From: Podarcis bocagei
Taxonomy: Eukaryota
DNA: 64,000 nt
Direction: 5' to 3' (one strand)
Assembly: GCA_964188305.1 (NCBI GenBank)
Contig: OZ076901.1
The notes below the pieces were generated by a model. It was not told where the DNA came from, did not search any database, and saw only the letters and a program-made list of their open reading frames with translations. Below, piece after piece: positions 1 to 64,000 of this stretch (its first letter is position 1; each line of letters starts with the position of its first letter). The translations under genes and the position numbers were made by a program.

Positions 1-1248
1 TGACCACAGTTTCCGACATACTGCGTGCACACAAACCCTGCCCCAACAATTTCTGTCTCTGCTCTGACTCAGGAAGTGCTTAGAGCCTTCACCAACCTGG
101 TGCCCTCCAGATGTTCTGGACAACAACTCACATCAGCTCCAGCTACCACAATTGACCTAGAGATCCCACAGCTGCCCTGAGGATTCTTCCCTCTGTAGAA
201 ACGTCCCCATTCAATACAGTGGGGGGACCCAATCTGCAGCTTCAGGTGACAGCTACTCACATAAGAGACTTGCATGCAAATACGACTGCTTGTACATGTG
301 TAAGACTACATTACAAACAAGCCTAGTTACCCATCATACGTTAGCAATATTGCCCTGACTCCTCCTAAGCAGCAACCTGAAATCATTGACACTGCTGACG
401 TTAATCTAAAGGAACTTTGGCCTTGTGCTGAGCCCCACTGGATGTTCTTCCCAAACACAACCGGGAGAACCAAAACAGCAGGAGTAAGGACATTTCCTTC
501 TTGCAACAAACATATGCACTACAAATCCATAAGCCCCAAGTTCAATAAACTCCCTATAAGGATTTAGTTAAGTCAACTCTCAGTCTCAGTTTACCCCATC
601 TGCAACATGGGGAGAATAGTACTGACCCCAACTTACAAGGCATGTTAAGGAATACTAAAATAATAGATAAGAAGTACTTTTAGTTATTTAAAACACTATA
701 TAAATGCTAATTATTATTTGCCATTATCATCATTAAAGCTGCATTGAAGTGGGCAAAACTCCAGGCATTTCTAACAAAATCAATCCTTTTGAAGATCATA
801 TTCAAAAGTATGTACAAGCCATTTATTTTGGTGGAGGCACTACTAATTGAAGCTAAGGAATTTGGCACAAAAGAGACGATTGACTGATTGCCTTGACAAT
901 GATGCATATAGTATTACAACTAACCTTGACAAACTTGAATTATAAATCATGAGCTAAGAGGCAGTCAGGTGGGGGAAACTGACTGGAGGTTTTCTGGAGA
1001 AGAAAAAGATTACCCCCTGTACTCCAATTCCCGTCCTGACTTTATGGCATGGATGACCAACCTGATTGGGCTCTAACCCAATTTCTCTAGCTATTGGCCA
1101 TGCTAGCTGGGGCTGATGGGTCTTAAGAGTCTAAGAGCAGCCAGAGGCTCACAGGTTAGCCACTCCTAAGTGTATGGGTTCTTGTTTTACTATGATACCA
1201 ACTCACAATGGTAAAATCTATCACAATGATAGGGAGGGGCCAGAGGTA

Positions 1249-1860
1249 CCGTATTTTTCGCCCCACAAGACGCACCGGCCCATAAGACGCACCTAGTTTT
1301 TTGGGGGGGGAATAAAGGGAAAAAATTTTTATTTCCCCCCCCCAGGTGCGCTGCGCTAATCCCGAAGCTTGGGGCGTGTGGAGCTCAGCACGCCCCAAGC
1401 TTCTGGGTGCCGGCAAGGTCTCCGCTAGCCTTGGGAGAGCCGCGCGGCTCTCCCAGGGCTAGCGGACTGCTGCGCTAATCCCGAAGCTTGGGGCGTGCGG
1501 AGCTCAGCGCGCCCCAAGCTTCTGGGTGCCGGCAAGGTCTCCGCTAGCCGTGGGAGAGCCGCGCGGCTCTCCCAGGGCTAGCGGACCGCTGCGCTAATCC
1601 CGAAGCTTGGGGCGTGCGGAGCTCAGCGCGCCCCAAGCTTCTGGGTGCCGGCAAGCTCTCCGCTAGCCCTGGGAGAGCTGGGTCTCCCACAGCTAGCGGA
1701 TAGCTTCCTGAAGCCTGGAGAGCAAGAGGGGTCGGTGCGTACCGACCCCCCTCGCTCTCCAGGCTTCAGCGAAAGCCTGCATTCGCCCCATAAGACGCAC
1801 ACACATTTCCCCTTCATTTTTGGAGGGGAAAAAGTGTGTCTTATAGGGCGAAAAATACGG
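1249..1860. mobile_element. Non-autonomous Tc1/mariner (Tc2-type) element with internal palindromic tandem array
   Basis: TA at 1247-1248 and 1861-1862; TIRs CCGTATTTTTCGCCCCACAAGACGCAC / GTGTGTCTTATAGGGCGAAAAATACGG; subterminal CCATAAGACGCAC repeats; no transposase ORF. Confidence 0.9.
1351..1700. repeat. 119-bp GC-rich tandem repeat, about 3 copies, each with two hairpins
   Basis: CTGCGCTAATCCCGAAGCTT recurs at 1351, 1470 and 1589. Confidence 0.95.
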
Positions 1861-1984
1861 TATATAATTTAGTTAATTTAGCTAATTCTCCAATAAGCAG
1901 AACCTCTATAAACCCTTTGCCAAGTGTGTTGGGAAGGCAGCTAATATGAAAAATGGGATCAATGTGTCTTTTCCATCTATTTAG

Positions 1985-2208
1985 TTTTTATTTTATTTTA
2001 TTTTATTTATTAAATTTGTACTCTGCCCTATACCTGTAGATCTCAGGGTGGTTCACAACATATAAAAAACAGAAAACACGTAATAAAAACAAGAACAAAG
2101 ACAACCCAATAACCGCCCACCCTCCCACAATGCATTTTTAAAAGGCACTGGATGTCTATCAGTCAAAGGCCTGATTAATGTTGAACGTTTTTGCCTGGTG
2201 CCTAAAAG
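1985..2208 (-). mobile_element. Degenerate LINE (L2-type) 3' end
   Basis: (TTTTA)n tail followed by ...ctgccctatacc..gatctcagggtggttcacaaca..., resembling squamate L2 3' ends (from recall). Confidence 0.5.
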
Positions 2209-3303
2209 TGTACCTTATCTTTATTAATCATACATATATAGTTTGGTCTGACAACTTAGGCCAAGAGGTTGGGGCAACACTGCTTAGAGCTGACTGTGAC
2301 TAACTGGTATACAACTTGTTGAAATACTCATTTTATTTTTTAAAGGCTGCTGGGCCAAACCTTCTTGAGGAGTTCCAGGTCCTCGGCCTAAGTTTCCAAA
2401 ACAAAGGCAAATAAGTTTATGTGCATGAGGGGAAGGTAGATGGCAGGGGGGCTGCACTGGGTGGCAGTCTACTTTGTGGGAATCAGAGAGAAAGTTACTT
2501 GGCTACCTCCACTGTTTAAGGAACTGTCTACCAGGTGTAACTCTAACATTACCACTGTGCACCGAGCTGGAGGCTTTGCACAATGGGCCCAATGGGACAG
2601 TGGGCCTAAGAACGTTGGCAAGAAACCAGCCCTAAGGTTGTGTGTATTTCTTCTGTTTCACCAAGAGAAGCTGCATAATTGATAGCAGACATGGTGTTGC
2701 AAATGAAGATTCCCACCATCACACAAGGCACCATTCCTGGCAGCACAATTGATCCATAGACAGCACTGTTCCTGTATCTAGATAACGCCTTGACTTGACT
2801 GCAACTAAATTATACCGTTTGCACAGTCAATGGGCACCTCTAAGCTTTTGCACAAATCCCATTCATTCACATAATCAACAGTTTTGAATAACAAACACCT
2901 GATCATCCATTTGACAACCTGGTAAACCTCGCAAGGATCTAGTCCAGTTTAATTCTCATGCAAGAGAAACTGGACTAACCCCAGGCTTCACTGGTTTGGA
3001 CAACTGGAACTATGTCCTGCCATCTGCTGATTAATACAAATGCATACCATGCACTGGTATTTAGCTGTGACATTTGAGAGTTACTGTGATAAGAACTAAG
3101 CTGCCATGTGGAATCAGATCAAAAGACCCATTTAACCCAGCTTCCTGTGGTCAACAGGAACCGAGAGATGTTTCATGGAAATTCATGAGCCAGCAAAGGA
3201 AGTGATAATTTATTCTTACTGTTCAGTCCCCATCATCTGTTAGTCTGAAATGTACCACTGCTGGAAGATGGGGATTACAATTTTGGCTGCTGAACTGAAC
3301 TAG

Positions 3304-3441
3304 ACTTCCCCAACTGGTGCCCTTCAGATGTTGTTGGACTCCAACTCTCATCAACTGCAGCCAGAATTATGAATGCTCAAAAATGAAGATAAAATTTGTA
3401 ATTGCAAGCATCTGGAGGGTACCCAGTTGGGGAAGGATCTG
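3304..3441. mobile_element. Short foldback MITE (hAT-like); related copies near 85-150, 1050-1160, 18424-18550, 20860-20940, 22850-22935, 34860-34995 and 35620-35730
   Basis: CTTCCCCAACTGGTGCCCTTCAGATG ... CATCTGGAGGGTACCCAGTTGGGGAAG inverted arms; the core ccagatgttg..ggact.caactc.catca recurs across the window. Confidence 0.7.
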
Positions 3442-3692
3442 CTAAATCAACTCCACTCCTCCTTTTATTATGGTGTGCTAACAATATTGAGCACTGATGG
3501 TTTAGGAGGCCCATTTGTTGCCATTTTGCTTCACCCCACACTTGCTTAGTCTGCTCCCATAGCACAGATCTCTTGTTTGAACTAATGACAAAACCAAAGC
3601 ATAAATGCCTGAAAATTAACTGGAACGTAATGGCAATATACAAAGAACAAGGAAACTCATCAGCAAGGCATCCAGCCCACACACCAGACAAA

Positions 3693-3734
3693 ACAGCAGC
3701 AGCAGTAGCAACAACAACAGCAGCAGCAGCAGCA
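3693..3734. repeat. (CAG/CAA)n compound microsatellite
   Basis: cagcagcagcagtagcaacaacaacagcagcagcagcagcag. Confidence 0.9.
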
Positions 3735-6175
3735 GGTCTAAATTCTTCATGTTTCTCCTCCCCCTGCCCATTCCAGTCTCCATTAGAAACTATCCAAAGG
3801 AGGATGAACCTTTATGGTTCCTTAGCATAGAGTGTTCAACGGCAGAAGTGAACGTTTCAAAAATATTTAGCAGTTTTACTCTGAGCTTCTTGAAGGGGAA
3901 ATTCCTCAGGGAAAAATAACCTAGCCACCTCTCCCAGCTTTTTGCATTGTTTGGCTGATTTACAATGAATTCTCATGCTATATTTGAACACAGAAAATGC
4001 TGCCATTAGTAGCTGAACATAGGGAACTATAGATAGTGGATCGGTCTATTTCTGGTTTGTGCCTGTTTTCCATGTGTTCATTCATAAGTTTATTCTGTCT
4101 CATTTCCACATTAATCTACTTTCCCATTTTTTAAACTAATCCAGATAATAATTCACATTTAAGGATGTATTCATATTTTAATATGTATTTTTACCATAAA
4201 ACATACATTTAGATCAGCATTTTAGCTCAATATGCACACTTCTGAACATATTTAATCCTAAAATATGCTTTAAAAATATACTGTTGTACTTGATTTGGTC
4301 TATCCATTTTTCTAAATAAAACATGCCTTCCCATGTGGCTCAAACAATCTATAGTATGGCTTCTTGTGTCATTTGAACCTGGACTGTGATTTGTTTGCCT
4401 TAACCAAACATTAAACAGCAAGCCAAAAATAAACCAAGAAGTCAGATAGGAACTTGCGTGGCAGGAGAGAAGCCTGTTCACAATGAAAACATGGCTCAGG
4501 ACAAACTGTAGCTTATCATGACATACAAAGCAGTCCAATGCCTCCAAACCATTCTGCTCTCTATGTACAGTATGTGTTTGGATCTGAATTCCCTACTTTT
4601 CTACACTGTCATAACTAATGAAAAAGGTTCAACACTTTTCTTTGACCTTAAACGCAATTAACTAATAAGCACTGCTTGAATTTGTAGCTGCATAAGAACT
4701 GAGCAATGCTCTCCCTTTCTTTCTTTATTCACTTGCTGTTCACATGGGACTATTATGACGAGCGGCCAGCCCTGTGCAGCTTCTGGCCACATCCAATCCG
4801 AAGACATCATCTTTATTTCAAAACTGCTAATTATTTTTGCCATCAAGAACAAAAAAATGATTTCGATATGTGGTCGACGACAGTTAACAAGCGAGCACAA
4901 AGGCAGCCAGGGCTTTTGTGCCTGGAGTTACGTGCAGCGTGAAAGAGTAAAAGTGCAGGATATCAAGAGAAAAAAGAATGAACAAGCTCATTTGGGTCCA
5001 CAGAATGTTTTTAGGCTACATATGCATCTCTCCCTTCCCTCACCCCCCCCCCCAATTTCTCCCAAGCAACTTCTGCTTTTGGTAGTTGCTGTAATGGCTG
5101 TTGCACACTGGAATCGCAGCACCAATACCCGGCCCATCACCTAAGAGCAAAAGGATGGGTACAACATTCCTTGCATGTTTGGCAGTCAGAAAGGAACAAA
5201 AACATGCACCTCCCAAGAGGCTACAGATCCAGCAAGCTCCTGGGAAGCAATGGAATAGATTATTTAGGTCTGCAAATAAATAATCATTTCTTCGTGTGTG
5301 GTTAAGAAATCGCCTCTGGGCAACCATGCAAGGAGAAGTAGATGGAGAATTGGTTCTGTTACCTGGGGCTAGAATCAATAACACATAGCTCCACATGGTG
5401 TACCATCGACAGTGGAAGGTCACCAGATACTAGAATGACTCCACCCACCCAGGCTGGTTTTTGGTTGTAGTCAACAAAAAGGGCTACAAAACCTCCCTAT
5501 TAGTGCTAGGACTTGGCCTCAGAAATAAAAGCCTTTCCTGGCTCTAGACTTGGGCCCTAGCACATACCCTTTGGCTCCTGGCTCTCTCTTGATGGCTTAG
5601 CTCAGGGAAGTTCCATTCTTATGTGAAGCCATTGCAGGTTTGCAAATTACTAAGGCGGGGATTTGTTTGTTTTTTGCTAAGCTGACATAAATATGAATCC
5701 TACCTTAACATACAACAAGAGCAATGAAATTGTATGAGGCTAGTTTCACCCTGTTCTGCTACCTCTCAACAGGCCAATATACGTATTGCACACATCACAG
5801 GAGACTGCTGAACCCAGCCCCCAACTATCTATCATGTGTTTTTTGCAATGCATAATATCATTTGGATTCTTACAATCACAATGACTCCATGTCAATGACA
5901 GATATTCTGATCTATGCTAATTGGACATGGGGGACCCAGAGGTAAGGGCTACAGTGAGATCCATTGGCTTACTACAGTGGAATCAGGTTAGTTGTCAGCA
6001 GCCGTTTATCCTCCAAGGGATTTGTATGACATTTTGGGAACATGCCTTGGTAGAATAGCAGCCAACGGTGTAAGCCAGGGAGTCCCCAATTCAAATTCCA
6101 CCTCATCTGTTGACTCTCTTGGTAGCTATAGCTATGTTACGCTTTCCTTCGTCTTGAATCCTCCATTAGCAGTGT

Positions 6176-6577
6176 GGGAAAGGGAACGAGGAATCTGCCA
6201 ATTTTGAATTTCATTAGTTTCCCATTTCTGCAGTTTTAAGTTCAGTTCATGACATTTCAGCATCAGTGTGCAATTCTGTTTGAAAAAAGTCTCATGACTC
6301 TGAATTTTATTGCCATTTTTTCCTACTATGTATATACCTTTCAGAATCCAATTTTACCTAATGTACACATTTTTGCAAGCAATCGTCTTTAGTATAATGC
6401 ATTTTAAGGCACATTTTCTCCTAATATACAATTTTTTGGGGCAGAGGAACTGCATTGCAAAATATATGAATTTCAAAAGATAGGTGCGTTTTGGTTCACA
6501 TATTGCCTCAAAAATGGAAAGTTAGGTAAGTCCTTATTAAAATGAAATCCAAGCCATGTTCCCACTCCCGTCCCTAG
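6176..6577. mobile_element. Old AT-rich non-autonomous DNA element; related copies at about 4020-4330 and 19595-19850
   Basis: Shared motifs (aatatgcacacttctg / aatgtacacatttttgc / tgcattgcaaaat) and degenerate AGGGA...TCCCTA ends. Confidence 0.4.
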
Positions 6578-6808
6578 TGTGGGAAATCTAATCTTGGTGA
6601 ACCCTAGAGAGCTGTTGCATGGGATACTGAAATAATATAACTATTAAATATTACTATCTGCATGTGAACCAAGCTTAGAGGAACAGCGGTTCCAGTGTGC
6701 AACATTATACTGCCAGTTGAGAGGGAGTAGAGGAAGCTCCTAGGCCTTCTACTTCCCCTGATTTTATTGCCCTGCTGCAGGAGGACTGGACCTAAGGTGA
6801 AGCAATAC

Positions 6809-6951
6809 CTTCTCTTCATTACTGATGTTCCGTGTAGAGGTCCTCCACGTGATGGAGGGGATGGGGTCTCCAGAAGCTTCACAGGTCAGAGTGATCTGGT
6901 CTTCCAGTTCCATAGCAGTTTTGTTCTCCACATAGGTGATTTTGGGTTTTG
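6809..6951 (-). CDS. NCAM1: NCAM1 coding exon 8 (N-terminal half of Ig4), 143 bp
   Basis: tttAG|CAAAACCC...GAAGAGAAG|GTattg; (A)KPKITYVENKTAMELEDQITLTCEASGDPIPSITWRTSTRNISNEEK; phase 1/0; this exon precedes the VASE insertion point. Confidence 0.97.
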
Positions 6952-8725
6952 CTAAAGAAAGGGTACAAAAGCACACAAAAGAAGGTTTATTTGGTTGTTG
7001 GTTTATGTTGTCTGAAAACACAGGGCACCATCCTCCGAGGAGTCACAACTGAGCAAGGCTCATCAAAATAAATTCCATTCCCATTTATTTCATTGGGAAT
7101 TGCCAAGAGTCTGACCATTACTAGTTGCAGGCATAAGGGAACCAAAACCTATCAAGGCTTTGCAACTGTATACATGAATCTTAATAATCAATTTATTATT
7201 TTTAAGAACAATAATGCTAGATAGTAATATTAAGGCTACAATCCAAGCAAATATTGGCTGCACTCCATTAACAACCTAGAAATAAGATCAATATAAGTAT
7301 CCTTCTAAGGAGGCATACATAGGATTGTGCTCAAATTCTCTCACTAAAATCCATACAATTGAAATGTAATTAACTTCTTTGTTTCTTTATTTTTAAGGCA
7401 TTTGTGTACAGCCATTCATAAACATTTATTCCAGGGTACTTAACAAAACAATACAAATCAAACACAGTCAGAAAAAAATATACAATGCAACATTAGCTTT
7501 TGATGGATCATATTAAAGTATACTATAATCCCATAATGAAAGTTAATTTGCATAATAATCTTGTTCATTTTGCATATTTTTGCTCCTGCACACTGCAGAA
7601 AGAGATTTTAAGGAGCAGCTGAATATTCACTAGGCATTGTTTTTACCCAGGGCATCTCAGGGGCCATAGAGTCGATTGATTCTCACTATCTAATGACAGA
7701 GGGAAAGGTCCAACCTCGTGAGGCATTTAACATCGGATGCCTCCTTCAGGAGGCTGTGGGAAGGTCTGCAGCTAGTTCCTCTCAGACATCAAGGCACCGA
7801 CATCACACACAAGAGGAAGCACCCCAAGTGTGTGCATGTGGGTCAGGATCCTGATAGGAAGGGCACCCTGATAAGCTCCTGGAACATGAGAAAAACCATG
7901 TCAGCGCAGGAGCTTTATTACCCACAACCAAAGTCAATGGGCGGGAAACTTTCTCTCAAAAATGTGTATTTTAGTGGTTGTGGTTATTATGATTGGTTTT
8001 AATGTTTACTTTTGTAAGTCACTTTGGGTCATTTTTGTGAGGAAAGCAACTAGTAGCAATAATAATAATAACAATGGTAGACACCACACAAAGCCAGAAC
8101 ATAAGAAGAAAATGTGTATCTCACACAGAACCATAGATAGGTGATCTTGCACCCCTAACAGAACCGCCTAGATTGCGCCCCCTAGCCACAGACAAATTAG
8201 CTCTTCTTTCTGCCTCTCCTCCAATCCCCCAACCCCATTCAATTCACCCTCTATTTAAAACCATTTCTTATGAGGCAATAATCAATATTTATAGTTATGG
8301 ACATAGTTTTAAACTACTTTTGGGGCCCTCCCCATCGCCTGCACCCCTGGCAGGGGCCCACCTCACCACCCCCTAGCCACGGCCCTGATCCCACACACCT
8401 ACCTTCTACTCTGCTGTTGAGTCCAGAAGACAAGGGTGGCTTGATTCTCTCTCCTGACCCTTTTGGATTGCTCTCTCAAGAATTAGAAACTTGCCAAATA
8501 TTACATGAAATCTGGGAAGCTAAGCTGGGGACTAGCAAACTCATTTTTATCTATGTACCAGGTATAGACATACAGTGGTACCCCGCAAGACGAACGCCTC
8601 GCGAGACGAAAAACTCGCAAAACGAAAGGTTTTTTCGTTTTCGAGTTGCCTCGCAAGACGAATTTCCCTATGGGCTTGCTTCGCAAGACGAAGCTTGCCC
8701 CGGGGACGAAGCTTGCTCCCGGGGA

Positions 8726-9155
8726 CAGGGAGATCACTATCTCCCCGCAGCCCCTTGCTTCAAAAGAGGTCCGGGGGCAGCGGGAAGCTAAGCGCTTCTT
8801 TCCCGCTGCCCCCCAACGTCTTTTGCAGCAAGGGGCTGCAGGGAGATCGCTATCTCCCCGCAGCCCCTTGCTTCAAAAGAGGTCCAGGGGCAGCGGGAAG
8901 CTAAGCGCTTCTTCCCTGCTGCCCCCCGACGTCTTTTGCAGCAAGGGGCTGCAGGGAGATCGCTATCTCCCCGCAGCCCCTTGCTTCAAAAGAGGTCCAG
9001 GGGCAGCGGGAAGCTAAGCGCTTCTTCCCTGCTGCCCCCCGACGTCTTTTGCAGCAAGGGGCTGCAGGGAGATCGCTATCTCCCTGCAGCCCCTTGCTGC
9101 AAAAGACGTCCGGGGGAAGCGGGGAAGAAGCCGCTTCCCCCGGATGTCTTTTGCA
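8726..9155. repeat. 113-bp tandem repeat, about 3.8 copies
   Basis: CAGGGAGATC starts at 8726, 8839, 8952 and 9065. Confidence 0.95.
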
Positions 9156-9545
9156 GGGTTGCCGGCATGCCGAAGCCTGCGCGCGCTGACATCAGCGTTC
9201 CCAGGCTTCGCGGACCTCTCCGCCAGCAGGAGAGGTCCGCGAAGCCTGGGAGCGCTGATGTCAGCGCGCGCAGGCTTCGGCATGCCGGCAACCCTCCGCC
9301 AGCAGCGGCAGCGCTGCCGCTGCTGGCGGAGAGGTCCGCGAAGCCTGGGAGCGCTGATGTCAGCGCGCGCAGGCTTCGGCATGCCGGCAACCCTCCGCCA
9401 GCAGCGGCAGCGCTGCCGCTGCTGGCGGAGAGGTCCGCGAAGCCTGGGAGCGCTGATGTCAGCGCGCGCAGGCTTCGGCATGCCGGCAACCCTCTGCCAG
9501 CAGCGGCAGCGCTGCCGCTGCTGGCGGAGAGGTCCGCGAAGCCTT
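9156..9545. repeat. 99-bp tandem repeat (3 copies plus a partial) preceded by an inverted partial copy
   Basis: AGAGGTCCGCGAAGCC starts at 9231, 9330, 9429 and 9528; 9156-9229 is the reverse complement of most of the unit. Confidence 0.95.
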
Positions 9546-9999
9546 GGCCGGACAGCTTTTGAAGGCAGGCGGGGGGGGGGAGCAAAGACTTTCGCCCCCG
9601 CCAGCCTTCAGAAGAGGAAGGCTGGCGGGGGGCAAAAGTCTTTGTCCCCCCTGCCTGCCTTCCCAGGGGCTTTTAAATCGCCCCGGACAGCGGAGAAGTC
9701 CTCCGCTGTCCCGGGGTTTTTTAAAATGCTGGGGGTGGGAAGAAAAGCCCTTGCCCCCCCCCCAGCCTTCAGAAGAGGTCCGGGGACAGACTGTCCCCGG
9801 ACCTGGTCTGAAGGCGGTTTCCCTAGGAACGCATTAATTGATTTTCAATGCATTCCTATGGGAAACCGTGCATCGCAAGACGAAAAAACCGCAAGACGAA
9901 GAGAATTGCGGAACGAATTAATTTCGTCTTGCGAGGCACCACTGTATTTATTCATGTGCTGCTGTTGTTTTAGATTGTATGTGTGTGTATCTATATCTA

Positions 10000-10461
10000 T
10001 CTAGTTAAAGCTATGGTTTTCCCAGTAGTGATGTATGGAAGTGAAAGCTAGACCATAAAGAAGGCTGATCGCCGAAGAATTGATGCTTTTGAATTATGGT
10101 GCTGGAGGAGACTCTTGAGAGCCCCATGGACTGCAAGAAGATCAAACCTCTCCATTCTGAAGGAAATCAGCCCTGAGTGCTCACTGGAAGGACAGATCCT
10201 GAAGCTGAGGCTCCAATACTTTGGCCACCTCATGAGAAGAGAAGACTCCCTGGAAAAGACCCTGATGCTGGGAAAGACTGAGGACAGAAGGAGAAGGGGA
10301 TGACAGAGGACGAGATGGTTGGACAGTGTTCTCGAAGCTACCAGCATGAGTTTGACCAAACTGCGGGAGGCAGTGGAAGACAGGAGTGCCTGGCGTGCTC
10401 TGGTCCATGGGGTCACAAAGAGTCGGACATGACTAAGTGACTAAACAACAAACAACAACAA
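10000..10461 (+). mobile_element. 5'-truncated RTE-BovB LINE (ORF C-terminus plus 3' end)
   Basis: Encodes ...IDAFELWCWRRLLRAPWTARRSNLSILKEISPECSLEGQILKLRLQYFGHLMRREDSLEKTLMLGK..., the BovB C-terminus; ends ccatggggtcacaaagagtcggacatgact with a (CAA)n tail; contains in-frame stops. Confidence 0.95.
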
Positions 10462-10911
10462 TCTATTATCTATCTATCTGCACACACACACAAGGAACTA
10501 TTTAAACTTCTTATTTAAAAATAACTTCAAGATGCCTCATGGGAAGCAATTCAGATGAAACGAAATGAAACAAAATAAATAATTAACTTCCAAGCATTTG
10601 ATGGGATGGTTACTTTTACAACTTTTTAAGTTCATTATTCCTGAGGCTCTGTCTACTGGGGTGGTGTGGTAATGATATTATGGGTGGAATTCGACATAGC
10701 ACTAAGGAGATGGTTCCATTTCCATTTCTGCCTGTCTGATGGAATGATCTCCCCTTTCCTCTTCATGCTCACTGCTGTGGAAGTTCTCATGATCTCCAGA
10801 GCGGATTTGGAGGAGGCACAGGGTGCGTGCAGGGGGAAGAGGAGGTGAAGCTCCATTGAGGTAGCTGTAGTCGTGTACTGACTTCCACTAGTGGAACGGG
10901 TTATTTAAATC

Positions 10912-11135
10912 AGGAGGTGTAGTGGTTAGGAGCGATAGATTCATATCTGGGGAACCGGGTTCGCGTCTCCGCTCCTCCACATGCAGCTGCTGGGTGACCT
11001 TGGGCTAGACACACTTCTTTGAAGTCTCTCAGCCCCACCCACCTCACAGAGTGTTTGTTGTGGGGGAGGAAGGGAAAGGAGACTCCTTCGGGTAGTGATA
11101 AAGCTGGATATCAAATCCAAACTCCTCTTCTTCTT
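10912..11135 (+). mobile_element. tRNA-derived CORE-type SINE (Squam3-like)
   Basis: A box GGTGTAGTGG, B box GGTTCGCGTCTCC, CORE-like gctgggtgaccttgggc...cacctcacagagtgtttgttgtg, (CTT)n tail; family name from recall. Confidence 0.8.
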
Positions 11136-11330
11136 ATATTTTTATATCACTATCTTGTTTTAGTTTTCGTATGTTTTAAATCTTTAAGATCCCTTGAGCC
11201 TTTTTTAGAAACAGGTGTTTAAGAAATTTAACTAAATCTTCCAACAGATACCTAAGACCGACTTTTGTCTGTTTATTTTTGGGTCAAAGAGGAGAAAGAA
11301 TGAACTAGAAGCAATAAAAGCCCAACTTAC

Positions 11331-11500
11331 CGAAGACTTTGAGGTGTATGGTGGCATCATGCTCGCCAGCTTTATTCTCAGCAATGCAGAGATACTCTGC
11401 CTCGTCGTTCTTCTCCACCTTGCGAATAGTCAGCTCTGAGCCGTCATAACTGAAGCCGTACTTTTCATCATCCTCACCTCTTTCTATTGATTCCCCATCC
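11331..11500 (-). CDS. NCAM1: NCAM1 coding exon 7 (C-terminal half of Ig3), 170 bp
   Basis: cttcAG|GGATGGGG...GTCTTCG|GTaag; (K)DGESIERGEDDEKYGFSYDGSELTIRKVEKNDEAEYLCIAENKAGEHDATIHLKVF(A); phase 2/1. Confidence 0.97.
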
Positions 11501-11788
11501 CTGAAGGATGCAAAGCACACGGACAGATGTAGTTATTTATCAGTTGGGGCTGGTTTATCAGTTGGGGCTGGCTTTCAAAAGTAAAATGAATGGAACTGAA
11601 GGAGGTTAAAGGAAAGCATGATGTTATTACTCAACCCATGCTCTTGGAGGGAGTTAATTTGGGTCAAAGCAAGACAACAACACTAAGCCTTTTGGGGCAC
11701 CCCGGTGTTCCATAGCAACGGTGCCCTCTCAACTAAAACCTGCTTGCACAGTGCTAATGAACATGACCTGAGATTCTGCACATCTTAC

Positions 11789-11906
11789 TTGGTCCAACTG
11801 ATGGTTGGCTCTGGAAAGCCGTCTGCATCACACACGAGTTTGACTGACTGGCTGAGATTTGCCGTGGCATTCACAGTGCTCTGCTTGGAGCGAACAGTAG
11901 GAGGCA
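11789..11906 (-). CDS. NCAM1: NCAM1 coding exon 6 (N-terminal half of Ig3), 118 bp
   Basis: tttcAG|TGCCTCCT...TGGACCAA|GTaag; (V)PPTVRSKQSTVNATANLSQSVKLVCDADGFPEPTISWT(K); phase 1/2; N-glycosylation sequons NAT and NLS. Confidence 0.97.
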
Positions 11907-12899
11907 CTGAAAGAAAGAGAAACAAAGAGCAAGAGATACACTTTTGATGAGCAGCAGATAGAGAGGCAGAGCAGTTAAAGAGGCCAAATTGACTCCAGAG
12001 AAGAGTCCTGTTCTTGGGTGTCCTCCACACTCTTTGCCTCTCCACTATTTGGTGTTTGATTTAGTTGCATAATTACTAAAAAGAAGTCTTCTTGCAATAT
12101 TCTAACAGAGTTTATGGGCAAGGAGGACTCTAATTGTCTCCAAAATGCCAAATTCTCAATCGATCAAAACTCTGCAATATGACAAATAAAAACAAACACA
12201 AATGCAGAAAACATGTCCAGAAAGTGACATATCGGTGCTGTTTATTTAGCACCTACAAGCCATTTCACTGCTCAAATGCAGCCAACCTGTGACTTTGGGG
12301 CACTTCAAATATTGTTCTGTTCAGTTAATGCAACGTGCAATGATAGAAACAAAACTTTTACCCTTCAACTTATATTCCCTGAAAAGGTTGGCTGTTAAAG
12401 GTTTTTAGTTTGAATTGTTCATGTTAGCAGTCCCAGTCCAAAGAAAAACCTTCATGTGCCATCACTTGTCATTTCTGCATGAGAATTTTGGCCATGAAAT
12501 GCCTCTGAATTCCTTGGTTGTGAGAAGTATCAACTTGGGAGAAGGTTATTGCACTTCTTCCTTCCCCCACCCCATGCCAACAAAGCCTCTCTTCTAAAGC
12601 ACATGTTTAGGAGCAAGGGAGGGCAAAGGAGCAGCACATGTTTAAAATGGACAAGGTCCCAGGTTCACTCTGTAGTTAAAAGGATCAAGCAGCAGGTGAT
12701 GGGAAAGAAGCTTCTCTACATGAGACCCTGTAGGGCCATTACCTTACAGAACAAACAATATTGGATCAAATGTCTGACTCAATGGAAGACAGCTTCCAAT
12801 ATTGATAATATCTTTGGGAAGGACTATAGCTCAATGGTAAATGCTTTGTATCCAAAGGTCCCACATCCAATCCCCCACCTTATTCTGTCTCAACCCCAC

Positions 12900-12900
<1 letters not shown>

Positions 12901-12944
<44 letters not shown>
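12901..12944. repeat. (AC)n microsatellite
   Basis: About 22 uninterrupted AC units, inside a degenerate tRNA-derived SINE starting near 12817. Confidence 0.97.
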
Positions 12945-12946
<2 letters not shown>

Positions 12947-13386
12947 CAATACGGCCCCCAAAAGCCACTGCCAAGTCAATATGGAGTCAAAACCTTGGTC
13001 AGTCCAAGAACCTATTCCTTCATGGGTGACCTTCTGGAGGTTGTGTACCAAAGGTGCAAGGGACCAGAGGCAAAGTGGACAGAGCAACTGATATAACTCT
13101 TGCCTTTGGGCTACATTCCAGCAGCCACACATAAGTCAGAGATTTCTACACACCCAAAGCTGGTAAGGAAGAGGGACGATCATAGTTCAATGAGACATTG
13201 TAGCCAGGTGAAAGTGCTCGACCCTTAGAGTGTGGCCTGAGAAGAGCCCTGAGGGTCAGAAAGAGAGGCTTGGAGACTCCCACTGTGGCCCTGAGGCTCC
13301 CCTCTCCTGTTGTAGAGAATACTGGGAAGGTTGGGCGAGTAGCTTGGCGAGTATAAGGCAGGCAGCTTTCTATGTTCCTAACTCAC

Positions 13387-13524
13387 CATTGACAATGACA
13401 TGAATGTCTCTGAAATCAACCTCTCCACGAGCCAGGATCCTTCCTTCACACCGGTACATCCCCTCATCTGTTTTCTTTATTCCTCTGATCTGTAGGTAGT
13501 TGTTGGGCAGCACAACAAACCGAA
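13387..13524 (-). CDS. NCAM1: NCAM1 coding exon 5 (C-terminal half of Ig2), 138 bp
   Basis: ttgcAG|TTCGGTTT...GTCAATG|GTgagt; (V)[45 protein letters not shown](V). Confidence 0.97.
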
Positions 13525-13963
13525 CTGCAAGAGAAAAATGGAACAGAAAGCTAGGCCACCTAGGATTCTTTTGTACAGCTATCCCTCATATGTTCATCTT
13601 GGACAATAAGCTTAATCTGAACAGCATTTCTCTCTCTCTCCTAGTTTCCATAATCAAGCTCACCAGGGCCTGGAAGAAGTTGGGTCCAACCAAACCAGCA
13701 ATAAGAGCTGATAAACACAGGAAGCCCAGTTGCTGCAGCAAGGAGGTTTAGTTGGTGACATAAAAATGTATCCTAAATTTAGTCCTGGGCTTTCAAGCTC
13801 CCCACCTCTTATGCACCTGCACTAAGCCCCACAGGGTCTGTTTGGCAGCCTCAGTGCTTCATTCTGCTTCCTGATGCCTGGTGCTCCCTTTCATATTTCA
13901 CAACAACTAGATTCTGGCCCTGCAATACAGATGTTCAAAGTTCTTTCCTCACCACCATCTTAC

Positions 13964-14107
13964 CATCTTTTTTAAGAACAACATCTCTGCCCGTGTGCTT
14001 CCATATGACTGCGGGAGGAAGCGAGGAGACAACATCACACACAATGACCGCATCCTCTCCTTCTTTGAACTCTTGTGGACTGGGAGCATTCCTGAAAGTC
14101 AGCTTCT
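13964..14107 (-). CDS. NCAM1: NCAM1 coding exon 4 (N-terminal half of Ig2, heparin-binding segment), 144 bp
   Basis: ttccAG|AGAAGCTG...AAAAAAGATG|GTaag; (Q)KLTFRNAPSPQEFKEGEDAVIVCDVVSSLPPAVIWKHTGRDVVLKKD(V). Confidence 0.97.
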
Positions 14108-14175
14108 CTGGAAAGCAAGCAGAGAGAGTTAACCACGTCTGACCTCATACACCCAAGAGGCAGCGCGACACATAC

Positions 14176-14275
14176 TAAGTACAGAAGCATAGAGTTGGAG
14201 GGGTCCTTGTAAGGCCATCCGGTCCAACCCCTGCTTCGTGCAGGAAAGCCAAAGCTGGAGTATCCACCCAACAGT
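14176..14275 (-). mobile_element. CR1-type 3' end fragment
   Basis: catagagttggaggggtccttgtaaggccatccggtccaacccctgc is the reverse complement of the CR1 3' hairpin and tail. Confidence 0.7.
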
Positions 14276-15400
14276 CTGCCTGAAGTCCCAACAGAGGCAC
14301 AGTACCCCACTGCACTTATCAGCCTATGCAATCCAGAAAAATAAAGTCAGCAGCAAAAGTTAAAATGTAAAGAACAGCAAAGCGAAGGCAGAAGCTGCTG
14401 CTCATGTCACCATCTTGGCTCTTCTGAGTGTTCTGAAGCCACTAGCATTGCAAGCAGAGGTGTGCCTAGGGTCCCTTGTGCCCTTGGCAAGGAGCTGTTT
14501 CAGCACCCACAGCAAGGAGCAGTACTGGCACCCCCTGACTGGAAAAAAGCACTGTACAGCAGTAGCCACATTTTATGTGACCCAAGTACTCAGTGTCTGG
14601 AGTGAGAGCGAGGCGAGGAGGAAGGAAGAAAAAGTTCACATGCCTTCGTGTCGCAGTGTGAGAAGGACGGGAAGCTTCTCCTTCGCTCTCACCATGACAG
14701 CAGTGTTGTGTCTCCTCACACATATACATCATACGCTCAATAGATTTTTGCAGGGGGCTGCACCCCTGGAGGGGGCTGGTTTCGCCAACCCCTATGTACA
14801 CCTCTGACTACAAGAGGCTCTGACAGTGCAGGTGGCTCTAGGAAACTCAAGCGAGACAAGGGAAAACAAAACCACACAGGGATCATTTGCTTGTTTTGCA
14901 GGGTTCAATAGGCTCTGATCACCAGACTGCAGTGAGCCATGCTGACTCTAGGATTTTAATTAGTTCATCAGTTGGCTGAAAATATTTATATCCTCCCTTT
15001 ACCCACAAAGTGACCAGTCACAAGGAAAATACATAATGCTTAACAGAAGAACAATAAAACGTGAGCCAAAAATATTTAGAACACAAAGAAACCTAAGACA
15101 AGAACAGCATCTGGGGTCCCTTTGACATAGAACCCAGTGAGGCCCACTTCTTAAACTATGAGAGATGGGACAATAAAGGTTTTGGGGTGGGGCACCATTA
15201 CTGGGGTGTCCTCAGTAGAAAGCCCTGGTAGCTGAAATGACACCTAGTCTGAAGGGCTGAAACTCATCAACATTCTTCCCAAAACTGGAAGACATTGGGA
15301 TATACAAATGTAAGCATACAATGTTCCTGACAGACATTGTAAAATTGCTGTCCCACCTAGCTCTCCCACCCTTTGAAAGCAAATAGGTCAGGTATCTTAC

Positions 15401-15613
15401 GGAAAATCTTCACGTTGAGTGTGGCCTCCACATCGCCTTCCTCACTGGAGACAACACATTTGTAAATGCCAGCATCGTCTATGTTGACATTGTAGATGGT
15501 GAGAGTAGATGAATCCTCCGTCCGCACCACTGAGATGTGCTGTTGGTTTGTCGTCAGCTTCTCACCGTTGGGGGCAAACCAGGAGATGTCTTTGGATTTG
15601 GCATCCCCAGTCA
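15401..15613 (-). CDS. NCAM1: NCAM1 coding exon 3 (C-terminal part of Ig1), 213 bp
   Basis: tttAG|TGACTGGGGATGCC...AAGATTTTCC|GTaag; (V)TGDAKSKDISWFAPNGEKLTTNQQHISVVRTEDSSTLTIYNVNIDDAGIYKCVVSSEEGDVEATLNVKIF(Q); lies within ORF 15357..15653. Confidence 0.97.
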
Positions 15614-16679
15614 CTAAATCAAAAAGGGTAAGATGTTCAAGGATAAAAACCATTGGATGTTCCCTCTTCCTTAGGAATCATTCAGACAACCCCCTAGAAT
15701 CTGGGCAGGTGTGGGGCGGCCTCTTAGAACCACTGCTCTTGGGGCCCACCATACAGGTGATAAAGCTTTACTGAACACCAAGGAATAAAGTCATGGGTGG
15801 GTGAAGATTCAAATTTGTGATGTGTTAACACCCTGCTGTTCATGGGAGCCCTTGCACTGCGGATGATAGGCACTGTGATTCTAAGGATTTGCTATGCATT
15901 CATTTGTTTTCACACACTGACCGCTTGCAGCTCAGGTCCCAGGGAAAATTAAAAAAGCATTCACAAGGCTTAAAGTGGTGGTGGGGCGAGTTAGCTTTCT
16001 CACAGCAGTTCTAGAATTCCCCAAGAAAGGGCTTGAAATATATTAAAAAGACGGCACCAAAGATGTTTCCTAAACCCTTTGGGTCTCTGTCACCCGCAAT
16101 ATAGAAGGTGCCAGACTCTTTACAGTTAGTTTCAATTTATAACCAAAGGTCTAGACACAGATTACAATACATTGGAATCCAAGCACACACAAAAAAGAAA
16201 CTCTAGAATCTAGACAAGCAACAGAAACTTTCTGAACATGTCCCACCAAAACGGAAGTCTCTGCGTACTCTCAGTACGCTTTTACACCCAGCGGCCAAAA
16301 TCATGTCTCAAGACAACTTCCTGAAGATTCTCCTTCATTTGACGCAATTGTATGCACGTTTAAAGGAAACAGTCCCCACTGTCTTCAGTGGGACTTGGAT
16401 ATGCATGGAATTGCTGGCTTATGTTAGAGGAAAGGGTGATTCCACCATTCTGTGGTAAATGCTTACATCATCTTTGGATCAGTAATCTTTGTGCAAAGCT
16501 GGGAGAATGAGAGCACATTCAAGATGGTCTCCAAATTTGTTGGTGGAACAGCGTAAAGGGACCTCGTAATGGGATCTTAAGACAAGGGATTCTGCCTTTC
16601 CACAAGCAATATGCTGACTAACCAATAATGTTTTACCCCAAGCAGCTATGAACAGCCAAAGTGGGAAGTCATTACTCAC

Positions 16680-16754
16680 CTTGACACAAGAAGAATTTGG
16701 ACTCTCCAACAGGCACCTCCACTTTATTTGGAGCAATGTTCACCTGGAGAGAGA
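16680..16754 (-). CDS. NCAM1: NCAM1 coding exon 2 (N-terminal part of Ig1), 75 bp
   Basis: Minus strand ttgcAG|TCTCTCTCCAGGTG...TGTCAAG|GTgagt; translates (V)SLQVNIAPNKVEVPVGESKFFLCQ(V), matching NCAM1 SLQVDIVPSQGEISVGESKFFLCQ; phase 1/1. Not in the ORF track in this frame. Confidence 0.95.
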
Positions 16755-17106
16755 CTGCAAAAAACAAGAAGAAGCAAATCAGAGAGAAATGCTAAGATGT
16801 GACAGCGTCTGTACTTAACAAAATACAAATCTATTGTAGATTTCAAGAGCCTTATCAAACTAGTTGTACCTCTTTTGTCATGTAAAACTGTAGGATGTTT
16901 GGTTATGCTAAAATTGTTCCACGGTGAAGGTTAGCTGTTCATGCCTATACCTGTATTTTAAGGGGTCATTAATATGGATTTACTGAGAAACTATTTTTGT
17001 CTCCAGTAGACCTATAGTTAAGAGGAAGGTTAGAATATGTCCTGTCACAGAAATTAAGGAGCAATTGTCCTTCTGCAGGGATGCCACTACTTTGTAAAAT
17101 TAGTTA

Positions 17107-17286
17107 CTGTATTTACTCGAATCTAATGCTCACCTTTTTTGGCCAAATTACAGTGCAACAATTAGGTGCACATTAGATTTGATGGCACATTTACATCCGA
17201 CAGCAAATACTTTTTTTTTGTTTCAAGGTTCTGAAAATTGAGGTGTACATTAGATTCAATAGTGCATTAAACTCAAATAAATACGG
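17107..17286. mobile_element. 180-bp Tc2-type MITE
   Basis: TA flanks (17105-17106, 17287-17288); CTGTATTTACTCGAATCTAATGC / GCATTAAACTCAAATAAATACGG; internal CACATTAGATT repeats. Confidence 0.8.
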
Positions 17287-17399
17287 TATAACCAGCTTAT
17301 AACCTGGTTTGGAGCAACAGGAACAGTCTGATAGCATCTGGGGCTTGTTAGCAGCTCCATGAGTAGGGGTCGGTCTCTCCCCTCCCCTCCCCCCCCCGC

Positions 17400-17426
17400 G
17401 TGTGTGTGTGTGTGTGTGTGTGTGTG
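17400..17426. repeat. (GT)n microsatellite
   Basis: About 13 GT units. Confidence 0.95.
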
Positions 17427-18133
17427 CGCTATGAGAAAATAACTGAGAGTCACGCCAGCTATTCTGAATTGGGCTCTACATAGGAAAGGAGAATTACATT
17501 GGATGGTCAGTTAGTCCCTTAACATTAGTCCATGAGCAAACTGCCTTTTGAACTCCCCTCTCTCCAGTACACTTCCCCCTTGAAAGTCTTTGTACGCTCT
17601 TGTGACGGCACTGGAGGTGACTATCTCTCTTTTCCAATATGCTGGTTGCCCTTTTACTCTACTTTATTTCTATGTAATCTAATTTTGCTCATCCATATTA
17701 CTTTAACATAATTCACTCCCAGACAGAATGGAAGAGCCACACGCAGTAATAGAATGTGAAACGTTTATTAGATTCAGTGTGGTGAGACCTAAATAGCCCA
17801 GGACCAAAGAGATGTGGTGTCTTCCTTCAATTTATTGCCCTGTCATCCACTCTTGTATACTGGGCAGTGCCCATCACCAAGGGTGGGGTTTCAGCTATGG
17901 GGCACAAGAGCCCAGGCACACATGAGCAATTTGAATGCACATAGCTGTAGTCTTGAAGCTGATATTCAGAAGCAGTCATCCCAAAACAAAACACATATCT
18001 AGAAGGAAAATCGACTTCAAGAGGTTTTGCTCACAGGTCTGTTACACTGTAGGGCTTTTGATTCTGCAGTAACCAACTAGGTTATAATCACAATGGACCA
18101 CTGAAATGGACCCACAATGGACCTACTGAGTTA

Positions 18134-18365
18134 GGGCTCATTCCCACTTCTGTTTGCCCTATTGCTTCCCCCTGAGAAAACCCACAGTTTAGTGCTGAAT
18201 CGGACCAAACAGCCATCTGGATTTCAGCAGATCGCCGTTTGGTCTGATTTAGCACTAAAGGGCAGGCTTTACCCGCGGGAGGGGGGAGAGAGAAGAAGTG
18301 GGGCAAAGGCAAAACCACTCAGACCTGTGCCTAGGTACAGGATAAGCAGAAGTGTGGACAAGCCC
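18134..18365. mobile_element. Foldback MITE, PIF/Harbinger-like; other copies at 19318-19537, 22132-22355, 52557-52807 and 56852-57042
   Basis: Termini GGGCTCAT.C.CACTT / AAGTGTGGA..AGCCC, preceded by TTA; internal inverted repeat TTTAGTGCTGAATCGGACCAAAC / GTTTGGTCTGATTTAGCACTAAA. Confidence 0.7.
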
Positions 18366-21300
18366 AAGTCATGTCTATTAACTTTGAAAGGTCTACTCAG
18401 GCTTACATGGACGGAGCTTTTGGCCAGCCTTCTCAAACATGCTTCCCTCCAGATGTTGTGTGGCTCCAACTCTCATCAGCCACAACAGCTGTCATGGCCA
18501 ATGGTCAGGGATGATGTGATTTGGAATGCAACCAGAATGGAAAGAGCTGTTTCAGGGGTTCATCTTCTGACCCAATTCTTCCCTTCCATTGTATGGGGGT
18601 TCCCTGGCCCTCAAACCACTTGTGAGTGAAATTTAAAGCTGAAAGATCCCAGAACAACTGGAGGAGACATCAGCTGGTTCTATGCCAAACTCAAGTTGGC
18701 CCTTGGATTTGTCTCAGACGTCTGCCCTGTAATGCTGGGATTCATCAGAGCACACCTTCCTCTGTGCCTTGCTAGCTGGGGATCTTTTTGCTCCGTACTA
18801 TAAATGCCTCTCCATCACAACTACACATTCTCTCTTGGACTCCAGAATCTGTGAGCATTGTGGTCTTTCGTGATAAGTAATGAGCCATTAGGGAAGGCAT
18901 AATTGGATGCTGGCTCACTTCCACGGACAAGCTTGCCGGAGCTTCCTGGCCTAACAAGTCCAGGTCAGAGAAGGATTTCAAGAGGTTTGACCTAATGTGT
19001 GCAATTTCCAAATTGCAGCCATTAGTTGGAGAGAAAACAATCACCATAATAGAACAACTGCTCAGTCCAGCATAGCCAAAACATTCCTCCATACCTCTAC
19101 TCCTGCAAATGCTTAATTTGTTAAAACTCTTTAGTGGTCCAGCACTACAAAACTGGCTTCCTTTCAGGGGTGGCTGGACCACAAAGCTGTTTGATGCATG
19201 TGCCTATCTGCCCCCACATAGAGAATTTTAAAACCACAATGATCCTGCGGAAAGGAATCAGTCTCCTTAAGATAGCAGCAGCAGTATTCTTCCTTGGCAG
19301 CACACAAGGACAGTGGAGACTTGTTCACACATCCTGTTGTCCCACTGTTGTCTCCCCACCCAAACCCAAGAAAACTGTCAGAGCTCAATCAGAGCAAACA
19401 GCCATTTAGATTTTCTCAAGATTGACATTTGCTCTGATTTAGCATTAAAGAGTGGGTTTCCCCTGGGAAAGGAGCAGGGCAAGAGAAAGAACACTGTGCT
19501 TTCCTGGCACTGGACAATCAGAAGTGTGGATGAACCCTCTGTTACTAAATATTTTAATGTGAGCCCATCTAATTTGCATTTCCCAAGCCCAGGTTAGAGA
19601 ATGTGTGAGCTGAAATGCAGCTGCCATGTGAAACTCACTCTTCCCTGCACTTCTCCAGTCAAAAAGTGCACATATCAGGGAAAAGTGTGGACCGAAATGT
19701 GGATATTTGAAAGGGGGGAAAAGGAATGCACAAAAATGCATAGTAGGCAAAATTGCTACAAAATTGCCTACTTTATAGTAGGCAAAATTGCATACAAAAA
19801 TATGTCATCAGAACAAAAGTGTGCAAAAATGCATACACTGGCATTTTAAAAATGGAAACCTGCTTGAATTTTGCCTGTTGTCTATGTGGTGGTTCTTTCA
19901 GAACTAAGTGAAGACATCTTCCTTTCCTCAGGCTTTTCAGGTTTTTCTTTTTGGTGTTTCAGTGATCTTTTGTACTGTCACTGGTTTTCATTTTATTCCA
20001 CTATTGCTTTTATTTTGTTCTACATTTATGTTTTACATCCGACTTTTACAACTTAATGGCTTTAAATTTTAACTTCAGTCTTATACTAGGCCTCGTAGCC
20101 ACAGGCAAGAAGGAACTGAGTGCAGGCAAGGGAGTTGGCTGGTGGATAAAGGCCAGAGTGCCTTCCACATTCCATTGTACCCAGTGCAGAAATGTAGCAG
20201 GCTGCTATAGGGGGAAAAACAGGACTTCTCTGCCCCCTGCTTCTTCTAGCCCCAGCAGGCTACTATGGGGAAAGGCAGACTACTAACTTTTGTTAGCTTC
20301 AAGGCTCTTTTATTTGTGTCCAGAGAACTTGCAACTGTGAGATATATAAATATTCCAAACCAGCAAACAACCAGAGCCCCGCTGACGGAGGTCACACAGA
20401 GGTTAAGGTGTGCAAACCGCATCCGGAACATTACCCTTGCAAAAGGGCCATACCTTGCCTGCCTTTTTTTTTTAATGCATAAAATTTAAGACTTTGCCTT
20501 CCTGCTTTCTTTTTAGGCTGATGAATCTTTGATGTGTCTTATTGATTGTCAGCTTACGTTTTCTAAGCTTTTAGGCTGTAAGCCACCATGGCTTCCCTCC
20601 CCCCCCCAAAAAAAAAGCTAAAATAACTTTGAAAGGTCCCAGGTTCAATTCCTGGCATCTCTACTTAAAGAAGGTCTCCAGTAGCTTAGTTCTCTCCAAA
20701 ACCAACATTGCGCCAGGGCTGAAGATTGTCTCATTCAGAGATGTAATTGCTGCTTCAACATCCAATGTTGTTGCAGGGTTGGTATTCATTGCACGAGTCT
20801 ACATTATGCCACTCTTGATTTTGAAAGGTACGTATCAGCCCAATGGTCCCAGTCTAGATCAACCTTCTCCAAACTGGAACCTGCAAGTTTTTGTTGGACT
20901 ACTACTCCAAATATCCTTGACAACTGTCCATAGATTGTAGCCTACCTTCCCAGAGGCCAATCAGATGCTTCCAAGCAGGATATGAGAGTAGCACCTGTCC
21001 CTTACCCCAAGTCTCTGAATCTGGAGGTTCTATTCACCTGCTGATAGCCCAGCTATCCTCCACAAATTTGTCTAATATTTTCCCAAAGCCATGTAAGTTA
21101 TTTTGGCAAGGAGTTCAATAAGGTAACTATAGCTACTTTCTTTTGCCTTTCCTAATCCTTTTTGGGTTTCTTCTGCTAAAAAAAAGGGGGAGGTGTGGGG
21201 ACAGAGTTGGGATGCGCCACCTAAAATTCAAATGGTTTTTCTTCAAAGTGCTGACAAGAGGAAACCTGTTTCCTTTACACTTGATTTACTTTCTCCCACA

Positions 21301-23621
21301 TCAAGACGGACATTGTTTGCTCCTATAAATAAGCCTCTGCTGACAGTCACTGAGCCAGCCTTTAAAATTTTCAATGTCTTGTTTGAAAGATGCTGCTAAA
21401 GGACAACAGGTTGACAATGGGACTGATTGCACAGCTGGATCAACTGAGGGGAGGGGAGAGAACAAGGGGTGTGATTTGGTGGGGCTTTGGCCCATGTTTC
21501 TGGAGAGAAAGGAAGTAGCGAGACTTGGATACCAGCAGGATGGGAAAATGCTGGGTATCAGCTGTTCAGATGGGCAAATTCTGAGTTTTCAAATCTTGGG
21601 GCCTCCAAAATACTGGAATTTAGTTGTTACAAGAACTGTCAATGGATTTAATATAGATTAACAACAACAACAACAACAAATACTACTACTACTAACAAAA
21701 GGAGATAGTCTTTTTTGAAGTGTGGCACCCTAGATGGCTTCATAATCAAAAGCTACCACCCACAGGGATAAATATTGAGGTAAATGTAATTTGCCACAAA
21801 CAGCTGCCACGCATACGGTTTTTCCCTTGTGTGGTAATACTGGCTAGAACATTCCCGTGTTTTGTTCTGCTTTCCCCTGCATCGGCTGGTGGCAGCAGCG
21901 AGTGGAATGAATACAGAATATTGTGGTGTAAGGGAAGTCAAGCACTATGGAAGGAGGAGGTAGACACACCTTATCTGTTTTTGACAGAAGCCACGAGCTT
22001 ATCATAATCTCCAGTTAGAAGGAAAGGGCATGTTAAATATCTTCAATGATGAAGCCATTTAGGGGGTGAAGGAAGGCAAGTCTAAACAAACTGGGCCTAA
22101 GGAGTGATAATATAAAAGTAGCTTATAGCAAAGGCTTATCCATACTTCACCTTGTCCTGCTGCTTCCCTCCACCCCAAAGGGAAAACCGGTCTTTATTGC
22201 TCAATCAGAACAAGCAGCATGGGGTTTTCTGTAGGCTGCTGTTTGTTCTAGTTTAAAGCTAAGTGGGTGTTCCCTGGGAAAGGAGCAGAGCAAGGGGGAG
22301 ACCACACAGACCCTGTGTTTTCTAGGCAAGGACAAGGGGAAGTATGGATGAGGTCCAAGTCAGTCCACTGGTCTATGTAGTCCAATTTTGTATATTCTGA
22401 CTGGCACCAACTCTTCAGGGTTCTAAACAGGGGTCTTTCCCAAGGTTAGCTGTAGAATCCTTTTAACCGGAGACGCTGCAGACTGAAACTGTGAATATGT
22501 GTGTATTTATTTTATTTCCTTAATTAGAACCTTTGCATGCCAACCCTCGCACCATTTAGGGTTATAGGGCAGCGAACAACCAAATTCTATGGCAGACAGG
22601 TACTTCTTGTTCCTAGACTTGCCAGGACCCATTTCGAAGGTGTCAGTGGCAAGCTGATGCCAGGATAGTTTGAAACCTAGAGAGTCGGGAATTTAAATCC
22701 TGACAAAAAGAGCCAGCACTCTCAGGAAATGTTATTTAGTTTTCTCCCCAACCCTGGCTATAAAATTGTATAATCCTCCTCACTGCTGCTTATCATAATA
22801 GCAGTTATACAGGAGACACTGTACATGCTAAGCTTATAGCAGTCTTTCCTAACCTAATGCCCCCTATGGGGGCTGGTGGTGGGCTGATGCAAGTTGTAGT
22901 CCAAAGCAGCTGGCGGGCACTATGTCAGGCATGGCTGGCTTACAGAATACAAAAGATGATCCTTCAGCCTCAGTTCCAGGTCTGGGGGGAATGGGTAATA
23001 TACGAGGATAGGAAGCATTCTCTAACTGGGAGCAGCATGCACAGCACATCAGAAACAACAGCCTGGAAGCAAGCCCCGTCTGATCTGTCCACTGAACCCA
23101 TCCATTTGCGATAAACTCCCTGTCATTTAAGGCATTAAGCTCCCATAAGGCCACTTGGCAGGCCTTCCCCATTCTTCTTCCAATCACATTTGTCCAAGCT
23201 TTGCTACCCATATTAATTCATTAGAGATTCAATTTCCCAATTCATAAAATCAGCCTTACATTTGGAAAGCGTCTCCTGGGGAAATGGATGGCTTTTGCTA
23301 TCTGAAGTGACTCAGCTGTGGCGTGCCACGGAAAGGGCCTTGCGCCGTCTCCTGACAGCATAGCAGCAGTCAAAGGCAATCCATTGCTCAAATTCATTGC
23401 CTGGCCCAATCTCACAGTCTACATTGCGAGGCAAAAAATAAATAAATAATGTGGATGGGAACCGGAGGCAAGGACTCGCAGCAGCCTAGTATTGCAGAGG
23501 GCAATTCAGAGGGCAAGGAAACTCATCAGCACTAGTCCAAGGCTACTGGTGTGGCAAGTAACATCACCTGGACACAGGCTGCTGGCTTCAAACCAGGAAT
23601 CTTCCACCCCTCCCCCATTTA

Positions 23622-23662
23622 CCGTATTGGCCTGAATATAAGCCGCACACGAATATAAGCAC
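23622..23662. mobile_element. Isolated Tc2-type terminal fragment
   Basis: TA|CCGTATTGGCCTGAATATAAGCCGCACACGAATATAAGC; no matching right end found. Confidence 0.55.
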
Positions 23663-25949
23663 CCTGCATTAATCAGCCTGTGTCACCTGGACTTTCTGCC
23701 TCAAGCGCCAAAATACTTTGAGTCAGCAAGTATGTTTGCAGTCCCCAAGCATTCACTGTCACAAACTAAGCAGAATTCCCCAGCACCGTTTGAGTAGCTG
23801 CGAAACCATTATTCACTTCCAAATGACCTGCCTTCTTTCCTTCTTTTAATGTTTTCTCCTGCTGTTTGACTGAATGGTGCTGCATCCAGTAACATCTCCC
23901 ATTGCGACAACCTGGTGGGTACATTTCACTCTCATGATGGTCACTACATCACATGGATGGATAGAAAGGAAGATTCCTCCCCAGTCCCTTTTCAGGTGAG
24001 ATTGGCTAATGAGAATGGGGACCCTCTTGTGTGCAGTTGGATCAGTTCTCTGGAGCTCCTCCTCTGCAGGCACTTGAGTTCAGTGACAAAGCACACGCTT
24101 TGCATGCAGAAGGTTCAAGTTTCAGTCCTTGCCATCTTTAGTTAAAAGGATCTCAAAAGAGAGGTGGTTGGGGAAAGCAAGTAGATGAAACTGTGGGCTG
24201 TCTCATCTCTCAGCAGCAAATTTAAAGCTAAAGAGGAACCCCGGGCTGCAATCTAGGAATCCAACTGCCTTGTAAGTAGGAATGGAAAGCCAAGTTGGCT
24301 GCACAGAAGAAGTGGCAGGGCAGGAGCTGCATGCTGTCCAACTTTTTCAAGCCCTAAACCGGGATGTGTCTTCTGGGACACACTCCTGGGTGAGTCATGT
24401 GACTTGCACCTCACTCCTGCTCTCCTCAATGTGCTTTTTGGGTGCTGTGGAAGATTCCCCCCCAAAGCACAGCATGGTGAGAGCTCTCAGGGTGAGAGCA
24501 CAGCATGAGAGCATGCAAAAGTGCAGCACCCAAAATGGCTGCCAAGATCCCGCCAAAAACACAAGATGTCCCATTTTTTTCCAGGGCACTTGGAAGATAT
24601 GGAGTTGTTCTTAATAGATATCCATGGGACGCAGACTGAGTGCTCCTTCCATAAGGAAATGGAAGAAGCAGTCACACTGCATCAAATAACAACATGGATC
24701 CCAACCATGGTCGCACCTGCTGGCCTGCGACAAAATTAACTATTGTCAAGACAAACCCAACAAAAACATTTCAGAAAATGGGAAATCAGAAAAAGTAAAT
24801 ATTTGCAAAAACTGTCTGATTTCCAGCAGAAGTTCCAACATGCAGAATGAAGACTCCTCTCAATGCAGAGTCCTGGACCAGAAATTCCAGAAACCCTGCT
24901 CTCTACAGAATGCCACCCGCTCCCATCCCTGCTTGTTTAAATAGCAACCATTAATCTCTTGCTCAAAGCTAATTCTGTGTCTCATCCTCTTCCCAGGGGA
25001 GAACGGCTAAGTGCAGTTCTTCTGTTTCCTTTTAAATATTTGCTAATGCAGCCTCTTAGCACACGCGTACATGGGGAAGAAAAGATCGCCCACAGAAGTC
25101 AAAGCATAAGGAAACAAAGCACTGCATTTGAAACAAAAGTGCAGAAGCTTGTGGCAGATTCTGTGAATCTTGCAGATGACATTGGTTCATCGGTATGGAA
25201 AAAAGCACACCCACTGGATCATTCCAGTTGAATAACTGCATTTCCAGGGACCATTGGTTGGAATTCAAAATGGCAGCTTCCTGCATTAGAAATCACATTT
25301 ACTATATTTGCCAGTTAAGCTGTAAAAACTAAACAAAAAACCCACCAAGCTTTTCATAGGGAAATATTACTAGGTGTTTCAGGATGCTTTTGGCTGAAAT
25401 TCTGCTGTTACTTTTCTCAGCTTCTCTGCAGATAACCTCCAAATTGTGTTATGTTTCTGATCTTTAATTTGCAGGGGAGGAATCTATTTTTAATCCAATT
25501 TTGATACAGTCTTACAAGTTCTGGGAAGAAAGATATTCTGGAAGTGATCCACCAGGATCTCCCCCCCCCCCAATCATCACATATTTCTAACACCTCAGAC
25601 TGGCAATCACATACATGTAAATCAACAAGGACTCTATAGCAAGCAACAAAACTATTTTCAGGATAAATCAGATTTATGCACCTTGCTGGAGCTGCTGAAC
25701 TATTTTTGATACAACCTTGACCACCAGGAGTTATTGGCATATATTTGTTCCTATTAAAAAAAGTGCTATAGCAGTCCTATAAAAGTTGCAGAGAAGGGAA
25801 GCTAGGTGAGGTAGAGGGTAATGCATTGCTCATGAATGGCTATATCTGCACTGCAGCTTAAGGCTGCAATACTTGCATACTTGCCCCACAGTTCAAGAAC
25901 CACAGAATACACTGTGGAGCTTACTTCTGACTAAACGTGCACAAGAATA

Positions 25950-26190
25950 CAGTGAAACCTCGGTTGTCGAACACTTCAAAAGTCAATTGTTTCGGCTTTC
26001 GAATGCCGACAACCTGGAAGTGAATGCTTCCATTTTCGAACGTGCCTTGGAAGTCAAACAGCTTCTGAGGCATGTTTCTCCATTTTCTCCATTGCAATTG
26101 CCAACTGGCAATTGCGCCTCAGTTATTGAATGTTTTGGAAGTTGAACAGTCTTCTGGAACGGATTATGTTCGACAACCGAGGTTCCACTG
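25950..26190. mobile_element. 241-bp Tigger/pogo-type MITE
   Basis: TA flanks; TIRs CAGTGAAACCTCGGTTGTCGAACA / TGTTCGACAACCGAGGTTCCACTG. Confidence 0.9.
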
Positions 26191-26255
26191 TATAAGAAGA
26201 GCCCTGCTGGATCAGACACAAAGGCCATCAAATTTCCCATAGTGGCCAACCAGAT

Positions 26256-26489
26256 TGGTACCTTGGTTCTTGAATGGCTTCGCTCCCGAACAAATTGGCT
26301 CCCGAATGCTGCAAACCCAGAAGTGTTTTGTTTGCAAATATTTTTCAGAAGCCAAACATCTGGTATGGCGTCTGCTTGAGCGAAGGAAGCTCCTGAAGCC
26401 AATCGCAAGCCACGCCTTAGTTTTCAAACGGTTTTGGGAGTCGAACGGACTCGTGGAACGGAATAACTTCAAGAACCAAGGTACCACTG
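26256..26489. mobile_element. Tigger/pogo-type MITE with a damaged left tip
   Basis: TGGTACCTTGGTTCTTGAA / TTCAAGAACCAAGGTACCACTG|TA. Confidence 0.85.
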
Positions 26490-28527
26490 TAGAAAGCTTA
26501 CAAGGAATGTTTGCTCTCTTCCAGTGACTCATATGCAGAGACATTAATAAATAGATTGTAAACAGCCTGGAAATATTTGACACTAGGACATGGGGAAGGC
26601 CTTTTCTGTAGCTGTGCCTATCTTGCAGAATTCCTTACATCTCAGGAGATTGTTAGGCCCACTTCAAAATGATCTTTATCTGCTTCAACTAGCTCAGGTT
26701 TAATTGTTGTCATTATTTCTGACACATTATTTTACTTGCATTGGGGGGAGGGAACATATAAACACTGTAAAAGAATTGTAAAAACAATTGTTTTTAATAC
26801 AACGCAATTGTGAAATTTAAACTGTTGCGGGCAACTCTCAGTGTGGTGGTTAAGGACAGGAGAAAGTGTGGATAAGCCCTTACACTAAGCGAAACATGGG
26901 GAATGTGGCTGATATGTGTCATAGAGATGAGGATCAGGGTAGCTCCCTGTGTTTGTTTTACCAAACTCTTGAATATAGATAGAAAGGTGCCTAGATTAAG
27001 TGGCTATAGAGCCACTCATTTTCCCTTTAGAGACGTAAAAGTCACAGGTATTTTCTGGAACCCTCGCCAAAATTTGTCAGGGGGAAATGATCAACTGGAG
27101 AAAAAAGAAGCAGGCATAAACCATCTTACATTTCTAGGGCAGACATATCCTCCAAGTTACAAGCCATGAAAGTTGCTTGCCAACTGAAAAACAGCATAAC
27201 TTTCAATCAAACAAAACCAGGAGGAAAATCACCCACAGCCAGCATTGTGCCATCAGCTCAGCATTTACTGTGGCCCCTTGCACACATCACAAAAACAAGA
27301 TCCCAAAAAAGTCAAAGTCATTATGTTGAGGGGGGCAGGCGGGCAGTTTTGACATGGCTAAAACTCTTCATCATCTCTAGGCAATTATTAGACCGGAACA
27401 CTGGGCTGGGCACTTGCCATCTGCTTGACTGTTTTCTGCACAAAGCCAGAGACAGTAATCAGTGGGCAAAATTTTATCCCCCGCTGGTGGACACAATTGC
27501 AGCAAGAGCAGCCCTTTCCTCGCCTAGGAAAACAGCAAGCCAAACGAAGCAGAGGCAATTTTCAAGGCGCTCTCCTTGTCCAGGGACACACAATTGCCTT
27601 TGTCATAAAGAGACACAATTCGGCTCTCGGTATGACAGCTACCTTAGCCGACCCTGTATGCTGCGGCAGTCTAGTGTCTAGACAAATGCACGGGTGTGTG
27701 TCCTTATTTAAGAACTGGAGATCGTTAAGTGATGCAGATCTTCCTGCATCCCTTATCTTGGGTCCCAGAGAGCGATTTAATCATGCAGTGTCCCAGATAT
27801 GTAAAGAAGGATAAAAGAATACTTCTATCTCCCCCCGCGTAAGAATTGGAAGAAAGCATTTTGCATATTAAATAACCTCCTCTGCCCAAGCTTCCTAATC
27901 CATCTAATCCCCACCCCCATCCCGGACGTGAAAGGGCAAGGAGGACGAATTAATGGGTTTGTATCAAAACAAAATCAGAGCTAAACCAGGGAACCACGGA
28001 GCCTTGTTCATTTCCATTTCCTCATTAACAGCATCAGGTCTCCGGGCTTAGCGGGGCCCGGCTGCCTCCATACAAGAGGCTTAAACTCTCAAGCCATTTA
28101 AAAAATGATCACTCCAAAAGGTAATCCTTCGACAAAATGCAACAGGGCACTGGAGATGCTGCCAAATGACCCAGTGACCCAGCTAAAGACAGGAGCGCCC
28201 CCCCCCATAGCCTTCAACCTAGTTCTTGCCAAGGTGAGTCGACCTGTTTCTGGGCTGTACCATGTCAGGCTGTGGGGGGGGGATCTGGTGAACACCAAGA
28301 CAACTAGATAGCAAAGAAAAGGATTTTGTCTTAGCCCTCTCATTGGCATACCAGGTTCTTGGAGCAGGGAAACCTAGCTATGCATGTAGCGGTGCAAACC
28401 AGATTTCAGTGAGAACCAAGCCTCACTTAGTGGGGTCCACATTCAGACCCATTTTGAAAGCTCAAGGTTGAGCTGCAGTGACTTTTTAAACATGAAATTG
28501 AATTCTACAAGCAGAACTCTAATAATA

Positions 28528-28763
28528 CAGTGGTACCTCGGGTTACAGGCGCTTCAGGTTACAGACGCTTCAGGTTACAGACTCCGCTAACCCAGAAATA
28601 TTACCTCGGGTTAAGAACTTTGCTTCAGGATGAGAACAGAAATCCGGCGGCGCAGCAGCAGCAGAAGACCCCACTAGCTAAAGTGTTGCTTCAGGTTAAG
28701 AACACTTTCAGGTTAAGAACGGACCTCCGGAACGAATTAAGTATGTAACCAGAGGTACCACTG
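28528..28763. mobile_element. 236-bp Tigger/pogo-type MITE
   Basis: TA flanks; CAGTGGTACCTCGGGTTACA / TGTAACCAGAGGTACCACTG; internal TTCAGGTTA(C/A) repeats. Confidence 0.9.
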
Positions 28764-29206
28764 TATCCTACTTCCAGGACTCAGTGATTCTACAGGGTTG
28801 GGGGGGGGCATTGGGGGTGCTAAAGCTATGGAGTGGTGAAACAGGTGGTTGACACAATCGTTCTTGATAGTCCTCTCTGCCGTTTTGGAGCTCAAGGAGC
28901 AATTTGGGGTGCTCCGGGCTATGAAACAGGCCAGGTCCTCTAATAGCTGGCCAGCAGAGTTATTCCTGATAGTCCAGAGGTTACTGACTCCTAATGTGGG
29001 GAAAGGAACTTCTGGAGCACTCAAATATCTGCTGCAACCAACTGGCTACACATTGTGGGAATGAAGTTGCATGACTCTGGTGTGATCTTGATTCTGCAAT
29101 TTTATTATATTTTTTTTATTTTTTGCAGCTCTATCTGAAGGACTCAGTGTCATTATTTAAGATGTTTTGTGGGATTTTGATTACCTTATATAATCAGCAC
29201 CCCCAA

Positions 29207-29425
29207 CCCCTGTCCTTCCTGGTTATTAAATCTAACAGAGGAGGGCTGAATGTTTGGGTCCAGAGTGTAGCTAACCCTTCACTGTGCAAGGAGGTGGTCC
29301 CTGCTACATTGAAACAGGCAGTAGTGAGACCACTCCCAAAGAAACCATCTCTGGACCCTCTGGACTGAAACAACTATCAGCCATTTGCGCATACACCCTT
29401 TGGGGGGAAGGTGGTGGAGAGGACC
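29207..29425 (+). mobile_element. L2-clade LINE reverse transcriptase fragment (degenerate)
   Basis: Translates ...NPSLCKEVVPATLKQAVVRPLPKKPSLDPLD*NNYQP..PFGGKVVER, matching the K.A.V.PLLKKPSLDP..L.NYRP RT motif; contains a stop. Confidence 0.85.
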
Positions 29426-30470
29426 TTAGTTGGGCAGCAGCTAGCATTATTCCCCATCCCTTGTTTACCATACCCTACCAAAGCCCAAGTACTTCCAACT
29501 CAAATAGAGGCATATTGTTTTACTGACTGCACCTGCCTCCATCTCCCTCCTCTTCCTTTGTTGTCTTTATCCATTACAAGCTCCTTGGGGTAGCAACTGA
29601 TCCTCTTATACTTAGCAAAACACAGTGTACATTTAAGGTGTTATATAACAGACTGAAAGATCTAAAGTAAAATCTATACTTCCATTTTACTCACGGAAGA
29701 TCCCAGGTTCAGTTCCCAGCATCTCCAGGTAAAAGCATATCAGAAAACTAGGCTAGGAAACAGAGATGACTAAGGAATTTGAACTTTGTGAATTCTTACA
29801 CAAACTGACCCATCTTGAACCTAATAAATTATAGATCAAAACTTAGTTTTGGTTCTCTTTTTCTCAAATGTTTCTCAAATCTACTGGTTCTCTTTTTCTC
29901 AAATGTTTCGATGCGTTTTCAAGCAGAAAAATAAATTTAGAAATGCTTATTTCGATAGAAAACGTGCTTAGAGAAGCTACTTTAATTGTGGACCAGGCTC
30001 AACGAATCAAAAGGGTGAACTCAGTAAGCCCATTTCTTACTAAGAAAGAGCTTCATGTTATCTTTTCTTCCTCCAGAAATAATACCTGCTCAGCTTTGCT
30101 AAATCTACCTAAGAGTGAAACCTTTATTCTGTTGGAAGTCAAATATGAAACACCAACTGATAATGTCTTGTACCTGATGACCAGAAATAAAACAACTGTT
30201 GGAAAGTAAGGGGAAAGTGGAAATGTCCTTTGAAGACCCTACTGTCCATTTCAAAAGTCACATAATTCTTACTCAGAAAAATCAGCCTGCTACCATTTCA
30301 ACACAATAACCTTTCCCAAACAGCAAATGTCATAATTTATTTCTCCTTTTGATTCATACTTCTACTATCAAGGCACTCACTTTTCTATTGCATAGTGCAG
30401 TGGTCCATGAATTCTAACATTAAACCACTCTGAACATTTTCTCTCCCATACGTGTGTCTCCCTCTCCAAA

Positions 30471-30517
30471 TTTCTTTCTTTTCTTTTCTTTCTTTTCTTT
30501 TCTTTTTTCTTTTTTTT
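30471..30517. repeat. (TTTTC)n / poly-T low-complexity run
   Basis: Read directly. Confidence 0.85.
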
Positions 30518-31099
30518 GGAGAGGAATATATATTTCCATGACATAGTCTTCTCTGTTTTGCTTAGAAAACTTTAGCTTTCTCCATAAAAGGTTAGTAAAA
30601 GGAATGGATTAGTACTATAGTATTAGGTCACGGATGTGACCCTTTGAGCAAGCTGTATCTCATTATGCTTTTATAATGTGGAAGGATCAGTAGAGTCTAT
30701 AGATTGATTTGAAGCTTGTCAGTGTAGGAGAGAAACGTGTGAGGATGGCCCACGCTACATTTGGCATAAAAAGAATACAAACTGGTTCATTTTGAACGAG
30801 TGAAATATTTGACGAGACATGTTGATATGCACTGTGTGCTTTTCTTCCATAGGGTTGCAACTCATGAGCTGGGGTGGCTTTTCCACATTCCAAGTACCCA
30901 ACCCAACTGGTAACCAATACCACCCACACAGAAAAATGATAGGGGCTTTTTCTTGTGTCCCAGGTGAAACCCCAGCATCTCCAGGCAGGGCTGGGAACAC
31001 CCCATGCCTGAAACCATGGCAAGGAGGTGCTGCTTTCACCACCAGTATGATGTTAATAGCAGGGGCAGGGGGAGATGTGTGTGTGTGTTGGGGGCCCAT

Positions 31100-31919
31100 T
31101 GTTGGCACAGTGCCAATTCCCACCTGCGGAGACCAAGGAGTGGTCAGTGTCGTAAAGCCACTTCCAACATCAGGAGGAGGTGGCTTCACGCCCCCAACAC
31201 ACGCACAGAGGCTGGTTTCCAGCCCCCGCGCGATCAGGGGAATCCTAGGGCCGTGTCATCCCCTGAGCCAGCCAATCGGCTGGCGAAGGGTGTGTGGCTT
31301 CCCTCATTTAAGGCAAGCCGGGCCCCGGGATCTCCCTCTTTGGTCTGCGCAGCTGCTGTTGTTTCCCGCCCGCCCTTTGAGGTTCCCCTTCTGACCTTGC
31401 TATGGACCTCGGTTGGTCACCGTTAAGAGGGGCCTGGTAGGATTTTTTTCCACTTGGCAAATCGGCACCGGCCATTTGGTTTTTCGCCTACCTCATAGCA
31501 AATCGTCACAACTCCTTTGGTTTTGGCGGTTAGGCATTGGTAGGGGTATTGTTATGTAGATGTGTTGGGGGGGAGCACCATCATCTCCCCCAAATATTGA
31601 AGGGTAGTCCGGTAAAGGATTCCAGGGGGCATGGCCTCATCCGAAGCCTATGGAGGTCATGGCCTAAAGCGCGCCCCCGAGTGGAAACCCCGGGGGAGTC
31701 CCTAGTTGATGTGCATCAGCAGGGCTCCCCCTGCTGGTGTTAACCCTTCCCGGTCTTCAAGCAAACAGGCTGAAGCCGGATAGTCGGATAGGACCAATGC
31801 CTAAGCCAATACCGCTCTTTACCTGTAACCAATAAAGTTGTGACCAATTTTAGCCCATTAACCTAAAACAATGGTGTCATGTGTCTTTATTTCTACTGGG
31901 GGGAGGCAGGAACTCGCCA
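31100..31919 (+). mobile_element. Probable solo LTR, about 0.82 kb, antisense to NCAM1
   Basis: CpG-rich block starting TGTTGG at 31100; CCAAT at 31272, TATA-like CATTTAA near 31305, AATAAA at 31831-31836; ends either ...CTCGCCA (31919) or ...CTCG (31916) with a CCAT 4-bp duplication (31096-31099 / 31917-31920); no internal gag/pol. Confidence 0.65.
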
Positions 31920-33019
31920 TGCAATGCATAAAGTCAGCAACATCCAGCAGTTTCACAGAATCCCACAGTTCTGGAGCACAAACATATACTCCCATCATAT
32001 AACACCACAGACTCAAGCAATAATTCAGTGTGGATTCATTCTCTCTCTTACAACTTGAAAACATATCTGCGACTATTCATTTTTGCTGAATGTATAAGGG
32101 TGGGAAGACATTCAGCCCACAGCCACTCCTGGCCCATTCAACCTTCAATCCACTAGAAATGACCATCCCATTGAAAAAGCATGTGTTGTTAGATGTTCAC
32201 ATCACACACACACGCAATACTGTCATTTTTCATTTGCAGGAAGCTTCCACCTGAAAGAACCCCCTTGCAACCTCCCCCACTCTAAAAGCTGAGCCCCTCT
32301 GCAGCACGTGAGCCAAACCTGGGTGGGGAAAGTCAGCCATTCATTTGCAAGGCAGCCGCTTTACCTTGAATTATTAATGCTAACCTACGCCAGCAATTTT
32401 CCACCAGAGAGAGCTCAGCCTTAATTGTTATACCAATAAAGCCAGGTTGAAACGGTCTACCGGTACGGCGTCCTGGGTAAACAGGTTTGCCTGAGAGGTG
32501 CCTGGCGGTCTATAAACAATCTCCCCCACTGCTGAAATGCTGTTTGGCATGAGAGTTCTCATTAAAATACCCCTACCTTGGATTTCAATCATCAGCTAAT
32601 TATTATTAATTCCCCCTCTCCTATCTGTATGTTTTTCAAGAGAGGCCCTCTCTCTTGCTTCAGCGAGGAAAGCTTCCATGTCCACATGATGCAAAAGCCC
32701 CTTTTAGCAACAAATGGCAATGATTTAGAAAGGCTATTTCTTCACTGCACACAAATGCTCCTTTCCAATGCAAGCCCAACAGGATTTGCACAAGAGTATC
32801 CTGGAACAGCTCCCATAAATTTCTATGTGGGGTTGCGGTTTCTTTTCTTAAGGGGGGAGAATGCAACAGATTGGACACAACATTATGCATGTTCCTACTT
32901 CAATACCCCCTCACCAAAGGAAGGACACAATAGAGGTTTCTAAAATTATCCGTGGTGTGGAAAAAATTGAGAGTTTTCTTGCTTTCTCATACTACTAGAA
33001 ACCTACTGGGGTTCCCTGG

Positions 33020-33340
33020 TTGGCTGGATATTGAGAAAAGGCAAAAGGAAGGGCTCTTCACAAAGCAAACAATAAACTGGCGGAACCTTCTGCCACTAGT
33101 TCTGGATGGGGTCTCTATCTTAGAGGACTTTAAAGGGGGATTAGGCCTCTGTCTCCATGGATTTGTCTATTAATTACTCCTGGTTATGATAGCTATATGC
33201 ACCCTCCAAATTCAGGTTCAAAGTCATGGGGAAGCAACAATAGGAAAAGGCTATTGAATTTATGCGCTGGTTCTAGGCTTCTGTTGGAAGCAGATTGTTG
33301 GACTTGATCCAACAGGGCTATTCTAAACTGATGTTCTTCT
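33020..33340 (+). mobile_element. Degenerate CR1 LINE 3' region
   Basis: Encodes ...LFTKQTINWRNLLP...LEDFKGGL, resembling the CR1 ORF2 end FFT.R....WN.LP..V....L..FK..LD; followed by 3' UTR ...gatccaacagggctattct. Confidence 0.7.
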
Positions 33341-36300
33341 TTTGAACTAAAGCACCTCCTTGGACAATTCCCACCAATTCAGAAGACAAAAAATGAAGAG
33401 CGCTTCCAATCCAGCCTTTCCTGACCGGTGGTTAAAACATATTTAGGTTAGCATCTCAACCACTTCACCCACTAAAGCTACTCTGGGATTTGGAGAATGT
33501 TTACTCTCCCTCCCCTGCTAAGACAGGCTCTACAATGCTTGGTTAGTAACAGCCAACAGCATACCAGAAGAAAAGCATGTTTAAAACAGGCTGAATAACA
33601 GATTTGGTACATAGGAATACTGAATGCAAATGCAGTGTGATAGAGAAAGAGGGAAACCTTGGCTGTGAGCACTAATACCCAAAATGGGGCGACACAAAAA
33701 AATTGCAGGGGTGTCACCATTATTTGGAATGAAGGCTGAGCCATGCCAATCCCGGGTCAGACACTAGAGGGCACAGAGAGACCAAGGCATGGCATCATTT
33801 GCCCATGAGGCTTGAAAGGGCTGTGGGTGCATGCGTGGGCCCCTTTGGACAAACCAACCAAAGCAACAGCTCAACAAATGATTCAGTCATAATTTCTAAG
33901 CATGCAAACAGAAATTCAAGGGCAGGAGGCTCAGATGTTATCCCCTCTAGGCTTGTAAAGGCTGATACTTCCTTGGGATCTGTGGTTCACTCACCTACTT
34001 TCCTATTCAACATCAACCAATTACTTCTTGTCCTAATTAGGCTGGACAAATGTTCTCTCTCTTCCATATATTACATGGAACGAGGCTGATACCCCCTCAT
34101 CACCACCCCTCCCAAATAGAAGATGCTCCTCTCAACTGCTTGCTTTTACTTATTTAAAGTGAGAGGGAAGGCCAAAAGCAGACATGTGATGTGTTATTAT
34201 CTATCAGAGCTGACCCTGTCACCACTAGAACAGGCTGTACAGATAGCAGCAGGCTTCTCCCCTCCTTGTGCTGGCGGTGCGGAATGTGCTAGTTCCAAGG
34301 TTGTGGTAGCCTGTGAAAAGTTTAAAGATCAGCAGTGAGGAAGGGCTATACAAGGAAGCTGAGGTAAATATTGGGGGGTGGCAAGGGGGGGGTTTACTCT
34401 TGCAGCCTTAATAAAACGAGAGTGCATGTTTTTAGTTTTTTGCTAACCCCTCAACGGGCTCCCAGCCTCCTCAGGGCATCATATACAATACAAGCAAGAT
34501 CCCAGGTCCCCCATCTTTTTGTCACACTGTAACATGACCAAGAAAGGCACCAAGGATACAGCTTTATATACAGGTTCTCTGTAAACTCCTGCTCAGATCT
34601 CACTGAAGTCTTTGGATCAACAGGAAACAAAACTTTGAATTCCTAAACCAGTCTAAGCTGCTTATGTTCCCCACCTGTGCGTCATTTCATGCTGCCTGGC
34701 ATCACGATAGAAGGCAATGCAAGTCTGCCAGCTAGGAAATAAAAGTTCAAATTGGCAACTGCCTCACATATTGTCATAGGAAGGAACATTTTCTCCTACA
34801 TTCCAGATGCCTTGAAAATTGAGGATTTACTACTATAACACAGGTTTGCTTTATGGCTGAGTTGGGGACCAGATGGCCCTCCAAATGCTGCTAGACTACA
34901 ACTCCCATCATCTCTGGCCATGAGCCCTGCTGGCTGGAGATAATGGAATCTAAAGTCTAAAAACACCTGGAAGATCAGGTTCCTCAACCCTGTGCTTTAA
35001 GGCATTTTAAATATGGAGAAAAAGGTAGGGAGGAGCCTTTATTGCTGGCCCCATAAAAAGCAACTAAAACATAATGGAGAAAGCACTAAAAGCCAACTTC
35101 TACTATTACCCATTTATTTTAGACTTGGTATCCTTGACACCTCTACCTGCCTGCCCAGAAAGAACGGTTTTGGAGAGGTATGCCAGATGGTCTCCAGTGA
35201 ATAGCAAAAGTAGTGCCACATGACTGAGGGGCCGTTTGCTAATGCCTTCTGGGGGGAGAAGCCATACTACAGTCCTCCGAGGTTAATGTACATTGGGTAT
35301 GCATACAGCTCAGTGGCAGTTTGTATGCTTCATGTACTAAGGTTAGTGCAACTGTGGAGTCCCTCTTCAGATCCTCGCTGTTGACCATGGGGCCAGCCAC
35401 TACCTCTCAGCCTTTCCTCATCACAGGCTTGTTGTGAGGAGAAAAGTAGATGGGATGAGGCCCTTGTACACTGTGTTGAACTCAGTGGAGAAAAGACAGG
35501 ATGTGCATAAAACTGGCTTAAATAAAACTACGGCCTCAGGTTTGACCCCTGGCAGTGTCTCCAATTAAAGGGGTGCCTGGAACCTTGGAGAGCTGCTGCC
35601 AGTTGAAGCCATTCTGACCAAACCAGCCATCTTTAATCCTTCCAGGTGTTGTTGACCTCTATCTCCCATCAACCACAGCCAATTGCCAGGGATGATGGGA
35701 GCCGTGGTCAAACAATATTGGTTAGCCAGGGTGGCACAAGGCAAAAGAGTATGACCTGGTCTAAGACATCTTAATGATGATGACTCAGTACAGGGGGAAG
35801 CAGTGCCAGCCACTCAAAAACCTCAGTCTGTTTTCTCTCCAGTTAGCCTGCCTTCTCAGAGAAGAAAACCCCAGGATACGAAAGCTACAGAAGTCTCTGT
35901 TTCTTGGGTTTGACTCCAGTTCTCATAAGCTACTGTGAGGTCTAATGAGGGAGATGCCTTTCCTACGCATTAAACACAGACATTGGTTATTCTCTTTTTC
36001 AAGCTGTTCAAGTATCACTGTACTTGGTGCAAGATGACATCAGCATCACGACTCCACCCAAAATGCTGGGTATGCTGGCACAATCCATTTATTTATGTGA
36101 ATGACATGGAAGAAATGCTCCAGTACATTCCTGATGCACAAGAGCAACTGGCCTCAGAGAAAAATAGCAAATTTCTGCTATGGAAGCATCATTTATCCCA
36201 CAGCGACATCCTGCTGATGACAACGGCCCAATTACCCCTGGGCACGCTGCCCTCTAAGAACAGATTCTTTAATAAGAAAGCTAATTTAGTCCCATCTCAA

Positions 36301-37884
36301 GAGAATGTGGCATCAACTTTTCTTTTCGAGGTTTGCTGACTCCAGAAATACATTTTTAGCCAGGCGCAGAATGAAAGACAGCAAAGCACCCTGCCGGGTC
36401 ATTTCAACCCATTAAAATTCCAGTGGTCTACCACTGGCAGTACCAGCTAATCCTACGTACAGAAGTCTGGGATTAGTTTTCAGAAGACTCACAGCACACT
36501 GAGACAATGCTAGGCCTGATCCACCGGGAATTTGCACTGAATTTGCTCATTTGCAATTAGCACAAGCTGCACATTTCCATGTGCAACACACAACTATTTC
36601 AAATGGGATTTGAATAAGGGAAAGTGCTCAGTGAATCCTACCCACTCTTTTTCCTTCTTCTAGCCTGGGGCGAGTAAGGAAGAGAGAAAGCTATCATTTC
36701 CCTCGTCTGTCATTTAATGTGTTCGCCACAGCTCTCCAAACAAGGCAGACGCAGCACATTTTATAGAAACAACAATACATCACAGCAAGCCGCCGTCACC
36801 GCCGTAACAAGGCAGTCAACCAAAGTAGCTTTAGGCTGGGAATCAGCCCTAAATAGTTTTTATTTGGGGTGGGTATCCTACTATGAGTAGCGGATTTCTT
36901 AGAGTAGCACGTCGCTCTTCAATCAACAGAGAGCATCTAAGGCTTGTAAAAAAGAAAAGGAACATCAGCCTTCATCTCTTTGGCAAACCATCATTCCTCT
37001 ACTCCAGAAGGAAATGAGTTAACAAGGGAACTGGATCCAGCCCCAAAGAACTCTGCACACATTCCCAACAGCACCCTAAGCAGGTTAAGTAGCCTGCGCA
37101 TAATTGCCTGAGGAGCTGCTCAGAGCCCTGGAATTTTTACAGTTTCCTTCAGAGAGTCAAGGAGCACAGATTGCAGCTCTCTCTTTCTCTGCATTGTTCT
37201 TGGCTTTCTCTTTTCTTGAAAGACAAAGAACAGCTCTATGGGAAAGCTTGTGAATATTCATGAGATGTCTCTTTCTTAGCCACATTCTCCCTGAAAGAGA
37301 GAACCGCCTGCCAGGTGACGACTTTCATGTTACACCTCTGCAGCCCCGGCAATAAAAATTCACTCCACACTGTAATTCTCCTCCTAGTCTCACAGAATCC
37401 CCACGCTGCAAAATTAGCTCTGAGCTAGAAGACACAGTTTCTTATGATTACTAAAGTTGCCATCGTAACCTAAATATAGAGATGTGACACCCACGAAAAA
37501 GCAGGCAGATTTAGGCACTATCCTTGCCTTTCAGTGGGTAGATCCCAGGCAAGATGGCTGCTCATTCATGTAGAAGTGTCTAATTACATCTACAAAGTTT
37601 TGCTCTTGTCACAGTGAAGCCTCTGACGCTGGTTGATTGAGCTGGCGCCATGGCATGGAATGTCCACAAACATTCCACCTGCTCAGGAAATAGAGCTGTC
37701 AGCCAAGAATAACTGTCAGTTGGGCTGAGCTTCACACCTTACAAATGCCCTGTGGAAGGAGAAGCTTAATGAGAGAGGAGCAAAAGAAGAAGACTCAAAA
37801 GCTCAAGTTTGATTTTCCTTTAGAAAAAGAAAAGAAAATGAGAAGTGTGGCTGGTACATAACTTCAGGCTCAGATACAGACACC

Positions 37885-38067
37885 CAGGGCTTTTTTTTTG
37901 GGGGGGGGACAAAGTTGTTGAGCTCCATTGTACAGCAACAATGGCCATGCCAATGCGATTGCGACTGCCGCCCACCGGCGCACAACCCCAACCTAAAGAG
38001 ATGCCCAAACACACCTAAGAGGTGATGGAACTCAGTTCTGGTGAATTCTGGCTGAAAAAAAGCCCTG
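37885..38067. mobile_element. 183-bp hAT-type MITE
   Basis: TIRs CAGGGCTTTTTTT / AAAAAAAGCCCTG; flanks CAGACACC and CACACATC (6/8 match, a degraded 8-bp TSD). Confidence 0.7.
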
Positions 38068-38299
38068 CACACATCTAAAGTGTCCTCAGGTGTTTTTCAC
38101 TCCAGAGTGATTCCCTGCAACCAGCTTGTGATGTAATGTGCAACTTGAGTCTAAAAGTCTTTTTCTTTTTTTTAAACTTGCTGGATTTGAGTTAACCTAT
38201 TAACCCTACCTAATCCTTCTACTCGAGACCACATTTAGACTCAAACATGACATAACAGCTGGAGGTGAACCTTGCAATGCACACGTCTACATGAAAATG

Positions 38300-39245
38300 C
38301 AAGAAAAGAGCCTGGCTGCTGTATCACACCAAGGGCTTGTCTAGTCCAGCATTCTGTTCTCACAATGCTTATGTGAAGACCACCAGTATGAGCACGGTGG
38401 TTCCCTTGCACTTGCGATCCTCAGCAGCTAGCATTCAGAAACATATTTTGCATGGCATAGAGAAAGTAGGTATCATCACAAAATATCAGACATGAAATGA
38501 AGCATGGATTGTGATCAACTTGGAGGGCTTTAAAAGAGGATTAGACCAATTGTCTACCAATGGCTCCTAGCCATGATATCTATGATCTGTCTTGAGGGTT
38601 GGAGGCAGAAATGCTTCTGAATAGCAGTTACTGGAAACTAAAGGAGGGGAGGGTGCTCTTGTGATTAGGTCCTGCTTGTCAGTTTTCCATCAGACATCTA
38701 GTTAGCCTCCTTGAAAACAGTATGCTGCATTACAGGGTTCATTGGCTTGATCCAGTGAGTTCTTCTTAGCTTCATATATGGCCCCTTATCCTGAACATAG
38801 TATACGGGCATGATGACTAGTAGCCACTGATGCCTTAACCTCCATGAATTTGTCTAATTCCCCTTTAAAGTTGGTGGTCATCACTACATCTTGTGGTAGA
38901 GAATTCTATAGTTTAACTATGTGCTATGTAAATAAGTACTTCCTTTTGTCCGCCCAGAATCTCCCACCAGCCAGTTTGCTGGATGACTCTGGGCTCTAGT
39001 TTAATGAGAGGGGGTCTAACCACTTTCTCCACAGCTTGTATAATTGCAAACAGCTCTATCTTTTCTCCATTACTAACCTTTCCCCTAATCTGAAAAGCTC
39101 CAAATATTACAGCCTTTCTGTATAGGGTAAAGTAACCAGAACTCCACACAGTTTTCCAAGTGTGGTTGTACCATAGATTTGTAGAAAGGCGTTACGATAT
39201 AAGCTGCATTACTTCCAATGCCTTTCCTAATGACTCCAACATGGC
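38300..39245. mobile_element. Minus-strand CR1 fragment interrupted by a plus-strand CR1 3' end (about 38505-38778)
   Basis: Plus: ttggagggctttaaaagaggattagac...ggcttgatccag...tcttcttagc; minus: ctagtccagcattctg... and tccatgaatttgtctaattcccctttaaag...aagtacttcctttt. Confidence 0.75.
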
Positions 39246-41706
39246 TTCAGAAGATCCTGCCTGGTCCTTCTAGTAGGAAGCATCAACCATATCAGGAATG
39301 TCCTCTAGCAGCATCTGGCAAACTGGGCATGCTGAACTGGTCCTGTCATGTATCATATATATTCAGTCATAGATCAAGAACTCTAATCACCGTAATGTTT
39401 ATTATGATGGCAATGCTTGTGAAAGCATTTACAAGACAGTGACCAATGATGGCTCTTCTCCCAGGTGATTTCCTGAGCATGGAAAAAGTGGCTTGGACCA
39501 TATTTTGGCACTGCTAACTTCAGAACTGGCAGCCCATCTTAATGCTTTAAGCAAATATGCAGGAAAATGTCACCACAAAGTGAGATATCAGTGTTAATTC
39601 TGCACTGATACTTGCTCCTATAAAAACACCCCTTTCTGTAACCTACGTGGTCAAGCAAAGATGCAAGCACCAGAAAAAGTTACAATGGGAGTGATCCCAT
39701 TCCAAAGCGGTTATGACTCTCATCGTGTGTGGACATGTTGATAAGGAAATGGTGGTGAACTACACAGGATTTACAGTATTTTGTTCTCAGAAAAACAACT
39801 ATGCCCCCATAGTCAGTGCGAGATCTAAACAGCTTTAAAATGTAACAAGAGGCCAATAATGGGTTTGCATTGCCATTTAGATACTCTTAAAGCAGCAGCT
39901 CCTCATATCATTGAAAAACATTTGCAAATGAGATCAACCATACAGGAAGAAGCCTGATCACACCCTTACCCCTCCCCCCCCTTTTTTTAAGGGATGACTC
40001 TTTCTGCGGGAAAGGAAAAAGGAATTGATCTCAGCTAGTCTGCAGAGCCAGTTGCCATGGCAACCTATCCAGTAATTCCCCAGGAATTGGATTGGAAAGG
40101 AGGAGTGTGCTTTGATGGCTCTGGAGATATCAGAGGAAGAAGATGCAAGGAAGGTAAATGTGGTGTCAGTTCTGAAAGAAGGAAGAGGCTGGGGAAACTA
40201 AGAAGGGGCACACTCACCAGGTCCAAAAATTGGGTATTTTAGTATTTGGAAACAGAAGTTGCTGACTGACCCGAAGAGCATTCTTAATAGGATGGAGATG
40301 GAACAGATACCTCAAGCAAGTGCCTGTTGCAAGAGTATTGGAGAGTTCTGGGTTCAAGTCTCCACTGTGCTCAGTAACAAACACAGGACCAAATATCACA
40401 ATAGAAAAGGGGTGAAGATGAGAAATAGAGAGAATAGCATATGAAAAGCAGAAAGAAGAGAGCTAAAAAGAAAGAGCACAGGCCTGATAGCCTAGATTAA
40501 GAAACAAGAAAACATTATTCTTAATGCTGTCACTGTGGTGGCCAAAATAGAACTCAGCGAGAAGGCATGAAGTCCACTCTTCTAAACAGGAACATTGCAA
40601 ATGGTTGGCATGGGCTGCCACTTTCCCCTAAGTCTTCCTAAACGTTTTTAGCAAATTCACTTTTATACTTAGTTCAGCTGAAATAACACCACCACTAATA
40701 AAAAAGATGCAATTCCATAATCTGTAAGTAACCAGTGACTAGGTCCCACTGAATTCAATGGGGCTACACTGGAGTATAAACATTCATAAGCATGGCTTGC
40801 ACTGCTAATAAGAATGAAGGATGTCTCATTGTGGCTAGAAAGCATTCTGGCCAGCAGAATCATTGCAGCAACTGTAGTTAAAATGTTGTGGAAAGGTATC
40901 AATAAATTTGCAAGAGACACTGTTTTATGGCTGTCCTGATTATGTTCTTGATAGAAGCTCTTTAAAGCTTGGGGGTGGAGTGTGGGGGATCATAAAACTA
41001 ATAGCCTTGCTATTTTTCATAGCAAATATTTTCATTCACCCACAGTGGACTAAGCCAAGACACTTTATGAAGCCATTAAAATCAGAGCGTAGGCAAAATT
41101 AATTTAAAACTTTAAAAAAATATATTAAGAAACCTACATTTCCCGACAAAGAGGAGATGTATGGGTGGGGAGGTCCATGTGGCTGGTGGAAGCTGATGAA
41201 AAGGCAAATGTTGTTAAAGAAATATGAAACGCCTACTCTGAAACACTCACCTAAAGATCACTCTTCATTTTCTGCAACTGACCACAAGCATCCACAATGT
41301 CAGAATCTTCCAAGACAGTTAGGAACTGCCAACATGCACCCACACGCACATGGATTTTAGTTCATTTTCTTCCATCCATATGCCATTCTGTCAAACTTGT
41401 GACAGCTTATAATGAGGGAGGAGCCCTAGTTCAGCTCCATGATTCGTTCACCATTGAAATACCCCTTGGATTCCACTTCATTTGCCTTCAATACATAATC
41501 AAAGATTTTGCGTGTATTCCTCTTACATATAAAAAAAAATACTAAAAAAAGTAAAAATCTCTAGTTTCCCAGGGTGGGGGTGGGGAGAGATAATAAAATT
41601 GTAAAAATATTGAAGTCTGTTATATAAGGGCACAAGTGTACTTCCTTGTGTGTTTTTAACACACGCTCTTAGTTTTTGCCATTTTAAAAAGGGAATAAAT
41701 CTTTAT

Positions 41707-41707
<1 letters not shown>

Positions 41708-41743
<36 letters not shown>
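41708..41743. repeat. (GAT)12 microsatellite
   Basis: Read directly. Confidence 0.97.
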
Positions 41744-41989
41744 AAATATTCCAGATGCCTTTAATGAAGGGATTTTTTTAAAAAAGGTATGGTATTTATC
41801 TTGATAAAAAGAAAACCAAAAGTTCACAACTGCATAGCTACATAATCAGAATTGAAAGGGAACTCATGTCATCAAGTATAGTCTCCTGCTGATAAAAGAA
41901 ACTCCAGATTTCTGGAAAGATTTTATATCGATACAGATATCCTATTCAAGTTCCCCCAGTTTTCAGTTTTCATTCTTTATTTACCTATA

Positions 41990-42247
41990 TTAAGATTGTA
42001 AGAAGAGCCAGGTGTAGTAAACCAAATCAGGCCAGTCACCCATTTAGTCCAGCATCTTGTTTTCATGGTGGCCAAGGAGATGCCTATATAAGCAGGACTT
42101 GAGCGCAACAGCAGCTTCTCACTTGCGTTTCTCAGCAATTGGCATTCTGAGGCATATACGTTCTGATAATGGAAGTACAGTAGTACACGGCCATCGTGAA
42201 TAGTAGCCATTGATAACCTGATCCTCTTCCATGAATTTGTCTAATCA
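41990..42247 (-). mobile_element. CR1 3' end; similar fragments near 3090-3260 (-), 20950-21150 (-) and 60385-60490 (+)
   Basis: taagaagagcc...cccatttagtccagcatc...tagccattgat...tccatgaatttgtctaatc. Confidence 0.75.
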
Positions 42248-43434
42248 CCGTCCAGAGTGGCTGGGACAACCCAGTCAGGTGGGAAGAATACATTTGTTGT
42301 TGTTGCTATTGTTGTTCCTCATTTATAGCCATGTACGTCGGCAGCCATCACTACAGTTATTCTCTGTGACTGAGACTGCTCCTCTCCTGGAAGTACTTTC
42401 AAACAGTGCTGGAGGTATCTGGATAGCCATGAATGGACAGAGAATGCTGAACTTGATATACTTTTCATCTGATCCAGTGAGACAATTCTTATCTTGTTCA
42501 CTAACTCCATCTACAAAAAATAACCAAACAGCTGCCCTTCCCCATATGCTCTGACATTTGATCAGCTTCTGAGAGAATGAGGTCCTCTGCATGACAAAAA
42601 CCTGTGTGATTTGTTTGCCCTCAATTTAGAAGCAAGGACCGGGCCTTCTTGCAGAGCTGACCAGACATGATTGCATTCAGTTCCTTTTGATCATCAGTCA
42701 TCTGTTTGCTAAGGTGTTGTTTTTTAATGTTATTTGCTACTAATATTCCCTCCTCTCAACAACCCACACAGCTGCTTTACAAGACCAGAAGGTACCTCTG
42801 GAAGTGACACTTCCTCAAGTAGCACTTCAGCCTTGACATCCACCACTCTTCTGCTCCCATTATTTGCCCATTTAGTTCCTATTTTCCTGGTCCCTGGCCC
42901 TGTTAAATCACTCACACTGGAAGGATGCTAGTTGAAATTTTGTCAGTGTGAGGAGCAGCCCCTTTAAGGGTATCAAAATGGCAACGCAGATCCATAATCA
43001 GTCTGTTGTTATCCTTCATGGCTATTTAGAGCTCAACATTGATTACAGGGGAGAGTGGTTTTTCCTAGAACAAATGCTGTAAATTCTGTGTAATTCTTCA
43101 CCATTCAGTTATCAACCTGTCCACACATGACAAAAGAGATATATCTCCTTTGAGTGGGAGTTATTGTTCTTCATAGTTCAGCTCCTTCTTCTCGAAGTTA
43201 AACCTCTGAGCAGGGGGCAGATGTGCTGTGTCATCCAATCAAACTGAATTATCTTTGGAGGTAGGGTAATGAAATCTTATGAGCCCTCAAAGAGGAGATA
43301 TGTACCACAGGGTCAAGCAAAAATCTCTCAGCACTGCCTTCTGGAAACAGCATACGGGTAAGAGTAGAACCACTACAAGACAGGCCTACCCATACCCAAC
43401 TCAGACATGCTCTCCAGAAGTATATCCTGGCTAT

Positions 43435-44181
43435 TAGGCCTGAGCGATATACCCATATATCGCCCAGGACCTGTATTAGAGGTGGACCATGATGACAGCT
43501 TCATTCAGCGGTATACTGCTGGTGAAACCACCGCCTCCTGAGTCCCCCTACTACCAGCGCCCAGCACGCTGATGGAGAAACAAGCTGCAGCCAGGCACTG
43601 GAGGCAGAGGGACTCAGGAGCAGTGGCGGTTTCACCAGCGATATACCACTGAGTGAATTCGCCATTGTGGTATGCCCTCATACTGCTGCAGAGGGAGAAA
43701 CAGCCTGTCCGCACATCTCGCCCACCAAGGCGCAATACAGCTTGTTCCTCCCTCTGTTTCAACAAGCCCTGTGTCCCTCCGGCTTGAGCACGCTGGAGGG
43801 ACATGAGGCTTGCTCAGCCAGGAGGGTGTCTCTGTGTGAAAAGAAGCACTCTCTGATGGAGAAGAAGTCCACCCACACCTCTTGCCCATCCCAAGGCGGT
43901 GGAGAAAGCTGCCGATGCTGCCTCAGCTGTCTCCGACGCCTTGGGACAGGTGGGTGGGAGGTGCCAACAGTCTGCTTCTTCATCCATGGAGGGTGAGACT
44001 GCCTGCGCACTCCCCCACCCTGCCCATGCCAAGGCAGTGGGCGAAGCAGCATACAAACAGTGTTGGCACACCGGCCTCATCCGCCACTGCTTTGACATGG
44101 ACTCCTTTCCGACACTGATATATCGCGGTATAGAGCTGGCAGTATGTTATGATGTTGGAAAATAGTTATCGCCCAGCCCTA
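43435..44181. mobile_element. 747-bp non-autonomous hAT element
   Basis: Perfect 8-bp TSD CTGGCTAT (43427-43434, 44182-44189); TIRs TAGGCCTGAGCGATA / TATCGCCCAGCCCTA (13/15); subterminal GATATA/TATATCG repeats. Confidence 0.92.
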
Positions 44182-47176
44182 CTGGCTATCGATATTGAAA
44201 GCCACTGAGAGGTAAAAGAGAGTTGATAGAATTGCACTCTGTCATTCTCCTGACAGAGCTTATTTCACAGGGCAACCGATGTTGTTTCAGTGTCAGAACT
44301 GGACATACATCCCAAATGAAATGGACTCAGGAAAATCAGCCTCATCCAAGGAAGTCTACTGGGTGCAAATACATTTCTCCAGACCAAATAATCAATCCTC
44401 TGAAACGGATAACCAAAACAGTCCTATCTCAAACTGACATTCCAAGTCCCTGGCAACTGGCTTTGTTATCCTTCTTGTGGAAGGGCTGTTCTGTTAAAAT
44501 GCCACCATTAACATTTTTTTAAAAAAAAATGTCCACGAATAACATTTCCTCCTTCACTTGCAACTCCTTTTTATAGGCATCCTTAATTAACAGGATGTGT
44601 GGTGGGGCATGCAAAAAAAAACACACCAAAAAAACCCCATGCAGCATATTAGAAGCCTGACTCTGACAGAACAACCCAGCCTGCTGCATTTAACTATGCA
44701 TAGGAATCAATTACTTACTTAGCAGCAACTGCCCTCCCAGATCATTGATCATATTTCATATCACTTCAGTTTCTGCACTCTTCCAAAACACGTTATTGTT
44801 GGTCTTTAGAAGAATTTTCTGCACCTCCGGTGTCAAGAGGACTTAGGTATTTTGTGGATATTCCAACACCTCCCACATGCTGAGATTCGCAGCGCACTCA
44901 TTTGCACTGAGTTTTATAGCTTTTAATAGACTCACTTCGTAACCAGGGCTGCTTCCTGCCAACAGCCAAAGGGCCCAATAATCAATATTCTATTTAAGTT
45001 TCAAATTAATCTTTCATATTTAGTGGCATGTAAGCCTTCATATGACAGCAGCAGCAGCAGCAGCAACAGGAGTGATGAAAACTCAAGGTGCGTTAAGAAG
45101 AAAAAACTTCAGCAAGAATTTCAAAATATCTCATTCAAATGGGATGCCTTTGAGTTAGGACCTACAATGAAATGTTGAATTGTACCACCTATAACAGAAC
45201 TGTCCCTGTTCAGGGTTCCTGTAATCCAGTCATTACCTCCCCCAGGATTCTATAAGCTGTTACAGGCTCAAGAAGTATCTTGCAATATGTGTCTGCACAC
45301 ACACACACAGGTTTTCCATTACCTATTATTCAGCTGGCGCATGCTCACACATACATTGGCTGTTTGGAGAGAATTTCCCCTTAGAGATTCTCACTCAGCC
45401 CATACTGGTTGGGGCTGAGTTGTAGGCCAAACTATCTGGAAAGCATCAGGATGGAAAAGGTTACCTTACATCAATATCTATATGAAGCAAATGGGGAAAT
45501 GATTAACATGACGTGGGCAGCCATTTCTGCTATTCACAAGTCTGCTCCATTCGTATACAAAGCAGGGGAATTTACAAGGTCCAGTTTTCACTACAAATGG
45601 TGTCTAGTGGTCACTTCTCAATGACTATTGTTCCAGACACTTGTACAAGCTCGGCTCATTTTTCCTGTCTATTCCAGGCTGGAGGGGAACATGAGTTAGA
45701 GTGTGATAGGAGGATAAGGTGGGTGACAGAGGGCTTAACACCTCCTACTCACACACCCAGAACTCAATAACAGAGAACATGCTTTGCATGTAGAAGGTCC
45801 CAGATTTAATCCCTGGCATCTCCACCTGAGCTGAGATTTAGAAGACCTCTGCCTGAAACCCTGAAAGCTCAGTAGACAGTTAAGTGGTCTGACTTAATAC
45901 ATGTAGATGGGGCTGCCTCCATCACTTCTAGTTTGAATCATGATGCAAATCCATAAATCAAAAGCCATCTGCAAGAAGGGTGATTTGCTTGTTTATGCCA
46001 TCAGTAATCATGAATGAATTATTTGGCTTTCTTCAACTCTGGGCCTCAACAAGAGAGATAGCATGAATAAAGCAGAGAAGCAAGCAAGCTAACAGCAAGG
46101 AACAGAGCCCCTGCACAACTGGGGGCTGTTTAAGCTCTGGGCTTATTCTATTCCCCACCCCCACCCCCAATAATTGGCTCTGTAAATATACTCTTTCAGC
46201 TAATGAGTACAATGGATGTGGGGAATCTTCTACTGCTGTTTCACCTCACTTTCTCTTATAACATCTGCAGAACTCGTGAATGGCACAATTCACAAACAGC
46301 TTGGCTCTAGTCCATTAATTTGATTATATTTATTTTTCAAGTGTAAAACCAACTTTCATCTGAAGAGCTTTTCAGATGAAGGAATCATTTTGTTCTATTT
46401 TGTTTAAAAATAGTTATTTAATCTCCCTACTGTGATTAGTTTTGAAGTTCTCATTACGGAGGATGAAATGTGTATACTGGAGTGGTTCATGAAGAGCGAA
46501 GACGATGTCATGTCGCATGAACAATGACCCTCTCATTTAATCATTGGTTCTAGATTTTGGCACTTGTCTCTCTCCTCAAAACATCAAGTTGTAATTCTGG
46601 TATTTGGCACTTATCGCAGGCAAAATGTCAGGGCCAGCTACTATCACAGTACACAAGCCATGCAACTTTGCTTTTGTGAAGAAACAAGAATTTGATAAAG
46701 TTAGGGTTTTTTTTAAAAAAATCCAGCTTTTAATCGTTAATTTAAAGAAAAAAGGCAAGCCAGCATGAACTTTGTGTTTCATTTAGGGCTTGGAAATGGG
46801 AGTGGGGTGGGGTGTGTCTGAAGGAAGAAGCATGCATATTCTCAGTACTGGCTCTAAATGTTTTGGGAAGGCTCCTTGGGTAGCGCAGTGGCGCTCATTA
46901 GCTAGTGGGTTAATGAAGTGTAAGTACATTTTGCCATAATCATCGCAACAGGGTGTGGTTCCTGCTCATCTTAGGTTAGCAGGTCAAATATCTAATTATT
47001 ACTCATATTAGACTACATGTACCCAGAGATCATTCATAATGTTTTATTACATGGAAAGAAGACCATAGAGTTATAAGGGTTTTGGCTGAAGCTATCCTTT
47101 GCATAATTAAGGGGGATGGTTCTGGGACATCAGTTAGGCCTGACTTCAGTCTATGGTTTTGCAAAGGCATACTACA

Positions 47177-47177
47177 A

Positions 47178-47224
<47 letters not shown>
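47177..47224. repeat. (AAAG)12 microsatellite
   Basis: Read directly. Confidence 0.97.
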
Positions 47225-47225
<1 letters not shown>

Positions 47226-50200
47226 GATATATGACAGTGCAACTGTTTCCAAGCCAAATCTGACTCCCATCCCTGCAGTTCAGAAGAGCAATACATGTTA
47301 CTGTTACAAAAATCTATATTGTCCAAACCTTTTGCAGGTCTGTTGGCATTGCTATCCAAGTATTCAAATGAATCTTGTTCAAGCATCAGTGTCAAGTCTG
47401 TACTAGGAGAGTGGTGCCCCTTCACAGCACAATGCAGAAGTGAACTGGGCCCACAGAGTGGGAGAGGTCTTCCCATTTTAAGTAACATCCTTTTTGAGGT
47501 GTACTAGCTCCCGATTAGCTGTATCAAACATAGATTGGATTAGCTGGCCTACAAAGACCCCTCCAGCAATAAGATTCTGATTCAGTCATTTATTATCTAG
47601 AGGAACATTATTTATTGCCACAGCTTTAATTCTGCAAAATTCAGCACTATAACAACAACAAACCACAAGTCTTAGTTTGAACAAAAGGCAAGGCAATGAT
47701 ATAATGTGAAGAGAGGGATGTTAGCCTGAATAAAATAATATGCTAATGTGGTGGCCTCTTTGCTTAACAACGCTGAGACTGCAGAGAGAAACAAGGCAGA
47801 AATAAAATGTTTGTTTACCACTTCCTTCACTCTGGTGCATCCTCCCTGCTCACCATCCTTGCCTGTTGCAGCAGGATGTCATTGGGGGGCGGGGCAGAAA
47901 ATTGTTAAATCTACACCAATAAATGGCTGCTTTCTCCTAGCTCAGACTATGCAGGCTACAGAGATTTCAAAAGAAGGGTCAGTGCAAGATGAATCATTTT
48001 GAGAAGCTGCTTTCTGTCTCAACGGCTCCAAAATGGGTCCCCAAGAGAGAGTGAGAGAGAACGAAAAGACAAATTCCATTTAAACCATCTAAACGAGACT
48101 TTGGCACAGCTGCAGTTGACAGGGTGTTTCTGAGAGCAAAACCATCAACGCAGTTGAAGCTGCAATAAATCTATTTCTGTCTACAGAAGCGTCCTGGAAC
48201 TCTACCATTCTTTACCAAAAAATATAAGGTTGGGGGATACAAATTGGCTGAAGAGCTACTGCACTGGAGGTCAAATTATGCAGGTGCAAATGCACAGATG
48301 GAAGGGGCAGGGGTCTGTTCTCGCCATGTTCAATCATCTACACTTTTAGAATAATGAACTAATAATGCTGATGCCTCTGAATCTGTGAGCAAGACCAGGC
48401 CCTCCAAGTAACTGCTTCAAACAAAACTAATTCATAGAAGACTGATGTTGAAAGAAGGCAATCTGTTCCCTTAATTCCTTCTTAGTTGAGAACACTTTGG
48501 AATTTTCCCCATGGGAAACAATGGAAATCATTGTCTTGCAATGCAAATACTCACTTTACAAACCATTTCTCAGAAACGGATTAAGTTCATATGGCGGGAC
48601 CTACATGTACCAGTACTTCACTGAAATCAAATCCAGGTGACTCTCTGCCCAGGAAAGAAACGAATGGCAAACCTCTTCTGTCAGCTGAATGTGGATATGA
48701 CAAACATAGTGGAGTCCAATAGATTATAAATATTATTTGCTGTTGTATAAGTCTTAGTTTAAGATCCATCAAGACCTTTGATATGGTAAAAGTCTGTAAA
48801 AATTCATTGATACTGGGGCCTTGTTCCTCTGCACTGCCAAGACCAGGGGAGATTGGAGGTCTGAAAAATCTCTGCCTCTGCCAGAACTCTTGGAAGAACG
48901 AAAGGACTGAGCTGAGTGACAGGGGGTGGAAAGGTCTTCTAAAAGTGCATGTCTTCTCTTCTTTCTTCAGCATAGCTTTCTTCTTGTCATTAGACTCTAC
49001 AAGGACATCCTTCAAGGTGGCCTCTCCAAAAAGCTGACTGCCAACTGATGGTTCCATAGCCAAACTGAACCTGTAGAGCATGATGCTTCAACCACAGAGA
49101 CCATCATACAAATACACTAGTCACCAAGGAATGAGTCTAGAACGGAACCATATCGAGGGAAGCATCCACTAAAAAGGAAGCCGAACGGGAGACCTTCAGT
49201 AGTGGCTGCCAAAGAAGAATTGGCTTCTGGGAAGTATTACCCAAGAGACCTTCCATACATGGCAGGGTAGTTCTTGCAGTAGTTGAAACTGTAGATCTAG
49301 CCCTAACAACTAGGGCCACCACTTTGTGGACCCATTCCTAGTTACGTGAGAGGGGAGGCAAAGGGAAGGGGGGTAAATTATGTAGGAAAATTGGACTTAA
49401 CACAAAATGTGAAGAAAATGCCAAGCCTGATGGGTCTCCAGCAATGGATCTATTCTGATTTATATGATATTAAATATTTCACCTCCAACCCAGGTTCCCT
49501 GGTATTTGTCCTAATATGGTTTCATACTCATTTTCAGAATACAGCTCAGGCAGAAAAATCATCCATATGCGTTGATGACACAGAAGCAATTCACATGCCA
49601 CAGTAAGCCACAGCTGAAGCTTTACCATGAATATGCCTATCTGGGTCATTGGTTTCCTCTCCACCAGTGTTACATGTGAACCAAGGTCATGGTTTGTTTC
49701 ACTTGACTTCAGCACAATCAGTTAGCTAAAAACAAACCTTGGCTACAGACTGTGGTATGTTGGTAGTGAAACAAACAACTGGGATGAGCAGATGAATGAA
49801 AAGGGCTGAACTGGTTTGTGCACAGTAGACCATGGTTAATAGGTTACCAAGACATGTGACCATGACCACTATCTGAATTGCTGAGGTGGACCAAGAGAAA
49901 TACAAAAAAATAATAAATGTACACACTGCAGTAGGTCCTGGGAAAGTCTGTGTGAAAGCCTTCCATATGCATAGCCCCCTGTCCTGCCCCACCCCAGCAT
50001 GTGTGCACAATAAAGGGAGCTCAGATGGGTTGGGTTATGCCATGTTATGCATCCTAACCTATATTTGGAAGAAACTTCCATCCATTGTCCCTTACAGCCC
50101 TACATTATGTCCTGTTAGTAAGAAGAAAGACTGGGTTACTCACAAGCACTACGGTGTTGTTCCACTATAGAATCCTCCAGGTCATAATACAGAACAATTT

Positions 50201-52294
50201 ATAAAAAAGAAATCATTGGATTTTACTTTAATGATAAAAGTTTGAACAGGAACATCCTCTGAGAATGGAAGAACAGTGAAGCAGTATTCAAGCTGAAAAA
50301 TGCACATATATATGATATGATAATCAATGTCTAATATCATAGTCACTGTATTATTTTACCACCACAATTGAAAAACACAGCACATAATGTACCACTAAAA
50401 AGCCTTTTAGATTCCCTGTTATTGTTATTAATCACTCTTTACTCTAAACACTCCCTGGGGGATGCTACTATGAGTACATGCAACAAGCTCAGATTCCTCT
50501 TCCACAATTTCTTGCTTTTCAGCTCCAGCACCAATGAACCAATATTTGCTTCTTCTTTTGGTTAGGGGAGGGGCTCCTTCTCTAGCACACCATCTCCCCT
50601 TGCTGCCTGGATCCACAGCTATACAAATAATTCATCCAGAGATTAATCACAGGTTGACACTAGTCAATCTTACTAAATCCAATATTTGCATTCTCTTCAG
50701 ATGAAGGAAGGCTGAGGGGCAGAGGCAGACAGACAAAGAGAGAGCACTCAGTGGGGATGGGGAATGAGAGACACAAAACTGCTGCCTGCAATGCGTTCAT
50801 TATACTGTGAGAAAACTACATGATGGATAACCAATTTGTCCAGGTGGGTCAATATTGTCCCTGTTCCAGCAACATGAGGGTAGCAGCTGCTTCTAGAGTG
50901 TCCTTCCTTTATACAGAAGTGCCACAGAAGCCATTTTTTCTGTAGATTCTGCACATGGCACTGGTTAAAGATCCATAACTACGTAAGTAGGCCAACTGCA
51001 CACGGCTTTGTCAGAAACAAGGTGGTGGTCCAATGCAGGCAGAGGCCGAGTTCCATGGGAGTAAACATGAATACAAGCAAATTCACAACGAAAGGCATTC
51101 AGGGAATAAGAGAAAAAGCTCAGGCAGTATCCACCTGCAACTCGCTTGGCCTGAAGAAGCTCTTGAACTAGGGCTTTATATAGGGACTAATTGGCCCAGG
51201 CTGGCTGTTGAGGGTTCAGGCCAACTGGTACTGCAGTTGTTAAAAGCACCCAACCAAGTCTACTGGACTGAGAGACTAGTGACACAGGAGTAATAGTGCC
51301 AGCATCTGAATGGTCACAGTCTCAAGCATACGTTTGTCCAAAGTGGTATCAGAGGCAGACCTCCTAGATATTCTGCCCTTGTAGAATATCAGAAACACCA
51401 ATACCAGAGGACTTACTGTCAGGAACTGCATGTGTGGTAGTGTAAAGGGAAAATACACAGGTTCAGACTGGACAGCCAGGGATAAAGATGAGGAAACTTT
51501 CCAGGGGCAAATAATCAAGTGTCGGTGGTGATGATACATCCACCAGTTTAGCTGACTGCCCCTGCTTAACCCAACATTTCCACAAGCAATTCCTAAGCTT
51601 GTTTTCATTGACATGGAAACACATTTCAGACTCCCTGAACGGTAGCTGCTGAGTACTGAAAATGTACATCTTCAGAAATAAGAAATAAGGGGAAATGCAA
51701 GGTGCAACACTGCAATAAAGTGGTCACATGAGACGGCTGCAAAGCATTTCCCAGCAGGGTTAGTAGATACAACAAGACTAAATCCACTGACTAGTCTCTG
51801 TTCTGCATGGATTTTTAACTATTCATCAATCAGATTCTGTGAAATGGAGAGGCGACGACATAATTCCTTTGTGGAATTCAGAAGCTTTTTTTCAACCAGA
51901 CAATAACTCAGAGAACCCAACCTGATTCCAAGAACTCATTCCCCAAAGAACAGTTATTCTGAAGCTCCTGGACCTCATCACACATCCTCAAAGAACTGCT
52001 TCTGTTTTTATTTTAGAAAGAAAATCAATGTGAGAGTTGCTGAGGAGCTGATCTTCTTTTGTGGCAAGCAACGAGACAACAGGATAAACTGTCAATCCTC
52101 ACCCACTCTTCCCGCAATTTACTGCCACAAACATTTACCCAATGCTTACAGAACTGGTGTCAGGTTTGGAGTTGGCCAACGTTTTGGAAAATGAGACAGA
52201 AAATCTAAAAGGTTCCTACCCTTAACTGGCATGGGGCGCAATCCATCAGGAAGTCCTCCTGGACAAGTTTCATTTCAACAGGCATTTAGGAGGT

Positions 52295-52495
52295 GCAGCA
52301 TGTAGCTCAGTGGCAAGGCATACATTTTGCAAGTGGAAAGGCACAAATTTAATCCCCAACATCTCCAGGTAGGGCTGGAAAAACCCCACCCCACCTGAAA
52401 CCTTGGAGAACCCACCGCTAGTTCTTGTAGACAACACTGAGCTAGTTGGGGCTATGGTTTTATGATTGTGCATATTGGAATAAGGCTTTTCCCTA
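52295..52495 (+). mobile_element. Old tRNA-derived SINE; related fragments near 12817, 20630, 22365-22495 (-), 24090, 29695, 30958, 35535 and 45760
   Basis: tagctcagtggc...aatccccaacatctccaggtagggctgg...cctgaaaccttggag...gtagacaacactgagctag; the motif aggtcccaggttcaat.cc..gcatctcc recurs. Confidence 0.7.
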
Positions 52496-55400
52496 CAGTT
52501 CTCTATTCTAGCACAGCTCCTATTCATTTAAATGAGGCATGTGCAGGAGAAGTAATGGCTCATCCACATCTGCATTTTGCCCCATGCTTTCTAGGTACAG
52601 ACCCCAAAGCTTTCCCTGAGAAAACCCACCCTTCGCCGCTAAATCAGAACAAATGGCAATTCAGGTTTTCTGCAGACTGATTCAGCGGTAAAGAGCAGGT
52701 TATCACAAGGAAAGCAACTGGGCAAAGGGGGGGAGGATCAGACATGGCACTTTAAAGTACGGACCTGTTTCTAGAAACGTGGCAGGGGAAAAAGTATGGA
52801 TGAGCTCTCTGTGTGGATGCATTGCATGAAGCAGATCTGCCCATCTCCTGCTCTAATGCCCTTAATAGTACCTGAAAATCCACCAACCGAAGCAGCAGCA
52901 TAGCCTTGCTCCATGTGCAGGCTGTCTCCCAGCACCAAGACATAGCAGCTGATACTTGTGCCTTGTGGACATATCATCATTATTGTTAAATTCATCATCC
53001 ACCTTTCCAGATCAAACTTTGGCTCCAGGAAAACATGGCAAGGGATAAAACACAAAGAGCAACCCACAAAACCCTAAGGGGTTCAGTTTCAATTCACACA
53101 GCAAAGGAAAGAGATGGCATAAACAGTAAATGTTTCACTTGCCTCCTAAATACCTGTGAGGATAACCTTGGACAGATATTCCTCAAGGGCAAGTGAGTGA
53201 ATCACAATGTGACTTAGTGCCACTGAGTACCACTGCTTGTTTATTTTCAGATTCAGCGTGGTCATTTTCCTACAGAGGATCCATCTGTTGCATGCAATCA
53301 TTTGCTGTGTTCTCCCAGCTAATAGGAGTTGGGCAAGACTTCCCTGGATTGTGTTCTGGTAAAAGATGCCATGCACATACGGTGTGTACGGGAGTGTACA
53401 GAACAAGCCTGTGATGGAGCATTTTAAAGTGTTACAGAAGCGACAGCACAAGTCCTATCAGATGGAATTGCAATCTGTTTGGCAGGGCACTTGGAGAATA
53501 TAATACGCTAACTGCAACAATTAGATATCTTGGGGTTTTTTTGCAGGGGGAATGAAAATGGGCAGCAAAACACTCATAACATATAATCATATATGCTAAC
53601 GCTCATATTTGTGAGTGATGTGGGCTTATTAACTGCATGCTGTGCTTTGATCTCCATTCTGCAATCTTGGGCATCTAATCTGTTCATCACCGCTGCTCAA
53701 CTTAGCTACAAGAAACAAGTATCAACCTTCTACTGTTCAATGGCGCAGAGATGGAAATAATCTACAGAGCAAGGACTTACAATTCTGACTTCTCAAGGAT
53801 AGAACTGTCACTACAAAGGGGGGCAGGGAGAGAAGGGGATTATGTTCACTTCGGTGCTAACTTTCAGCAAAAAAAGGCCCCTACAGTGGCTCATAAAGGT
53901 TAATACATAACCATTTGTATTTTTTTTTTAAAAAAGACAATTTAGAAAAGTTGCATGAATGGTGCCCAGATGTCTTGAACTGAGATTCTTAACACCTTTA
54001 GCCACTGCACTTTCCAGAAGAGGGAGTTGTTCTCCTGGCATATTATGTAGTTGTGTGTTGTCAGTGCAGCTGGCAGGAAAAAGGTGCTGCCGCACCTTAC
54101 TCATCAGCTGTCCGGTGATACAAATGGCCAGTGGGATTTTACCTGCCCTATAAAGCCTCAAACAGACTCTGGCTTGACTTTCTACTGTAGTCTCAGAGAC
54201 TTGTCTCTAGGGAGCAGATGAAGCTTCTGGTAGCTTGAACATCCTTGCCATGCTTCATCTAGTCTGATTAGCCTTCTCCTTGCCCAATTTCATTTTGGCA
54301 GCATCTCCAGATCACAAGCCCTGACCCTGTGCAATATTGGGAAGAAGTGCCAGAGTGAATCCTGGACATAATGGATGAAGAATAAACTTTTTTCTAATCT
54401 CTTTCTCTCACTCTCATTGCAAGTATATTCTTCAAGCGTAGCTGGAAGAAATTCCTCTCTCCTTGTACTTTTTATTCCTAAAGCAACTTTTGAGAGTATG
54501 TAGGGCTGCCTGAGATTCAAGCTTCTTCACCATGTTTAATTTAGCTAATGATGGTTCAGTCCTCATCTTCCTTGGCCAAGGAAAAGCTGAAAGTCTATTT
54601 CATTTCCTAAATGGGTAGAATTCTACATACAGATGTAACACGACCATCTTACAAGTATCAGCTAGACAGAGGTGACTCCTGGCAGCCTGCTGGGAGATGC
54701 ACTGGGCAGAATATCATTTCTAGATGACTGATTGGGAAATTTCAAGGAGAACTCTCTGGACCCTTTGTTAGCTTCCAGGGTTCACTGTGATTACTGCTAG
54801 CGGATCGTTTTTCTCCCAGCACTCTCTGCCCCTTATATCTCAAGATGCATATAAACAGACAGAGAGAGAGGTGTCTCAGGCCCCAATTTTATGCTTTCCC
54901 TTCTGAGGTAGAAAATGGTTAAGTGCAAAGCCCTCAAGTCAGGCAAACAAGTTGTGATGCTGATTTAGGTGCTCTGAAAAGTGCTGAAGAAAGCCGCATT
55001 GAAGTCACACTGTACAAGGCTTTGAACTGCTTGTATGTAGATAGAAGTTGGGGGTGAGGGCATGGTAGGTAGGGGGTGAGGTAGGGGATGAGGGCATGGT
55101 AGGTCAGTCCCAAGTGCCACCCTCTGCACCTCAGCAAAGATGCAAAATGACAATGTTGCAAGCACAAAACCCAAAAACCATGAAGTATCAGCTTGCCATA
55201 TGCGCCAAACAGATGACCAGTTGCTGGCCTAGCAATAGGATGTTGTAGCAGATCTATGAATGCATCAATAGTATTAGGCAGTGGGCAACTATCCTAAATG
55301 GCCAGCCAGATGTCACATGCCCCATCAAAGATATAAGGGGGAAATCTGTGTCTCCTTCTACCATATCTAACTGCAAATAAATGTTTCTTGCCAGCAAACT

Positions 55401-58400
55401 CAGCAATGCCTTTTGCTCATTCCATCTTCCACTGTGACTACATGAAGCGGGAGAGCAGGGTGGCACCCTGAACCTTGACCTCTGCACATATACTGGCTCC
55501 ACCAACCAAAGGTCTGAAAGGGGCTTCTATGTACAGAGCAGTCTCTTTCAGATGCCTTGCTGAACACACTGAGGCTGAGCAACTGGGGGCAGACTGTGCA
55601 ATCTCATGCTTTCACTGAATGTGTGAAAGCACTGGCGGAGGAAGGGGGTGCAGTAGCTGTGGTCCACCCCAGGTGTCATCCATGGGGGGTGACATCGCTG
55701 CGCCGCCGGCCTGGGACACTCACCCAGTTGCACAGCATGTGAGCCACTCCAGGTGCCGGAGCAGCTAGCTCTGCCTCTGGTGAAGGGAAAGTGTGAAAGT
55801 GTGAAAAAGACTAAGGTTATCAGTTTTATCTGGAGACAATCTAATGTGACAGGAATTCAGCAAAAAATATTGGGGTAAAAAAAGGAAACTCCAGCAGCAC
55901 CAAAAAATTCCAACTATCCATTAAGTCTCTGCCACTGGAAGCAGTAAAAAATCAAGAAATGTGAACACTGCACCACAAAAGTGTAGACGACATGAGGTGG
56001 GGAGGCATGATGGGATCTCAACATGCTACTCCCCTACATCCTGAGATGGGGAAGAGCTTAGGGTGAGAGTGAAAGTGGAGAAGGTGGCTATGTGTGAGAG
56101 ATAATGGGGGGAGAAGGCTCTGTGTGTCAGAGGAGAGAGGGCAGGAAGAGAATGAGCACAGGTTCTCCCCACTGCCAGCATTTGGTCCACAGGGGCAAAA
56201 ACATTGCCCACCACAGCTAGCTTAGGGAGAGCAGAGAGGCATAAAGCAAACTAGAAGAGAGAATTTCCCCAGCAAATTATCCGTCCGCTTCCTTTGTGCC
56301 TCTGCATTAATGAAGCACCACTTCCTTTTCACATACAATTCCTCATTGCATGGGAGAATAGGAAAATGTTTCTGGACAATCTCAGACAATCTTGTCTATG
56401 GCTTGGAGACCTCAGTTCCTTATTGTACCCTCTGGTTAAATGAGACCTTTACATGTGAATAGTTACTGTCTTTGAAGATAGATTTATTGCACATTAAACA
56501 GTTTCAAGAGCTGCTATGCAGGCTGCATTTGCAAGTTGCTGTCAACCTAGATGGCAATACTGGCAATCAAGGAGGCTCATCTCATCTCCCTTGGTGGAAC
56601 ACACAGGCAAATCAGAGATCCCAACAGACCCACTTGCCCAACAGCTTATTCCCTGTATACCCTACTTCATTTGAATTTACAAGGCTACCACCACTGCTGA
56701 TGAATTACAGAGAAGATCCTCGTGTCCCAACACATCCTCTTCATTAACACAACTTGACAAACCACAATGCATCAGAGCACTGTCTGCCACGCATAGTCAG
56801 CTCCCAGCTTATCACAAAGGGAATAGTGGGGGAAGAAGCCCAGGTTGCTTAAGGCTCATGCACATTTCTACTTGTCCTGTGCCTAGAAAGCACAGGTCTA
56901 GGCAGTTTTTCACTTGTGTGGCTCCTTTCCCAAAGAAAGCTTGCTCTTTAGCTCTAAATCGGAGCAAACATCAACCCAAATTTCTGTTTGCTCTGATTGA
57001 GCACTAAAGAGAGGTTTCCCCCAGAGGAAAGCTGGACAAGGCCTTTTTGAGATAGATGTTTCTCATATTAACAGGGGGGTCATTATACTTGAAGTCATCT
57101 TTACTATACTCTTTAAACCATTCCTTATTATGGCACTAAGTGAGAAAAAGAAAGGCCTCACATTTCGTTCTTGCAGATTAAAATGGTCTCCTGGTCAATT
57201 TATCAAGTGAAGCTATATAGTTGACTAATCAGCTGATTAAATCAGCAAGTCAAGTGCAGCTCTCATTATTGTGTTGCAAAACTAAATTATTTAAAACATT
57301 TCTGGGAAAGGGTCTTACCTTTAAGATGCAAAGCAAAGACAGTATAACCATCAAGAGATAAGGGGAGAGCCAATTATGGAAGACAGCCACATTTTGGAAA
57401 TTGGTAACCAGATGAGTCGTAGCAGGAGGAAAGGCATAAAAAAAAAATACAGGTTCCATTAGTCCCTAATGATTTGAGGATGCTGATTGATATAGCACCA
57501 TTAACACTAAATTGCCAGCTGTGAATTAAGCAGAGCCTATCAGCATAGTTGAACCAAGCCAGAGATGCTTAACATAATGATTCGAGACAAGAAGGTCAGC
57601 AGCTTCTTCAATTTCCCAGCCACCACACTGCAGATTTTTGCAGGTGTTACTGCACGAAAACACCACCATTTTTCGGTACATTTCACTTCCCTGTATTCCT
57701 TTTCCAAGTTATATCCTGCTGGCTTTCCAGTTTGCAAGGAGAGGGCAAAGCATGAGAGGGGGTACTGGACGTCAAGGCGTGAAAGGCTTCAGTCTGGTCC
57801 CAGAAGTTGTCAGAGCGTGTTGCTGACTAGGAGCTCTCTGAGCCCCATGGGTTCCATCTCAGGAGCAGATCAGGGCAATGTGCTGTCAATCACCCATCAT
57901 GCCACTATGACAGTTGGGGATAAGTTACCATCTGGAAGCTTAGCTACCCAAGGCAGATGAGCTAAGAAAGAAATCTGAGTGGAAGCAAAGAACGGGAGGA
58001 ATGGAACAAAAGGCTATGTTAAAGCATAACCTATAACTCTTGCAAGTTTCCACTTCTCCCACTTTGTAAAAGCAAAAACAAAGGCAAGAGCCCAGCCAGA
58101 GTATCTAGTCCAGTGCCTTCTTCTCTGCGCTTCCACTGCCTCCCTCCCAGTTAATTGACAGAACTCAAAACAGACATGCTGGCAAACATCACATCACTTC
58201 AAATATGCACAGGTGTATCTATGCAACACCTGTGAAAACACGTTGATTATAAGAGTCACCTAAGTTCGGCAAATGGGTCCTTACATACCACAAACACCTG
58301 TGGTGTTGGGCTGCCACAATTGTGATTCAAAGGTCACAGTGTTCATGCCAAATAAAGTTTTAACTCCATAGCAGCAGCAACACCATAGCAATCAGTGCAC

Positions 58401-58974
58401 ACAATGGCAAGATAACTCATTACCACTGATTACTTTTTTTAAAAAAAAGTCAAGAAACAGACATTCAAACAGTCCCTTCTGCCTTGCAGTGGTGCATTTT
58501 GATTCATAGCCATGCCCTGCAGAACAACAACAAAAAACAAATCAATTCTCTATTTCGTATGTGTGCAATTAACATAAAGCATTTTTATGACTGAAGGAGT
58601 TGCCTTTCTGAGTGGCAGAAATGAGAACAATTCCCAAAATATATATGGGAAAGAAAAAAGTTTTCAAGCTGAAGTTGCTTTTCTTTTTAAAGCGAATTAT
58701 TTGTTTTTCTTTTAGCATACAGTGAAGGCTGTGTCAACCCCAGTCCCAACCTGGGAAGCTTCCTAATGGGGCTTAATTTGCAAGCAGGTCATTGAGGTAT
58801 CACAAACAGGGCAGTGGTTTTTATATGTAGCAGATTTTACCGAGAAAGGAAAACCCAGATTGAAAGGAGCGAAGGACATTTTTACGTGAACAGCTTTGTG
58901 CTAATGCGGCAAAAAAAAGCTGCGTATGTAAGGAATCCCAATCCCAAAATAAGCATCTGTCTGGAAGCATCCTG

Positions 58975-59120
58975 AGATTATTTATTATTTAAAAATGATA
59001 AAATTATTATTATGTTTGAAGTTTTATTCTGTTTTAGTGTTCTGTTGGGAGCCACCCAGAGTGGCTGGGGAAACCCAGTCAGATGGGCGGGGTATAAATT
59101 ATAAAATTATTATTATTATT
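58975..59120 (+). mobile_element. LINE (L2-type) 3' end with (ATT)n tail; short similar copy at about 42247-42305
   Basis: gccacccagagtggctggggaaacccagtcagatgggcggggtataaat...attattattatt. Confidence 0.7.
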
Positions 59121-59683
59121 TGCTCAGAATGAATGTTACACTACTTGCAAGACTGTAAAAAATTGATCTGAAATCCACCACATGCACACAAATATTTGCA
59201 AGTAGTGAAACTGGGAAGGGCCATTTCGGGGGGGGGGGAGAATGGTAGTAAAAAGAATACCGATCTTCTTAGCAGCCATCAACTGGCAGCTTCCCCCCAT
59301 ACACATATAGAAACCCACTTGGAACACCATCACACAGTGCTGTTCCATGGTGGATTCAAAGGAGGAGCACTTAAGCAACAAAACAGATGGCAGTAGTGAA
59401 AAAAAGAAGTGTGGGGGAAGGGACATGAATCCCTTTCTCTCCATTCCACATGTAAATTGCTATGGCAGAAATCTTGCGGTGCTACCTTCACTGGAGAGAT
59501 TTGCAAAATCTGCCTCTTCTGAATTTCTACAGTACTTTCTCATTTTAATGGCCTTTTCTTGTTTTAGCAACTTTTCATTCTACAAATAAGTTTGAAAAAC
59601 TTTCCCCTGCAAGACTGTCAGCTAGAATCAGAACTACGCTGATTTTTAAATAGCGAAAGTCAAGGGAAGCCAATTTAGTAATT

Positions 59684-59900
59684 CAGAGGTTTTCAACCTT
59701 TTTGAGTCCACAGCTCCCTTGACCAGCTGAGTTCTTTCTGCAGCACCCCTCTGGGGCTCAGGAGCCCAGTTATGTCACCCCTTGCTTGCAGAGCTGGCAG
59801 CCTCTCTCCCTTTTTCAAACACCCTCCTCTCTCCTTGGGAGTCCTCCGGGCAGCTGTTGTTGCCACCCCTGGTCTCTGAGCTGCCCCCCACCCCACCCCC
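59684..59900 (+). mobile_element. hAT-Charlie-like terminal fragment
   Basis: CAGAGGTTTTCAACCTTTTTGAGTCCAC start; right end not identified. Confidence 0.45.
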
Positions 59901-62900
59901 CGCCCAAAGAGAGCTGCCTCCTCACACTGAAAACTGAAACACTTCAATTACTGACAAAGAAATCTCCTTCCTGACTCCCTCCTCTCATGCACGCCATCGG
60001 CCACCTTGCTGACCCAACTGAACTTCTCTCCCCATCAGTCATGTAGACACAGTGGCATGTTAGCAGAAAGGAGAGAACACCCTGATAAGGGGCGAGGCGA
60101 AGGCAGCGCCAACCAGGGCCATGGCAGTAAATCACAGTCTTCGGTTTCTTCTGAAAGGAGAGAATGCCAAAGCAGGGCAGGCCTCAAAGGGGTTTTTGTT
60201 GTTGTTGCCGGGGTGGGGGTGGGGGTGGGGAGAGAGGCCAGCACATAAATAAGTTGGAAAGGAACCGTGAAAAGACACTGGAGACTGTAAAAATCCCTGG
60301 CGCATTCACGCCACTTGGGTAAGCAGGGAAGCCGCTGATCATTGCAAGGAGCTATTCTCAAAACAAGAACGACACAGAGTGAAATTAACGGATGGAATTC
60401 ACTGCCGCAAATGTGCTGATGAGTACAGGCTTAGATGGTTTTAAAAGAGGATCAGACAAATTCACAGTGCATGGGTACATTAATGCCGTTTGGCCGGGAC
60501 AAGCAGAGCTGGAAACAAGATGCTGGCCATGTTTGGAGGGTGCTCCCTGCTCAGAAGATCAGCCACTCTACTACAGTCCCCCTCCTCCCTCCAGTCTTCA
60601 GTTTCTCCTCCCACCCAGAGAAGGTCACCTTTTAATGTTCACTGTGTACACTCAGTCCTTGGTGGGCTGTTTTGTGTGGTTCCCCCTTTGAAGATCCCCC
60701 CCCAAAAAAAACCTTGTACTTCTGCACAGCAGCCTGCCAAAGCCACCCTCTTGTCCGTGGGCAATGGCATTTTGACTACACAAGCAACAGAACCCACAGC
60801 TTGAGTCAGAAACAGAGGAACTAACAGCTGGATGGGAAGTCAATTTTCAGAGGTATTTTGTCCAGATGCTGAGGATAAACAACCTGAGAGGAACATTCCC
60901 ATAATTTCCTGCCTGGTAGCTTTGAAAAACAGGTACATTGTTTAGGATGTTACAGCACAGCACAATAATGGAGAATCCTACATGACTAATATCCCTTTTT
61001 TAAAGTTTAAGAAGGGGAACCTGGCCTCCCAATGGTGGGGGAATACATCTTCCAGCACCTATGACTGTGGGCTGTGAGATAAGAGCTCCAATACATCTAG
61101 GGTCAGAGGCCACAACTGCATCAGAACAAGCCCACCATGAAAAGGTCCCCAAGTTAGTCTTTGTCACCAACTTCAGAAACAACAGACAACACTGCTTTTT
61201 CACAGCAGTTACATGCTGGGATCTCTATAACTGTTAAGAATCAGTTTTCAATAACTCTCCTTTAACTATTATTACTTATGTTGCAGTTTTATAAACACTG
61301 TCACAGATAGAATCTTCCAATGGAACGTTGAGTAAGATGGGCAGACCTCTGTGGTCTGCACCACAAATAATTTGGGTTGTCGACAGCTTTTTTTGTATAA
61401 CCCTTAGATGTTCAGCAGCAACATAATCCAAATCCCAAATTGGGTTCAATACAGATTGGGGGCCCTCCTCCCTCAAGAATCCTCCACACCCTTCACACCC
61501 CCTTTACACTTTCCCAAGCTTACCTAGATATGGCAGCAGGGGACATTCATGGCAGTGCGTCCATTGGCTCCTAGACACTACTATAAGAACACACCGCATT
61601 GTTTAAGTGGGGCACTGGGAGACAAGGGTACTACATTTCCCATTGTTCCCGGTGACCTAGATGTTGGTGCACACACTCACAACAGCATCAGGGGCCTAAC
61701 TGAGGCCCCGATACACCTGCTATTAACCCTTCCTTCCTCCATCACACCCAATTAAATTTGGGGAAGATTACATAGTGGCAGAGAGTCAGGCAAAAATAAA
61801 ACCCAGAATCTGATTTTAAAGTAACTCCAACAGGCAGAACCCTCTCTCATTTCTGGGCTTCATTCCTTCACAAATTCTGCTTTGATCCAGCTGTGAAAAC
61901 TCTATAGTATACCAATGAAACAGTAGAGGATCCTTGCACCAGACGACAGTAAACCAATAAAATGTTTCTCCTGCCAGACCACATTGCCTTACATTATTGG
62001 CCCAGAATGCATAGCTGCTCCTCTGGAGAAGATGTATTGCTCCCCATCCCATTATTATGGGTCAGTAATAGCATAAGTAATAATCTATGCACTGCAAAGT
62101 CACTGTGAATGTTAACTCTAACTTACTGCCAATAACCAACATCATATATCTTCAATTCCCGGGCACTCAGTTTCATAAAGTAATAGTCCGTATGCAATCT
62201 ATAATGTTAATGGGTCAGAGAAAGAGGTTCAACATTATTTTGATAGAATAATTATGGGTTGGATTTTTTAAAAAATTAAAGAAATTGATGATTAAGTGAC
62301 CTACGAGGACTGATAAAACACCAGATTCCAATTCAGTCAATGAAAAATGTCTCTAGTCTTGTGGGACTCTTAAGAACTCTAACATCTTCTTAGCCTTATC
62401 ACTCTTGCACTTGATGTGAGAAGATATATCAGGCAAATGTCCATGATTTGGTAATTGAATTGTTATACTTATTATTCACTTAACTGAGTTAGAAGTTTTC
62501 TTAGGCACCCTTTACCATAAACAGATTATGACAATATGATATACAATTATAAAAAAAAAAACCTATTAGAAAAAAATCAGAAAGTCGTTGTTTTTTTTTA
62601 ATTCCCCACACCTCTGAGGATGGTGAAATTAGCAAGAGGGTCTCCTCTGCTGATCTTAACACTCATGAACGTCTATAGGAAAGGAAGCGGCTCTCACATA
62701 TTTGGGACCTGAGTTGTTTAAATGATGTAAAAATAAAACGTGGCAATCAGTGCAGCTATTATAGAACAGGGTTTGTTTCAGTTGCAAATGGCACTTCAGC
62801 TAGGAATCAGGCTGCATTATTTTGAACCAGTTGAAGTTTCTGAGCTGTCTTCAAGGGCAGCCCCACATTTTATATGTTGTGAGCAACTTTGGAAACATTT

Positions 62901-63004
62901 TTTTTGGAAAAGTGGCAGGTGCTGATGATTTCAGTGTGCTTAAAGACTACAAGGCTGCATCAAAGAAGAAAAATGCATGCAATAAATGTGATGCATTGAC
63001 TTAT

Positions 63005-63147
63005 TAGAATCACAGAATTGTAGAGTTGGAAGGCTCCACAAGGGTCATTTAGTCCAATCCCCTGCAATGCAGGAATATTCTTGTCCAACATGGGGCTCAA
63101 ACCCACAACCCTGAGATTAAGAGTCTCACACTCTACTGGCTAAGTTA
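63005..63147 (-). mobile_element. tRNA-Lys(CTT)-derived short SINE with CR1-type tail
   Basis: 63082-63147 is a degenerate reverse complement of tRNA-Lys-CTT (..GTAGAG..TGAGACTCTTAATCTCAGGGT.GTGGGTT.GAGCCCCA.GTTGG..); 63005-63075 is the CR1 3' hairpin and tail. Confidence 0.85.
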
Positions 63148-64000
63148 TTATGTATAGATGTTTGTAACATGCCTGTAAATTCACATTCCATAGCCCAAAT
63201 GCACAGTGCTTTCACACTTCCGAGGATCCTCAAGAATAGTACAATACAATATGCTCATCAATGTTGAGCTCTCTTGATTCACTCTGATATACTGTAAAGA
63301 GCCTCACTCACAAGTTACAAGCCCTAAGGTTAGCTGTTAGACCTGCTTAATTTACAGGTGATGCCACACATTCCCACCAGTTCATCTCAGTCCTGAATCA
63401 ATACATCTCCTTCATCCATTTCACCAAAATATCTTAGATATGGGTGCAAAATGTTGATGTACTTCTGAGATCTTAATGCCATTACTGGAGCACTGGGTGG
63501 TATCAAAGCAGAATTAGCCTAATTCTTCAACTAGGCAAGAAAGGGCATTTAAATCCTTTTTTTAAAAATGCTATTAATTACAATAGTAAATTGATATTAT
63601 TATTGCAAGGGAAGTGGCATAAATAACACAAGGGGCTGCAGTGGAGACAGGTGGAAGAAATTCTTCTCGCTATCACTACATGAGCTGTTTATCCAAAATT
63701 CAAAGCTTAAGAATCAAGTACCAAATGAAAGGAAAAGAGAGAGACGGGGAAAGAAAATGTTTAAGCTTTTCTGTATCTCAAAAGCTACCAAGGAAAAGCC
63801 CACTTACAGATTATTAAAATCAAGAGGGAACTGCTCTTTCAGCAGAGAGGCTACAAAATGAAGAGTGGTTTGAGGAAATTGCTTGGCACAGAATTTTAAA
63901 CAGACATTGAAAAGGTCCCAGAATCTCAAGACTACACCATTTTTATGGTAAAAGCATGGGAAGATGAGAATTGGAAAACTTTTTTTTCTCTAAGGGGTAA

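Follow-up and report, generated by a model that had tools for sequence, protein, structure and literature searches.

Two transposable elements lie about 7 kb apart in an intron of an NCAM-like gene in the window, which is the whole 64-kb stretch of DNA that we analyzed. We call them E1 (1249-1860) and E2 (8573-9944). Both are non-coding, TA-flanked, TA-inserting TIR transposons that are non-autonomous (MITEs). Their features are listed in Table 1. The termini of E1 form an inverted repeat of 29 nt (1247-1275 and 1834-1862, 90% complementary) and those of E2 one of 25 nt (8570-8594 and 9923-9947, 92% complementary). There is no transposase coding in either element: the ORFs are periodic and repeat-derived and occur in several frames on both strands. 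A Pfam domain search gave nothing above the cut-off, and a word search found no relatives of one E1 ORF. No further copies of E1 or E2 occur within the 64-kb window, and a metagenome scan returned none either; our sample is one copy per family. Both are MITEs carrying tandem repeats, with an array of a non-microsatellite unit between intact element ends.

Table 1. Features of elements E1 and E2, with positions in the window
Feature	Position	Strand	Basis or details
TA target-site duplication, E1	1247-1248 (left), 1861-1862 (right)	.	read from sequence
E1 left TIR	1249-1275	+	tip CCGTATTTTTCG; inner motif CCCCACAAGACGCAC at 1261-1275
E1 left subterminal region	1278-1345	+	second copy of the AAGACGCAC motif (1278-1292) and G8...C9 AT-loop hairpin
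E1 array, 119-bp unit, ~3 copies	1349-1706	+	TRF, inverted repeats, motif matches, ssDNA fold
E1 hairpin A copies	1363-1403, 1482-1522, 1601-1641	+	
E1 linker TGCCGGCAA copies	1408, 1527, 1646	+	
E1 hairpin B copies	1421-1466, 1540-1585, 1653-1706	+	
E1 solitary hairpin H3 (GAAGCCTGGAGAGC...GCTCTCCAGGCTTC)	1708-1769	+	29-nt arms, 93% complementary
E1 right TIR	1834-1860	-	followed by TA 1861-1862
TA target-site duplication, E2	8571-8572 (left), 9945-9946 (right)	.	read from sequence
E2 left TIR (CAGTGGTACCCCGCAAGACGAA) and subterminal CGCAAGACGAA repeats spaced 16 nt	8573-8725	+	inverted repeat, motif positions, TRF 18-bp rows
E2 first array, palindromic 113-bp unit x3.5 and closing hairpin	8726-9154	+	TRF; inverted-repeat arms up to 104 nt
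Inverted partial copy of E2 99-bp unit (hairpin A and linker)	9155-9229	-	nhmmer minus-strand match, E=9e-15
E2 second array, 99-bp unit x3.2 (hairpin A, GCATGCCGGCAACC, hairpin B)	9240-9544	+	homologue of E1 unit; TRF, alignment
E2 right interior, more GC-rich hairpins with G/C runs	9548-9830	+	not common to E1
E2 right subterminal repeats and right TIR (9923-9944)	9831-9944	-	inverted repeat, motif positions

Within E1, TRF reported a 119-bp unit in 2.8 copies (1349-1678, 96% matches). The units are 95-97% identical to one another and differ mostly at CpG sites, and as single-stranded DNA the unit folds at -48.5 kcal/mol (z -7.3). The left subterminal region of E1 gave nothing significant against E2 except homopolymer runs. 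The solitary hairpin H3 occupies the place of a would-be fourth hairpin A, and the base of its stem matches the E2-type GAAGCCTGG; its similarity to the E2 unit is marginal only (z 1.7-2.8). E2 contains two arrays, the first of which (113 bp) is unrelated to the module that E2 shares with E1. For the second, TRF reported a 99-bp unit in 3.2 copies (9229-9544, 99% matches). These units are 99-100% identical to one another and fold at -49.6 kcal/mol (z -8.8). The inverted partial copy to their left forms, together with 9229-9295, a near-perfect palindrome of 141 bp, whose 67-nt arms are complementary at 66 of 67 positions and are separated by a 7-nt spacer.

The original prediction was that E1 and E2 carry the same palindromic module, with about 49 of 67 positions identical between two quoted strings. 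Both strings are exact (1482-1548 in E1 and 9240-9303 in E2), and in our alignment of them 50 positions are identical and 14 mismatched, with 3 gap columns. Alignment of whole units, in which 72 of 99 ungapped columns are identical (73%), confirmed that the architecture is the same: hairpin A, TGCCGGCAA, and hairpin B follow in this order in both the 119-bp and the 99-bp unit, with the 8-bp palindrome TGCCGGCA as the linker. Two GC-rich palindromic minisatellites might come to look alike through composition and symmetry alone. Both units are 69-72% GC, CpG-rich, and composed of nested short palindromes, and symmetry cuts the number of independent matches roughly by half. However, the local score of unit against unit (cyclic) was 58 (z ~13), compared with 20.8+-3.2 for dinucleotide shuffles and 18.3+-3.0 for palindrome-preserving shuffles. 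When palindromes were preserved in one or both units the maximum was 36, and 0 of 2000 shuffles reached 58. E2 also supplied a natural negative control: its 113-bp palindromic array, of like composition, was at the null level against the E1 array (z ~-0.6 and -0.1 for the two strands). The identical order of the parts and the identical 9-nt linker likewise speak against a chance resemblance. On the shuffle nulls and this control, we rejected chance or convergence as very improbable.

At the level of whole arrays, E1 against the E2 99-bp array gave a local score of 69 (z=16), and all remaining pairs of E1 and E2 parts stayed at z<=3. A joint-profile nhmmer search recovered every unit of both arrays at E values of 1e-22 to 1e-26, with no other match in the 64 kb. 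The units do not share k-mers beyond chance with the non-array parts of their own host element, and there is no similarity across the other interior (~250 bp in E1 and ~950 bp in E2). Judged by these alignments, the E1 119-bp and E2 99-bp units are homologous, and what they have in common is a discrete A-linker-B module. As far as sequence comparison goes, this cassette of ~85-105 bp sits in otherwise dissimilar MITEs.

Identity is 95-100% within the arrays and 73% between them. Between the E1 and E2 units it is highest in the linker core (9/9) and the outer stems (30/34, ~88%) and lowest in the hairpin B interior (10/28) and the unit junction (4/15). Because the unit junctions do not align and are host-specific, each array was amplified in place, separately, as had been proposed. 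The CpG observed/expected ratio is 0.8-0.96 in the arrays and 0.26 in the window; this ratio and the 95-100% identity of the units indicate that the arrays are young.

The stem changes between the elements had been described as compensatory. The coupling is real, as all 4 outer-stem differences are two coupled pair changes: at alignment pairs 7-36 and 64-99, every E1 unit has T:A and every E2 unit has C:G. There are no one-sided fixed differences between E1 and E2 in 17 outer-stem pairs, and a simple count gives this coupling of the arms a probability of ~3e-4. If the hairpins were kept for a DNA or RNA role, the coupled changes would reflect purifying selection on pairing, and the 9/9 conservation of the linker palindrome and the very stable folding (z -7 to -9) would fit as well. 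The hairpins could then act as cruciforms joining the TIRs, as a binding platform, or as a small-RNA precursor. However, both strands of the units fold equally well, as in any DNA palindrome. An Rfam 15 scan, which included miRNA precursors, gave 60 matches, all below the gathering threshold. The best of these, mir-1304, reached 48 bits against a threshold of 90 bits and did so on both strands, as did the sub-threshold miRNA-like matches for the strongest palindromic hairpins. Moreover, recent mutations within the arrays are CpG transitions on one side of a pair, which disrupt the pairing or make it weaker. Stems are documented to be both formed and mended by template switching in a single event (PMC8794818), and the coupling of the arms therefore needs no selection. 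Thus, to call the module structure-maintained was an overstatement, and we regard a selected structure as improbable. The template-switch or quasi-palindrome correction in that work accounts in one step for perfect stems, for coupled changes of several bases, and for inversions, which is the pattern of our units and of the E2 141-bp palindrome; its setting was RNA genes and mutation clusters across the genome rather than the cargo of MITEs (PMC8794818).

The TIRs of the two elements had been considered unrelated. This applies to the outer 8 to 12 nt, which differ between E1 and E2. However, the next 15 nt are identical at 13 of 15 positions and lie at nearly the same offset (8581-8595 in E2), a sharing with a position-restricted p of ~0.001 in a post hoc test. 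The termini are therefore not wholly unrelated. An AAGACG subterminal motif is also common to both elements, in the same asymmetric layout of direct repeats at the left end and inverted repeats at the right end. The inner motif and the similar subterminal layout also fit common descent, which runs against the reading that we favor below.

Given that TA is the insertion site of both families, one array could in principle be the remnant of the other element inserted into its host. However, the E1 tip 15-mer occurs solely at the two ends of E1, even with 3 mismatches allowed, and 20-mer tips match inside the other element at 12-13 of 20 positions at best. CAGTGGT and AAGACGAA are absent from E1, CCGTATTTT is absent from E2, and the array borders have no TA-bounded inverted repeat. 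With no foreign TIR remnant in E1 or E2, we ruled out a simple nested insertion, which we hold to be about as improbable as a chance resemblance.

The best explanation, to which we give a probability of roughly 0.5, is that E1 and E2 represent two cousin lineages in the pogo/Tigger-Tc2 part of the Tc1/mariner superfamily and that the cassette was copied between such pogo-type MITEs during repair. It would have reached both families after their separation. It would probably have been copied while the double-strand gap left by excision was being repaired, with the template supplied either by an element of the other family or by a third source common to both; the inner TIR motif that the two share and microhomology in the hairpins may have helped. 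The arrays would have grown, and partly flipped, when replication or repair slipped or switched template at the hairpins, and the 141-bp palindrome may be a trace of such flipping. Copying from arm to arm would pass a mutation on to the opposite arm, which would yield the two T:A/C:G swaps as coupled changes without selection. The element ends would then be a chassis, and the hairpin cassette an exchangeable, self-amplifying cargo. According to PMC12628747, there is precedent both for a Tc1/mariner MITE, miDNA4, that captured a repeat and for one array type in different Helitrons. For the transfer and its direction, the basis is mosaic similarity alone, with one copy per family, and neither E1 nor E2 yielded a chimeric junction marked by diagnostic microhomology.

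Alternatively, both families, one Tc2-like and one Tigger-like, could descend from a single pogo-type MITE in which the two-hairpin cassette was already present; later replacement or turnover would have changed the tips and the other interior, and each lineage would have amplified the cassette alone. The inner TIR motif at the same offset and the shared AAGACG layout favor such vertical inheritance. However, the TIR tips are normally what related MITEs conserve best, and those of E1 and E2 are completely different, while a non-coding interior piece retains 73% identity (ungapped columns) and ~88% in its outer stems. The dissimilar interiors would require segment replacement in any case. We consider vertical inheritance possible but somewhat unlikely and favor repair-mediated copying over it, although with one copy per family an exchange between the two, an acquisition from a third source, and descent from a shared ancestral MITE would look alike. 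In addition, the cassette may be a semi-autonomous passenger that spreads among the MITE families of this lizard by repair-template switching, keeps its arms matched through copying from arm to arm, amplifies in place, and so seeds one family of GC-rich satellites dispersed across the genome. Such a passenger would be tolerated because cargo that folds back hardly lengthens the effective distance between the TIRs. This we put forward as a rather doubtful proposal.

We then compared the elements with known systems. Helitron/Helentron elements have no TIRs or target duplication and have a 3' hairpin and a CTRR end; we rejected this identity because E1 and E2 have TIRs and TA duplications. Sequence capture is a known Helitron property, but E1 and E2 are cut-and-paste MITEs, and the route must therefore be repair-mediated. 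Foldback elements (FB, Galileo, and Tetris) have very long TIRs of tandem subrepeats that make up most of the element. This identity was also rejected, since the TIRs here are 25-29 nt and the arrays are direct and internal and differ between halves; the only extended palindrome in this comparison is the local 141-bp one inside E2.

Several systems do share features with E1 and E2. In the accounts of PMC7492417 and PMC12628747, different backbones of non-autonomous Helitron/Helentron elements carry the same type of array, and a single element can hold several types, as E2 does; these elements are rolling-circle transposons. The Xenopus tropicalis element miDNA4 (Scalvenzi and Pollet, as summarized in PMC12628747) is likewise a TA-type Tc1/mariner MITE, with an interior repeat in one to many tandem copies, and the proposal is that it took up a repeat that already existed and seeds satellite arrays. 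In that summary it differs in being a single family whose repeat is flanked by AT-rich microhomologies, and neither a GC-rich double hairpin nor sharing across families with different tips is mentioned there. The same source describes Xstir of Xenopus (Hikosaka and Kawahara), in which tandem repeats arose from MITE-internal sequence and a stem-loop replication mechanism was proposed; its arrays are whole or partial MITEs close together, whereas E1 and E2 have a short cassette amplified inside intact elements (PMC12628747). The DTC84/pearl-type elements of bivalves are also modular, with flanks that serve as a "cassette" around core repeats whose number varies, each with a conserved palindrome proposed as a rearrangement hotspot. 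They differ in their AA target-site duplication, microsatellite tail, Helitron/Helentron affinity, and core repeats that are not double hairpins (PMC3879986). Finally, the TcMar-N families of Anolis are squamate non-autonomous Tc1/mariner elements with both end types, Tigger3/4-like or Tc2-related, and no autonomous partner was found for them. This likeness is by description, and the searched text of that report mentions no internal tandem or palindromic arrays (PMC3014272).

The original prediction also proposed an undescribed system, a claim that does not stand, as tandem-repeat-carrying MITEs and one array type in different elements are already in the literature (PMC12628747, PMC3879986). 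E1 and E2 are a real case of a repeat module common to two transposon families, within the known tandem-repeat-containing MITEs. As a single-window case, they are a tidy example and no surprise. They also carry a caution: stem changes that look "compensatory" in a DNA palindrome do not show that its structure is selected. They touch on the open questions of how transposons give rise to satellite DNA and of what makes the interiors of MITEs so changeable, both studied mostly in frogs, bivalves, and flies. The same cassette in two families whose tips differ makes vertical descent versus repair-mediated exchange directly testable genome-wide. If the cassette were indeed a semi-autonomous passenger, it would represent a second level of "mobile" DNA carried on cut-and-paste transposons.

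We analyzed two MITEs, TA-flanked TIR transposons with a Tc2-type tip (E1) and a Tigger-type tip (E2), whose tandem arrays share a palindromic cassette made of hairpin A, a linker, and hairpin B. An inverted-repeat scan and direct reading gave 29-nt terminal inverted repeats (TIRs) beginning CCGTATTTTTCGCCC in E1, while those of E2 are 25 nt long and begin CAGTGGTACCCCGCAAGACGAA. Two to three copies of the motif CCCAyAAGACGCAC and a G8/C9 hairpin with an AT loop lie within E1. The subterminal repeats of E2 are CGCAAGACGAA, spaced at 16 nt, and E2 also contains a 141-bp palindrome (arms 66/67 complementary, spacer 7 nt) and about 280 bp of remaining GC-rich hairpins. The 113-bp array is a second palindromic array within E2 and is unrelated to the shared cassette. 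Its unit is itself split into a pair of inverted halves, each about 55 bp long (TRF period 55, 62% matches), and inverted repeats across adjacent units have arms of up to 104 nt. Neither element has coding capacity: the open reading frames are periodic read-throughs of the repeats in several frames on both strands, and no Pfam domains were found in them.

Coordinates and properties of E1, E2, and their internal features
Feature	Position	Length	Properties
E1	1249-1860	612 bp	GC 62% (window, 44%); TA on both flanks
E1 tandem array	1349-1706		119-bp unit, ~3 copies, 96% matches
H3, solitary hairpin of E1	1708-1769		Right of the array
E2	8573-9944	1372 bp	GC 63%; TA on both flanks
E2 first array	8726-9154		113-bp palindromic unit
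Inverted partial copy of 99-bp unit in E2	9155-9229		
E2 second array	9240-9544		99-bp unit, 3.2 copies, 99% matches

The original prediction was that the same hairpin minisatellite is present in both elements. The two strings quoted for it occur exactly in the sequence, and their alignment gives 50/67 identities. We compared one unit from each array by cyclic local alignment, using 2000 shuffles per null. The E1 and E2 units scored 58, versus 20.8±3.2 for dinucleotide shuffles, 18.3±3.0 when the palindromy and mismatch pattern of each hairpin were kept, and 18.4±2.9 when both units were shuffled. This score was reached by 0/2000 shuffles in every null, and the predicted similarity thus goes beyond palindrome-preserving controls. 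When parts of the elements were compared pairwise, the E1 array and the 99-bp array of E2 scored 69 (z=16), and all other E1-E2 pairs had a z of ≤3. The 113-bp array, which has like composition and symmetry, gave a null-level score against E1. An nhmmer profile built from all units detected each of them in the two arrays (E values of 1e-22 to 1e-26) and had no matches elsewhere in the 64-kb window. Because of the shuffle nulls, the 113-bp control, and the profile search, we reject chance or convergence.

Across one unit, E1 and E2 are identical in 72/99 ungapped columns, and this identity is unevenly spread. The outer stems of hairpins A and B agree in 30/34 columns and the linker core TGCCGGCAA in 9/9. 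The interior of hairpin B agrees in 10/28 columns, with lengths that differ by 10 nt, and the stretch that links consecutive units in 4/15 (CGCTGCGCTAATCC in E1 versus AGGTCCG in E2). Since the joining segments differ, the shared entity is the A-linker-B cassette and not the array; tandem duplication arose separately in E1 and E2, each with its own junction. Identity is 95-100% within arrays versus 73% between them, and the arrays therefore arose long after the cassettes had diverged. Units within an array differ mostly at CpG sites, chiefly by CpG to TpG or CpA changes. The observed/expected CpG ratio of the arrays is still 0.8-0.96 (versus 0.26 for the window), which also indicates that they are recent.

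The stem differences had been described as compensatory. RNAalifold on six units gave 27 consensus pairs, 6 of them altered on both sides. Two of these two-sided changes are unambiguous: pairs 7-36 and 64-99 are T:A in E1 and C:G in E2. All four outer-stem differences (4/4) belong to these two pairs, with a chance of ~3e-4 by simple count. Thus, the arms are truly coupled. However, this coupling is no proof that a structure is under selection. Single-stranded DNA folding is equal for both strands (~-43 to -50 kcal/mol, z of -5 to -9). Searches of Rfam gave only miRNA-like matches below threshold; where the palindromic hairpins are strongest, these matches occurred on both strands. In addition, the newest mutations in the arrays are one-sided, and template switching during replication is documented to yield, in a single event, perfect stems as well as coupled changes (PMC8794818). 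The 141-bp palindrome of E2 is the type of product expected from such switching.

The termini had been called unrelated, and this is true of the tips (CCGTATTTTTCG in E1 versus CAGTGGTA in E2). However, the adjoining 15 nt, offset from the tip by 13 in E1 and 9 in E2, are 13/15 identical. The position-restricted p for this inner motif is ~0.001, a post hoc value, and 1/4817 random genomic 40-mers equalled it. The AAGACG motif is arranged alike in the two elements: the left-end copies are direct, and those near the right end are inverted. Based on the TA duplications, the tip types, and general knowledge, we read E1 and E2 as cousins in the pogo/Tigger-Tc2 part of the superfamily. This reading is consistent with Anolis, in which Tigger-like and Tc2-related ends are found side by side among the non-autonomous families (PMC3014272). 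A third MITE (28528-28763; 236 bp) is TA-flanked and Tigger-like and has no hairpin array. It has the E2 tip CAGTGGTACC and shares the block TTAATTCGTTCCG with the right end of E2, and its 16-bp subterminal repeat (GGTTACAGACGCTTCA, 2.6 copies) is unlike that of E2. We considered it as a carrier of a single-copy cassette and rejected this, as nhmmer gave no match there.

Nesting of one element in the other is excluded: no tip remnant of E1 was found in E2 or the reverse, and the array borders have no TA-bounded inverted repeat. Derivation of each unit from the non-array hairpins of its own host was unsupported. In comparisons with such hairpins, among them GAAGCCTGG in H3, CGAAGCTTGC in the left end of E2, and CCGCCAGC in its right interior, the units had no more k-mers in common than shuffled sequences did, and they aligned only marginally (z≤3). 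Between E1 and E2, the G-run hairpins resemble each other only in homopolymer matches. Therefore, E1 and E2 are mosaics with only the inner TIR motif and the cassette in common.

Either the cassette moved, or all else was replaced. We put at about 50% the probability that the cassette moved after the families had split. The families would have separated first and the cassette arrived later, probably brought in by template switching while the gap left by excision was repaired or, alternatively, captured from a common source. Common descent with turnover is a serious, if less likely, rival. We favor movement because conservation is higher in a neutral piece of the interior than in the tips or in any other interior sequence, and because microhomology for switching could be supplied by the motif shared within the TIRs and by the stems of the hairpins.

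Between the elements, an open frame on the minus strand (~6790-6960; ...ITLTCEASGDPIPSITWRTS...) encodes an Ig I-set domain segment that matches Ig domains of NCAM2, DSCAM, ROBO, and contactin with solved structures. The frame probably belongs to an exon of an NCAM-type gene; since it sits between them, E1 and E2 would both be intronic. Immediately right of E2, the stretch at ~10020-10450, ending ...GGTCCATGGGGTCACAAAGAGTCGGACATGACTAAGTGACTAAAC, resembles the 3' tail that is conserved in BovB-type LINEs. Two short stretches (93-150 and 3300-3365) have in common the motif GGTGCCCT(C/T)CAGATGTT...GGAC(A/T)(A/C)CAACTC, which resembles a squamate SINE core. An imperfect CAG/CAA trinucleotide run of 14 copies lies at 3688-3735. 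The sole other sizeable GC-rich stretch of the window with moderate CpG (31050-31700; GC 59-64%, 7-12 CpG/200 bp) could be a CpG island or exon.

No further copies of E1 or E2 were found within the 64-kb window by blastn, blastn-short, nhmmer, or motif scans. The E1 TIR pattern had 0 matches in metagenomes, a protein word index gave no relatives of the array-encoded E1 ORF, and in the literature the E1 tip string matched nothing but unrelated primers. Repeat-carrying MITEs are already known as a class, to which E1 and E2 add. Established examples are Xstir and miDNA4 of Xenopus, DTC84/pearl of bivalves, and several Drosophila elements. Flanks that serve as a "cassette" for core repeats, with a palindrome as the rearrangement hotspot, have been described (PMC3879986, PMC12628747). 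Different Helitron backbones carrying one and the same array type are also on record (PMC12628747). Like that case, ours has one repeat type in two backbones, here TIR families. Our finding adds an example from squamates, with a single palindromic two-hairpin unit present in a pair of TIR families whose tips differ.
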